50,606 nt of DNA from Candidatus Poseidoniales archaeon (GCA_045567915.1 JBJLCA010000013.1:1-50606), one strand, 5' to 3'. Numbered from the stretch's first letter, positions 1-50,606 are shown. A program made the numbers and translations. The notes: a model not told the origin generated them from the letters alone.

Positions 1-704
1 GAATCAGAAAAATTTGCGTGCATTCCTGAACCATTCCAATCTCCTTTGACTGGCTTAGGGTGATATTCAATATAATAACCATAAATTTCTGTTAACCTAT
101 CAAGCATATACCTAGCAACCCAAAGCTCATCACCAGCTTTCTTAGCTCCCTTAGCAAATATTTGAAATTCCCATTGCCCACATGCAACTTCTTGATTTAT
201 TCCTTCAAATCCAAGACCTGCGTCAATGCAAAGATCTGCATGTTGCTCAACAAGATCTCTGCCGTGAGTGTTTTTACCGCCGACTGAACAGTAATACAAA
301 CCTTGAGGCCCAGGATACCCTCCAACAGGGAAACCTAACGGTAATTGAGTTTCAACATCCATAATAAAGTATTCTTGTTCAAAACCAAACCAAAAATCTC
401 CATCATCGTCATCTATAGTCGCACGACCATTACTAGGATGAGGTGTACCATCTGGATTCATCACTTCACACATTACTAAAAAACCATTTTCTCTCTGAGG
501 ATCAGGGTAAATCGCCACTGGCTTTAGAACGCAATCTGAATCGCCGCCATCAGCTTGTTTAGTGGATGAACCATCAAAACTCCACATTGGACACTTATCA
601 AGGTCGCCTGTAAAGTCTTTCTTAATCATTGTCTTACTACGCATATTTTGTGTAGGTTCATAGCCATCAAGCCAGATATACTCTAATTTTGAGAATTCGC
701 CCAT
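1..704 (-). CDS. glnII: Glutamine synthetase type II (GSII, eukaryote/rhizobial GlnII-like), N-terminal ~234 codons; the C-terminus lies beyond the left edge
   Basis: Absent from the ORF track because it runs off the window. Minus-strand translation from ATG (704-702) reads MGEFSKLEYIWLDGYEPTQNMRSKT..PMWSFDGSSTKQADGGDSDCVLKPVAIYPDP..FWFGFEQEYF..GINQEVACGQWEFQIF..DWNGSGMHANFS. From memory this is near-colinear with GlnII/GSII proteins (KLEYIWLDG, FDGSST, CVLKPV, GFEQEYF, GQWEFQ, NGSGMH). Confidence 0.85.
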   Translation of the reverse strand, partial: MGEFSKLEYIWLDGYEPTQNMRSKTMIKKDFTGDLDKCPMWSFDGSSTKQADGGDSDCVLKPVAIYPDPQRENGFLVMCEVMNPDGTPHPSNGRATIDDDDGDFWFGFEQEYFIMDVETQLPLGFPVGGYPGPQGLYYCSVGGKNTHGRDLVEQHADLCIDAGLGFEGINQEVACGQWEFQIFAKGAKKAGDELWVARYMLDRLTEIYGYYIEYHPKPVKGDWNGSGMHANFSD

Positions 705-726
705 ATATAACATATCTATTGAAACA

Positions 727-812
727 TACTATATAAGAAATGCGGATAAATTAAACTAAACAATCAAAAAAAATAAGTTAAACAAGTTTATACGTGGTAA
801 TTTATATATAGG
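727..812. promoter_or_regulatory. Divergent promoter region with two TATA-like boxes, for glnII (minus) and the Lrp/AsnC gene (plus)
   Basis: tatataag at 730-737 (read on the minus strand) lies ~26-30 nt from the glnII ATG at 704. tttatatata at 801-810 lies ~26 nt from the ATG at 832. This spacing recurs across the window (see findings). Confidence 0.4.
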
Positions 813-831
813 CTGAACAAATGTTCATAAA

Positions 832-1278
832 ATGAACTTAAGCGATAAAGATTTTGAACTTTTAGCACAATTGAGTAGGAACGGTAAAGCTTCACAGAGA
901 GAGCTGGCCGCGGAAACTGGAGTGGCATTAGGAACTGTAAATTCGCACGTAAAACAACTAGAAAAGAATAAAATAATAAAAGGATATCTTGCAGAAATTG
1001 ATTCTGAAAAAGTAGGGTTTAATCTAACTGCAATAATAAACTTAAGAATTAAGAAAGGAACATTAATGGATGTACAAGCCTCAATTGCAAATCACTCAAG
1101 AGTCTTCGGCGTTTATGACGTAACTGGCGAATGGGATTCCTTGATTTTGGCTAGATTCAAAGATAGATTGGAAATGGACAAATTTATCAAGTCTACTCTG
1201 TCTCAAGAATATATCGAAAGAACAAGTACCTCTCTTGTCCTGAACACTGTAAAAGAAGAACCTCGAATCACACTATGA
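832..1278 (+). CDS. Lrp/AsnC family transcriptional regulator
   Basis: N-terminal HTH (LSRNGKASQRELAAETGVALGTVNSHVKQLEKNKIIKGY) followed by a RAM/AsnC-type ligand domain (NLTAIINLRIK...VFGVYDVTGEWDSLILARF). Typical length of 148 aa. Confidence 0.85.
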   Translation: MNLSDKDFELLAQLSRNGKASQRELAAETGVALGTVNSHVKQLEKNKIIKGYLAEIDSEKVGFNLTAIINLRIKKGTLMDVQASIANHSRVFGVYDVTGEWDSLILARFKDRLEMDKFIKSTLSQEYIERTSTSLVLNTVKEEPRITL

Positions 1279-1608
1279 TTTTAGAAAAAAACTATTGACT
1301 GATTCTATTTCGTTTATTGTTAATCCTCTTTGCAATTGACCATCCCAACGTTTAACGGGTATTCCATTATCAAAAGCAACCATTGTAGGGACTACTTCAA
1401 TACTAAAATCATCCCACAATCTCGATTCAACATCTGTAATATCTGCAATCAAAACATTATCAACTTTAGAATATTCTGCCCAATTATTAAAAAAGGAAAT
1501 ACAATATGGGCACCAATCAGCTGAAAATATAATGATTAACTTACTTTTATGAGTTATTAATTCATCTGAATCAAAATCATCTTGATTAATCTTTTGAATT
1601 GATTTCAC
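1273..1608 (-). CDS. Thioredoxin-fold protein (CPYC active site)
   Basis: LIIIFSADWCPYCISF has the WCxxC redox motif in the usual position after beta-1, with thioredoxin-like length (111 aa). It overlaps the upstream methyltransferase gene by 4 nt. Confidence 0.7.
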   Translation of the reverse strand: MKSIQKINQDDFDSDELITHKSKLIIIFSADWCPYCISFFNNWAEYSKVDNVLIADITDVESRLWDDFSIEVVPTMVAFDNGIPVKRWDGQLQRGLTINEIESVNSFFLKS

Positions 1609-2207
1609 TTCTTTTTCCAGATCATTAGAGTTTCCCTGTCCACTCTTTTACTGATTGAATCTCTAGGCATTTCTTCGGAAGCAAGTTCCCAATGCAAACC
1701 AAATAGTTTGTACAGTTCGTTTTTTGTAACTCCCCATGGGGGACCACCCTCATCCAATTCTTTATCCAATGGTAAAAAAAGCCCTAATAGTTTGCCTTCT
1801 GGCTTCAATAATTGCCAAACTACCCTATCGTATTCAAAGCGACGTAATGGGCTAATTGCACAAAAGCAAGTATACTCCATAACATAATCAAAAGAATAAT
1901 TTAAACTTTCTGGAAGATTAAATATATTCTCTTTAATCAAATTTATTCTAACATTAGCTTCCTCTGCATTCTCTTTTGTTGCTGAAATCGCATTGTCTGT
2001 GAAATCTATGGCAGTCACATCAAAACCTTGTTTAGCAAAAGTAACTGCGTCATAGCCTCTACCGCAACCAATTACGCAAATGTTACCTTTAGGGATCTCT
2101 GATGACAATCTTTGGAAAACTGGCGTTGGACCACCTAAATCCCAACCGTCCATTTCAGATTCATAGCAAGCCTCCCAAAATTCAGGAGTATTGACCGGGT
2201 CTTCCAT
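1605..2207 (-). CDS. SAM-dependent methyltransferase of the TPMT/HOL (thiopurine, halide/thiol methyltransferase) family
   Basis: FWEACYESEMDGWDLGGPTP, SAM motif I VIGCGRGYD, EYTCFCAISPLRR, GGPPWGV and a C-terminal ETLMIWKK. This follows the plant HOL / bacterial Tpm pattern (W..PWD, GCG.GYD, DYTFFCAI.P..R, GGPPY, EKL..WK). Confidence 0.8.
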   Translation of the reverse strand: MEDPVNTPEFWEACYESEMDGWDLGGPTPVFQRLSSEIPKGNICVIGCGRGYDAVTFAKQGFDVTAIDFTDNAISATKENAEEANVRINLIKENIFNLPESLNYSFDYVMEYTCFCAISPLRRFEYDRVVWQLLKPEGKLLGLFLPLDKELDEGGPPWGVTKNELYKLFGLHWELASEEMPRDSISKRVDRETLMIWKKK

Positions 2208-2276
2208 AAATTCTTAGAAAGAGGTGTTGTTAAAAAACGAGGGTAGACTTTTTGTGACGGCCTTTAATCATATAAC

Positions 2277-2759
2277 ATGACTACAGTCGTAATGCGAACA
2301 AGTGCTGGCGATATAGAAATCGAACTCTTCGATGATAAAGCTCCTAAAACTGTCGAAAATTTTCTTAAATTGGTTGATAAAAGATTCTACAATGGATTAC
2401 ATTTTCACAGAATAATTAAGGATTTTATGCTACAAGGAGGTTGTCCAAACTCTAAAGACCCTAATAATCCAAAAGCTGGGACTGGAGGCCCAGGATACCA
2501 AATTAATTGTGAGTTTCATCCTGAATTGAAACATGACAAACCAGGTTTACTTTCAATGGCAAACGCTGGTCGAAATACAGGTGGATCACAATTTTTCCTA
2601 ACTACTGTAGCTACTCCTTGGCTCGACGGCGCTCATGCAATATTTGGAGAAGTTACTAAAGGAATGCAAACTGTTCAGAAAATTGAAAACACTAAAACCG
2701 GCCACATGGACAGGCCAAATAAACCTCAAAAAATAATCTCAGTTACAAAACTTGAATAG
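2277..2759 (+). CDS. Peptidyl-prolyl cis-trans isomerase, cyclophilin type
   Basis: GDIEIELFDDKAPKTVENF, FHRIIKDFMLQGG, GLLSMANAGRNTGGSQFFLTT, WLDGAHAIFGEV. The start could instead be the internal ATG at 2292, judging by TATA spacing. Confidence 0.9.
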   Translation: MTTVVMRTSAGDIEIELFDDKAPKTVENFLKLVDKRFYNGLHFHRIIKDFMLQGGCPNSKDPNNPKAGTGGPGYQINCEFHPELKHDKPGLLSMANAGRNTGGSQFFLTTVATPWLDGAHAIFGEVTKGMQTVQKIENTKTGHMDRPNKPQKIISVTKLE

Positions 2760-2771
2760 ACCTTTATTGAA

Positions 2772-3308
2772 ATGTCAGAAGATTTAGAAGAACCAAAGTT
2801 CAAAATTCTTCATGAATACAAAGGATTTGAAGTTAGAAAATATGTTGATACAATACAAGCTAGAGTATCTTCACCAGATTCTAAAGTAGTAAACTCAAGC
2901 ATCCATTTTAGGCAAATTGCAAACTACATATTTGGGAATAACGATAAATCTCAAAATATATCAATGACTGCTCCAGTCCATACTTGGAATCAAGACGATG
3001 AGACGCTAATGGCTTTTACAATGCCCTCAAAATTTAAGCTCAAAGAACTACCGAAACCTAATGAAGAGAGAGTGCAATTACTAAATGTTAAAGGGAAAGT
3101 TATAGCTGTATTAAAATTTTCCTGGTTTTCAGGCAGCGCCCGAACTAAAAAACTCACTCAAAAGCTTCAAGATTTAATCAAGGCTGAAGGTTTAAAGCAA
3201 AACGGCAATTCGAAATTAGCAGTCTATGATAATCCAATGACAACCCTCCCATTTGCAAGGAGGAATGAAATTCATTTACCCATACAATGGAAGCTTAATC
3301 GTCCGTAG
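2772..3308 (+). CDS. SOUL heme-binding family protein
   Basis: EEPKFKIL..YKGFEVRKY, FRQIANYIFGNN...ISMTAPV, MAFTMPSKF, AVLKFSWFSG, AVYDNPMTTLPFARRNEI. This is the canonical SOUL/HBP layout. Confidence 0.65.
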   Translation: MSEDLEEPKFKILHEYKGFEVRKYVDTIQARVSSPDSKVVNSSIHFRQIANYIFGNNDKSQNISMTAPVHTWNQDDETLMAFTMPSKFKLKELPKPNEERVQLLNVKGKVIAVLKFSWFSGSARTKKLTQKLQDLIKAEGLKQNGNSKLAVYDNPMTTLPFARRNEIHLPIQWKLNRP

Positions 3309-5100
3309 AAGAACCTTCTTCCATATAAGGTATGTCAATATCTAATTGAGCTATGTACAACCCCGAAGTTATACAAGAAAGATAAGTATAACCATCGTGG
3401 TATTCTGCAGCCCACAAAAAAGGTATCCAACCAAAATCGTAAAAATTAGAATCTAAAGGTTCGCCATAGGCATTGTTTTGTGGTAATATATATGCAACTG
3501 TTGACGATAAATGAGAACTATTTCTATCATCTGAATTGCCTGTTGCAATTATTGTTTCAACATCAACAATCCATAACCCTGCATGATAATGGGAAATGTA
3601 CAAGCGACCGTCCCAACCGCCACCATAACTCTGATCTGGTTTTTTGTCATCAGTAATAAAGTGGCCTGAGTCTAAATTATGTGGGCTGAAAAGCAGCCAT
3701 TCATCTCCGTCAGAATGAGCTTCGCAAGATGCGCCAAAACAGTGTAACCCAGATGTAGGAATTTCCCAATCCCCTACTAACTTAGGTAGGAAACGTAGAT
3801 TACCGTTTACTACTTCATAATCTGTATTATCAATAACATAAATCATTCCCGTACCAACATCTGTTGATAACACCTCGACTGCTGCAGTAACCAAGTGACG
3901 CTCACCTTCTAACTCCGGGCGAATATGAGATATGTCTACCATTTCAGGATAAGGCTCAGTATAATGAATATAAGATGAACGTCCACCGTTCTCATTTCCT
4001 GTAGATCCGCTATCTGGTTCACCATCGCCATCAAAATCTGCAAAATCCATCCAATACCCTACCTCTGGAGCTCTCCATAGGCAAGTGACTGGGGAACCGA
4101 CTGTACTTTTACACCCTAATCCATAAAATAGATAATTTTCAGGACTATTGACTGGATGAGGCACGTCAGTTACATCGCCAATTCTTACCCCTGCTTCCCA
4201 ATATGCACCATAAACATAAGTTCTTTCATAACGAGGATCTTGAGGATCATCTCCAGGCCAAGTTTGAACTGTCATGTCATGAATGTAAATCCAACCGCCT
4301 CGAGTTGTCTCCCAAGCTACTTCATATTCTCCAACTTTGATAACTGTGTGACCATAACCTGAACCTGGAACTCCTTCCAATGTTCTAGCGGCCGAACCTT
4401 GTAAATTCAAATGTGCAATTGTAACTCCGCCACAAGCTTCACCAACTGCAATATCGCAACCTTCATAGTCTGGATTTGCAACAAAAATATACCACTCATT
4501 ATCAATCATGTGTGTGTATAGATTATGAGGACCACTAGGATGATCTGAATCATACCAACTATCAACCCAAACTGGATTAGTTTTATCCGTAACATCAACT
4601 AAAACTACACTAACTTGTGTAGGATCTCCCCAATCTCCTATTTGCGGATCTGCATACCCTGGATCTACTAACTGATTTTGAAGAATTACATATTCTCTAC
4701 CGCTAAATTCAAGATATTTAATGTCTAAAAGCTGTGTGTTTGGATCAGTATATTTCCCTGTAACTGTCGTATTGTAAGGATCTGTAACATCTGTAATGTG
4801 AAATTCAGACCAACCTGCTTGGTAAGCGTAAGTTCGTCCATCTGGTGAATCTGCAACTGTAACTTCTGCATTCCCTCCATTTGTTAGAGGATTATACGAT
4901 ATCTGCTCAATGTTACCACTACTCATGTTATGCATTGAAGCATCCATGTGATCATGTCCATCTTCTTGAATCAAAGGATCTTCTAAAATTAAAGTATTAT
5001 TATTTGAAGATATTTCTTCATCTGAACTTGAAAAATATGCTCCAGCACTAATCAAACTTATAGCAATTAAAGCCACTAAAGCCATTTCTTTCGTTTGCAT
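3295..5100 (-). CDS. Secreted/membrane-anchored LVIVD-repeat beta-propeller protein
   Basis: N-terminal hydrophobic anchor (MALVALIAISLISAGAY). Recurrent LVIVD-like strands are FHITDVTD, VVLVDVTD, VRIGDVTD, MIYVIDNTD and GLWIVDVE. Confidence 0.6.
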   Translation of the reverse strand: MQTKEMALVALIAISLISAGAYFSSSDEEISSNNNTLILEDPLIQEDGHDHMDASMHNMSSGNIEQISYNPLTNGGNAEVTVADSPDGRTYAYQAGWSEFHITDVTDPYNTTVTGKYTDPNTQLLDIKYLEFSGREYVILQNQLVDPGYADPQIGDWGDPTQVSVVLVDVTDKTNPVWVDSWYDSDHPSGPHNLYTHMIDNEWYIFVANPDYEGCDIAVGEACGGVTIAHLNLQGSAARTLEGVPGSGYGHTVIKVGEYEVAWETTRGGWIYIHDMTVQTWPGDDPQDPRYERTYVYGAYWEAGVRIGDVTDVPHPVNSPENYLFYGLGCKSTVGSPVTCLWRAPEVGYWMDFADFDGDGEPDSGSTGNENGGRSSYIHYTEPYPEMVDISHIRPELEGERHLVTAAVEVLSTDVGTGMIYVIDNTDYEVVNGNLRFLPKLVGDWEIPTSGLHCFGASCEAHSDGDEWLLFSPHNLDSGHFITDDKKPDQSYGGGWDGRLYISHYHAGLWIVDVETIIATGNSDDRNSSHLSSTVAYILPQNNAYGEPLDSNFYDFGWIPFLWAAEYHDGYTYLSCITSGLYIAQLDIDIPYMEEGSSTDD

Positions 5101-5119
5101 TAATCTTTCCAGTATAACC

Positions 5120-5133
5120 TTTTATTTATAGGC
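5120..5133. promoter_or_regulatory. Candidate shared bidirectional TATA element
   Basis: ttttatttatagg is centred ~26 nt from both divergent start codons (ATG 5100 on minus, ATG 5152 on plus) in a 51-nt intergenic gap. Confidence 0.4.
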
Positions 5134-5151
5134 TATTTAGAATGTATCAAT

Positions 5152-5787
5152 ATGAAAGTCAGGGAAACAATGCTGAGCACCGCATTTGCAATTCTCATTT
5201 GCTTTCTAGTTTGTTTTCCAACTACCTCGGCACATACTGGTGGCGTTTTTACGATAATTGTCTCAGAAAATGGAGTCGTACCGGGTAATGTGCAAATGCT
5301 TGTCAACGATACTGCAAGATGGATAAATGTTGACGATAGAGACAATGTAACACATCGCATATTAGTTGATGCGAACTCCGATGGAATCTATGATGGGTCT
5401 GAAGACTGGGATTCTGGTGAACTAACACACCAATGCGAACACATTAATGGTACAAAAGTCGATGAAAATTGTAATGCTTATTTTGATATACCATTTAATG
5501 AAACTTATCTAAACATGAGCTACTTTAATGTCACGGGAACATATGCTTTTTTAGATTTAGTGTATAACAAGACTTCCGAGAGTACAGAAATAGTATATGG
5601 TAATGTAACAGTAAACCCTGATTCGCATTTAACCGCTGGATTTCAGGATACAACTTCAAACGGAGGGGAAAGTGAGGATAAAGATGATAATGAAAAACCG
5701 AACTTTCTTTTGATTATTGCCGCAGCCTCAGCCTTAGGGGCAATGGTTTTAGGAGGAATGATTCTCTTTGGCAATAAAGAAGATTAA
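5152..5787 (+). CDS. Secreted cupredoxin-like glycoprotein with C-terminal membrane anchor
   Basis: Signal peptide (AFAILICFLVCFPTTSAH). Cupredoxin-like segment FTIIVSENGVVPGNVQMLVNDTARWINVDDRDNVTHRILVD. Eight N-x-S/T sequons. The protein ends in PNF + 20 hydrophobic residues + GNKED. Confidence 0.5.
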   Translation: MKVRETMLSTAFAILICFLVCFPTTSAHTGGVFTIIVSENGVVPGNVQMLVNDTARWINVDDRDNVTHRILVDANSDGIYDGSEDWDSGELTHQCEHINGTKVDENCNAYFDIPFNETYLNMSYFNVTGTYAFLDLVYNKTSESTEIVYGNVTVNPDSHLTAGFQDTTSNGGESEDKDDNEKPNFLLIIAAASALGAMVLGGMILFGNKED

Positions 5788-6301
5788 CAAGGATTTAATC
5801 AAAACTCTATTTCTTGGCCTAATTACAGTATTGGTTTTGACAAGTATTTACTATCTAAACTTACCTGGTGACGATGAAAATGAAACCGATAATTCTTATT
5901 TGAAGAGTGAAATATGTTATTATGCGCTGAATGGGATAGTCGCAGACCATCATTATCATTTACAATTAAACATAACTATTATCGAAGAACGAATTGAAAT
6001 TCCTATGAATATCGGATTTGAAAAAGATTCTGATGGAAATACTATTTTTTTACACCCTATTCACACATATGATAATAGTGGAAGAATTCATGTGGAAACT
6101 ACAAAAAATGCTACCGCTGAATTAGGATTCTTTTTTGATATATGGGGAAAGGATTTCTCAAAAAACAAGATACTAAATTATACTTCAAATGATAAGCATA
6201 GTATCGATATTTACATGAATGGAAATAAAATAAGCACATATGAAAAAACTATCCTTGAACCTTATTCTTTTATCGAAATAGTATACAAGAAAAATGACTA
6301 A
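5768..6301 (+). CDS. N-terminally anchored hypothetical protein (HP-x-HT-x-D-x-x-G-x-IH motif)
   Basis: Long ORF with no ATG near its 5' end. A TTG start at 5768 overlaps the upstream gene by 20 nt. TM helix LFLGLITVLVLTSIYYL, then HHYHLQL...LHPIHTYDNSGRIHVE...FFDIWG. The start codon is uncertain. Confidence 0.45.
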   Translation: MAIKKINKDLIKTLFLGLITVLVLTSIYYLNLPGDDENETDNSYLKSEICYYALNGIVADHHYHLQLNITIIEERIEIPMNIGFEKDSDGNTIFLHPIHTYDNSGRIHVETTKNATAELGFFFDIWGKDFSKNKILNYTSNDKHSIDIYMNGNKISTYEKTILEPYSFIEIVYKKND

Positions 6302-6332
6302 AGTTTATTTTAGAGGGTGAAAATAAACAATT

Positions 6333-7799
6333 ATGGCATCAGTTATCAACGGGTTGAAACCTGAGATTATATGGAAACATTTTGAGACTCTCACTAAAAT
6401 TCCTAGACCTTCAAAGCACGAAGAGAAAATTCTAAAATATCTTAAAAACTTCGCAAATGAAAGAAATTTTGAAATGCGTGAGGATAAAACAGGAAACATA
6501 GTTGTATTGAGGCCTGGAGGTGGTGGTGGAGAAAATGCCCCTACTATTATTATTCAAAGTCACGTCGATATGGTTTGTGAAAAGAACCGAGATTCTAAAC
6601 ATGACTTCATGAATGACCCTCTAAACTTGTACATAGATAATGGATGGCTTAAAGCTGAAGGAACTACTCTAGGTGCTGATAACGGAATAGGTGTAGCTGC
6701 CGCTATGGCTTTGTTGGACTTACCAAAAGAGACACCCCTACCTCCTTTAGAATGTTTATTTACCGTTGATGAAGAAACTGGTTTGACTGGAGCATTTGCA
6801 CTGAATGGAAAAATATTAAAAGGAAGAACCATGTTGAATCTTGACACTGAAGATTGGGGTGAAATTTGTATTGGCTGTGCAGGCGGTGGAGATTCCAGTA
6901 TTATTTTACCAACTGAACGCAAAGAAGCCCCTGCAGATTATTTGTCATTTCAACTTTCCGTAGAGGGGCTGAAAGGAGGACACTCTGGAGTAGATATACA
7001 TGAGGAAAGGGGTAATGCAATAGTTTTCATATCATCCATAATTGATAGTATATTAAAAACTACTAAAAGCTCTCTTATTTCTATAGAGGGTGGCGATAAA
7101 CATAACGCGATACCAAGAGAGGCATTTGCAAATATATACATTCATCCTGAACATGTTTCAGATGCGCAAAATTCGGTATCCAATAGAGCTAAAGCCCTGA
7201 ATAAGGAGTTTGGTTCAATTGAAAAGAGCATCAATGTACAATTTACAGGTTCCAAAGAACTTCCTGCAAAGTGTCTTTCAAACAAAAGTCAACAACTTTT
7301 AATCGGATTGTTACGAACGTTACCACATGGCGTTTTAAAATATTCACACGATGTAGAAGGCTTGGTAGAGACATCCAATAATTTAGCTTCAGTCAAGATG
7401 CTTAATAAAAAAATAAATATTGTTTGTTCAACAAGATCATCAATTTCAGAAGCTTTAGAATCTCAAAGAGAGAGAATAAGAATAATGGCTGAGGCTTTTG
7501 GTGCCACGGCTGAACAAGAAGAAGCATATCCGGGATGGGCTCCAAACGTAAATTCACCGGTACTAGAAACTACAACAAAGATATACACCGAATTACTCGG
7601 TAAAGATCCACACATATGCGCTATACATGCTGGACTTGAATGTGGAGTAATAGGTGAGAAAGTTGAGGATATGGATATGGTATCTTTTGGACCAACAATA
7701 AAAGGCCCCCATTCTCCAGATGAAAGAGTAGAAATTTCATCAGTTGATAAATTTTGGGATTTATTGCTTAAAATATTAGATGAACTTTCAAAGAAGTGA
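6333..7799 (+). CDS. pepD: Aminoacyl-histidine (Xaa-His) dipeptidase, M20C family
   Basis: LKPEIIWKHFETLTKIPRPSKHEEKI, IIQSHVDMV, GADNGIGVAAAMAL, FTVDEETGLTGA, and a C-terminal HSPDERVEISSV. Typical PepD length of 488 aa. Confidence 0.85.
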   Translation: MASVINGLKPEIIWKHFETLTKIPRPSKHEEKILKYLKNFANERNFEMREDKTGNIVVLRPGGGGGENAPTIIIQSHVDMVCEKNRDSKHDFMNDPLNLYIDNGWLKAEGTTLGADNGIGVAAAMALLDLPKETPLPPLECLFTVDEETGLTGAFALNGKILKGRTMLNLDTEDWGEICIGCAGGGDSSIILPTERKEAPADYLSFQLSVEGLKGGHSGVDIHEERGNAIVFISSIIDSILKTTKSSLISIEGGDKHNAIPREAFANIYIHPEHVSDAQNSVSNRAKALNKEFGSIEKSINVQFTGSKELPAKCLSNKSQQLLIGLLRTLPHGVLKYSHDVEGLVETSNNLASVKMLNKKINIVCSTRSSISEALESQRERIRIMAEAFGATAEQEEAYPGWAPNVNSPVLETTTKIYTELLGKDPHICAIHAGLECGVIGEKVEDMDMVSFGPTIKGPHSPDERVEISSVDKFWDLLLKILDELSKK

Positions 7800-7802
7800 A
7801 AC

Positions 7803-8453
7803 TTGATTGAAGACATTAGAACAAATTTGAAAACTAAATTATCTGGAATTGATTCCTGGAATCGAATGGCTGTGAAACCTATCAAAAATAATATTATCGA
7901 TAATGAGAAATTAATAGATTACAGTAAATTATTATCTAAGGACAACTTAGTAAAAATGAAAAAAGCTTCAGTGCTAGTGTGCTTCTTTGAAAGGAATGGT
8001 AATTATTATTTTCCATTGATTAGACGGCCAATACATGAAAAAAATCACCCTGGTCAAATTGCACTACCCGGTGGATCAAGAGAAGATGGCGAAACTTTAG
8101 AAAAAACTGCATTGCGAGAAGCTTTTGAAGAAGTTGGAATTCTTCCCAAAAATGTTGATGTAATTGGTCAAATGACGCCCTTACCTGTTCCTGTTTCAAA
8201 ATATATTATCTATCCATTTATAGGAATAACTAAGGATGAACCCAAATGGAATCTTAATGATAGAGAAGTTGATGAACTCATTGTATTAAGATTTGACAAA
8301 CTTCTCAGAGCTGATAACGGGTACTATGAAGATTGGACGATTAAAGAAAATAATCTTAGAGTCCCCATATTCAAAATTGAAAATATGGAAATATGGGGAG
8401 CTACAGCTGCAATTCTAAGTGAATTAATTGACCTAAGTAAAAAATCTAACTAA
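7803..8453 (+). CDS. NUDIX hydrolase, CoA pyrophosphatase-like
   Basis: Nudix box LPGGSREDGETLEKTALREAFEEVGI. The preceding ASVLVCF...PLIRRP segment resembles the NudL/Nudt7 type. TTG start at 7803; the first in-frame ATG is at 7866. Confidence 0.7.
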   Translation: MIEDIRTNLKTKLSGIDSWNRMAVKPIKNNIIDNEKLIDYSKLLSKDNLVKMKKASVLVCFFERNGNYYFPLIRRPIHEKNHPGQIALPGGSREDGETLEKTALREAFEEVGILPKNVDVIGQMTPLPVPVSKYIIYPFIGITKDEPKWNLNDREVDELIVLRFDKLLRADNGYYEDWTIKENNLRVPIFKIENMEIWGATAAILSELIDLSKKSN

Positions 8454-9393
8454 AAAAAGAATTGAGAGGCTCAACTATTGTAGAAGAAAAAAGGTCCCCT
8501 AGGAAAGCTGTAATTACAAACGATAAAGCCAGCGGAATAATATAAGGCACTTTGAATGTAATCCAAGGAAAATCTATACCTTTATCTTCTAATTTTTTCC
8601 ACTCTTTATCTGAATCTAATTTGTGCTTTACAAAGGCCACCATTACCACTCTTTCTCCAATTACTTGTTGCATAGGCCAAACGAAGCTTGTCCTTGCTTT
8701 ATTTAACTCCATTTTTGTTCCGAAAAAAATTTGGAAAAATGGACTTTCAACATTACCTTTGATTATATTGAAAACTGCCAAGCCTAAAGGAATAAACAGA
8801 TAAAGTAAAAGAGAATTCATAAAAATTACAAAAGGATATGGAAAACCCCGAGTATCAAAAGCTGTCAAAGATTGGTCCGTAAATGAAAACGAAAAAGGTG
8901 TAATCAAGCTAATTGCCATAATTGCCTTAACATCTGCACCTCCAATAGTAGGGCCAAAATAAAACCAGATATACATTAAAGTCATTAAAATTGGAATCGC
9001 GATAAAATCAATTAATTGGTAATTATTAATTGAAACGTCATCAGATTCAAAACTGAAAAGGAAATAAATAGAACAAAATATTGCTAGATATTGACTAACT
9101 TTCCAAAGCATTGCTTGGTTTTTGTCTAGAACATATTCATCCACAAATGAATTAAAAAATAAAGTCAAAGTTGCAAAGATTAAAGCCCAAATGTAGAGAC
9201 CATAATCTTCCCAAATATTAGAAACTTCATAAATTAACAAGACAGAACCGAGAACTCCTCCATAAATCCATACTAAATTAGAAACTCTGCGTGTTTTTAA
9301 ATCAGACCAAGAACCATATGAAAGCATGACAACTCCTATCAAAAAACGTAGAATGTCAATATTAGTCATACTTGCGTAGTCAGTAGACCGCAT
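8446..9393 (-). CDS. A24-family aspartic peptidase (archaeal prepilin/preflagellin peptidase, FlaK/PibD-like)
   Basis: Polytopic membrane protein carrying both catalytic-Asp contexts: SWSDLKTRRVSNLVW near the N-terminus and GGADVKAIMAISL in a later helix. Confidence 0.7.
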   Translation of the reverse strand: MRSTDYASMTNIDILRFLIGVVMLSYGSWSDLKTRRVSNLVWIYGGVLGSVLLIYEVSNIWEDYGLYIWALIFATLTLFFNSFVDEYVLDKNQAMLWKVSQYLAIFCSIYFLFSFESDDVSINNYQLIDFIAIPILMTLMYIWFYFGPTIGGADVKAIMAISLITPFSFSFTDQSLTAFDTRGFPYPFVIFMNSLLLYLFIPLGLAVFNIIKGNVESPFFQIFFGTKMELNKARTSFVWPMQQVIGERVVMVAFVKHKLDSDKEWKKLEDKGIDFPWITFKVPYIIPLALSFVITAFLGDLFSSTIVEPLNSFFS

Positions 9394-9462
9394 ATTAATA
9401 TATCTTTTAATTCATAAAATATTTATGAATACATTTTATATAGTAAACCAAGTTGATTAAGT

Positions 9463-10989
9463 GTGGATTTAAGAGAGCAATTATTACCTAACGAAAAGTT
9501 GCTAGGTGAATATAACAATTTATTGGTAGAAAATAAGAAAGGCAATGTATATCTTACTAATCTAAGATTGTTTTTATCAACTAAAAAAAATATATGGAAT
9601 TTCAATACAAATGATATAAAATATATGGGTAGAATGAATAATCCCCGTTTTTCTTGGATGTGGCAAATTCTTATCTCTTTAACGCTTTTATACAGTATTT
9701 TGTCGAGTAAAACTTTACTATTTTTAGTCTGTATAATTTTGTCAGCAGCTAGACAATATCTCAAAATCGATTGTTTAGAAATTGGTTTAGAAAATAAAAA
9801 ATGGATAGTTTCTGATGATAATGAACAACTTGATGAACTAATGCTTCAAATTCAAACAAATCAAGTAACTGGTTTAGAAAAAAGTGAAGGAAAACCGATA
9901 GTGGACGCTGAAGAAGAACTTAATACAAGAATAGAAATTAATATAGTAGGAGAAAACGAATCTGGACCTTTGAGATCTGCATGGATATCACTATCATTTG
10001 CATTTATTTTCTATTATCTTAATTCTTTCTCAGATTCGGGTAACATATGGCTTTTCGTTCTTTTAATTTCCGCCTTGTGCTCATATATTATATACAAAGA
10101 TCGAAGAAATACTAATATCTTGAGAGATGTTGAGCCTGAAAATGGCCTAATAAGAAAAGGCTGGTACTTTCTCCTGAATAAACTTAAAGTAAAGATAATT
10201 AAAGCAAATTATAGTTTAAAAGTTTATAATAAAAAAATAGAAGTTAGAAATTTAGGATACATTTTGAGCTCAGTTATTTTGCTTCTAACTTTTACCATCA
10301 CCCACATCAATTCTAACCTTATCCCAATGTTGTTCGGAATTTCTCTAGCAATTTCGGTATACATGACTGGACGTTGCCTTGCTGGAATACCGAGACCTCG
10401 GAATCGAATGGTTGCAAGGAGCTTTGTATGCACTCTTGTAGCTATATGTGTCATACTGCCCTGCCTTAATGCCGCTCCACTATTTATGCCTGCAAATGCT
10501 TTATTATCCTCTGATTTTTTAGATGTCGAAAGCGGTAATGGTTGGAAAAAATCGTATTCCCAAGTTGACGAGTACGGGCTTGGTTTGGCTTCAACAAGTA
10601 TTTATCTCTACGCGGATGACGCAAAAGATAGTGAAGGAAATGACGATGGTTACCCTGCAATATTATTTGTAATTGTTCTAAAAGTACCTTTTGAAGTCGA
10701 TGAAGCTGTGCCATTAGATATTCTAAACGACCAATTTCAGAAAATGGCTATTGAACAAGATATTGAATTGGATGCGAAATTAGAGAGCGGGAGTCGCAAA
10801 ACGTCGCAAGGCTATGATACAGAATATGTTATCTATAATGGAACTACAAAAACTGAGAAAATAGGCACTGATGAAATTAATTATAAGGTTACAAAAGGAT
10901 CTGAATCAAAATATATTGGAGAAGTATGGAAAGCCCCGGAATACAACTTGCTTGTAGTTTCAATGGGCATTGGTATTATCTCCCTCTGA
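9463..10989 (+). CDS. Multi-pass membrane protein with N-terminal PH/GRAM-like segment, function unknown
   Basis: GTG start sits 25 nt downstream of ttttatata (9434-9442). N-terminus LLPNEKLLGEY...GNVYLTNLRLFL resembles bacterial PH (YdbT-like) domains. Several hydrophobic helices follow. See the finding on a possible frameshift at the 3' end. Confidence 0.5.
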   Translation: MDLREQLLPNEKLLGEYNNLLVENKKGNVYLTNLRLFLSTKKNIWNFNTNDIKYMGRMNNPRFSWMWQILISLTLLYSILSSKTLLFLVCIILSAARQYLKIDCLEIGLENKKWIVSDDNEQLDELMLQIQTNQVTGLEKSEGKPIVDAEEELNTRIEINIVGENESGPLRSAWISLSFAFIFYYLNSFSDSGNIWLFVLLISALCSYIIYKDRRNTNILRDVEPENGLIRKGWYFLLNKLKVKIIKANYSLKVYNKKIEVRNLGYILSSVILLLTFTITHINSNLIPMLFGISLAISVYMTGRCLAGIPRPRNRMVARSFVCTLVAICVILPCLNAAPLFMPANALLSSDFLDVESGNGWKKSYSQVDEYGLGLASTSIYLYADDAKDSEGNDDGYPAILFVIVLKVPFEVDEAVPLDILNDQFQKMAIEQDIELDAKLESGSRKTSQGYDTEYVIYNGTTKTEKIGTDEINYKVTKGSESKYIGEVWKAPEYNLLVVSMGIGIISL

Positions 10990-11139
10990 AACTATTAATG
11001 AAGACACTGGTTTTGAACCTATAGATGATTTAGTGGATGACCTCATTCCAAACCCAACAGATACTACTGATGAGAAAAATTGGAATGAAATGCTTAATCT
11101 AATTCCTGAGATCTACTGCTATCAAGAAGATTGGAAAGA

Positions 11140-11307
11140 CTAATTTTTATCTATTACTAATCCTTCTTTAAGAGGAAATGAGACAAATTCTCCTTCCCAC
11201 TTAACCTCTGACTCCTCGTCAAGTAAACCTGCCGAAACTAATTTGTTCATCATCATTTCAGCATCATCTTTTGGCACTTTCAAATATTGTTTTTCTGCTT
11301 CACTCAT
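11140..11307 (-). CDS. Small protein resembling the Trm5/Taw2 N-terminal D1 domain
   Basis: ATG at 11307 is 1 nt after the ALDH stop codon (the ORF track uses a TTG at 11322). YLKVPKDDAEMMMNKLVSAGLLDEESEVKWEGEFVSFPLKEG follows the pattern of M. jannaschii Trm5 residues CLKINKKHGEQTRRILIENNLLNKDYKITSEGNYLYLPIKD (recalled from memory). Confidence 0.4.
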   Translation of the reverse strand: MSEAEKQYLKVPKDDAEMMMNKLVSAGLLDEESEVKWEGEFVSFPLKEGLVIDKN

Positions 11308-11308
11308 T

Positions 11309-12820
11309 TTAACCAAACTCAATTCCTTGTGCTAAAGGTAAGTCGTCTGACCAATTAAGCGTATTGGTCTGCCTACGCATGTAGATTTTCCATGAGTCTG
11401 AACCTGCTTCTCTTCCGCCGCCAGTATCTTTCTCTCCACCAAAAGCTCCCCCTATCTCAGCCCCACTTGTTCCAATATTTACATTAGCAATTCCACAATC
11501 GCTTCCAGAATGACTCAAGAATTTCTCAACTGATTGCATATCCTTAGTAAATATTGACGAAGACAAACCCTGATCCACCGAATTGTGAGCTTCTAGAGCT
11601 TCTTCTAAATCTTCAAATTCAAATAAATAAAGTATTGGTGCAAATGTCTCCTCTCTAACAATTTGCATATCCATATTTGCTTTTACTAAAGTAGGCTCAA
11701 CATAGAAACCATCTGCCTGAATTACATTGCCACCATAGATAATTTCTCCATTTTCTTTCTTAATTATCTCTAAAGCATCACTATAATCTTGGACGGCTGT
11801 TTTATCTACCAATGGGCCAACAATTGTATCTGAATTTAATGGATTCCCAATTTTTATCTGAGAATAAGAAGCAACTAACTTTTCAATTATCGAAGAGGAT
11901 ATTGACTTATGCAAAAATAACCTACGTGTCGAAGTACATCTTTGACCAGAGGTACCTACTGCGCCAAATAATACAGCCCTAAGAACTAATTCTGGATCCG
12001 AATCAGGCATTACAATTATTGCATTATTCCCTCCCAATTCCAAAAGAGATCGTCCTAAACGTTTAGCAACTACTTCCCCAATTTTACGCCCCATATTACA
12101 TGAGCCTGTTGCTGAAACAAGAGGTATCCTACGATCATGTACGAGTAATTCTCCAACATCTCTGCTAGAACCAACAAGTAGCGACATCACGCCGTCCCAA
12201 CCTAGCGGAGTCATAACTTCATTAACAATTTTTTGGATTGCAATCGCTGTAAGTGGTGTTTTAGAAGATGGTTTCCAGACCATTACATCTCCACAAACTG
12301 CAGCAATCATAGCATTCCATGCCCAAACTGCACCTGGAAAATTGAAAGCCGTAACAATACCTACAGTTCCTAGAGGGTGCCATTGCTCATACATTCTATG
12401 ATTAGGCCTTTCAGAGTGCATAGTCTTTCCGTAAAGTTGACGGCTTAATCCAACAGCATAATCTGCGATATCTATCATTTCTTGAACTTCTCCTTCTCCT
12501 TCGGCCTGAATTTTTCCCATTTCCCAAGAAATCAATTTACCAAGCGCAGTCTTATGCTTACGAAAAGCATTCGCTAAATTTCTAACAACTTCACCTCTCT
12601 TTGGGGCCGGTTCCATTCTCCATTTTTTAAATATTTGAGAAGACCTTTGCATTATAGTTTCATAATCTCCTGAATTACACTGTTTAACCTTTGCAATTAG
12701 TGTTCCATCTACTGGAGTTATGCAATCCAAATCAGCCCCAGAGCCTAACCAACTTTCTGAGTAACCTCCTAAATTTAGATCTTCAATTCCTAACTCTTCT
12801 AAGAAATCCAACTTTGTCAT
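11309..12820 (-). CDS. Aldehyde dehydrogenase, ALDH7 (alpha-aminoadipic semialdehyde / piperideine-6-carboxylate dehydrogenase) type
   Basis: LEELGIEDLNLGGY..SW, APKRGEVVRNL, ISWEMGKIQAEGEGEVQEMIDIADYAVGLSRQLYG, ELGGNNA and the catalytic GQRCTS. The N-terminal half is colinear with antiquitin-type ALDH7. Confidence 0.85.
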   Translation of the reverse strand: MTKLDFLEELGIEDLNLGGYSESWLGSGADLDCITPVDGTLIAKVKQCNSGDYETIMQRSSQIFKKWRMEPAPKRGEVVRNLANAFRKHKTALGKLISWEMGKIQAEGEGEVQEMIDIADYAVGLSRQLYGKTMHSERPNHRMYEQWHPLGTVGIVTAFNFPGAVWAWNAMIAAVCGDVMVWKPSSKTPLTAIAIQKIVNEVMTPLGWDGVMSLLVGSSRDVGELLVHDRRIPLVSATGSCNMGRKIGEVVAKRLGRSLLELGGNNAIIVMPDSDPELVLRAVLFGAVGTSGQRCTSTRRLFLHKSISSSIIEKLVASYSQIKIGNPLNSDTIVGPLVDKTAVQDYSDALEIIKKENGEIIYGGNVIQADGFYVEPTLVKANMDMQIVREETFAPILYLFEFEDLEEALEAHNSVDQGLSSSIFTKDMQSVEKFLSHSGSDCGIANVNIGTSGAEIGGAFGGEKDTGGGREAGSDSWKIYMRRQTNTLNWSDDLPLAQGIEFG

Positions 12821-12894
12821 GTAAGTCCATGAAGGGCTACAATAAAGAACTTAGTTGTACAAGTTATTTTTAATTGCCCACCTCATGCAACATT

Positions 12895-13575
12895 ATGACT
12901 GGTGTAGATTCTGAACTTAAGGGATATGACCAAGCCCAAAGAGAAATGATGGAGGAAAACTGCATTATCGTAGATAGCGATGATCAGGTCATCGGGCAAG
13001 ATTCAAAAGTTAAATGCCACCTTAACGAAGGAAAATTGCACCGTGCATTCAGCGTTTTACTATTCAATTCAGATAATGAATTATTAATACAGCAAAGGGC
13101 TGATGAGAAGATAACTTTCCCTTCCATTTGGGCAAATAGTTGCTGCAGTCACCCTCTTTATCAAGATGGTGAGGAGGAGGGCATTAAAGGCGCAAAAAGA
13201 GCAGCTATTAGGAAACTAACACAGGAACTTGGAATCAAAGATGGTGAAGTTGAATCTGAGGATTTAACATTCATAACCAAAATGCATTACAAGGCTAGAG
13301 CTGATGAAAAGTGGATTGAACATGAAGTTGACTACATTTTTGCTATGAAAAGGAATATTCAAATTGATCCTAACGCAAATGAAATACAAGAAACCAGATA
13401 TGTTAACTCAGAACAATTGAATGAATTATTCGAGAAGTCTGAGGACGGTGGTGTTAAAATAGGTCCTTGGTTTAGATTAATAAGAGATAATTTCCTCGAT
13501 AAAATATGGATTAATATTGACTCCTTGGATAATATTAGAGATAAGAAAGTTCATCACATGGGAGAAGTAATATGA
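12895..13575 (+). CDS. idi: Isopentenyl-diphosphate delta-isomerase, type 1 (Nudix-fold, eukaryote-like)
   Basis: CIIVDSDDQVIGQDSKVKCH, LHRAFSVLLFNSDNELLIQQRADEKITFPSIWANSCCSHPL, EVDYIF. ATG 12895 sits 26 nt downstream of ttatttttaa (12864-12873). The ORF track extends to a TTG at 12874. Confidence 0.85.
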   Translation: MTGVDSELKGYDQAQREMMEENCIIVDSDDQVIGQDSKVKCHLNEGKLHRAFSVLLFNSDNELLIQQRADEKITFPSIWANSCCSHPLYQDGEEEGIKGAKRAAIRKLTQELGIKDGEVESEDLTFITKMHYKARADEKWIEHEVDYIFAMKRNIQIDPNANEIQETRYVNSEQLNELFEKSEDGGVKIGPWFRLIRDNFLDKIWINIDSLDNIRDKKVHHMGEVI

Positions 13576-14555
13576 GTATAAAAATTAAATTAGCTGAAAA
13601 AGCAAAAGATGTAGAGAAAGCTCTACATGATTATTTAGTAATACGTGAACCTAGGAAACTATACGAAGCAATGGCTCACATACCTCTTGCTGGTGGGAAG
13701 AGACTCCGTCCAGTTATGGCTCAACTTACATGTGAAATGGTAGGAGGTAATGGAAAACTATCGATACCTTTTGCAGCTTCACTTGAAATTATTCACAACT
13801 TTACTTTAGTTCATGACGATGTAATGGATGATGACGATCTAAGGCATGGTGTTGCTGCTTGCCATACAGTTTTCGGATTACCAACTGCAATTCTAGCTGG
13901 AGATTCTCTTTTTGCATATGCTTTTGAAATGATTGCAGAAAGTAATGTCAATGATGAAATAAAATCTGAGCTAGTCAGACATACGGCATATACTGTTAGA
14001 AGAATTGCTGAAGGGCAGCAGATGGACATTAATTTTGAAGAAGAAGAAACTGTAGACCCTGAACTATATCTTGAAATGATTCGATTGAAAACATCAATAC
14101 TTTTCGGATCTGCTGCGTACGGAGGGGCTCTAATTGGTGGAAAGAAAGTTGAGGAAGCAAACGAACTTAGACAAATGGCGATATGGGTCGGTTTAGGATT
14201 TCAAATATGGGATGATTATTTGGATGCTACAGCTTCTGCTGAAGTACTTGGAAAGCCTTCAGGATCTGATATTCGTCAAGGAAAGCGTACTCTTTTAGTC
14301 ATAGAAGCATTAAATCGAACAAACAATGAAGATAGAAAAGAATTAATTAAAATTTTAGATGATAGTAATAATACTGATAATGATGTAAAAAGAGCTGTTG
14401 ACATAATGTCAAATTGTGGAGCTCTTGAAAATTGTCGTGAACAGGCATTAGGTTACCTTAACGGCGCTAAAAAAACAATTGCAAAGTATCCTGAAAGTAG
14501 TGCAAGAACTATGCTTGAAGAATTACTAGAATACATGGTTACAAGAGGACATTAA
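13572..14555 (+). CDS. idsA: Geranylgeranyl diphosphate synthase (trans-polyprenyl synthetase)
   Basis: First Asp-rich motif LVHDDVMDDDDLRHG, second FQIWDDYLD, and GKRLRP upstream. Its start overlaps the idi stop (ATGA). Confidence 0.85.
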   Translation: MSIKIKLAEKAKDVEKALHDYLVIREPRKLYEAMAHIPLAGGKRLRPVMAQLTCEMVGGNGKLSIPFAASLEIIHNFTLVHDDVMDDDDLRHGVAACHTVFGLPTAILAGDSLFAYAFEMIAESNVNDEIKSELVRHTAYTVRRIAEGQQMDINFEEEETVDPELYLEMIRLKTSILFGSAAYGGALIGGKKVEEANELRQMAIWVGLGFQIWDDYLDATASAEVLGKPSGSDIRQGKRTLLVIEALNRTNNEDRKELIKILDDSNNTDNDVKRAVDIMSNCGALENCREQALGYLNGAKKTIAKYPESSARTMLEELLEYMVTRGH

Positions 14556-14597
14556 TCCTACCTAATCGCCTAAATACAGGTTACAAATGAGACTACA

Positions 14598-16013
14598 ATG
14601 AGCGACTCAGAATCTTGGACATCTGGGCTAATAAATGAGCAGCTAAGAAAGAGATTTGAAAATCATGACACTGCCAAAGTTACAAACTTAGCAAGTCAAG
14701 CATGTATTGCTGCGAATATGCCACAAAAAACAAATATAGTATTCGAAGGGAAAGCTGGAGATAACTTTGGAGGACTGAACCAAGGAAGTAAAATTATATT
14801 GAATGGTGATGCTGGAAGATTTGTTGGTAATGGAATGAAAGATGGGGAGATTATCATTAATGGAAATTGTGACGATGGGGCTGCACACTCAATGTCTAAT
14901 GGAAGAATAGTAATTCAAGGTTCTGTAGATGGGGATGCAGGATCATCAATGCAAGGGGGAAGTTTACTAATCTCTGGAAACGTTAGGGGGGATTTAGCTA
15001 CATGCATGAACCAAGGTAGTATCACGATTTGTGGAGATGTTCTGGGCGATGTTGGAAGAATGATGAATAATGGTAAAATATTCATCGCTGGAGACTTTGA
15101 TCAAAATGAAAACATCGATGTGAAAAATATTTCTCCGAGTGATTGGAAGAAATTAAAAACAGATCTTAAAAATAACGGAATTGATTCAAGAGATTTAGAC
15201 TTTAAGTATGTATCTTCTAAAAAATTAATTAAAAGAGAAAAAACATATGAACCTGAATACGTTAGTCTGGATAAAGATATAATCTTAGTACCTGCTAGTC
15301 TCACAAGAAGGCCAAGAACGCCAGGTTTGGACGACATTAACCTATCTTTAACGCTTGGTCAAAAAAAAGAAGAACCTCTGAACCTTACCATACCATTACT
15401 ATGGCAAGGCGATAATGCACCTTCATATTTCAATTGGAAAATTAATAAAAAAATAAATGATGATCTTAATAACTCCAACATAGCCATAATTGATTTGACT
15501 GCAACAGATATTAATCGTAGATTAGATATGAAAAGGCCAACTGATTTAGCAGTTATTGTAGATTTATTGAACCAAAGCTCTGCAAATAAAGTACCAATTC
15601 TAATTCGAATTTACGCGGGGGATGTCGATAATGATTTAGGCGTTATAGTAAAGTCTGGAGCCGACGGAGTTATATTGGTAAGTGACAAAGTGCCAATTGA
15701 GGCAGCTCTCGTCTCATCAAGAAATCACAAAGATCAAATTATAGTTCTGGCTGAAATAAACAAATTAGATTACCAAAACTCTGCAAAACTATTAGCATTA
15801 GGGGCTGCAGGAATATTTTTGCAAGACAAATGCAACGGAAATCAACTAACGGAATTCGGAACTAAGTTGTCCGAGACTATTGGTTCATTGGGCGTCGGAA
15901 AAGCTACAGATTTGAGTGTAGAACACCTTAGAACGACTAGCCAAAAAGTTGCTTCCATGACTGGAATTTCCATAGCTGGATATAACTCAGTTTTACCAAT
16001 GTGGCGACATTAA
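14598..16013 (+). CDS. GXGXG-repeat (GltS domain 3 / FwdC-like beta-helix) fused to a reduced GltS FMN-domain-like TIM barrel
   Basis: Residues ~45-170 are GXGXG turns (GKAGDNFGGL, NGDAGRFVGNGM, NGNCDDGAAHSM, QGSVDGDAGSSM, SGNVRGDLATCM, CGDVLGDVGRMM). The C-terminal part (PILIRIYAGDVDNDLGVIVKSGADGVILVS...LLALGAAGIFLQ) resembles the GltS FMN barrel, but I cannot find GGTGA or GEGG signatures. Confidence 0.6.
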   Translation: MSDSESWTSGLINEQLRKRFENHDTAKVTNLASQACIAANMPQKTNIVFEGKAGDNFGGLNQGSKIILNGDAGRFVGNGMKDGEIIINGNCDDGAAHSMSNGRIVIQGSVDGDAGSSMQGGSLLISGNVRGDLATCMNQGSITICGDVLGDVGRMMNNGKIFIAGDFDQNENIDVKNISPSDWKKLKTDLKNNGIDSRDLDFKYVSSKKLIKREKTYEPEYVSLDKDIILVPASLTRRPRTPGLDDINLSLTLGQKKEEPLNLTIPLLWQGDNAPSYFNWKINKKINDDLNNSNIAIIDLTATDINRRLDMKRPTDLAVIVDLLNQSSANKVPILIRIYAGDVDNDLGVIVKSGADGVILVSDKVPIEAALVSSRNHKDQIIVLAEINKLDYQNSAKLLALGAAGIFLQDKCNGNQLTEFGTKLSETIGSLGVGKATDLSVEHLRTTSQKVASMTGISIAGYNSVLPMWRH

Positions 16014-16023
16014 TGATATTTAA

Positions 16024-16962
16024 ATGAAAGACAGTGCGATTTTCGCTGAGCAATTGTCAAAGAAATATGGTGAACTATCTGCTGTAAACAATGTAGATTT
16101 ATCAGTACCAAATGGAATTTGTTTTGGACTCTTAGGCCCAAATGGTGCAGGAAAAACAACAATGATCCAAATGCTTCAGGCCTCTTCACCTATCACAAAA
16201 GGTAGACTGAAAGTTTTAGGAACTGATGTAAGTAAAGAAAGCCGTAGTGTAAGGAGACGTATCGGAGTAATACCACAGGAAGACAATTTAGATCCTGACT
16301 TTACAGTTGAATACAATTTGATTGTTTACGCAAGGTACTACGGAATAAGTACAGAGGATGCAAAAAATAAATCTTCAAAATTACTTGAAAAGGTCGGATT
16401 AACAGATAAGGCAAATGAGAGGATTTCCAACCTTTCTGGAGGAATGAAAAGACGTTTAATTGTTGCTAGAGGAATGATTAACGATCCTGAATTACTGATT
16501 TTAGATGAACCGACAACTGGCTTAGATCCTCAAGCAAGACATAGTGTTTGGGATCAAATTAGAATTTTTAAAAATGATGGAAAGACGGTTTTGCTAACTA
16601 CACATTATATGGATGAAGCTGAAATCCTTTGCGATGAACTAGCAATTATGGATTCTGGTAAAATTTTAATCAGAGGAACTCCAAAGGACTTAATCTCTAA
16701 CATCGTTGGATCTGACGCAATAGAATTTGTATCGCGTTCATTTGACAAAGGAAAGAAAATACTAGATTCAATTGAAGCTAAAAGTAAACTGAAGAAAGTA
16801 AGTATAAGTCGTGTTTCAGACAGAATTATAGTATATGGAGAGGATAACGAAGAAATAGTTTCTGATTTTGAAAACAATCCAGAACTAACTGATGTGATTA
16901 AGCGAAGGGCAACTCTCGAAGATGTTTTTTTAAAACTAACTGGGAGACAATTGAGAGATTAA
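16024..16962 (+). CDS. ABC transporter ATP-binding protein (ABC-2 / DrrA-NodI type)
   Basis: Walker A GLLGPNGAGKTT, Q-loop IPQE, signature LSGGMKRR, Walker B LLILDEPTTGLD, H-loop TTHYMDEA. Confidence 0.9.
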   Translation: MKDSAIFAEQLSKKYGELSAVNNVDLSVPNGICFGLLGPNGAGKTTMIQMLQASSPITKGRLKVLGTDVSKESRSVRRRIGVIPQEDNLDPDFTVEYNLIVYARYYGISTEDAKNKSSKLLEKVGLTDKANERISNLSGGMKRRLIVARGMINDPELLILDEPTTGLDPQARHSVWDQIRIFKNDGKTVLLTTHYMDEAEILCDELAIMDSGKILIRGTPKDLISNIVGSDAIEFVSRSFDKGKKILDSIEAKSKLKKVSISRVSDRIIVYGEDNEEIVSDFENNPELTDVIKRRATLEDVFLKLTGRQLRD

Positions 16963-16964
16963 GT

Positions 16965-17759
16965 ATGAGAGAAATAAAAGGCGTAGCTCCACTAATGGTT
17001 TATGCAGTATGGAAAAGACATGCCGACGTTTGGGTGAGAACATGGAAAACAAATCTCTTACCTCCGCTAGTCGAACCTATTTTGTATCTTTTAGGTTTTG
17101 GTTTTGGTGTGGGCGCATACATTAATGAAATGGGAGGAGTTAGCTATGTCGAATACATTGCACCCTCAATCTTGGCAATATCTATGATGTTTGGGGCTTT
17201 TTTTGAAGCCACTTATTCTGCATTTGTCAGAATGTATTACCAAAAAACTTGGCAAGCCATTGCTGCAACACCGGCCTCAGCAACTGACGTTTTAGTGGCT
17301 GAATTGGCATGGGCTACTACTAAGTCAATGTCAAATGCTACATTGATGACTATTGCCATATTGTCTGTAGGGCTGGTTGTCAACAAACCTCTTATCTCAA
17401 TCTCTGGAGCAATCCTGATGCCAATTGTGGCAATTCCTGTAGGATTAATGTTTGCAGGAATGGGGCTAATTTTAACTTCTTACACTCCTTCAATAGATTG
17501 GTTTAACATACCTTTCTTTCTTTTCATAAACCCAATGTTTATCTTGGCAGGAACTTTTTTTCCTATTGATGAATTTCCTCCAGTAGCACAGAATATTGCA
17601 ATGTGCTTACCATTAACTCACGCTGCCTTGATTACTAGATCTATAGCCTATGGTAACGGACTGGAAAATTTAGAAGTATCACTGTTGTACATTTTATTTA
17701 TGGCTTTCATCATGACATACTTGGGAGTAAAGTTATGTCGAAAACGAATTGTAACCTAG
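16965..17759 (+). CDS. ABC-2 type transporter permease
   Basis: Six predicted helices. The N-terminus VWKRHADVWVRTWKTNLLPPLVEPILYLLGFGFGVG is typical of NodJ/DrrB-like ABC-2 permeases. It starts 2 nt after the ATPase gene. Confidence 0.8.
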   Translation: MREIKGVAPLMVYAVWKRHADVWVRTWKTNLLPPLVEPILYLLGFGFGVGAYINEMGGVSYVEYIAPSILAISMMFGAFFEATYSAFVRMYYQKTWQAIAATPASATDVLVAELAWATTKSMSNATLMTIAILSVGLVVNKPLISISGAILMPIVAIPVGLMFAGMGLILTSYTPSIDWFNIPFFLFINPMFILAGTFFPIDEFPPVAQNIAMCLPLTHAALITRSIAYGNGLENLEVSLLYILFMAFIMTYLGVKLCRKRIVT

Positions 17760-17768
17760 TTTCCAAAG

Positions 17769-18311
17769 TTAAACTTTCATTTCAGATGAGCGAATATACG
17801 ACCACGTTGAAACTGCAGTTAAAATAGCTGAGATTATCATTTCTCTTTGATGATCTTCCCAACTAATTGCTATAATTACTAGAGAAGCTAAACCGATGAT
17901 TCCAGCATAAAATTTAGCCTTGTCAGGATCATCTGTAAAAAAAGAATGATTTTTACCAGACATAAAAAACCATATAGTTACGTAAACCATTGCTGAAATT
18001 AAGACTGCTGTAGAAAGGGCACCTGAAGTGTCTGAAACTTTAGGTTCAGAACTCAAAAGAGGTATATTCATTCCTTGCTGAATAACTAAAACTAAGTATA
18101 CTACGAGAGTCCCGTAACCAGCTCCTGCAACAAGATATAACCAACCTCTTAGCGATTCAGCTTTTTCGGCTTCACTAGGAATACTTTGAAATTGTAAATC
18201 TGAAGACTTTACTGAAGAAGAAAGGTCTGCTTCTCTTCGTATAACTTCTTCCTTAGTATCTTCTTCTATTTCTTGGCCGGGTAGTGTTTCATCAATATCT
18301 AAATCGTCCAC
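17769..18311 (-). CDS. Membrane protein, function unknown (acidic N-terminal tail, ~4 TM helices)
   Basis: ORF length and hydropathy only. Its start codon shares one base (18311) with the stop codon of the upstream wHTH gene. Confidence 0.45.
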   Translation of the reverse strand: MDDLDIDETLPGQEIEEDTKEEVIRREADLSSSVKSSDLQFQSIPSEAEKAESLRGWLYLVAGAGYGTLVVYLVLVIQQGMNIPLLSSEPKVSDTSGALSTAVLISAMVYVTIWFFMSGKNHSFFTDDPDKAKFYAGIIGLASLVIIAISWEDHQREMIISAILTAVSTWSYIRSSEMKV

Positions 18312-18817
18312 TATTCTTCCTCTTTCAATGGCACTATATTGTGACCCTTAAAATCAAATTTTACAGAACGTCTAACTAAACCTTTCAATGTAAGTGAACT
18401 AACTCCAATATCTCTTCCCACATCATTTGCAAAGGTTCCTTCATCACCAATTAAATCAACAATTTTAGATTCATAATTAACAAATTCTTTATCTGACATC
18501 AAAACTACAGTAAGGAGCTCTTGTGTTTCATCAAATGTTAAAGATGTAGAAATTTGAAAAGCATTGTAGAATGTTCGGTAACTTTTCTCAGGTCTCCCTG
18601 ACTCTTTATTAACTTCCCATCTTGATTCAATTAGCTTAAATTTTTCATAATATACAATAATATCATTAGCTTCTTCACCGAACTTCTTATTCAACTCACT
18701 AATCATTGTCCATCCATCTGCCAGAGTACTCAAAACATTTCTTCGAATTTCAGAATCTACTGCTCTAAAAAGTGCTACAAGCTCGGCTGGATCGTTAATT
18801 AATTTTACGCGCTTCAT
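18311..18817 (-). CDS. Putative winged-helix (ArsR-like) DNA-binding protein
   Basis: LVALFRAVDSEIRRNVLSTLADGWTMISELNKKFG resembles an ArsR/SmtB-type HTH. The rest has no recognisable motif. Confidence 0.4.
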   Translation of the reverse strand: MKRVKLINDPAELVALFRAVDSEIRRNVLSTLADGWTMISELNKKFGEEANDIIVYYEKFKLIESRWEVNKESGRPEKSYRTFYNAFQISTSLTFDETQELLTVVLMSDKEFVNYESKIVDLIGDEGTFANDVGRDIGVSSLTLKGLVRRSVKFDFKGHNIVPLKEEE

Positions 18818-18869
18818 CTCTACGTTTCTACCAGTACAAGAACCCTATAAAATATAACTAGACACTCTT

Positions 18870-21467
18870 CTAAATGTCAATTTCGCCTTCTAAACCACAA
18901 TCCGGACATTTAAGTTGTTGCGAACCTGATATCTTTGGAATCTTAATTTGTGATGAACATTCTGGACATTCAACAGTCATCATTTCAGGAAGCTCTCTGC
19001 TAACTACACGTTTCCGCATAACTTTCCTTTTTGCTGGATTTACTTTTTTCTCTTCTGAAGTTGAGGAAGCAAAAGAAGAACTTTCTGATGTTGATTTGAG
19101 GCTTTTAGAAGTACTTGGTGCTGAATATGTATCAAAATTATCTCTACTAAAGTAGAAAACTAAACCACCTATACCAAGAAGCAAGATTGCAATACCAAGC
19201 AAACCTCCTGTTGTGGTTATTTTCGAGCTTAGTCCAGTATCTTTATTTGAGGAGGAGGATGAACTCGCTGAAGTCTCTTCAATTACAGGAATCTGGCAAT
19301 AAGTAGTTGCAGTCAGACCATCATTATCTGTAACCTTAATCACAACTATGTATCCCTCATCATCATTAGGGGTTGAATTATAGGAATGTGTTGCAAAACT
19401 GAAACCTACAAAATCTACTGAATCTGGTAAAACTCGACTTGAGCTATCAAAATCCCATTCATATTTAATAATTGAACCTTGTGGCTTGAAGGCTGATGCA
19501 GTGAAAAAAGCTTCTTCATTAATTCCTATTTCAGGATCACAGCTTAGTTGAACTGAAGGTTGAGATATTATAGAGATAGTTAGATTGAGAGTATTACTCA
19601 CTGCACCTTTAGAATCCTGTGCATAAACTGAAACTATATGATCACCTTGATCAGTAGATTCAGAAGAAAATAAAGCCTGATTATCTTCGTTAAAAAGAGT
19701 TATACTTTCTGTAGACCAAAAGTAAGAAAGAACATCGTTATCCAAATCTGAAGCTACAACAGTTATTTGTGCTTCTTCGCCTGCTATCAAAGGATTAGGA
19801 TTAATAGAATCAAGTTCAATTGTAGGTACTGCATTAACTACAATATTAACACTTACGTTTGCCGACCAGAAACCAATACTGTTTTTAGCCCTAAAAGTGA
19901 GTGTATGTGTACCTAAACTCAATTCTGAAGAAGTTAGATTTAAACTACTTGAAATAAGTCCATCTATACTAGACATCCATTCAAAAGTCTCTATATCTAT
20001 ATCTTCTGAGGTCGTCGATGATGCTGAAGCCGTAATTGATAATGTATCTCCTAAACTTATCAAGCAATTATCTAATAGTAAACAATCTGAAACTGATAAA
20101 ATAGAAACTTCTGGAAAATCTCCTATTCCTATTTCCATAGTAACTGGAATGCTCCACCTTCCTTCGTTATCTTGTGCCATAAAAGAAATAATATGTAATC
20201 CCATCGTTAAATTGGAAAGTGTGAAATTATTTGATGAAGATATATTTCCATTAATAGAAGACGACCAATGATAATTTGAAACAAAGCCATCTATATCTGT
20301 GGCTGAACCTGTAAAGTTCATTGGCTCACCAGGTAAAGCTATACTGGGGCTAATTTGGTCTATATTGGCTACTGGGGCTTGATTATCTAATAATTGTTCG
20401 TAATAAATTGATAAACCGGAACTAGTACCGACTACTAGATTTTCACCTCGGTATGATGAAGAAACTGAATTTACTGCACCCTCTGCATTTACTCTCCAAA
20501 TTTCGTCACCTGAGGTTACATTGGCCAAAACTATTTTTTCATTATCAGAACCTGCGAAAATATATGTACCTCTTCCATTAAAAACACAGCCATTAATTTG
20601 GCCGCCTATGTTCTTCTGCCATATGTCTGCACCAATTATACCATCAAAAAGTGTTAACATTCCATCCGCAGTTCCATAAACATAATACTTTGAATTAACA
20701 CCTGCTGAAACACAAGAAACCTCATTTGGCTGAAACATAGTCATTGGATCACCCCCTGTTGAAGAATAAACATGAACACGCCCAGACTCAGTTCCAATAA
20801 TCAAATGTGAACTATCGCCTGAAAAATCAATATCTGTAATTTTACCATCTAGTGTGTCTGAGTGAAACCAAACATTTTCTTTATCGGAAGTCAAGAAAAC
20901 ATAAACATTACCATCAAAAGTTCCAGCTGCAATATATCTGCCATCTGGAGAAATAGTTACTGTAGACATTTCCTGCGATGGGAAGTTTTCGTTCCAAACA
21001 TTTGTGCTACTTTCCTTGTTAAAAAAGTATACATTTCGACGATCAACTGCAGTAATATTAGAACCGTCTGCCGAAATATCTATCCCGTACAAGCCAGCCA
21101 AGAAATTTCCCTTATCCCATACTTTAGTACCTTCCTCCCACAAGGTCAATTTATTTGTCTCTTCACCTGTTAAAACATATTTTCCATCATCAGACATTTC
21201 CATGTATCGGATACCATCGGCCAAAGTTTTAGTATTGTACGGATTGTATGGCGAGGAGGTGTCATTTTTCCATAGCGAAACTGATTGAGCATAAGTTGCC
21301 GAAATATTTTTTGAGTCTGATGATATAGCTACATTGGTAATTGAACTGCTAGAAGACCAAGTCCAAACTGGATTCTTTTCAGCATCTGCATAAGATGATG
21401 AGAAAACTAATATTACAAGAAAAGCAAATGCGACGAAATTTCTCATTAAATTCAAGATATACCTCAT
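18870..21467 (-). CDS. Type I membrane surface protein: ~8-bladed beta-propeller, ~4 PKD/Ig-like domains, Ser-rich stalk, TM helix, cytoplasmic zinc ribbon
   Basis: Signal peptide. Repeated blade pattern (ISPDGRYIAAGTFDGNVYVF, FSGDSSHLIIGTESGRVHVY and others). PKD-like units (FTGSATDIDG..YHWSS, FEWMSSIDG, SDLDNDVLSYFWS, YEWDFDSSS..VTDNDGLTAT). SSSSSS stalk, TM GGLLGIAILLLGIGGLVFYF, and a C-terminal CPEC..17 aa..CPDC. Confidence 0.7.
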   Translation of the reverse strand: MRYILNLMRNFVAFAFLVILVFSSSYADAEKNPVWTWSSSSSITNVAISSDSKNISATYAQSVSLWKNDTSSPYNPYNTKTLADGIRYMEMSDDGKYVLTGEETNKLTLWEEGTKVWDKGNFLAGLYGIDISADGSNITAVDRRNVYFFNKESSTNVWNENFPSQEMSTVTISPDGRYIAAGTFDGNVYVFLTSDKENVWFHSDTLDGKITDIDFSGDSSHLIIGTESGRVHVYSSTGGDPMTMFQPNEVSCVSAGVNSKYYVYGTADGMLTLFDGIIGADIWQKNIGGQINGCVFNGRGTYIFAGSDNEKIVLANVTSGDEIWRVNAEGAVNSVSSSYRGENLVVGTSSGLSIYYEQLLDNQAPVANIDQISPSIALPGEPMNFTGSATDIDGFVSNYHWSSSINGNISSSNNFTLSNLTMGLHIISFMAQDNEGRWSIPVTMEIGIGDFPEVSILSVSDCLLLDNCLISLGDTLSITASASSTTSEDIDIETFEWMSSIDGLISSSLNLTSSELSLGTHTLTFRAKNSIGFWSANVSVNIVVNAVPTIELDSINPNPLIAGEEAQITVVASDLDNDVLSYFWSTESITLFNEDNQALFSSESTDQGDHIVSVYAQDSKGAVSNTLNLTISIISQPSVQLSCDPEIGINEEAFFTASAFKPQGSIIKYEWDFDSSSRVLPDSVDFVGFSFATHSYNSTPNDDEGYIVVIKVTDNDGLTATTYCQIPVIEETSASSSSSSNKDTGLSSKITTTGGLLGIAILLLGIGGLVFYFSRDNFDTYSAPSTSKSLKSTSESSSFASSTSEEKKVNPAKRKVMRKRVVSRELPEMMTVECPECSSQIKIPKISGSQQLKCPDCGLEGEIDI

Positions 21468-21500
21468 AAGTAATTAGTAAGGGGATTTATTACAGTGAGC

Positions 21501-22109
21501 CTACCCTCTCATTAAATTGTATCTACCACGTAATTCCAACACTTCAAGAGCTTTAAGAACTTCTGCAGATGAATCCCATTCTGAATAAGATGTCAAGAAT
21601 AGGTCTCTTCCGGATATTTCAGAATGGTGGGCTTCTAAAGATTCCAAAAAAACTCGAAGATCGGATGCTCTAGATTCTGCATCATCATCAAAACTAGATA
21701 AGCCGAAATCAATTGCATAGATATCTCCAGACACCATAAAATTACTAGTTGTAGGATCGCCATGAACTATACCTGACGAATGTATCTGTGATAATAATTT
21801 TGCAGAAGAAATAAGATAATGCTCATGCTTATCTGTTCGAAGACCTCTCTCAAGAGTAATCCCTTCTATGAACTCCATTATAATTTGGCATTTTTCAATA
21901 TTGACTTCATACAGGGCTGGAACTAAAACCCCATTAGACAAAAGGCGCTCAATTACACGAGATTCGCTTCTCAACCTTTCGGTAACTAATTTTTTTTCCA
22001 AATCAGGATGTCTGTATGACCTTTTGTTTCGTACCTTCGAAATCGCTGAAGTCTCTTGCCATGTAATCTTCTCAACGACTGCTTCTGCACCTCTAAATAT
22101 TATCTCCAT
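21501..22109 (-). CDS. bud32: KEOPS subunit Bud32 (Kae1-associated atypical kinase/ATPase)
   Basis: RGAEAVV, short RIO-like kinase fold, IVHGDPTTSNFMV and IDFGLS. It sits directly downstream of kae1 with a 10-nt overlap. Confidence 0.85.
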   Translation of the reverse strand: MEIIFRGAEAVVEKITWQETSAISKVRNKRSYRHPDLEKKLVTERLRSESRVIERLLSNGVLVPALYEVNIEKCQIIMEFIEGITLERGLRTDKHEHYLISSAKLLSQIHSSGIVHGDPTTSNFMVSGDIYAIDFGLSSFDDDAESRASDLRVFLESLEAHHSEISGRDLFLTSYSEWDSSAEVLKALEVLELRGRYNLMRG

Positions 22110-23080
22110 GTAACCTCAACCATATCTGTTCTGTATTTTTGATGAACTTTATTATCTTCATCTGTAATCTGATAGTCAGCATTAACCATTTGATAACCTA
22201 GCCAACCGATCATTACTCCATTATCTACACACAAATCCTTTGAAGGGATGAAACACTTGACTCCTCGTTCTTCAGCCATAATAGTAGCCATTTCTCTTAA
22301 CCTTTCATTACAAGCTACACCACCTCCCAAAACCAACTCAGTCTTTCCTGTATGGGCTAATGCCCTTTCAGCGACCTCACAAGACATTGCAAATGCATTC
22401 TCTTGTAATGAATATGTAACAGTTTCAATAGAATGGCCGGAATCTAATTTAGATTTAGCTGCTGTCATTAACCCTGAAAACGCCATATCCATTCCCTTCA
22501 CCGAATAAGGTAAATCCAGCAGTTCTGGCCCTCTGGCTAACTTCTCAATCTTGGGACCACCTGGAAAACCCATTCCAGCCTCCCTAGCAAATTTGTCCAA
22601 CCCATTACCTATACCAATATCAATTGTCTCGCCAAAAACCCTATACTTTTCAGATGCATAGGCTATGACTTGTGTATTCGCACCTGATAAGTAAAGAAGC
22701 ACTGGATCTGATGCGCCTTCCAATAACCCAATTTCTAAATGTGCTACGCAGTGATTAACGCCGATAAGAGGAATATTATTACTATAAGCAAACGCCCTTG
22801 CGGCTGTAGCTCCTGTTCTTAAACAAGGACCTAACCCCGGACCTCTGGCATATGAAACTAAAGAAATATCTGTTGGACTTAATTTTGCTTCCTGAAAAGC
22901 TTTTTCAAAAAGTAATGGGAAAGTATCTGAGTGATGCCTTGCAGCTTCACGAGGATGAATACCTCCTTCTTCTGGAATATACATCGATCTTTGATTTGAT
23001 AATATTTTACCTTTAGAATTTATAATTCCAACACCTGCCGTATGGGCCGTTGACTCAATTCCTAGAATTATATTACTCAA
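22100..23080 (-). CDS. kae1: tRNA N6-adenosine threonylcarbamoyltransferase Kae1 (KEOPS catalytic subunit)
   Basis: ILGIESTAHTAGVGI, GVNHCVAHLEIG (metal-binding His pair), LYLSGANTQVI, LGGGVACNERLR. Confidence 0.92.
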   Translation of the reverse strand: MSNIILGIESTAHTAGVGIINSKGKILSNQRSMYIPEEGGIHPREAARHHSDTFPLLFEKAFQEAKLSPTDISLVSYARGPGLGPCLRTGATAARAFAYSNNIPLIGVNHCVAHLEIGLLEGASDPVLLYLSGANTQVIAYASEKYRVFGETIDIGIGNGLDKFAREAGMGFPGGPKIEKLARGPELLDLPYSVKGMDMAFSGLMTAAKSKLDSGHSIETVTYSLQENAFAMSCEVAERALAHTGKTELVLGGGVACNERLREMATIMAEERGVKCFIPSKDLCVDNGVMIGWLGYQMVNADYQITDEDNKVHQKYRTDMVEVTWR

Positions 23081-23085
23081 ATTGA

Positions 23086-24495
23086 TTACTCTTCCTCTGA
23101 AGATTCGTCAGGTATTGCAAATTCCCTTTTGTGCTCATCTTCATTTACCTCTTCACTTGAATCTGATTTGCTTTCTGATAGTGATGAATCTGAATCTTGC
23201 TCTTCTATTCCGCTGTAAATTATGTAAGAACATGCAGTTAATATGACTAATATGACCAACAATGAAAGCATATTTCCAGACTCACCTTCCTCGACATCTT
23301 TACTACCTACTTCAACGAACTTAGACATCGAAATTGTAGTATTACTTGATGAACCTAAGTCTAGAAATGTACTAATCTTCAACGATAAAGGACCTTCCAA
23401 TGAAGCTTTCCAGGAAATATTGCCAACAGTTTCACCCTTTGGAGAAAGTGATATGCTATCTCTAGCGAAAGCTTTGTTATTATTTACATCCATGTCTAAA
23501 AATAGATTTGAAAAATTATAATCTGTAGGATTATCTATTGTTACGAGAACATTAATTTCCGACCATTTTGGAACTACTTGACCAGGCTCCCAAATTTTCC
23601 CTGAGGAATAAACTTGAGCTGATTTATATTCTATGGCAGATAAATTAAGGTTGAAATAACGTATAAACGCAATATTTTCAGTTACACTTTGTGACCATTC
23701 ATCATCTACGTGCGCAAGACCAAAATTTGCAAATGCTGTGAAATTAGCAAGATGGTCAGTACGCTGGCCTGTTGAATCTATTTCATACTCCTTAGCCCAA
23801 TTCCAAGTACCTAACATAGTACCGTCAGAATCCCACTGGCGAACTTGAAAGCCTGTAACTGGCACATTTGTTGAAGTATCTATTGCCGTAAAAGTTACCC
23901 ACCACTCCTGAGTCATCCAAGAAGTACAATTCGAAAAAGTGACCTGGTTTTGTACAGGTGTTGTACCTATTGAACGAAGACCTAGAGTATAATTAGATAT
24001 TGAAACGTTATCCATGTTCAAAATAGTATCTTCAGAAAATACACCATAGTTTACAATATTATGTCCATTTAGCAAAGTATTTTCAATTCTAGCATCACCA
24101 CCTACAAGCCAAACCATTGAGTAATCTATACTCGTATCTGAAATAATCAATGAACCTGCGTCAGAGACAATCGTAAACATACTGTAAGAAAGAGTATCAT
24201 TGCTAAATGCACTAATTGTTGAATTGAAAATGCGTAATTCTCCAGTTGAATTAATTCTGATCTCTGAAATTGTCAAATCTATTGATCTGTTAACATTTAT
24301 ATGTGAATTCTCAATTGATAAATTACCATCGACAAGTATGTCTCCATCTAGCCATATTTCAGAATTTGAAATCACAAGCTCGTCACCATAATCTATCTTC
24401 AAAACTTCATATTCCAATGTTTCAGAAGATACATCATTTATCACAAATATTAATGAAAAGATAAAAATTCCACAGATAATATAGCCCAAATTCAT
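23086..24495 (-). CDS. Secreted surface glycoprotein candidate with C-terminal TM anchor and acidic Ser-rich cytoplasmic tail
   Basis: Signal peptide (IICGIFIFSLIFVINDVSS), numerous N-x-S/T sequons, beta-helix-like repeats in the first ~200 aa, TM LSLLVILVILTACSYIIY, then EEQDSDSSLSESKSDSSEE... No family recognised. Confidence 0.5.
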   Translation of the reverse strand: MNLGYIICGIFIFSLIFVINDVSSETLEYEVLKIDYGDELVISNSEIWLDGDILVDGNLSIENSHINVNRSIDLTISEIRINSTGELRIFNSTISAFSNDTLSYSMFTIVSDAGSLIISDTSIDYSMVWLVGGDARIENTLLNGHNIVNYGVFSEDTILNMDNVSISNYTLGLRSIGTTPVQNQVTFSNCTSWMTQEWWVTFTAIDTSTNVPVTGFQVRQWDSDGTMLGTWNWAKEYEIDSTGQRTDHLANFTAFANFGLAHVDDEWSQSVTENIAFIRYFNLNLSAIEYKSAQVYSSGKIWEPGQVVPKWSEINVLVTIDNPTDYNFSNLFLDMDVNNNKAFARDSISLSPKGETVGNISWKASLEGPLSLKISTFLDLGSSSNTTISMSKFVEVGSKDVEEGESGNMLSLLVILVILTACSYIIYSGIEEQDSDSSLSESKSDSSEEVNEDEHKREFAIPDESSEEE

Positions 24496-24578
24496 AATAT
24501 TACAAAGACTATCCCTTATAAATTCTATCTCTCAAAGGTGTGATACTCGTTTTAAAGGGAGTCTTATCTGACATATCA

Positions 24579-25376
24579 ATGAGAAAGGTCCTAGGTATAA
24601 TTATAATTATTATGATGTTGCCTATTGCAAAATCTGAAATTGATGATTACACTAGTCACCCAGGCAATATACCTAATTTTCACAACTTCGAAACTCCACA
24701 ACTAGAACCTGGCGAAAATAGCTTCTTTTCTTTTGAAATACAGAACAGGTATGTTGAAAATATTACAAATGTTAGCATAAATGCTGAAATATACCACAGA
24801 GCAGATATAGATGAATCTGAAAGTTTAGAAAAAATTAATAGTGGAAAACGACCAATAATAGAAAAAAATTGTTGGAATTATAAGGAAAATGATGAAAACT
24901 GTTCTGATAGCTTAAGCCCTGATAAAGCCGGATTTAACATAGAAATGATTGCAGTTAATCAGACAATACAACTAAAATTTGATATCAACACAAACGATGA
25001 CACTATTGAAGGAACCTATTTTGTCAGATTTTCAATGAATTATCAGCTGAATGAGACTGACAGAATTCTTCAATCAAGAGGATTCTGGGATATGGAGCAA
25101 TGGACCAACGCCACTACTAACCTCACTGATGAATATCCTGGAAATATTAATCTTGACTCGTTAAATGTTGATGGAATAATTCCAGATTCATCGTTCGGAA
25201 TTAAGAAACCAATACCAAAATGGCCCCTTTACATCTTAATTACACTTACTGTAGTGTTTGCTGGACTTTCCGTGATTTTTTACCTAGAGGAAGAAGAAAC
25301 TTATCCAGAATTAAATAAATGGCTTCAAAAGATGAGGGGCAAATTTAATCAATTTTGGCTGCGTTTTAAGTACTGA
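24579..25376 (+). CDS. Secreted protein with C-terminal TM anchor, function unknown
   Basis: ATG 24579 (MRKVLGIIIIIMMLPIAKSE signal) lies 26 nt downstream of gttttaaagg (24549-24558). The ORF-track GTG at 24540 would precede that box. C-terminal TM WPLYILITLTVVFAGLSVIFYL. Confidence 0.45.
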   Translation: MRKVLGIIIIIMMLPIAKSEIDDYTSHPGNIPNFHNFETPQLEPGENSFFSFEIQNRYVENITNVSINAEIYHRADIDESESLEKINSGKRPIIEKNCWNYKENDENCSDSLSPDKAGFNIEMIAVNQTIQLKFDINTNDDTIEGTYFVRFSMNYQLNETDRILQSRGFWDMEQWTNATTNLTDEYPGNINLDSLNVDGIIPDSSFGIKKPIPKWPLYILITLTVVFAGLSVIFYLEEEETYPELNKWLQKMRGKFNQFWLRFKY

Positions 25377-26489
25377 AAAAGCAGCCAAAGAAGCATAATC
25401 TAGATCTCCAGTCTTTTCAATGGTCTCTTTTACATTCGGCTCACTTAAAATCGATATTATTTCAGCTAACTGATCGTCATTTAAACTTAAAAAAGCTTTC
25501 CTGAGATAACTTCCCTTAATCAATTCTCCACCTATTCTATTTGACAACAATGCCTGATATTCACTTAAATTTGCCGAACTTAAATTACCTGAATCGATGG
25601 CCTTTGATGCTACTTCAAAAGCTGCATCTGCTGAAATTAAACCTGAATAAATTCCACCGCCTGATGTGGGCTTTGCCATTCCTGCTGCATCTCCTGTTAG
25701 TATGACATTATCTGTATAACTGGGATTAGCAGTTCCAAATGGAATAAGACCACTTATCAAATTAATAATTTTAGCTCCGCCAAGTAGTTTTGAGGGCGCT
25801 CCTTTCAAAAAATAATCCCTGAAGAAAGGCATTGGCTTGTGTGGTAAAGTAGTAGCTATACCAATGCGACCTTCATTAGGACCTGTAGGTATTCCCCAGC
25901 CAAAGAAACGTGGAGCCAACTCTGAGCCAACAAAAAGATCTACATGAGTATCTTTACCTTTGTATCCCCTAACATCTGCGCCAAATGCTCTCAATATCTC
26001 TCTTTTTCCACTTATTCCTGCATTTTTAGCTACCCTAGACAAAGGGCCGTCAGCACCAACCAATAATTTGACATCAATAGTAAATTTTTTAGTTTTATTT
26101 CTTAACTTAGCTCTGATACCGCCATTTACTTTCTCGTGGCCCAAATATGTATGGCCATGAAGGACTTCAGCCCCTGCTTCTAATGCCTTATTAGCTATAG
26201 AACGATCTAAATCTGGCCTGTCAATAACTAGTGCTTTGGTTTCAGAAGCTTGGAAATCTAAGTATGAATCTTTGGGACCCCAGAGCCTAGCTCCATCCAT
26301 TTCTTGCAAAATTGGACGCTCATATCCAAGATACTCAAAGGTTCTGGGAGTTATCAGGCCAGCGCACTGGCAAGGCTCTCCAATTACTTCAGCTCTATCT
26401 ATTAGAACTACTTTATACCCTTCTTTTGAAAAATTCCAGGCAGTTCTAGAACCACTTGGCCCAGCTCCTACTACTAAAACATCAAGCAT
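25311..26489 (-). CDS. Geranylgeranyl reductase family flavoprotein (archaeal lipid saturase type)
   Basis: FAD dinucleotide fold DVLVVGAGPSGSRTAWNFSKEGYKVVLIDR, LVGADGPLSRV, LTGDAAGMAKPTSGGGI. Confidence 0.85.
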   Translation of the reverse strand: MLDVLVVGAGPSGSRTAWNFSKEGYKVVLIDRAEVIGEPCQCAGLITPRTFEYLGYERPILQEMDGARLWGPKDSYLDFQASETKALVIDRPDLDRSIANKALEAGAEVLHGHTYLGHEKVNGGIRAKLRNKTKKFTIDVKLLVGADGPLSRVAKNAGISGKREILRAFGADVRGYKGKDTHVDLFVGSELAPRFFGWGIPTGPNEGRIGIATTLPHKPMPFFRDYFLKGAPSKLLGGAKIINLISGLIPFGTANPSYTDNVILTGDAAGMAKPTSGGGIYSGLISADAAFEVASKAIDSGNLSSANLSEYQALLSNRIGGELIKGSYLRKAFLSLNDDQLAEIISILSEPNVKETIEKTGDLDYASLAAFSVLKTQPKLIKFAPHLLKPFI

Positions 26490-26499
26490 TGCTTGAAAC

Positions 26500-29400
26500 T
26501 TACTCTAGAGGAACCAAATCAACTTGACACTTATCTGTCAAACCTGCATCGGCAAGTGTTAGATTATTATCTACTGCAACACCGTTCAACATTACTGCAA
26601 AATTTGCGTGAGGTAATGGGAATTTGCCTACACAATTTTGTAATAATTTATTAACTGGCATATTAGATGGAACTTTAACATTTGCTGTTTTACCATCTAT
26701 TGTTGACACTATTGCTACGCTAATTTTTGCTGGTGGTGCTGCTGCAGGTTCGTCTGCTGCACTCTCTTCGCCATCAGCTTCGTCTTCTGAATCTGAAGCG
26801 GATGCTGGTGAACTACCAGACCTTCTGCGTAATAATACAACAGGTATTGCCAAAGCTACTAAAGCAACTAATGCTAATACTGGTATTAGTAGAGGAACTC
26901 CCTTGACTAATTCTCTTTCAGTTAAAGTATTAATGAATTCTATTTCTCCAAGAACTGCTGCCAATTGAAGCTCGAAGTCCTCCATAACAAATTCATCATT
27001 ATCGGTTCCATCTCCATTATTTGTAAGATCGCAATCATTACATTGCTGTATCTCAAAGCTTCCTGTACCTGCATCTATAGTCCATGTCAAAGTTAGGAAA
27101 TCTTTGTTATCTTTATCCGGAACTGTCCAGGTAAAACTTAATTCTGTAGTATCATCCTTGTTTATTGATTCACTGACTTGCTGAGAAAGCTCAGTACCAG
27201 TACTATCTTCGAACTTAACTTGTAGTGGCTTAGATGAGATTTGCCAATCTGCATTACCAATGTTCTGTACTGTTACAGTTATATCAACTTCTTCTCCGAC
27301 TTGAGGTGAAGTTGGATCCATAACTACCTTCTTGATTTTAAAATCGGGTAATACTGAGAATTCAACTGGAACTTCACTTTGCTCAAATACTCCAGTTCTT
27401 GGCCATACATTATCTGAATATCTACCTAATTCATCAAACATTCTACCTGTTTCTTCAGAGAAACCATCTCCTTCTGATTCACAAGTGAAATCTGGAATAT
27501 CTACATCATCACATACTGGATTAACTTCAGCAATAAACGCAGTCCACTCCTCGAGCTGAGCTTTCCATCTGAAGCGAACTTCTTGAGTTTCACCAGCATC
27601 TAAATCAAACAACACATATTCTTGATTTGTACGATCTTTCAATCTCACATTTTCACTGCTTGTATCTGCTGTAATGTAAAGGCGACTATTATCCACGTCA
27701 GCAGCTCCTGCATTAGTGACTGTAACCGTGAAAGTTACGGTATCATCTACGTTTGGAGTTCCAGAATTATCACCTGCATACTTACTGTCAACACGCATTG
27801 CTGTTATTTGTAAATCTGGTTTTACTCTGAGTAATTCGGAATATCTAGCATCGTTATTATTTTCATTCTCCTCTAGAATTTCACCATTATCATTGTTTTC
27901 GTCATAATCTGCTCTAGCTTCAACATACCACTCGCCACCTTTGATAAGCCAATCATCTGAAACTAATTCTTTCGAATTAGCTTCCTTAATGTTGGTTGAC
28001 CTTCCTGAACTTCCATAAAGTTGGTAAATGTAAGTATTCTTAGAATCATCAAGCTCAAATCCTGCTATTAACAATTCGTCAATTTCTTGTTGTGTTGTTG
28101 GTGACTTCTTAGGATAGTAATAAATTTCAACATTCACATCGTCTGCATCAGCTGAACCTGTGTTTTCAACATCAACATATACAACAACTGTGTCTCCGTC
28201 TTTAACTTGCGAAGCATTACCAAATACTCCATCAATTTCTATTCGGATATTACTTTGCTTAATGACGATTTCAGGTCTTTGAATTTGTACAATCAAATCA
28301 ATTTCTTGACGTGCATTAGGGTCATCTTCTTCATTCCTAACTGAAATTTTAATAGTTTCATTTCCTACTTCAGCTTCATCATTCACTGAAACGAAAACCC
28401 AAAGATCATCAAGTTCCCCTTCCTGAATAGTTACTCCTGAATTTGACCAAGCCTGTGTTTTAGAACTGTCTTGGAAGAAAGTAACTGTCCAACCATCTTC
28501 TAGAGTAGATTCAACTTCAGGGATAAAAATATCATCGTTAGAGCCTGTATTATCCAATTTAACCTTGAATTTTACACTATTCTGTGTAGTAGACCCTTCA
28601 TATTCAGGGTATATTTCTTTGACGCTGTCAATTGCTGTAGCATCTAATTCCCTTCTTGGGGATGCAACTTCTAAATTTACAGATATTTGCTCAGCTGGGT
28701 CTATGCCATCATTAGGTGAAAACTCGGTTAGAACACTGTAATTTCCAATGTCTGAATCTTGATCAGGTTCTACACACAAGTAAAGATACTTGGATTGACC
28801 GGCACCTATGGAACCACTGAAAGAACTCGAACAAGAAGAACTTTGGAATATTTCGACATTCCACTCATCTGGATATGTGGTTGCAATTGTTTCAACATTT
28901 ACACTATCTTGACCGTTACCTGTGTTCGTAAGCTTGAAAGTAAATTTTTCGGTTCTCTCAGATGCTTGAGTTTCTGTTGAAGGATAAGAAGTTATGGTAT
29001 TTGCACCTACAATTTCTACCTTAGCTCCAAAAATTTGACCAATATCTACTTGTAAAGATGCAGTATCACTAACTGACAAATCACCACCAGACTTAACTTT
29101 CACATTAATTGAATAGCTGTTTGCCTGTAATGCATTTCTCTCTTGATTAGTTAAATTATCTAGAACATATTCGGGTAAAGTCACGTTTACGGTAACTGAA
29201 CCTGTTTGGTCCTTGTCTAATGTCAATGAAGTGGTGTTAGCTAAAGCCCAACCCAAATCATCATCTAAAATCGAAATTATTAAATTATCTGCACCGTCAC
29301 CAGTATTCTTAACATCAATTGTGAAAGAGGCTGTAGTTCCTGGTAATTTTTCAATTTGTGTTACATCAGTACTAACTTGTACTCCTCTGCTCAAATCGAC

Positions 29401-31839
29401 CTTAACTGTCAAAGTAATAGAGTCCGTTGATTTAGTTCCATTCTCGCAACCTTCGCAATCTGAAACTCCCTTGACAACCAACTCATAATCTCCTTTCGAA
29501 GTACTTTCAGGGACTGTAATAGTCAAAGTTACTTCCTCTTGACCACCTTCTGCAACGTTAATGAAAGGATTACTGAAATCGATTCCAGTCCAACCCTCTG
29601 GAGGTGTATTAGTCATAGCTATAATATCATCACCAGTTCCTAAATTATCAACATCAATTGTAATCGAAACGGGTACGCCAACCGTAGCTTCAACAGTTCT
29701 ATCTGAGTCTGCAACGGATAAATCAATCCAATACTCCTGATTAACTATAGTGATTATACTTACTGTTTTATTTGCATATTTAGGTGGATTTTCCTTCTGC
29801 GCTTCGTCTGATGACGCTGTTAAATTAATGGTAAATGCCTTATTGTCTTCACCTGATCTTATGGATACATTTAATTTGACTAATTTTTCATCACCTGCTG
29901 CAATATCCTCAACCTGGAAAGATACAGGATCTACCGACCAACCTGCTGGATAATCATCTATGTTAACTGTAAATGTGTCAACTCCCGTACCTTCGTTCTG
30001 TATTCTAACATCATACTGAACTGTTGAACCTGGATCGCCGCTCTTAGACGAAACAACGACGTCAACTTTAAACTGCTTGTTAACTGAAACTTTGACAGTT
30101 CCTGTATCATAAGCTAATGGATTATCTTCAGAAGTACCATTGACTATTATGTCATTGTCTCCAACTGTCGCATCATCATCTATATTTACAGTCAAATTAA
30201 CTGTTTTTGTTTCACCACTAGTCAATTCTACTTCATCAACAATTGAAGCCCAAGATGCTTTATCACCTTCTAAAGCCAAGGACACAGTATCTTCCCCATT
30301 ACCTTTATTCTTAATTGTCATTTCAAAAGTTAATTCATCCCCAGGATCTCCTTTCTTGGAACTATCGCCGGAAACCTGAACTGAAACCTCGTAGACTTGA
30401 AGGACATTGACAAAAATATTTCTAGTCGTTATTGTAGAATCATCTTCTGAAGTTGCCTTAATAATTAAATTGTAACCGTTCTTTGCCTCTGTATCTTTAG
30501 GCGGAGTTACCCTAAGTGTCGTATTGGAGGTTGCACCTGCTGCAAGAGTAAATGCTGAATCGCCTAATTGTCCCCAGCTAGCATTTCCACCAACTAAAGA
30601 CAGAGAAATATCATCCTCTCCGTTACCATCATTTGTAATGTCAATCGTAAAGTTAACTTGCTCTTCAGGCTTTGCAGACTGAGTATCCTCACCATCAATA
30701 GCCAACTTTGGTTCATAATTTTGAAGTACTGTTGTTCGTGAAGTATACGTAGAATTAATTGATGCGTTATAATCTGAAGAGATGGTTACAATAATTTGCG
30801 TTTCAACGTCAGCTGCAGCATCTTCTGGTGCTTTAACAACCAATACGTCTGTTAGCGTAATATTATCGTCAACACCTAAGTTGCTAATCTTATCTTGATC
30901 TAATGAAGCATCCCAACCTGCTGGTAAACTTGAAGTATCAACTTCCAGATTAAATGTGTCTACTGCATTACCTTTATTTGTTACTTCAAATGAATAATAA
31001 ACACGTTTACCTGCTTCTACATCCGTAGAACTTGGACCTTCTTTATCCACTTGAAGAGCAGGAAGCTGATTTACTTTAACTGTTACAGATGTTGAAGATA
31101 CAGTTTGTCCATCTTCAGAGGTAGAAACAATCGATATACTTTTCAATCCAGCTATTGCTTCAATATCTGGAGTTACTGAAAGATTGAAGTATCCTACTTC
31201 GTTGATGTCAAGAGTTAATGTTGAAGGTTGAGGAGTTATATCCCAAGAATCTACTCCATTTGCAGTGAAAGAAATTGTTACACTGTCTTCAGTATTACCT
31301 CCTGAATTCTTAACACTAACCATAAATTTAACATTTTCATTTGGATCTACAGTCTTTTCGCCAGTAGTTGGAGTTAAGGTAGTTCCATATACATTATTAA
31401 CAGTCAGTGAAGCTGTTTGAGTTTTAGTTTTACCACCGCTAGCACTATTCTGTGATTTAGATTTGAAACTAACTTGAGCAGAATCACCACCCTCTGCAGT
31501 ATTTGTTGTTCTGTTGGCTATCTTAATGAATAAAGTAGCTGTCCCAGATTCATCTTCTTCAACGGATAAAGTAGATGGTAAAATAAATGCAGTATAACCT
31601 GTAGGGATAGTCGAATTAGTCACACTCATATCGTAAGTGTCATCATTATCTCCTGTATTTTCAATTGTTATTGTATATTGCAATTGCTCTTCAGGATCGC
31701 CAGATTGAGAGCTAGGGCTTACCGTCATCTTATGATCGTAAGCATCAGCTGAAGCTACTCCTGTAATCAAGAGAAATCCAAAGCATATTAGCGCAAGCGC
31801 TAACGTGTTAGCAAACCAATTTTTTAGGTTGAGGCTCAT
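26500..31839 (-). CDS. Giant (1779 aa) surface protein: signal peptide, ~13 tandem beta-sandwich modules, TM helix, cytoplasmic linker and ubiquitin-like tail
   Basis: Single uninterrupted 5.3-kb ORF. Recurrent module signature [FY]x[IV]x[IV]xNxG[NTSD]xxD (for example ITIENTGDNDDTYDM, FEVTNKGNAVDTFNL, MTIKNKGNGEDTVSL, VDVENTGSADADDVNV), as in CARDB / NEW3-type domains. TM LLIPVLALVALVALAIPVVLL followed by RRR. Confidence 0.8.
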   Translation of the reverse strand: MSLNLKNWFANTLALALICFGFLLITGVASADAYDHKMTVSPSSQSGDPEEQLQYTITIENTGDNDDTYDMSVTNSTIPTGYTAFILPSTLSVEEDESGTATLFIKIANRTTNTAEGGDSAQVSFKSKSQNSASGGKTKTQTASLTVNNVYGTTLTPTTGEKTVDPNENVKFMVSVKNSGGNTEDSVTISFTANGVDSWDITPQPSTLTLDINEVGYFNLSVTPDIEAIAGLKSISIVSTSEDGQTVSSTSVTVKVNQLPALQVDKEGPSSTDVEAGKRVYYSFEVTNKGNAVDTFNLEVDTSSLPAGWDASLDQDKISNLGVDDNITLTDVLVVKAPEDAAADVETQIIVTISSDYNASINSTYTSRTTVLQNYEPKLAIDGEDTQSAKPEEQVNFTIDITNDGNGEDDISLSLVGGNASWGQLGDSAFTLAAGATSNTTLRVTPPKDTEAKNGYNLIIKATSEDDSTITTRNIFVNVLQVYEVSVQVSGDSSKKGDPGDELTFEMTIKNKGNGEDTVSLALEGDKASWASIVDEVELTSGETKTVNLTVNIDDDATVGDNDIIVNGTSEDNPLAYDTGTVKVSVNKQFKVDVVVSSKSGDPGSTVQYDVRIQNEGTGVDTFTVNIDDYPAGWSVDPVSFQVEDIAAGDEKLVKLNVSIRSGEDNKAFTINLTASSDEAQKENPPKYANKTVSIITIVNQEYWIDLSVADSDRTVEATVGVPVSITIDVDNLGTGDDIIAMTNTPPEGWTGIDFSNPFINVAEGGQEEVTLTITVPESTSKGDYELVVKGVSDCEGCENGTKSTDSITLTVKVDLSRGVQVSTDVTQIEKLPGTTASFTIDVKNTGDGADNLIISILDDDLGWALANTTSLTLDKDQTGSVTVNVTLPEYVLDNLTNQERNALQANSYSINVKVKSGGDLSVSDTASLQVDIGQIFGAKVEIVGANTITSYPSTETQASERTEKFTFKLTNTGNGQDSVNVETIATTYPDEWNVEIFQSSSCSSSFSGSIGAGQSKYLYLCVEPDQDSDIGNYSVLTEFSPNDGIDPAEQISVNLEVASPRRELDATAIDSVKEIYPEYEGSTTQNSVKFKVKLDNTGSNDDIFIPEVESTLEDGWTVTFFQDSSKTQAWSNSGVTIQEGELDDLWVFVSVNDEAEVGNETIKISVRNEEDDPNARQEIDLIVQIQRPEIVIKQSNIRIEIDGVFGNASQVKDGDTVVVYVDVENTGSADADDVNVEIYYYPKKSPTTQQEIDELLIAGFELDDSKNTYIYQLYGSSGRSTNIKEANSKELVSDDWLIKGGEWYVEARADYDENNDNGEILEENENNNDARYSELLRVKPDLQITAMRVDSKYAGDNSGTPNVDDTVTFTVTVTNAGAADVDNSRLYITADTSSENVRLKDRTNQEYVLFDLDAGETQEVRFRWKAQLEEWTAFIAEVNPVCDDVDIPDFTCESEGDGFSEETGRMFDELGRYSDNVWPRTGVFEQSEVPVEFSVLPDFKIKKVVMDPTSPQVGEEVDITVTVQNIGNADWQISSKPLQVKFEDSTGTELSQQVSESINKDDTTELSFTWTVPDKDNKDFLTLTWTIDAGTGSFEIQQCNDCDLTNNGDGTDNDEFVMEDFELQLAAVLGEIEFINTLTERELVKGVPLLIPVLALVALVALAIPVVLLRRRSGSSPASASDSEDEADGEESAADEPAAAPPAKISVAIVSTIDGKTANVKVPSNMPVNKLLQNCVGKFPLPHANFAVMLNGVAVDNNLTLADAGLTDKCQVDLVPLE
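27040..31737 (-). repeat. Intragenic tandem array of ~13 divergent ~105-125-aa modules (protein-level repeat; boundaries approximate)
   Basis: The xNxGxxxD strand motif recurs about every 110-120 residues through residues ~55-1520. The repeats are divergent at DNA level and I saw no long identical DNA repeats. Confidence 0.55.
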
Positions 31840-31895
31840 AACGTATCAATTTTTTCACCAGAAAGTAGCATATAAAGCTTAGTGAATAATTATTA

Positions 31896-31914
31896 ATAAT
31901 AGTTGATAATAGTT
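31896..31914 (+). promoter_or_regulatory. Direct repeat ATAATAGTT-G-ATAATAGTT (10-nt period), candidate operator for the RHH protein
   Basis: Exact 9-nt direct repeat at 31896-31904 and 31906-31914. It lies between an A/T-rich TATA-like stretch (~31885-31896) and the ATG at 31920. Confidence 0.3.
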
Positions 31915-31919
31915 ATTAT

Positions 31920-32210
31920 ATGAGTAACTCCTATTCACTACCCCCTATATTGGTCATGCAAATTGAAGCTCTCGTCGATTCTGGACACTTTAGTAGCAGA
32001 TCTGATGTAGTAAAAGAATCTCTCAGATTTATGATAGAAAAGAAGAATCACCTAAGATATGCTTCTGCCGTTGAAATATATAAGAAAGGAAGGGCGACAT
32101 TGACTAAAGGAGCCGAAATAGCAGGCGTTTCTCCAGACAATTTTAGAGGTATTTTAAATGATCAAGGAGTTGTTACTCCAGATACTGTTGAATGGGAATC
32201 TATTGAGTGA
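31920..32210 (+). CDS. Ribbon-helix-helix (ParD/CopG-like) domain fused to a UPF0175-like HTH domain
   Basis: N-terminus LPPILVMQIEALVDSGHFSSRSDVVKESLRFMIE fits the ParD-type RHH pattern (l..id.lv.sG.y.srSevvReaLR). The C-terminus AVEIYKKGRATLTKGAEIAGVSPDNFRGILNDQGV fits UPF0175 (a..lY..g.lslgkaAelAg.s...f...L). Confidence 0.55.
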   Translation: MSNSYSLPPILVMQIEALVDSGHFSSRSDVVKESLRFMIEKKNHLRYASAVEIYKKGRATLTKGAEIAGVSPDNFRGILNDQGVVTPDTVEWESIE

Positions 32211-33310
32211 TGCAAAAATCTGATACGTACAATAAAGCCCTTATTTGGCTTGAGGACTTAAACCAAAACAAGATTGTGCCTGGCTTGGAACGCATACAGA
32301 CTATGATGAGGCTACTTGGAAATCCCCAAAATGAACTGAGAGTAATATCCATTGGTGGGACGAACGCCAAAGGGAGCACAAGTCACAACCTTAGTAAAAC
32401 TTTGATGCAATCTTCCAAAAAAATTGGATGTTTTACCTCTCCCCATTTACATAGTGTAAGGGAAAGAATTAAAATTAATAATAAAAATATAGATAAAAAA
32501 GATTTTGCTAAGAATCTGCTTGAATTAAAAGATTTAGCTGAGCTGAATAATCTGCAAATGACCTATTTTGAAATATTGACTGCGCTAGCCTACTTATATT
32601 TCCATAATGAAAAAGTAGATTATGCAATTATGGAAATAGGACTAGGGGGTGAATGGGATGCCGTCAATGTTGCTGATGCTGAAATTGCGATATTAACTAC
32701 GCTAGGATTAGACCATACCGATTATTTGGGAAACAGCTTAATTGAAATAGCCACTACAAAAGCCAAAATAGTAAGAGAGAACAGCATAGTTATCACAGGG
32801 TGGGCTAATAGATATCACAAATATATACCTAAATCAAGTGAATTGTATAAAGGAAAATCAGTCAAGGAGTGGATTGAAATTTGTGTTCAATGTCTAAAGT
32901 TACCAATTAGACCTCTAATTAGTGAAATTCCTGGAAGAAGAGAAAATCACTTGAATTTCACACTAGATACGGCCCACAATCGACAAGCAATAAATTACTT
33001 ACTAAATATTAACAAAAACTACCAGAAAATAATCCTCGGCATGTTAAAGGATAAAGATATTGAAACTTTTGTTTCTGAATTACCTAAGAATTGTACAGTA
33101 TTAGCTTGTAACCTAGACAGTGAAAGAAGTGCTACATCTGAATACATATCTGCCATTTGTGAAAAATTAAAGCTTAAATGTGAGCAACATGAAAGTGTAA
33201 ATGAAGCTATTTTATCAGTAAATGACGAAAAAACATTGATTACAGGATCTTTCTACACTGTTGCTGAAGCAAGAAAATATTTCAAATTAGAAGGATATAG
33301 TGAATTATAA
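32210..33310 (+). CDS. folC: Folylpolyglutamate synthase / dihydrofolate synthase (Mur ligase family)
   Basis: YNKALIWLEDL, PGLERIQTMMRLLGNPQ, P-loop ISIGGTNAKGST, FTSPHLHSVRERI, MEIGLGGEWDAVN, LGLDHTDYLG. The ATG at 32210 overlaps the RHH stop (TGATG); the ORF track uses a GTG at 32207. Confidence 0.8.
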   Translation: MQKSDTYNKALIWLEDLNQNKIVPGLERIQTMMRLLGNPQNELRVISIGGTNAKGSTSHNLSKTLMQSSKKIGCFTSPHLHSVRERIKINNKNIDKKDFAKNLLELKDLAELNNLQMTYFEILTALAYLYFHNEKVDYAIMEIGLGGEWDAVNVADAEIAILTTLGLDHTDYLGNSLIEIATTKAKIVRENSIVITGWANRYHKYIPKSSELYKGKSVKEWIEICVQCLKLPIRPLISEIPGRRENHLNFTLDTAHNRQAINYLLNINKNYQKIILGMLKDKDIETFVSELPKNCTVLACNLDSERSATSEYISAICEKLKLKCEQHESVNEAILSVNDEKTLITGSFYTVAEARKYFKLEGYSEL

Positions 33311-33335
33311 TTATGTGTCCTTTCATCAGTGTACA

Positions 33336-34277
33336 ATGAAACAAGGCTTAACGGGAATAACTGTTTTGATTCTGCTAACCACTATGGTCAGTGGGTGCTT
33401 AGAAAATGGCCTTTTTGGAAGTGAAGAAAATAATTTAGCAATAAGTTCTCCTGAGTGGGAAAAAGGAGACTTTTGGGAATACTCTGTAACAATCGATGAT
33501 AAACAATTTTCAACAACTATGGTTGTTTCAATCGATGATGATGATTCTGACTATTACATTGGCACAGGAAACCTAGATGATGCAAAAAGACATGCAGTTC
33601 TAAACTACAATCCTGCTATCGGTAGAGTTCAAATGTCGGATTTTTCAATATATGAAAACAATGTCCCCCAAAAGATCACTGATTTCCCTTTGAAACAAGA
33701 TAAAAGTTGGGAATTTGGACTCTATGGTGAAAATTTCAAAGCTAGCGTAATAGACATCACTGAAACCAATGCTGAAATTAGCGCAAACGCAGATAGCGGA
33801 GCATTCATCAAATATACTTTTGACAAGAATGCAAGGTGGCTTAAAAATTTTGAATATACAAATTCAAATGGAGAAATTGTATTAATCATGAACCTAGGAA
33901 ATTATGGTAGCGGATATACTGGCAATTCTTATTTTTGTAGAGGTGGTGATCTTTTTGATGAGGAATTTATTGGACCTGACTTTGGAGTTTATGACACTCA
34001 ATTTGCCAACGGAGGTCATGAAAGATATGGCCCTTGGAACTACATTGTTTACTATTTAGAGGCTGACATTGGCAGTTCTGGAAGTGGAGAATTAGTCCTA
34101 AGAGACCAAGAAGGTACTGAAGTTTTAATTGAAACATTTAGTCCTGGGACTAATCAACATATTATGGGAACTGTAGCTGGAAGTAGCGGAAATTGGACCT
34201 TGGAAATATCATTATCAGGGAATGCTGATGTTAGGGCTAGAATCGCTGGAGCAATACAGTATACGTATTCAGTCTAA
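33336..34277 (+). CDS. Putative secreted lipoprotein, function unknown
   Basis: MKQGLTGITVLILLTTMVSGC gives a signal peptide with lipobox-like VSGC. The ORF track extends to a GTG at 33300 inside folC. Confidence 0.45.
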   Translation: MKQGLTGITVLILLTTMVSGCLENGLFGSEENNLAISSPEWEKGDFWEYSVTIDDKQFSTTMVVSIDDDDSDYYIGTGNLDDAKRHAVLNYNPAIGRVQMSDFSIYENNVPQKITDFPLKQDKSWEFGLYGENFKASVIDITETNAEISANADSGAFIKYTFDKNARWLKNFEYTNSNGEIVLIMNLGNYGSGYTGNSYFCRGGDLFDEEFIGPDFGVYDTQFANGGHERYGPWNYIVYYLEADIGSSGSGELVLRDQEGTEVLIETFSPGTNQHIMGTVAGSSGNWTLEISLSGNADVRARIAGAIQYTYSV

Positions 34278-34817
34278 TTACTTTACAAATAATCTATACT
34301 TTTGATCAGTCTCACGAATTTCATTCTCTATACGTTGAGATAAATATTTTTCGGGATTTCTAAAACTGGAGATTTTCTCTTCCATTTCTTTAAAAGTTTT
34401 ATAAGGTCTATTACTAACAATAAGATTCATAGTTTTTTTACCTAGACCTGGAATTAATTCTAGCGAATGGTATCTACGTGAAATTGGACCTGCATGGTTG
34501 TAAAATTGTATAAACTTTTCTTCATTATCTTTTACAATTTCATCTAGAACAAAACTTAATTCACTTTGTGCAGTATGTGTTATATCTGAATAATTTACTC
34601 TCGCTCGAACATGGTCAATCTGTATTCTTTCCTCAGTTTCCTTTCCAATGTAGCACTTATCTCCAATATTTATTGCTGCACCTGTTACTGGCTGCATGTC
34701 AAAAATTTTAAACTCTTCGATGCCTAATCCGTAGACTAAAGGCTCTCTTCTAAATCTTCTTTTGCTGTCAGGTCTTCCTTCTGGCAGTACATCAAGAACG
34801 TAGGCATAATCTTCCAT
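34278..34817 (-). CDS. DUF655-family archaeal protein (OB-like N-domain plus helix-hairpin-helix)
   Basis: MEDYAYVLDVLPEGRP..., FYNHAGPISRRYHSLELIPGLGKKTM. It occupies the conserved archaeal position downstream of rpl21e-rpoF. Confidence 0.7.
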   Translation of the reverse strand: MEDYAYVLDVLPEGRPDSKRRFRREPLVYGLGIEEFKIFDMQPVTGAAINIGDKCYIGKETEERIQIDHVRARVNYSDITHTAQSELSFVLDEIVKDNEEKFIQFYNHAGPISRRYHSLELIPGLGKKTMNLIVSNRPYKTFKEMEEKISSFRNPEKYLSQRIENEIRETDQKYRLFVK

Positions 34818-34820
34818 AAA

Positions 34821-35309
34821 TCATACCCCCATGGTCTCCTTGACAACTGAAATTATGGTATCTATTTCATCGTGACCAAGAGAGAAACGTTCTCTGGCAA
34901 ATATTGATCGAACATCATCTGCGTGCATAGGTAAAACATCCACAATCTTAGCTGCATAATAATCGTTAACATGTTCTAGTTCTATTACTTTATCCATTAT
35001 CTGGGTTGCTTGATCTGGAGTTGCCTGAGTAATCAACCGAACGTGATCTAAAGCTAACTTGTGTTCATATTGTATTTGCTCAATTAAAATTAATCTTTGT
35101 GAATCGCATTTTTCACAAACTGGACCTGTATATTCTTCAGATTCTTCATCATCTTCTGATTTTTCAGTTTCAGGTTCGACGTCAGGTACTGCTTGAAAAT
35201 GACCGCAATCTACGCATCTCAAACGATTTTCTCTTACACTTAATTCTTTTTCAAGTAGCTCTTTTGCTACACCTAAAGGTACTGGTTCTGGTTGTTTTTC
35301 TACGTCCAT
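34821..35309 (-). CDS. rpoF: DNA-directed RNA polymerase subunit Rpo4 (RpoF) with an internal Cys4 insertion
   Basis: VAKELLEKE... then YEHKLALDHV..ATPDQATQIMDKVIEL..YYAAKIVDVLPMHADDVRSIFARER matches the RpoF helical domain. The gene lies between rpl21e and DUF655. It is 162 aa, against ~110 aa in the RpoF sequences I recall. Confidence 0.7.
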   Translation of the reverse strand: MDVEKQPEPVPLGVAKELLEKELSVRENRLRCVDCGHFQAVPDVEPETEKSEDDEESEEYTGPVCEKCDSQRLILIEQIQYEHKLALDHVRLITQATPDQATQIMDKVIELEHVNDYYAAKIVDVLPMHADDVRSIFARERFSLGHDEIDTIISVVKETMGV

Positions 35310-35318
35310 TTTATATTC

Positions 35319-35612
35319 CTACTTAGCTTTCCTAAGATGCTCAGGTCTGACTATCAATTCCTTAAGCATATTACCAACACGTGTTGATACCACATAAGCT
35401 TTGCCTTGATTTCCTGTAACTTTACCTGTTAATCCATGAAATCTATGGTGTGGTTGACCCTTTTGATATGATGGATCTATTACAACGTTAACTGTATCTC
35501 CCACATCAAATGTTTGTAACGAACGGGTAATTGGAGAAAGTCCCTTCTCCTTAAAAGAGCGTGAAAGTTTGTGGCGTGAACCACTCCTTAATCCTTGTGA
35601 TCTTTTGGTCAT
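35319..35612 (-). CDS. rpl21e: 50S ribosomal protein L21e (eL21)
   Basis: MTKRSQGLRSGSRHKL, FDVGDTVNVVIDPSYQKGQPHHRFHGLTGKV, IVRPEHLR. Confidence 0.92.
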   Translation of the reverse strand: MTKRSQGLRSGSRHKLSRSFKEKGLSPITRSLQTFDVGDTVNVVIDPSYQKGQPHHRFHGLTGKVTGNQGKAYVVSTRVGNMLKELIVRPEHLRKAK

Positions 35613-36850
35613 TTTGTTTCCTCTTGATTTTCAAGGTGAAGGTTAAGGACATCCAAAACCTCTACCTTGCATGCTCCATCAACCAGCGATGAAAAACTAG
35701 GAACCGTACGTTCCATATCTCCGCTAACAAGTTCACGAATATACGTACCATGCTGAGCCCTGATTTCTAACTCGACCATGCCTTGCTCAAAAGATAATAT
35801 TTTTACCGATTGCACAAAGCGTGGGCGTATCAAATCTGCTCTACGGTGCGCTACACGTGTCGGTGTCCGCTGCTTGACAAGCTTCTCCTTCAACCGCTGC
35901 GCCCCGTTCTTAAGGCTTTCTATAGTCAAATCCTCTGGAATAGACACATCGACACGATATGACTTGTCACAAACAGTATTCTTAAGTTCCGCAACTCTTG
36001 CTCTGGGTACAATTTCCAAATCTCTAACTTGTATGCGACCTTCATTTACAGCATTAATCTCTTCTTTCATCTCTCCTAAGTCAATATTTCGATCTTTAGG
36101 CATACGTAATTCTAAAACAAAAGGCCTGCCAAAACCTAGCATTGCTGCGTCAATATCCTCACGACCCATTCCATGAAACAAATTTTCAGTAGAATTTGTA
36201 ACTTTCATAAAAGGTTCAGCAACAAGTGATTGAACTGAATCGGGATAAAGCAAACCTGAACCATTACAATTCTTACACCCTCTTCCTTTACATTTCCTGC
36301 ATGGCCAATATGTTTGAGGTATTGTTCTATCAAATTTATTATATTTACCTTCAATAAATATAGACTTTATCTCTAAATTTACAGTATCATATCTAGTATC
36401 TATAATTATCGTAGAATCTGGCCTATCAAGTCTTGCTGATAGGTTAATTTTCTGATAAACTCCAATACCTATCTCCCTATTCAACTGCGATTTAATACTC
36501 TCAAATAAATTAGTTCCAAAAATAGCTGCAAATTCGCTTTCAATTTCAATAATCTCCTTATCCACTACAGTCCCTATTTTGAAAGTGTCTAGAGAATAAT
36601 CTGAAATGGATTCACAAGACAAATCAATAAAATTATCAATTTCACCAATCAATCCATCACAAATATTACAATCCTCTGAATCACATATCATTTCATTTTC
36701 GATATTTGAATTATTAGAGATATCAATGAGATTGATCATTTCAAGGCCCCTCTCTCGATTATCTAAACCAAAACCTACTAGTCCAACTGAACGGCCTAAA
36801 CAGGAAACACAGAATGGAGCATATCTCTTTATTTCTTCTAAATCAAACAT
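35609..36850 (-). CDS. pus10: tRNA pseudouridine(54/55) synthase Pus10
   Basis: N-terminal zinc module (CVSCLGR...CNICDG), THUMP-like middle, CRKCKGRGCKNCNGSG, and catalytic-domain motif GREDIDAAMLGFGRPFVLE. Confidence 0.85.
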   Translation of the reverse strand: MFDLEEIKRYAPFCVSCLGRSVGLVGFGLDNRERGLEMINLIDISNNSNIENEMICDSEDCNICDGLIGEIDNFIDLSCESISDYSLDTFKIGTVVDKEIIEIESEFAAIFGTNLFESIKSQLNREIGIGVYQKINLSARLDRPDSTIIIDTRYDTVNLEIKSIFIEGKYNKFDRTIPQTYWPCRKCKGRGCKNCNGSGLLYPDSVQSLVAEPFMKVTNSTENLFHGMGREDIDAAMLGFGRPFVLELRMPKDRNIDLGEMKEEINAVNEGRIQVRDLEIVPRARVAELKNTVCDKSYRVDVSIPEDLTIESLKNGAQRLKEKLVKQRTPTRVAHRRADLIRPRFVQSVKILSFEQGMVELEIRAQHGTYIRELVSGDMERTVPSFSSLVDGACKVEVLDVLNLHLENQEETK

Positions 36851-37451
36851 CTTTTAAATTTGGATGAGCCTGAAAAAGCTTTCTAGGTACATCTGTTACT
36901 ACAGACTGGATATCACTGTTTATTAAATCTTTTAAAAGAAATAAATCATTAACCGTCCAAAGTTGTATGGGTATTCCTAAATTTTCGAATCGTTTCATTA
37001 ACCCCATTTCGTATATTTTATAAAATGGAGATATGAAATCTGCTTTCGAATAATGAAATTCCGTCATAAATATAGATTCTTTTAGTATTCTGTAAAAAAC
37101 TCGATAATTAATCGAGTCTCCTATCAATAAACCTGCAGTGATTTTAGAATCTAAAGTCTTAACTTTTCTAATAACTGAGGGTAAGAAAGAAGTTACAAAT
37201 ATTTTATCATAACTAAAAGTAGACGTTAGTAGATTAACTATTTTATCTTCAAATCCTTTCTCTTTAATTTCTAAGTTTACTCCTACTTTATCTTTACAAA
37301 TATCAATAACTTCCTCAATTTTACATATTGATTTCTTTAAATTTTTCAAAACATCATAAGTTAAATCTGAAATCATTCTATTGTCTACTGTTGCATCGTG
37401 ATGACAAACTAAACGTCCGTCTTTTGTACTTCTAACATCGAATTCAATCAT
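36843..37451 (-). CDS. Glycerophosphodiester phosphodiesterase (GDPD) family, main ORF lacking the N-terminal HRG segment
   Basis: MIEFDVRSTKDGRLVCHHDATV is the GDPD E-x-D-V...HD core, and the C-terminal QLWTVND is typical. The N-terminal catalytic segment is found upstream in another frame (next feature). Confidence 0.7.
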   Translation of the reverse strand: MIEFDVRSTKDGRLVCHHDATVDNRMISDLTYDVLKNLKKSICKIEEVIDICKDKVGVNLEIKEKGFEDKIVNLLTSTFSYDKIFVTSFLPSVIRKVKTLDSKITAGLLIGDSINYRVFYRILKESIFMTEFHYSKADFISPFYKIYEMGLMKRFENLGIPIQLWTVNDLFLLKDLINSDIQSVVTDVPRKLFQAHPNLKDV

Positions 37452-37464
37452 ATCTACCCCTAAC

Positions 37465-37551
37465 TTAATCGCCCTCTTGAATTCCTATTAAAACATTCTC
37501 AGGACTAACCAAATCAACCTTTCCTCTATGTGAAATAATTAGGGGAGACAT
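37465..37551 (-). pseudogene. Detached N-terminal fragment of the same GDPD gene (frameshift near a GGG run at ~37472-37474)
   Basis: ATG 37551 gives MSPLIISHRGKVDLVSPENVLIGIQEGD-stop. Shifting one base at ~37471-37475 joins ...ENVLIGIQE to AIKLGVDMIEFDV, restoring the canonical HRG...EN(T)...A...G.D.iE.DV N-terminus. A TATA-like box (37568-37581, minus) sits 24 nt upstream of this ATG. Confidence 0.6.
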
Positions 37552-37610
37552 ACATAGCCATACAGATGTTTAAATATTAAATACTCTAAGTAGATAAAGG
37601 TTTGATTAAT

Positions 37611-38549
37611 ATGGAAAGTGATTCTAATTTTAGCGGAAGTTCGTCAAACAGGATTCAAAATCTAGTCGAAGATTTAGGGGATGAAAATTTCGGAACACGC
37701 AATGAAGCATTAATGACACTAAAAGCAATGTTACCTACAAGTGAGGTTTCTATTTCAAACGCACTTGTTGAAGTGATAAATGAACATGGAGATAATAAAG
37801 CTGGAAGCAATACCTCTTTTGTTAATAAAGGAGCTATTGAACTATTTCAAGACATGTCTGAATTGGGACTTGAACCTCTCGTTAATGATTTACTGAAAGA
37901 TGGAGATGTTTTTGCTAGAAGAGTTGCAACTGATGCAATGGGTAGAACTGGAAGAATGGCTGTTTTACCTTACTTAATAGAATGTATGAATGATGATGAC
38001 ATGTATGTAAGATGGCAAGCTGCTAAAGGTTTAGGTCGATTTGCTGGATCTAGTGATGCTCGCGATGCTCTTGTTAATTCTATGGATGATTCAAAACCAT
38101 ACGTAAGGAAAAGAGTTGCTCGATCTTTAGAGGTATTTGGAGGTGCTGGACCTGTTGATGAAAAAGTTAAGGGACCGATGGAAAAAGACGGCAAAGGTGA
38201 CATTGATGGAGATGGAATACCTGACTCTAAAGATGAGAAACCAAGAAAAGCTAAAAAGAAGAAAGGTAAGAGCAAAGAAGATGATTTAGCTAGAATTGCA
38301 GACAAAAAGGAAAGTATTGACTTTAAGACACTTGGGACTGCTAGTGAAGATGATAAAGACGATTTGAAAAACATAAAGGGTATTGGACCCTTCTTAGAGC
38401 AAAAGCTTAACGCATTAGGGATTTACACTTACAAACAAATTTCGAATATGACTCCTGAACTTGAAGATCAAGTTAATGAAGCGATAGAATTTTTCCCAGG
38501 CAGGATAAAAAGAGATAATTGGGTTAAGCAAGCAAAAGATCTGAAATAA
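37611..38549 (+). CDS. HEAT-repeat (PBS-lyase type) protein with Lys-rich linker and C-terminal helix-hairpin-helix-like domain
   Basis: Repeats DGDVFARRVATDAMGRTG, DDDMYVRWQAAKGLGRF, DSKPYVRKRVARSLE. Linker KPRKAKKKKGKSK. C-terminus IKGIGPFLEQKLNALGIYTYKQI...FPGRIKRDNWVKQAK. An alternative TTG start lies at 37602. Confidence 0.55.
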   Translation: MESDSNFSGSSSNRIQNLVEDLGDENFGTRNEALMTLKAMLPTSEVSISNALVEVINEHGDNKAGSNTSFVNKGAIELFQDMSELGLEPLVNDLLKDGDVFARRVATDAMGRTGRMAVLPYLIECMNDDDMYVRWQAAKGLGRFAGSSDARDALVNSMDDSKPYVRKRVARSLEVFGGAGPVDEKVKGPMEKDGKGDIDGDGIPDSKDEKPRKAKKKKGKSKEDDLARIADKKESIDFKTLGTASEDDKDDLKNIKGIGPFLEQKLNALGIYTYKQISNMTPELEDQVNEAIEFFPGRIKRDNWVKQAKDLK

Positions 38550-38550
38550 A

Positions 38551-39891
38551 CTAAGGCGTCGTCCTGCGCATTGTGCGAGGGAAAGGAATTACATGCTTAA
38601 TGTGGTCTGAACCACATATCCAGCTTACAGTTCTATCTATACCTAGACCAAAACCGGAGTGAGGAACACTACCAAATTTACGAATATCTAAGTACCAACC
38701 ATAGGATTCTGGTTCTAAGCCCTCTTCACGAATTCTCTCGGTTAACTCATCTGGGGACCAAACTCTTTCTCCACCGCCAATAATTTCTCCATATCCTTCT
38801 GGAGCTAATAAATCATGACAAACAAGAGATTTAGGGTCATTTGGATCTGGTCTATGATAAAACCCTTTCTCTCGAGGAAAGTTAGTTATGTACATTGGAG
38901 AAGTTAAATCTTGAGTTAATGCTTTTTCTTCTTTGTAACCAAAATCATCACCCCACGATAAATCAAAACCCATTGAATTTAACTTATCAAGAACTTCCTC
39001 ATATGTAAATCTTTCAAATGGGGCTTTAATATTCTCAAGAACTGAAATATCCCTACCGAGTATTTCTAATTCTCTTCTATTAGAAGATAATACTGATTCT
39101 ATAATATGCATAATCATGCCTTCTTCCAATTCCATCATTTGATGATTGTGCATCCAAGCAGACTCTACTTCAGCATGCCAAAACTCAGTTAAATGACGAC
39201 GTGTTCTAGATTTTTCTGCACGAAATGAAGGCGCTAATGTAAAAATATTTTCTAAGCCAAACATCGTAGCTTCGGCATACAATTGCCAGGATTGACTTAA
39301 ATGGGCATAAAATTTTTGACCTGTTTTTTCCTTTTCATCATCATAATATACATTGAATAATGTTGAACCACCTTCACACGCAGAAGTCGTGAAACTTGGA
39401 GATTGAATTTCTGTAAATTTATTATCTGTCCAATAATCCCTAAATGCCTTAAAAACTGTAGATCTGACTTTGAGAGATGCAACCATTTTCTGACTACGGA
39501 GCCATAAATGCCTGTTATTCAATAAATGTTCATCACTTTGATCTTTTGTAATTGGAAAAGTATCTGCGAAATGAAATACTTGAAAATCTGTAGCTCTTAT
39601 TTCCCAGCCGCCAGGTGCTCTATCATCTTTTGCTGGAGTGCCTTTAACTATTACTGAAGATTCAATTAACGCCTTTCTAGCATCTGCGAATGAATCTTCA
39701 TTAACATTTTGCTTGGATACGGTAGTTTGAATACTGCCTGTAGAATCTCTTAATACAATAAATGCCAATTTTCCTGATGAACGAGTCCTGTAAATCCAAC
39801 CCCTCACCGAAATTTCTTCCTCACACTCGCCGGCGAGAACTTTGCCAATCTGCGTAAATTCATCATGATTTGGAAATTCAGGATAACTCAT
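38551..39891 (-). CDS. asnS: Asparaginyl-tRNA synthetase (class IIb)
   Basis: OB anticodon-binding N-domain (VRGWIYRTRSSGKLAFIVLRD). Motif 2 FRAEKSRTRRHLTEFWHAEVE has the EFW context of AsnRS rather than AspRS. Motif 3 is GFGLGIDRTVSWI. AspRS cannot be fully excluded without a search. Confidence 0.8.
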   Translation of the reverse strand: MSYPEFPNHDEFTQIGKVLAGECEEEISVRGWIYRTRSSGKLAFIVLRDSTGSIQTTVSKQNVNEDSFADARKALIESSVIVKGTPAKDDRAPGGWEIRATDFQVFHFADTFPITKDQSDEHLLNNRHLWLRSQKMVASLKVRSTVFKAFRDYWTDNKFTEIQSPSFTTSACEGGSTLFNVYYDDEKEKTGQKFYAHLSQSWQLYAEATMFGLENIFTLAPSFRAEKSRTRRHLTEFWHAEVESAWMHNHQMMELEEGMIMHIIESVLSSNRRELEILGRDISVLENIKAPFERFTYEEVLDKLNSMGFDLSWGDDFGYKEEKALTQDLTSPMYITNFPREKGFYHRPDPNDPKSLVCHDLLAPEGYGEIIGGGERVWSPDELTERIREEGLEPESYGWYLDIRKFGSVPHSGFGLGIDRTVSWICGSDHIKHVIPFPRTMRRTTP

Positions 39892-39966
39892 ACTTTGTCA
39901 ACTAGATATGCCCAAATAATACTTCCCACAAGATTTAATTAATGTCAAGTTTTTACAATTTATAGT

Positions 39967-40179
39967 ATGTATGGAATTATATGTTGCCCTAAATGCAGAT
40001 TTGTTACAGGAATCGATTTGCAATTTAAATCAAAGAAATGTATCAAATGTAATTACAATATTAATCTCAAAAAAGTACGTATAATTTTCAAAACTGAAGA
40101 TAATAACGAACTAGGCGATCTTATTAAAGATGCAAGAAAACGAGTTGAAAGTGGAAATTTATTTGTTGATTCACAGTAG
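39967..40179 (+). CDS. Small zinc-ribbon protein (archaeal DUF1922-like)
   Basis: CPKC..16 aa..CIKC in the first 30 residues followed by a short helical tail. The size and layout resemble the small archaeal Zn-ribbon family. The assignment is tentative. Confidence 0.45.
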   Translation: MYGIICCPKCRFVTGIDLQFKSKKCIKCNYNINLKKVRIIFKTEDNNELGDLIKDARKRVESGNLFVDSQ

Positions 40180-40223
40180 GTCGCATTTTAAATACGGTGG
40201 GCGAGTGCGACCATCCTAATAAT

Positions 40224-40328
40224 ATGAAGAGAAGCTCTCGAGTTTGGAAAAAAGCCGGAAAGCAACGTTGGAAATGGCGTAAAAAGAAAATGCGCCGTCG
40301 TAAGCGTGAAAGAAGGCGTAACAAGTAG
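40224..40328 (+). CDS. rpl41e: 50S ribosomal protein L41e (eL41), 34 codons
   Basis: Below the ORF-track cut-off. ATG 40224 to TAG 40328 encodes MKRSSRVWKKAGKQRWKWRKKKMRRRKRERRRNK, colinear with archaeal L41e as I recall it (..KRSSRRWKKKGRMRWKWYKKRLRRLKRERKR..). A TATA-like ttttaaata lies at 40186-40194. Confidence 0.75.
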   Translation: MKRSSRVWKKAGKQRWKWRKKKMRRRKRERRRNK

Positions 40329-40384
40329 TTTTAAAGAAGTTTTAGACACATTTCCTTATAACACCTTCACAATAGGAATTTAGG

Positions 40385-41998
40385 ATGCCAGTCATTAACA
40401 TAGTACTAGAAGATTTAAATCGAATGCTTAAAGATAAATTGTCTTCTACGGATTTTGCTAACATCATACCTAAAATAGGTGCAGATCCCGATGAAATAAA
40501 TGACTCAGAAGCTGTTGTTGAATTCTTTCCAGATAGGCCCGATTTACTTTCAACTGAAGGTGTTGCAAGAGCTTTGCGAGCTTTTACTGAACAAAAATTA
40601 GGTCTGGTGGAATATGAAGTAAAACCACCTACTACACAGATGTTAATCTCACCTGAAGTATTAGAGATTAGGCCATCTATTTCTGCAGGTGTTGTAAGAG
40701 GAGTGACTCTTGACGACATAGCAATAAAGAGCCTAATGGAACTTCAAGAAAAGCTACATGTAACGCTTGGTAGAAAGAGAAAAAAAGTTTCTATAGGAAT
40801 TCATGATTTATCAAAATTGGAAGGGCCTTTTAGTTATGATATTTGCTCACCACATGAACCGGCCTTTGTTCCTTTGCAAAAGGACTACGAAATGACTCCC
40901 CAAGAGATATTGGAAGAGCATCCAAAAGGAATTGAATACGCCCACTTACTTTCTGAGTTTAAGAAATACCCTATCATAAAAGATTCAAACGATGAAGTTG
41001 CGTCTTTGCCTCCAATAATTAACGGAGCTTTGACTACGATCACTGAAGATACTACTGATGTACTTATAGACGTTACAGGACTGGAGGATAAGGCTGTTGA
41101 ATCTTGTCTTAACATAGTAGGGGCTGCTTTAGTTGAAAGAGGCGGTACATTAGAGCAAATTGAGTTAAAATTTCCGTCTGAAAACAAAATTATCCCATCA
41201 ATGGAACCTACTACGCATGAAATTGAAAATAGTTATCTTATAAAATTATTAGGATTTGATCCGGGCCAATTTGTGATTTTTAAAGCATTTAGAAAATGTG
41301 GAATGGAACCTGAACTGAAAGGAGATTGTTGGTCTGTGAAAGTCCCGGCCTATAGAGCAGATATCCTGCATCCTATTGATTTGCTTGAGGAAGTTTCTAT
41401 TGGAATTGGCTATGATGAATTTCCCGAATTTCTACCAAAAGAGACTCTTTTTGGTAAGTCCTTAAAATCGAGGAAACGAGAGGAAAATTGTAGAGAAATA
41501 ATGTTAGGAATAGGATTTCAAGAAGTTGTTACACTTACATTAACATCCAAAAAAATGCTTAATGAATATACTCAAAGGGAAAGTGAAAATGAAACTGAAG
41601 TAGCAAATCCAGTGACTGAAGATTACCATTTGCTAAGATCTAGTATATTGCCTAATTTACTAGAATTACTAAAGCATAATAAGCATCGAGAATTACCACA
41701 AAGAGTCTTTGAAATAGGACAGATTGTTAAAACGCATACAAACCTACAATCACTTGCATGGATGCAAATAGCAAGTAAAAATACGTTTTCCCAGGCTAGA
41801 ACTATCTCTGATAGTATTGCTTTGCGGCTACGAATATCTGGAGAGAATAAAGAATGCAATGATCCTATTTTTATTCCTGGAAGAAGCATTGAAACTAGTG
41901 ACGGGAATATTTTACTAAAATACGGCGAAATACACCCTTTTACGCTTGAAAAGTTTGATTTGGGTTATCCCGTAATTGGTGGAGAAATTCATTGGTAA
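40385..41998 (+). CDS. pheT: Phenylalanyl-tRNA synthetase beta subunit (archaeal type)
   Basis: MPVINIVLEDLNRML, B3/4 and B5 domain layout, PPIINGALTTI, VKVPAYRADILHPIDLLEEV, 537 aa. The TATA-like cttataa at 40355-40361 is 27 nt upstream. Confidence 0.9.
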   Translation: MPVINIVLEDLNRMLKDKLSSTDFANIIPKIGADPDEINDSEAVVEFFPDRPDLLSTEGVARALRAFTEQKLGLVEYEVKPPTTQMLISPEVLEIRPSISAGVVRGVTLDDIAIKSLMELQEKLHVTLGRKRKKVSIGIHDLSKLEGPFSYDICSPHEPAFVPLQKDYEMTPQEILEEHPKGIEYAHLLSEFKKYPIIKDSNDEVASLPPIINGALTTITEDTTDVLIDVTGLEDKAVESCLNIVGAALVERGGTLEQIELKFPSENKIIPSMEPTTHEIENSYLIKLLGFDPGQFVIFKAFRKCGMEPELKGDCWSVKVPAYRADILHPIDLLEEVSIGIGYDEFPEFLPKETLFGKSLKSRKREENCREIMLGIGFQEVVTLTLTSKKMLNEYTQRESENETEVANPVTEDYHLLRSSILPNLLELLKHNKHRELPQRVFEIGQIVKTHTNLQSLAWMQIASKNTFSQARTISDSIALRLRISGENKECNDPIFIPGRSIETSDGNILLKYGEIHPFTLEKFDLGYPVIGGEIHW

Positions 41999-42396
41999 GA
42001 TTACCTATATGCTTTGAATCAAGAACCACTGCGGCTTCCTTTAGAAAACTTTTAGATAAAAAAAAATATAATTACAAACGATTAACTGGAAGTAGAACTT
42101 ATACAAAAGTCTCTTTTGTAATCGCTCATGAAAAAACGGCTATGGTTTACAGATATATATTAGATGAATCAAAATTGAAAGCTGATATTTGGGAAGAAAA
42201 TCCTAGCTCTGGAAACATAACCTATATCGAACTAGAAGGTGACGACGAAAAGATAAAGAAAGAATTGTTGAAAGATTTTATACTCGTTTTACCACGGAAG
42301 CCTTGGGAATATACATTCACTCAGAAGTTAAGAAACGGATGGCTGAGTCAAGGCATTTTTCGGGCTAAATCAAAGTGGGAAAAATATCTAAAATGA
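41992..42396 (+). CDS. Hypothetical protein (134 codons, non-ATG start), wedged between pheT and priS
   Basis: Open frame only. A TTG start overlaps the pheT stop, and its own stop overlaps the priS ATG (ATGA). The first in-frame ATG is codon 50. No motif recognised. Confidence 0.3.
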   Translation: MVRLPICFESRTTAASFRKLLDKKKYNYKRLTGSRTYTKVSFVIAHEKTAMVYRYILDESKLKADIWEENPSSGNITYIELEGDDEKIKKELLKDFILVLPRKPWEYTFTQKLRNGWLSQGIFRAKSKWEKYLK

Positions 42397-43586
42397 GCTT
42401 ACTAAAAGAAATAGAACCCATTAAAACAAAAGATTTTTTAAAAGAAAAGTTCCGTGATTATTACAATTCAGCTAATATCATCCTCCCGCCCAGGTTTACT
42501 TCTAGAGAGTGGGGTTTTTTGAATTGGGGAGGTGGCGTCATGAACAGGCATGTAAGGTTTGGTTCAATGAGTGAAGTCAATGATTATTTGAAAAAAATGG
42601 CTCCTGCCCATTCATATCATTCTGTAGCTTATTACGAAGAGCCTGGAAGCAGAACCATGATTGAAAAAAAGTGGCAGGGTGCTGATTTAATCTTCGATTT
42701 AGATGCCGACCATTTACCTGAAATGGAAGAAGTTAAAAAGGGTAAAATAACTTTTTTAAAATTAATGGAATACATTCGTGAACAAACCTTCAGGCTAGTC
42801 AACGACGTTCTACTAGGAGATTTTGGCTTGGATGAAAAAGATTTACTTATTACATTTAGCGGAGGTAGAGGATATCATGTTCATGTTAGAACTCCTTCTG
42901 TCCTTTCTTTGCCTTCTGGAGCGAGAAGAGAACTTTCAGATTACATGACTGGTAAGGGACTCAATTTAGAAAATGTATTAATAGATGCAGGATACACAAA
43001 AGAGTTTGCAATTAGAGGCAAAGGTATAGAGCGAAAAAACCTCGGAATAAAAAAGCTACCACCAAAAAATTCTAAAGGATGGAGTGGAATTATTTCAAAA
43101 AGAATAAATCAAACACTTGATAATCTTAAACTCCAGAAAGGAGAAGAGTTGGAAAAAAAACTAAAAGAATTACGGCTAGATAAATCAAACGTCAAATTAA
43201 AAGAAGAAAACAATGATATTTTCAATTCCTTATCAAAGGGATTGCAAAAGAATTTAGTTCGGATTGCAGTAAAGAAAGCTGCAATTTTTCCCGATGAACC
43301 TGTTACTGGAGATGTACACCGATTGATAAGATTGCCAGGTTCACTGCATGGGGGTTCAGGATTAAGAGTAACTACAATAAAATCTAAAGAATTAGAACAT
43401 TTCAACCCAATGGTAAGTGCAGTAGCATTTGGAGAAAAACCAGTCAAAATAAGATCTATTGTCAAGCATCCTGTATCTATGGGCGATATCGCAAAACTAA
43501 TGCCTGAAACTGTAGTAGAAGTACCTGAGAAAGCGGCCATATATTTTATGGCCAGAAAATGGGCTAACTTGGTACTTGAAACATGA
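42393..43586 (+). CDS. priS: DNA primase small (catalytic) subunit PriS
   Basis: Catalytic ADLIFDLDADH, FSGGRGYHVHV, RLIRLPGSLHG. The ATG at 42393 overlaps the upstream stop; the ORF track uses a GTG at 42375. Confidence 0.88.
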   Translation: MSLLKEIEPIKTKDFLKEKFRDYYNSANIILPPRFTSREWGFLNWGGGVMNRHVRFGSMSEVNDYLKKMAPAHSYHSVAYYEEPGSRTMIEKKWQGADLIFDLDADHLPEMEEVKKGKITFLKLMEYIREQTFRLVNDVLLGDFGLDEKDLLITFSGGRGYHVHVRTPSVLSLPSGARRELSDYMTGKGLNLENVLIDAGYTKEFAIRGKGIERKNLGIKKLPPKNSKGWSGIISKRINQTLDNLKLQKGEELEKKLKELRLDKSNVKLKEENNDIFNSLSKGLQKNLVRIAVKKAAIFPDEPVTGDVHRLIRLPGSLHGGSGLRVTTIKSKELEHFNPMVSAVAFGEKPVKIRSIVKHPVSMGDIAKLMPETVVEVPEKAAIYFMARKWANLVLET

Positions 43587-44224
43587 TATGTGGTGTAGAT
43601 GAGGCTGGAAAAGGGCCAGTAATGGGGCCAATGGTTGTTGCTGCAGTATCTGTTGAAAATGCTAAATTAATTGAAGATAAAGGATTTAAAGATTCAAAAT
43701 TGCTTACTCCTCAAAGAAGAAATGAACTTTTTCAATTAATTAAGGGAAATTATAGATACGCGGTAGAAATAATCCAACCTGAAGAGATCGATGAATACAG
43801 GAGAAAAAATCAACTTAATTTACTAAATCGGAAGGCATTTGAAAAAGTCATAATTAAGCTTAATCCAAACATCGCATATGTTGATGCTGCAGATGTCAAT
43901 GAAGAACGATTTGGAAGAGAGATAAAGAGTAACTTAACTAATGATAATGACACAGATGTAATTTCTATGCATAAAGCAGATAGTAAAATTCCTGTTGTAG
44001 CTGCAGCATCTATAATTGCTAAGCAAACTAGAGAGAATGAAATTAAAAAGCTTAAAGAAAAAATAGGCGATTTTGGAAGTGGATATCCCTCTGATGAAAG
44101 GACAATTAAGTTTTTGAAGAGCTACTTTCATGATAATTCGAAGTGGCCTTCAGGTACTAGGAAAAGTTGGAAAACAATTGACCGAATTAGACCTGTAACA
44201 AAACTTAGTGATTTCGGTGATTAA
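43583..44224 (+). CDS. rnhB: Ribonuclease HII
   Basis: ICGVDEAGKGPVMGPMVVAAV, DSKLLTP, YVDAADV, ASIIAK, GSGYPSD. Confidence 0.92.
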   Translation: MICGVDEAGKGPVMGPMVVAAVSVENAKLIEDKGFKDSKLLTPQRRNELFQLIKGNYRYAVEIIQPEEIDEYRRKNQLNLLNRKAFEKVIIKLNPNIAYVDAADVNEERFGREIKSNLTNDNDTDVISMHKADSKIPVVAAASIIAKQTRENEIKKLKEKIGDFGSGYPSDERTIKFLKSYFHDNSKWPSGTRKSWKTIDRIRPVTKLSDFGD

Positions 44225-44563
44225 ATGAGTAACATCAAAAAAATATTGGAAGAAAAAGTATCTGAATTTAACAGTAGGATAAAAGATGAACCTAAATTTT
44301 CAGGAGTAATTGAAGGTAAAGAAAGAAGTATTTGTATTTCAGTTTCAGATGGAGAAAACTATACTACTAATCTAAAAGACATGAACTTGGAACCGTTCGT
44401 TGAGTCTGATAATAAAGATAAAGACCTTGTAGTAACTGCAACATCAGAAGTTCTTTTAGCACTAATTAGTAAAGAAATGTCTCCAATAAAAGCATACATG
44501 ACTGGTGAATTGAAAGTTAAGGCTAGCTTAACTGACATGTTATTATTGAAAAAATTATTTTGA
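44225..44563 (+). CDS. SCP2 (sterol carrier protein 2-like) domain protein
   Basis: The C-terminal LLALISKEMSPIKAYMTGELKVKASLTDMLLLKKLF is the characteristic SCP2 ending (g.l.p..A.m.Gklki.Gd...a.kl..lf). Confidence 0.6.
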   Translation: MSNIKKILEEKVSEFNSRIKDEPKFSGVIEGKERSICISVSDGENYTTNLKDMNLEPFVESDNKDKDLVVTATSEVLLALISKEMSPIKAYMTGELKVKASLTDMLLLKKLF

Positions 44564-45286
44564 TTTAAGTGTAAATATTGAATTTGATAATTCAGCGATT
44601 TCTGAAGGCGTAAGAATCTCAGCTCTTAAATCCATATATTTCAAATATTTAACGTCAATTTCAGGAAACGTTAGTTTTATGCAATTTCGTATTTTCTTCC
44701 TTCTGTGCATGAATATTGACCTTACCACCTTGTCAAAAGTATCAAAATCATCTAGTTTATAGTCAGGATCTCTACGGACTAATTTTACTACCTGTGAATG
44801 AATCTTAGGCTGAGGTTGAAATGCATTTTTTGAAACCTTAAATAATTTTTTTGTGTCTACATAATGATTTGCCATTACTGATAAACGACCATACACTTTC
44901 GAACCTGGCTTCGCAACTAAACGATTTGCAAATTCTTCCTGAAACATCAATATTGCTCTAGTCCACTTGTAATTGAATAATCTGAACAAAATTGGTGATG
45001 AAATAGAATAAGGCAAATTAGCTACAATCACATCTACAGGAGGAACCTCCCATGTCAAAATATCTCCCTCTATTATATTTGCACTATCTTTAAATTTTTG
45101 CTTTAGAACTACAGCCAACCATTTATCTTTCTCTATAGCTATTAAATCACCTTTAGACACTAATAACTCAGTAAGTGCACCTCTGCCAGGTCCAATTTCT
45201 AATATCTTCTCACCTTCAGATATTTCAGCAAAATTCACAATTTTTTTTGATATGTTGGCATCTATCAAAAAATTTTGACCAAGCAT
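44555..45286 (-). CDS. ksgA: 16S rRNA (adenine1518/1519-N6)-dimethyltransferase KsgA/Dim1
   Basis: MLGQNFLID at the true start (ATG 45286), SAM motif ILEIGPGRGALT, NLPYSISSPILF. The ORF-track N-terminal extension to 45361 reads through the tRNA gene and is rejected. Confidence 0.9.
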   Translation of the reverse strand: MLGQNFLIDANISKKIVNFAEISEGEKILEIGPGRGALTELLVSKGDLIAIEKDKWLAVVLKQKFKDSANIIEGDILTWEVPPVDVIVANLPYSISSPILFRLFNYKWTRAILMFQEEFANRLVAKPGSKVYGRLSVMANHYVDTKKLFKVSKNAFQPQPKIHSQVVKLVRRDPDYKLDDFDTFDKVVRSIFMHRRKKIRNCIKLTFPEIDVKYLKYMDLRAEILTPSEIAELSNSIFTLKSK

Positions 45287-45305
45287 TTTTTGCTTGCGTC
45301 GAGAA

Positions 45306-45381
45306 TGGTGGGCCGGGGCGGAATCGAACCGCCGATCTTCGCCTTGTAAGGGCGACGTCATAACCCCTAGACCACCGGCCC
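45306..45381 (-). tRNA. tRNA-Val (anticodon UAC), 76 nt including a genomically encoded 3' CCA
   Basis: Hand-folded from GGGCCGG-UG-GUC-UAGGGGUUAU-GAC-G-UCGCC-CUUACAA-GGCGA-AGAUC-GGCGG-UUCGAUU-CCGCC-CCGGCCC-A-CCA. The fold has a 7-bp acceptor stem, 5-bp anticodon and T stems, a T-loop UUCGAUU and no intron. Confidence 0.85.
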
Positions 45382-45530
45382 AGATAAGGTCTTTTTCACA
45401 CGAGGTTTAACGCTACAAACCATTTTTCTACCCATAGCCATTAGAAAGGCCCAAATAAGACTTAAAGTCAAAAAAATTACGGCTACAATAGATACTTATG
45501 AGGATTTGAGAAGACAACAGCCCTACCTCA

Positions 45531-45540
45531 ATTATAAATA
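45531..45540 (+). promoter_or_regulatory. TATA box for pckA
   Basis: attataaata is centred 26 nt upstream of ATG 45562. This favours ATG 45562 over the GTG at 45550 and implies a leaderless or near-leaderless mRNA. Confidence 0.45.
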
Positions 45541-45561
45541 CAATATCGTGTGCGAAGTGCT

Positions 45562-47124
45562 ATGCTTCACCAGTTAGAATTGATGGGCATAAAACCCGCA
45601 TCAGTTAAATCCAATCTTACGCAAGAAGAATGGAAGAATGAGGAATTGAACAGAGAAGAAGGTAGATTATCCTCTAATGGAACTGTTATAGTAAACACTG
45701 GAATATACACTGGTAGGTCTCCAAATGATCGGTTCATTGTTAAAAATGAGGAAACTGAAAAGCTGATCGATTGGGGGGATGTAAATCTTCCCTTAAGCGA
45801 AGAATCATTTGATATTTTAGAAAAAGCTGTTAAAAAGGAGATGAACCAAAAAGATCTATTTGTTTTTGATGGATATGCAGGTGCTGATGAAAGATATAGA
45901 CTACCATTAAGAGTAGTTACAATGATGGCGTGGCAGGGACATTTTTCCCATAACATGTTCATTAGACCTACTAAAAATGAACTAGATAGTTTTGAACCTG
46001 AATTTACTATACTTAATGCATCATCTACAAACATTGATAATTGGAAAGATTTGGGATTAAATTCAAAAGTATTTATTGCACTAAACCTGAAAAAAAAAAT
46101 GGCCATAATAGGTGGAACTGAGTATGGTGGAGAAATCAAGAAATCAATATTCTCTGCTTTAAATTTTTATCTTCCACTAAAAGGCGTAATGCCTATGCAC
46201 TGCTCAGCTAATATTGGCGAAAATGAAGACTCAGCTCTATTCTTTGGACTTAGTGGAACTGGGAAAACAACTCTTTCGACAGACCCTAATCGCAGACTAA
46301 TTGGTGATGATGAACATGGTTGGTCTGATAATGGTATTTTTAACTTTGAAGGCGGATGCTATGCAAAAACAATAAAATTAGACCCATCAAAAGAGCCTGA
46401 TATTTTTAACGCGATAAAGCCCGGAGCTTTGCTAGAAAATGTTGTGACTGATGATAATGGAGTTGTTGATTTTGACGATGGGACAATAACCGAAAACACT
46501 CGCGTTTCATATCCTATTGACCACATTGAAAATATAGAGCCAACTGAAAAAGGTGGGCATCCAAAAAGTGTCATTTTTCTAACATGTGATGCATTCGGTG
46601 TTTTACCTCCAATTTCTAAGCTCACCCCTGAAATGGCAATGTATCATTTTTTAAGTGGATATACTGCAAAAGTTGCAGGTACTGAGAGAGGAATCACAGA
46701 GCCTGTGGCTACTTTTTCGACATGCTTCGGTGCACCATTTATGCCACAATATCCTACAGTTTATGCTGAACTTCTAGGTAAAAAATTGAAAAAACACAAT
46801 GCTCAGGCCTGGTTAGTAAACACTGGATGGAGCGGTGGCGCATATGGCACGGGAGAAAGAATCGATTTACCAGTAACTAGAAGAATGCTAACTGCAATTT
46901 TAGATGGCGAATTAGAAGATTCAGATTTCACTCCAGACCCTAACTTTAAAATTTTAATTCCAAGTGAAGTACCTGGAATTGAAACTACCATATTAAATCC
47001 TAAAAATACTTGGAAAGATCAGAATGCATATGACATGAAGGCTAAAGAATTAATCAGTCTTTTCAAGACTAATTTTGTCAAGTATGAAAGCTTTGGAAGC
47101 TACTCAAACGCTGGACCTGATTAA
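45562..47124 (+). CDS. pckA: Phosphoenolpyruvate carboxykinase (ATP-dependent)
   Basis: [11 protein letters not shown], kinase-1a [36 protein letters not shown]. Confidence 0.9.
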
Positions 47125-48104
47125 AGGTATTCAGAAACTAAATCTCTCTCAGTTACCAATTCTTCATTGGTTCTAGCTAATGCACCTTTAGCAAAATCAT
47201 CGTGCTCATAAGTATCAATTATTTCGTACGTTCCTGGAGATGTCGTTCTAACTGGCATACCTGCCCAGACACCTTTTGCAAAGCCGTATTGTCCATCACT
47301 GCAAACCACAATTGAGTGCACATCTTTACTTACTGTGTAAAGACTCTGTATGTGATTAATTAATGCATTTGCAGCTGAAGCTGCGCTTGAAAGGCCTCTA
47401 GCCTTGATAATTGCTGCACCTCTTTTTGCTACTGCAGGTGTGTATTCATCACTCAACCATTTATTATCATTGATTACGCTAACCGCAGATCTACCTGAAA
47501 TTAAAGTATTCGAATAATCGGGAAACATAGTTGGGCTGTGATTACCAAAAATAGCAAGACCCTTAACATCTTCAACTAACACATCAGCTCTTTTGGCTAA
47601 CATAGATACTGCCCTATTTTGATCTAATCTAGTCATCGCTGTAAATCTACTATTATCAAATCGATCGGATTGTGAGGCTGCAATCATACAATTGGTATTA
47701 CATGGATTACCAACCACTACTATTCTACAATCGTCAGCAGCATTCTCTGCAATAGCTTTACCTTGTCCAACAAAAATCTTACCGTTGTCTTTCAATAAAT
47801 CTGAGCGCTCCATTCCTGGCCCTCTTGGTTTGCTGCCAACTAAAAGACAAAGATTCGCATCCTTGAAAGCCTCTTCGGAATCTGATGTTACGATTATATC
47901 ATCTAATAATGGAAATGCGCAATCGTCAAGTTCCATTGCGACGCCTTTTAAAGCTTCTAATGCAGGAGGAATTTCCAGAAGTTGTAGGGAAATCTTTGCA
48001 TCTGGACCGAACATTTCACCTGCAGCGATTCTAGGAAGTAAACTATATCCTATTTGCCCTGCAGCTCCAGTTACTGCAATACGTATTGGACTCATGATTA
48101 TCAT
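47121..48104 (-). CDS. mdh: Malate dehydrogenase, dimeric (cytosolic/Thermus-like) type
   Basis: [86 protein letters not shown]. The start could be ATG 48104 or 48095. Confidence 0.9.
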
Positions 48105-48165
48105 TAGTAAATGGGGATGATAAAATTAACACCTTTATAGCCTAAATGTCCAAAACCCTTTTAGA

Positions 48166-48354
48166 GTGGTTACTTACTGTAAAAATATGAGTATGCCGAT
48201 AACTGATGTGAAGAAATATGATATTAACAGGAGAATATATTTGCCTAAATGGGTTGAAGAGGATTTAGGTCTTGTTCCCGGTGAATGTTATGTAACATTC
48301 ATTCAAAGAGGGGAAAATATAGTAATTAAGAAAGTTAGTATTAGTATAGACTAA
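48166..48354 (+). CDS. AbrB/SpoVT-family (looped-hinge helix) DNA-binding protein
   Basis: RRIYLPKWVEEDLGLVPGECYVTFIQRGENIVIKK matches the SpoVT-AbrB pattern. GTG 48166 is ~26 nt downstream of ctttatagcc (48133-48142); an alternative ATG lies at 48187. Confidence 0.55.
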   Translation: MVTYCKNMSMPITDVKKYDINRRIYLPKWVEEDLGLVPGECYVTFIQRGENIVIKKVSISID

Positions 48355-49811
48355 ATCGTTTCCTTTAGCCATTTAAAGTCACTTTGGTAGAGCATCCTTA
48401 TATCCTTAATACCTAAGTGTAACATAGCTAACCTTTCTAGCCCTAACCCCCATGCAAGAACAGGACAGTCTATACCAAATGGTGCAGTAACTTCCGGCCT
48501 GAATATTCCAGCTCCACCTAGTTCAAGCCATTTGTCTCCGAATTTCACTTCAACCTCTAGAGAAGGCTCAGTATACGGAAAATAAGCGGGACGAACTCTT
48601 ACATCATTGAATCCCATTCGTCGATAGAATTCTTTCAATACTCCAATTAACATCCCAAAATTTGCTTCTGGTTCTACAATAATTCCCTCAACTTGTGTAA
48701 ACTCGGGTAGATGGGTAGAATCTAAGGCTTCTCTTCTAAATACTCGACCTACACTAAAAACTCTAGCTGGAGGTGTTGGATTATCTGCCAAATAACGAAT
48801 AGTACCTACTGTTGTATGGGTTCTAAGAAGAGCCTGTTGTGCAGTCTCTTTACTCCAATTAGTTCCCCATCCTTTAGAACCTGTATTACCTCCATTTTCG
48901 TGGATCTCTTTCACAGACTCAACAATCTCTTTTTCATTAATCACAAAAGAAGCCGGTTCTGATAAGTAAAAGGTATCTTGTAATTCACGAGCTGGATGGT
49001 CTTGAGGGATAAACAATGCATCCATATTCCAAAATGCTGATTCAACATAATCTCCCTCTATTTCTGTAAAACCCATTTGTAAGAAAATGCTGCGAATATC
49101 TTCAGTAAATCTGGTTAATGGATGAAGAGTAGAGAAATCTTCAACCTCAACTTTAGTTTCAACTCCGTACCTTTGAAAAGATTTATCTTTCCATTCACCA
49201 GATTGAATTATATCGGGAGTCAGATCCCCAATTAAATTACTGTCCAAACTTTCTAAATCAAAACTATTTCCATCTTCAGTTAAAGCAAAAGTTCTTTCAA
49301 TATCCTCTTTTGTGCTCAATAATTGTCTACCTTTTAGTAATTTTAATGATTCTTGATCTATTTCTTTTTCAGACAATGAATCTTTACTAAGTTTAACGAG
49401 CAATGGCTCATCTGAAGTTTCATCAACATTTCCTGTAGGAATTAATTTCAGCCCCTCCTCAGTTTTTTCCAAATCTGCAAATTTCTTTCTTTTTAACCAG
49501 CCAATAACGACTTTACTTTCGTCCTTATCTAAGGGAAGCTCAGATAGTAGAGAATCTCCTGCTTGATTAAGCCATTCTACTGCACGCCTTTCTGGTAAAC
49601 CTTGCTCGGCATATCTCTTTCCTTCTTCATTTGTGAAATAAAATTTAGTTGAGACCTCCGAAATGTCAACAAGTCCTTTACTTCTAAGCCATGAAGCCGC
49701 AGACATTGTCTCCTTTTCGCCGAGACCAGATTCCATCGAAGCAGTCTCTGGTGGAAGCGGGCCATTTTTAAGAACCTTCAGCAATTTTACTTCGTTTATA
49801 GATAAGTCCAC
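48351..49811 (-). CDS. pheS: Phenylalanyl-tRNA synthetase alpha subunit (archaeal/eukaryal type)
   Basis: Winged-helix N-terminal repeats, HPLTRF, QDHPARELQDTFY, LLRTHTT, motif 2 FRRE..D.THLPEFTQVEG, motif 3 GLGLERLAML. Confidence 0.9.
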   Translation of the reverse strand: MDLSINEVKLLKVLKNGPLPPETASMESGLGEKETMSAASWLRSKGLVDISEVSTKFYFTNEEGKRYAEQGLPERRAVEWLNQAGDSLLSELPLDKDESKVVIGWLKRKKFADLEKTEEGLKLIPTGNVDETSDEPLLVKLSKDSLSEKEIDQESLKLLKGRQLLSTKEDIERTFALTEDGNSFDLESLDSNLIGDLTPDIIQSGEWKDKSFQRYGVETKVEVEDFSTLHPLTRFTEDIRSIFLQMGFTEIEGDYVESAFWNMDALFIPQDHPARELQDTFYLSEPASFVINEKEIVESVKEIHENGGNTGSKGWGTNWSKETAQQALLRTHTTVGTIRYLADNPTPPARVFSVGRVFRREALDSTHLPEFTQVEGIIVEPEANFGMLIGVLKEFYRRMGFNDVRVRPAYFPYTEPSLEVEVKFGDKWLELGGAGIFRPEVTAPFGIDCPVLAWGLGLERLAMLHLGIKDIRMLYQSDFKWLKETI

Positions 49812-49835
49812 AAATCGGGATAGATAGGGTGTTTA

Positions 49836-50600
49836 TTAATTTGTTCTGAAACCAAATTTTTCTAATTTATTAACTACTTCATCAAAAACTGAATCAGCTT
49901 CTTTGTTAGTTGTATTAACAACTAAATCATATCCACTCAAATTACCATAGTCAAAACCGTATAATGAAGAATAACGAACCCTGTCATCGCCATCACGATT
50001 TTGATTTTCTACAAATTTATCTATAACTCCATCATTATCTATTAATTTTAAATTATGAATTTCCTCTTTTAGAGATTCTAAGTTACTATAATTTCTATCG
50101 GGAACATGCTCTAAACCTTTCATGTATGCTACCTCTCCAATTTCTCTGCGAAGGAAACGAAGGGCTTGATCTCTTATTGAACATTGGAAATATATGCGCA
50201 CTATGTTGGTTTTTCCGAGTGTTTGCATAAAACTTCCCATGTAAGCCGGCTGTCTTCCCTCAATAACTCCTACATTAGTATCAATATTTTTCCCAGAAAT
50301 CATTTCACATGTTTTGTAATCAATTTCTACATCAATACCTCTTTCTGTTAACAATAACTTAGCTTGCTCTGCAACGGTTATGCCTCTTTTAGCTGCAACC
50401 TCTCGAAATAAATTACCTACTGAGTGGAAGGTACCGCTAAACTTTTTTGCCAATTTTTTCGCCTGTGTGGACTTACCAGTTAACTGATCTCCAGCAATCA
50501 GAATCATGGGTTTCTGGTTTATTGAATCTTTAAGCTTTTCTACTGAATTCAAACCAATATATTTTTTGAATGCCTGTTGAATTCCGATAATATATTCCAC
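49836..50600 (-). CDS. Cytidylate kinase-like P-loop NTPase (family-level call only)
   Basis: P-loop ILIAGDQLTGKSTQAKKLAKKF. SVGNLFREVAAKRGITVAEQAKLL...IDVEID resembles archaeal Cmk (saGeiFRe.A.erG.sl.ef..la...p.iD.eiD). There are extra N- and C-terminal segments. Confidence 0.5.
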   Translation of the reverse strand: MEYIIGIQQAFKKYIGLNSVEKLKDSINQKPMILIAGDQLTGKSTQAKKLAKKFSGTFHSVGNLFREVAAKRGITVAEQAKLLLTERGIDVEIDYKTCEMISGKNIDTNVGVIEGRQPAYMGSFMQTLGKTNIVRIYFQCSIRDQALRFLRREIGEVAYMKGLEHVPDRNYSNLESLKEEIHNLKLIDNDGVIDKFVENQNRDGDDRVRYSSLYGFDYGNLSGYDLVVNTTNKEADSVFDEVVNKLEKFGFRTN

Positions 50601-50606
50601 AAACTT

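Follow-up and report, generated by a model that had tools for sequence, protein, structure and literature searches.

The tail of a giant archaeal surface protein is, as profile comparison and structure prediction establish, a ubiquitin-like beta-grasp domain, which the protein would carry beneath the membrane behind a single hydrophobic anchor. It is the first case we have found in archaea of a giant surface protein with a ubiquitin-fold domain on its predicted cytoplasmic end, and no published description of this architecture was found in the full-text literature searched, although absence there is not proof. The gene is located in the window, i.e. the whole stretch of 50,606 nucleotides of DNA that was analysed, and the lineage is Marine Group III (MGIII) of the class Poseidoniia, as opposed to Marine Group II/Poseidoniales sensu stricto. 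Uncultured so far, archaea of MGIII occur widely in the ocean and, to our knowledge, nothing is known about their cell envelope. The most likely function of the tail, to which we give about an even chance, is that of a non-covalent docking module, through which a protein of the envelope core would be coupled to a partner in the cytoplasm.

Layout, topology and conservation of the giant protein

The 1779-aa reading frame reported by the first-pass annotation was recovered, its translation containing every string quoted there, and the features are collected in Table 1. Just two hydrophobic segments are present (Kyte-Doolittle, 19-aa window, threshold 1.6), the highest remaining internal peak reaching 1.14. 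The first, aa 7-34, NWFANTLALALICFGFLLITGVASA/DAY, with its hydropathy peak and a VASA/D signal-peptidase-like site (the slash marking the putative cut), agrees with the Sec-type N-terminus noted before and recurs in the orthologues. The second, aa 1642-1674, contains LLIPVLALVALVALAIPVVLL and then RRR, as had been described. The ectodomain, previously put at about 1650 aa, is shorter when measured, and the linker, given as 35 aa, has that length only if RRR is counted. The linker carries a net charge of -8 and has a pLDDT < 50 in the MSA-based AlphaFold2 model. After the TM helix follow 109 residues, RRR included, which correspond to the last 109 codons of the gene (26503..26829). The order of signal peptide, ectodomain, TM helix, basic cluster, linker and beta-grasp domain, as predicted from the translation, defines a type I membrane protein.

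Table 1. Features of the giant surface protein gene and its surroundings (positions in the window)
Feature	Position	Strand	Basis
Candidate archaeal TATA-like box, CTTTATATG	31869..31877	(-)	30-38 nt upstream of ATG; spotted by eye
Giant surface protein gene, complete, 1779 aa	26500..31839	(-)	ORF list and translation
Predicted signal peptide, aa 1-31, MSLNLKNWFANTLALALICFGFLLITGVASA/DAY	31747..31839	(-)	hydropathy peak 2.38 over aa 7-34, then V-A-S-A/D
Ectodomain, aa 32-1649, 1618 aa	26893..31746	(-)	NCBIfam, Pfam, composition
Single TM helix, aa 1650-1670, LLIPVLALVALVALAIPVVLL	26830..26892	(-)	hydropathy maximum 2.99
RRR basic cluster directly 3' of the TM helix codons	26821..26829	(-)	positive-inside signal
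Linker, 32 aa, Ser/Ala/Asp/Glu/Pro, aa 1674-1705	26725..26820	(-)	predicted disordered, poorly conserved
Predicted ubiquitin-like beta-grasp domain, 74 aa, aa 1706-1779, ends ...DLVPLE	26503..26724	(-)	
Stop codon of the giant surface protein gene	26500-26502	(-)	
Geranylgeranyl reductase family gene	25311..26489	(-)	TIGR02032 203.4 bits vs cut-off 158.8

The N-terminal flank of the TM helix has a net charge of 0 and the C-terminal flank is RRR. A TM helix is found at the equivalent place in all orthologues, and in all 33 orthologues shown it is followed by a basic cluster of two to five basic residues (e.g. RRR, RRRR, KRRR, SRRMRR or KAGKKK). A cleavable-looking signal peptide, one TM helix and a basic cluster on its C-terminal side, the last recurring in the 33 orthologues, place the tail inside. 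We thus infer from hydropathy and the positive-inside rule that the ectodomain is outside and the tail cytoplasmic, which supports the earlier assignment of the tail to the inner membrane face.

Absence of the tail from all orthologues, named by the first-pass annotation as a sign of an assembly chimera, was not what the genomes revealed: the tail is present once per genome in 33/33 GTDB species genomes recovered, and the complete genes (24/24; 1771-2083 aa when counted from the first Met) have the same architecture and end in the tail. Short metagenomic proteins (P0032, P0035, P0036 and P0048) fuse the tail to unrelated N-termini, and therefore chimeric assemblies of the region do exist. That the tail itself is an artefact, either by such joining or because it is in fact outside the cell, is nevertheless extremely improbable, with different MAGs and single-cell genomes contributing 24 independent complete genes alike in architecture and syntenic place, with the basic cluster invariably on the tail side of the TM helix and with only two hydrophobic segments in the protein. 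The chimera version is already refuted by the uniform architecture of the 24 complete genes.

Identity across the orthologues amounts to 57-100% in the tail, 34-96% in the ectodomain and 22-78% in the linker, the lowest of the regions. Synonymous to non-synonymous codon differences in the tail number 26:0, 41:6 and 31:13 in three comparisons, and in a set of eight diverse orthologue tails 43 of 77 positions never vary, including some with surface-type residues (K, N, Q, S, P, H). These patterns in the aligned genes show the tail to be under strong purifying selection and to be the slowest-evolving, best-conserved region of the protein. The pattern DGK.A..K.P..MP...L...C, covering b2, the loop and a1, and L.DAG remain invariant across MGIII and a sister lineage, the linker of which is Gly/Ala/Pro-rich and not acidic. 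In the giant protein itself, K1717, N1720, K1722, P1724, N1726, P1728, Q1734 and C1736 count among the invariant residues. The tail of the distant orthologue P0058, used as a query, retrieved just 2 proteins, low-complexity words having swamped the candidate list.

The degree of conservation bears on the reading of the tail as a mechanical or biogenesis plug, in which a robust beta-grasp would keep the C-terminus from the Sec channel and raise the force required to extract the single TM helix when the long ectodomain is loaded, with no specific partner needed. A 1618-aa ectodomain anchored by one TM helix, the compactness of the domain, its position at the extreme C-terminus and the small folded or charged cytoplasmic tails of other surface proteins of the region would suit such a plug. 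We consider it quite unlikely, as folding alone would not require 43 invariant positions, and neither the near absence of non-synonymous change nor the invariant surface-type residues are needed by a passive plug.

Fold, relatives and C-terminal end of the tail

Four independent tests, namely Pfam, gapless profile alignment, two AlphaFold models and Foldseek, address the fold. In Pfam, the isolated tail matches TUG-UBL1 (PF11470; 27.5 bits vs cut-off 23.3, E 3.6e-6), with Rad60-SLD (22.7 bits vs 23.8, E 8.7e-5) and ubiquitin (21.1 bits vs 25.4, E 2.7e-4) below their cut-offs. Within the full-length protein TUG-UBL1 also stays below (22.4 bits vs 23.3), and a UBX domain or second UBL is absent from the giant protein according to Pfam; the sequence match to TUG-UBL1 is treated as clan-level. 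The tail profile searched against all PDB sequences finds polyubiquitin (E 6.9e-4), gapless over 67 columns, whereby L8/I44/V70 of ubiquitin align with I-or-V/M/V of the tail, the patch positions staying hydrophobic.

The two AlphaFold2 models agree on the order b-b-a-b-b-b, which reproduces the strand-strand-helix-strand layout read from the sequence before, with b1 at 35-42, b2 at 48-54, a1 at 59-69, b3 at 77-81, a two-residue b4 and b5 at 101-107 in tail numbering. Model confidence is moderate, with a domain pLDDT of 72-87 per 10-residue block, no residue attaining 90 and an overall pLDDT of 68.6-71.4 in the five MSA-based models. Foldseek of the tail model against the PDB gives 409 matches at E <= 0.001, and the best 50 of the 409 are all ubiquitin-type (SUMO, ISG15, NEDD8, ubiquitin, ubiquitin-based designs and other ubiquitin-like domains). 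SUMO1/2/3, ISG15, NEDD8, ubiquitin and Caldiarchaeum ubiquitin are matched at E 2.5e-6 to 5e-5, and the superposition on SUMO/ISG15/ubiquitin yields target-normalised TM scores of 0.75-0.85 and an rmsd of 1.6-1.9 Å over 72-77 columns. The likeness goes beyond chance, and profiles and predicted models together establish the tail as a ubiquitin-like beta-grasp domain of the Pfam clan Ubiquitin; the ubiquitin/YukD-like fold proposed at first sight is thereby borne out by AlphaFold2, Foldseek against the PDB and profile comparisons.

An exhaustive HMM search of 1.84 billion representative proteins returned only 40 proteins at E <= 1e-3, and the non-orthologue matches examined are bacterial multi-domain proteins and eukaryotic polyubiquitins, the latter at E ~5e-5 to 4e-4 for those checked against Pfam. 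The bacterial matches score 55-70 bits on Pfam YukD (PF08817), on which the tail itself obtains 14.5 bits vs a cut-off of 27. Aligned by hhalign, the tail alignment and the bacterial YukD-type alignment (A2 and A3) match with a probability of 98.2% and E 4.5e-14 over 74 columns, and the NCBI pipeline names a tail-bearing fragment (P0033) 'EsaB/YukD family protein'. Orthologues aside, the tail is by sequence closest to the non-conjugated domains of the YukD/EsaB type in bacteria, and profile-to-profile alignment shows the tail to be a divergent relative of this type.

The nature of the relatives also bears on the reading of the domain as a turnover or extraction handle. Cdc48/VAT, the proteasome or membrane-bound LonB, as unfoldase or protease on the cytoplasmic side, would recognise the UBL, and misassembled or surplus 190-kDa surface protein would be extracted from the membrane and degraded, much as eukaryotic UBL/UBX membrane proteins (Herp, TMUB1, UBXD8) bring in p97 or the proteasome. 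TUG, to whose UBL1 the top Pfam match belongs, is a eukaryotic p97 cofactor, the hydrophobic-patch positions of ubiquitin remain hydrophobic, the flexible linker would offer an initiation site for an unfoldase and the domain is strongly conserved. We regard such a handle as unlikely, as the TUG-UBL1 match is clan-level and falls below the cut-off in the full-length protein, the nearest sequence relatives are YukD-type adaptors and not proteasome-targeting UBLs, and within the 50-kb window the locus has no linked gene for an unfoldase or a protease.

With respect to conjugation, the tail ends ...DLVPLE and, in the alignment with ubiquitin, stops three residues before the Gly-Gly of the latter, which confirms the missing terminal Gly-Gly and with it the earlier statement that the tail is not a SAMP-type modifier. 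Gly-Gly is absent from every MGIII orthologue, the ends reading ...VPLE, ...VSLE(E), ...APKQ or ...APKK, and by its sequence the tail is predicted to be non-conjugatable. Genes for an E1-like adenylyltransferase, an E2 or a JAMM protein are not found among the scanned ORFs >= 120 aa of the 50.6-kb window. The distant orthologue P0058 and the fragment P0051 do read ...ILVVAKGG followed by a Pro/Ala-rich extension, as in a ubiquitin precursor; this precursor reading was rejected because P0123, of the same lineage, reads ...ILVVAKDAGAP, so that the Gly-Gly is not conserved. A tail that is cut off and joined to targets like ubiquitin or a SAMP is also at odds with the giant protein ending three residues short, with the window holding no E1, E2 or JAMM genes and with the domain being attached to a membrane protein via its own N-terminus, and its probability is close to nil.

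The probable envelope protein, its gene neighbourhood and the proposed docking model

The ectodomain is made of repeated Ig-like modules, with a net charge of -177, 21 N-x-S/T sequons and cysteines sitting in four close pairs. It matches the NCBIfam model NF041740 choice_anch_T (201.8 bits vs cut-off 70, 7 stretches), in Pfam NPCBM_assoc, CARDB, FixG_C, DUF11 and Ig_VWA7, and, below the cut-off, the 'putative S-layer protein' model PACE-CTERM-PROT (103.6 vs 110). As phmmer with the whole giant protein against PDB sequences gave 0 matches at E <= 0.01, there is no tie to any solved S-layer protein. Indirect pointers to an S-layer are the single-copy, core and syntenic gene, the acidic ectodomain with sequons and the near-cut-off score for PACE-CTERM-PROT. 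The membrane-proximal 521 aa of the ectodomain as a query retrieve 49 proteins of 52-100% identity, consistent with close orthologues, and no homologue with a different anchor was seen among these 49. A sortase/archaeosortase sorting signal of the PGF-CTERM type was considered and rejected, with no NCBIfam model for C-terminal sorting signals matching the tail at E <= 0.01 and 109 residues following the TM helix. We infer that the giant protein belongs to the core of the envelope, as an S-layer-like or a glycocalyx protein, and its gene is a strong candidate for a core envelope protein.

The gene for the geranylgeranyl reductase begins 10 nt past the stop codon of the giant gene and, because of this gap and the shared strand, the two are probably co-transcribed. 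The two genes are also next to each other in each of the eight MGIII loci examined and in a distant relative (L034), with a gap of ~10-190 nt across loci. In all 33 MGIII genomes found, the giant gene lies in a syntenic housekeeping region. Synteny across MGIII extends over the entire 20 kb around it, and being adjacent therefore says little about function; the pairing with the reductase gene, which persists in L034, may be the exception. The conserved neighbours (FolC, geranylgeranyl reductase, Kae1, Bud32 and RNA polymerase subunit F) are all housekeeping genes, and nothing in the conserved neighbourhood indicates a partner for the tail.

A WD40-PKD surface protein encoded 5 kb away (18870-21467) bears a small, highly conserved domain, predicted to be cytoplasmic, with a CxxC-16-CxxC zinc ribbon, and further surface proteins of the region likewise bear a small folded or charged cytoplasmic tail. 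In Pfam the zinc ribbon matches generic zinc ribbons only (LysW-like 26.4 bits vs cut-off 27), and a known ubiquitin-binding finger was rejected, no NZF/RanBP, UBP, A20 or UBZ being among the best 25 of 58 weak matches. Since the WD40-PKD protein, too, is predicted to carry a small conserved domain in the cytoplasm, inward-pointing knobs may recur among the surface proteins of this lineage.

As a docking module, the tail would hang from a flexible tether, ~30 residues beneath the membrane, and bind a conserved cytoplasmic or membrane-proximal partner. Through this contact the surface protein would be coupled with the interior of the cell, in the service of positioning, anchoring or assembly. 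Such a physical link from the surface to an intracellular partner, proposed already in the first-pass annotation, is plausible. The contact face is likely the b2/a1 groove with the L-x-D-A-G loop, because positions invariant across the deepest divergences cluster there when linear conservation is mapped to the predicted secondary structure. SUMO-SIM and Atg8-LIR recognition employ the equivalent face. High conservation of the tail is equally compatible with a turnover handle and with self-association.

In the case of self-association, neighbouring tails would bind each other or the acidic linkers and so help to set the lattice spacing from inside. Being single-copy and conserved, the protein would suit a major component of the envelope; the edge strand b2 is conserved, and EccD ubiquitin-like domains are reported to dimerise. 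The linker is poorly conserved and in the sister lineage Gly/Ala/Pro-rich instead of acidic, and we consider an organising role of this kind very unlikely.

Returning to the docking of a partner, a speculative and rather improbable extension is an MGIII system of outside-to-inside coupling, in which several core type I surface proteins would carry small, highly conserved cytoplasmic domains on Ser/acid-rich tethers, and the ubiquitin-like domain would pair with the WD40-PKD zinc ribbon, or both would attach to one cortical scaffold. If true, ubiquitin fold and zinc finger would together mirror in archaea, non-covalently and without any conjugation machinery, the recognition of ubiquitin by the zinc-finger readers of eukaryotes.

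If the tail docks a partner, it would provide a handle on what underlies the membrane, whether a cortical scaffold, machinery for division or assembly, or a quality-control system. It would also carry the non-conjugated adaptor of the YukD type beyond the secretion machines of bacteria and into archaeal envelopes, and so add an example of ubiquitin-like domains that serve for interaction alone, apart from conjugation. For the present the practical value is limited, as the organisms are uncultured and the gene context indicates no partner.

Comparison with known systems

With archaeal S-layer and surface glycoproteins and the choice-of-anchor families, the giant protein has in common the signal peptide, the acidic Thr/Ser/Asn-rich Ig-like ectodomain and the sequons as well as, with those anchored by a TM helix or by PGF-CTERM and archaeosortase, the C-terminal hydrophobic anchor with its basic cluster. 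While known archaeal surface anchors stop a few residues past the basic cluster, the giant protein continues for ~106 more, including a folded domain.

In eukaryotes, Herp/HERPUD1, TMUB1/2, UBXD8 and TUG (PF11470) likewise present a UBL at the cytoplasmic membrane face, where the ubiquitin-fold domain serves as a recruitment site. These proteins are, however, linked to ER-associated degradation or p97, none has a large extracellular domain, and the UBL1-UBL2-UBX architecture of TUG is not present in the giant protein. Among archaeal proteins, the ubiquitin of Caldiarchaeum subterraneum (6fj7, 6fno) has the same fold as the tail (Foldseek target TM 0.74-0.79). It is, like the SAMPs, conjugatable, while the tail has no Gly-Gly, is not free-standing and is without linked E1, E2 or JAMM genes in the window.

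YukD/EsaB and the N-terminal domain of EccD are, as predicted for the tail, non-conjugated ubiquitin-like beta-grasp domains and, like it, lack Gly-Gly, and the YukD-type bacterial domains share with it the motif G-K-T-x-x-x-x-[LV]-P-x-[DN]-x-P...L...[LV]-x-K-x-x-L-P. The YukD/EsaB relatives are bacterial, while the host of the tail is an archaeon. Type VII secretion, with its FtsK-like ATPase and WXG100 proteins, accompanies YukD/EsaB but not the giant gene, neither the ATPase EssC/EccC nor WXG100 nor other type VII genes being present among the scanned ORFs >= 120 aa of the 50.6-kb window. The EccD domain is located N-terminal to a polytopic membrane domain, whereas the tail follows C-terminal to the one TM helix of a type I surface protein. 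The ubiquitin-like domain of EccD, on the cytoplasmic face and fused to a membrane protein, has been interpreted as an assembly or adaptor component (PMC1779556). By analogy, this cytoplasmic YukD-like domain of type VII secretion, as an adaptor at the inner membrane face, would be the nearest working model for the tail of the giant protein.

Architecture and fold of the tail

Only two hydrophobic segments stand out in a 19-residue Kyte-Doolittle scan of the whole giant protein (other peaks ≤1.14). The N-terminal one (aa 7-34, peak 2.38) ends in VASA|DAY and looks like a cleavable signal peptide. The second (aa 1642-1674, peak 2.99) includes LLIPVLALVALVALAIPVVLL; RRR comes immediately after it, then a linker of 32 Ser/Ala/Asp/Glu/Pro residues and the 74-residue terminal segment, the tail. 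ORF translation and hydropathy thus retain the overall plan drawn in the first-pass annotation, although small length details were off. With one signal peptide and one transmembrane (TM) helix whose basic cluster lies towards the tail, the ectodomain is predicted to be exported and the tail to be cytoplasmic.

The ectodomain between the hydrophobic segments (1618 aa, net charge -177) has a high content of Thr, Ser, Asp and Asn and carries 21 N-x-S/T sequons. All eight of its cysteines (0.5% of residues) are closely paired, with two CxxC pairs among them, an arrangement suggestive of disulfides or metal sites in an ectodomain that is otherwise poor in cysteine. Pfam recognizes repeated NPCBM_assoc/NEW3, CARDB, FixG_C, DUF11 and Ig_VWA7 modules, and the ectodomain scores 201.8 bits against the NCBIfam 'choice-of-anchor T' surface-protein family (cut-off 70) and slightly below the cut-off for the 'putative S-layer protein' model (103.6 versus 110).

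That the tail is a ubiquitin-like domain, as proposed from its beta-grasp appearance, is shown by four independent routes. In Pfam, the isolated tail matched TUG-UBL1 (27.5 bits, cut-off 23.3), with Rad60-SLD (22.7) and ubiquitin (21.1) slightly under their own cut-offs and YukD (14.5) not reaching its threshold. A profile built from eight orthologous tails and run against PDB sequences found polyubiquitin (E 6.9e-4) over 67 gapless columns, which place Ile/Val, Met and Val of the tail opposite L8, I44 and V70 of ubiquitin and end the tail three residues short of the Gly-Gly. Two AlphaFold2 runs, one without an alignment and one with an alignment of 22 sequences, both gave the order b-b-a-b-(b)-b, with pLDDT 72-87 for the domain and <50 for the linker, which is disordered. 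Finally, Foldseek returned 409 PDB matches to the model at E ≤ 0.001, headed by SUMO1/2/3, ISG15, NEDD8, ubiquitin and Caldiarchaeum ubiquitin (target TM 0.75-0.85, rmsd 1.6-1.9 Å, ~75 columns).

Distribution, family and constraint

A search with two tail motifs, in which each GTDB species was represented by one genome, recovered 33 loci, one per genome, all from MAGs and single-cell genomes of Marine Group III (MGIII) or Poseidoniia, CG-Epi1 and CG-Bathy1 among them. In all 24 complete genes (1771-2083 aa counted from the first Met) the tail is C-terminal and the plan is the same, namely signal peptide, ectodomain, TM helix, basic cluster, linker and tail; at the remaining nine loci the gene is cut off by the end of the contig. 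In 8/8 MGIII loci examined, the surrounding 20 kb are collinear. The neighbours of the giant gene in the window are housekeeping genes of archaeal type (Kae1, Bud32, RNA polymerase subunit F, DUF655, Pus10, aspartyl- and phenylalanyl-tRNA synthetases, primase, RNase HII). An assembly chimera, which the first-pass annotation had considered, is excluded as the origin of the tail, and hardly any credence is given to the tail being an artefact or lying outside the cell. We infer that the giant protein is a core envelope component. Five short metagenomic 'proteins' (P0032, P0035, P0036, P0038, P0048) display a tail or half-tail behind unrelated N-terminal sequence, one with a sigma-70 region 1.1 match and two starting with or containing the adaptor-derived peptide MCIRDR; they were rejected as new architectures, being chimeric-looking assemblies.

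Searched exhaustively with HMMER, 1.84 billion representative proteins contained only 40 that match the tail (E ≤ 1e-3), which fall into MGIII orthologues, P0058 with its fragments P0051 and P0123, bacterial multi-domain proteins and eukaryotic polyubiquitins. P0058, a divergent orthologue encoded at locus L034 on a metagenomic contig, is 31% identical to the giant protein over 1854 aa and alike in overall plan; its linker is Gly/Ala/Pro-rich, not acidic, and a Pro/Ala-rich extension of 30-35 aa follows the ubiquitin-like domain. Heterodisulfide-reductase/FlpD-type genes on the same contig suggest that it derives from an anaerobic relative. The tail is confined to one orthologous group: this search gave no intermediate matches from Marine Group II, a far more abundant group in which presence of the tail would be expected to yield many.

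The domains of the bacterial matches are clear Pfam YukD members (55-70 bits), and a profile built from them matches that of the archaeal tail with 98.2% probability (E 4.5e-14). On the strength of this match and of the NCBI pipeline name 'EsaB/YukD family protein' for one tail fragment, the tail is classed as a divergent member of the wider YukD/EsaB kinship. Tandem YukD-type domains occur in unusual contexts in the bacterial proteins P0052, P0075, P0053 and P0055: in two of them (305 and 288 aa), N-terminal hydrophobic stretches, TM-like by eye, precede two YukD domains, one is a CHAT-YukD-HINT-YukD protein of 1052 aa, and in one, TPR repeats come after two YukD domains.

In 24/24 comparisons the tail is the most conserved part of the mature protein, with 57-100% identity to the window protein across orthologues as against 34-96% for the ectodomain, 29-86% for the TM helix and 22-78% for the linker; the short signal peptide ties with it at 100% in three close relatives. 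Over its 74 codons, silent to replacement changes number 26:0, 41:6 and 31:13 at the homologous loci L003, L012 and L021, respectively. Among eight diverse tails 43/77 positions are invariant; when MGIII and the more distant lineage are taken together, the invariant positions are DGK.A..K.P..MP...L...C (strand 2, loop, helix 1) and L.DAG, preceding the last strand. Such a pattern would be expected of a specific interaction surface, with the strand 2/helix 1 groove as putative binding face, the face by which SUMO takes SIM peptides and Atg8 takes LIR peptides. A tail serving as passive plug or anchor is improbable, as its invariant surface-type residues argue against it.

Gene neighbourhood

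A stretch of 13 kb includes four genes for type I surface proteins. Beyond its TM helix, the WD40-PKD protein has a linker rich in Ser, then a basic stretch, and ends in a CxxC-16-CxxC zinc ribbon (TVECPECSSQIKIPKISGSQQLKCPDCGLEGEIDI), for which Pfam gives generic zinc-ribbon matches only; the ribbon, but not the linker, is kept across MGIII loci. This parallel to the giant protein points to small conserved cytoplasmic knobs as a possible theme among surface proteins of the lineage. The 469- and 278-aa membrane proteins have no Pfam or NCBIfam match; the former evolves fast (26-28% identity in deep-water lineages) and its cytoplasmic tail, rich in Ser/Asp/Glu, resembles the linker of the giant protein.

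The short distance from the stop of the giant gene to the geranylgeranyl reductase gene leaves no room for a terminator. This adjacency recurs in 8/8 MGIII loci examined and at the distant L034, where the order FolC, giant gene, geranylgeranyl reductase is also found; an envelope protein and an enzyme of membrane-lipid saturation may thus be co-transcribed, or the arrangement may be mere conserved synteny. At the position of the 96-aa ORF, L034 has a 97-aa gene with RHH_8/UPF0175 matches. The 325-aa ORF adjoins FolC in most MGIII loci and was not detected beside it in two Bathy-type loci, L032 and L033.

Coordinates of the features discussed (window unless another contig is named)
Feature	Position	Strand	Remarks
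Unmatched ORFs, 601, 211 and 177 aa	3295-5100 (-), 5152-6301 (+)		no Pfam match at E ≤ 1e-5
Unmatched ORF, 508 aa	9463-10989	+	no Pfam match at E ≤ 1e-5
Unmatched ORF, 180 aa	17769-18311	-	no Pfam match at E ≤ 1e-5
WD40-PKD protein, 865 aa	18870-21467	-	signal peptide, WD40 beta-propeller, PKD domains, TM helix
Predicted type I membrane protein, 469 aa	23086-24495	-	signal peptide, sequon-rich ectodomain, C-terminal TM helix
Predicted type I membrane protein, 278 aa	24540-25376	+	signal peptide, sequon-rich ectodomain, C-terminal TM helix
Geranylgeranyl reductase family gene	25311-26499, including gap	-	start 10 nt past giant gene stop
Giant protein ORF	26500..31839	-	1779 codons
Region of the first-pass annotation	26503..26829	-	final 109 codons of giant protein ORF
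Ectodomain	26893-31746	-	cysteine pairs at residues 795/798, 1003/1022, 1443/1453, 1600/1603
96-aa ORF	31920-32210	+	between giant gene and FolC; end overlaps FolC start
Unmatched ORF, 325 aa	33300-34277	+	no Pfam match at E ≤ 1e-5
P0058 gene (2374 aa), L034	10001-17125		ENA ERZ24794656 contig, 55% GC
Gap and geranylgeranyl reductase start, L034	17126-17346		gap 20 nt; first 67 aa 49% identical

Possible roles of the tail

With architecture, fold, family relationship, distribution and constraint of the tail documented, its function as a non-covalent docking module is given an even chance: on its flexible tether, the tail would bind a conserved partner located on the inner side of the membrane or close to it. 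A role as a handle by which Cdc48/VAT or the proteasome extracts and degrades the giant protein is unlikely, though it ranks first among the alternatives, and homotypic association of tails organizing a lattice is a distinctly slim prospect.

Conjugation of the tail is barely conceivable. No MGIII protein has the Gly-Gly, which bears out the earlier view that this is not a SAMP-type modifier and led to rejection of the tail as a conjugatable modifier, and no E1, E2 or JAMM genes were found in the window. The Gly-Gly of P0058 was dismissed as a conserved conjugation signal, as P0123 lacks it. A known sorting signal was likewise rejected by an NCBIfam scan.

The domain itself is already tagged by automated pipelines, PF11470 being the precomputed Pfam label on most tail fragments. 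In agreement with the first-pass annotation, which knew of no such archaeal system, a full-text literature search found no published description of a giant protein with a ubiquitin-like tail; new here are the architecture and the lineage. No type VII secretion genes are linked to the giant gene within the window. Membrane-tethered, non-conjugated ubiquitin-like adaptors are known in EccD and in the eukaryotic Herp, TMUB and UBXD proteins. In a docking role the tail would have a counterpart in type VII secretion machines, where the YukD-like domain of EccD has been proposed to serve in assembly or as a structural element (PMC1779556).
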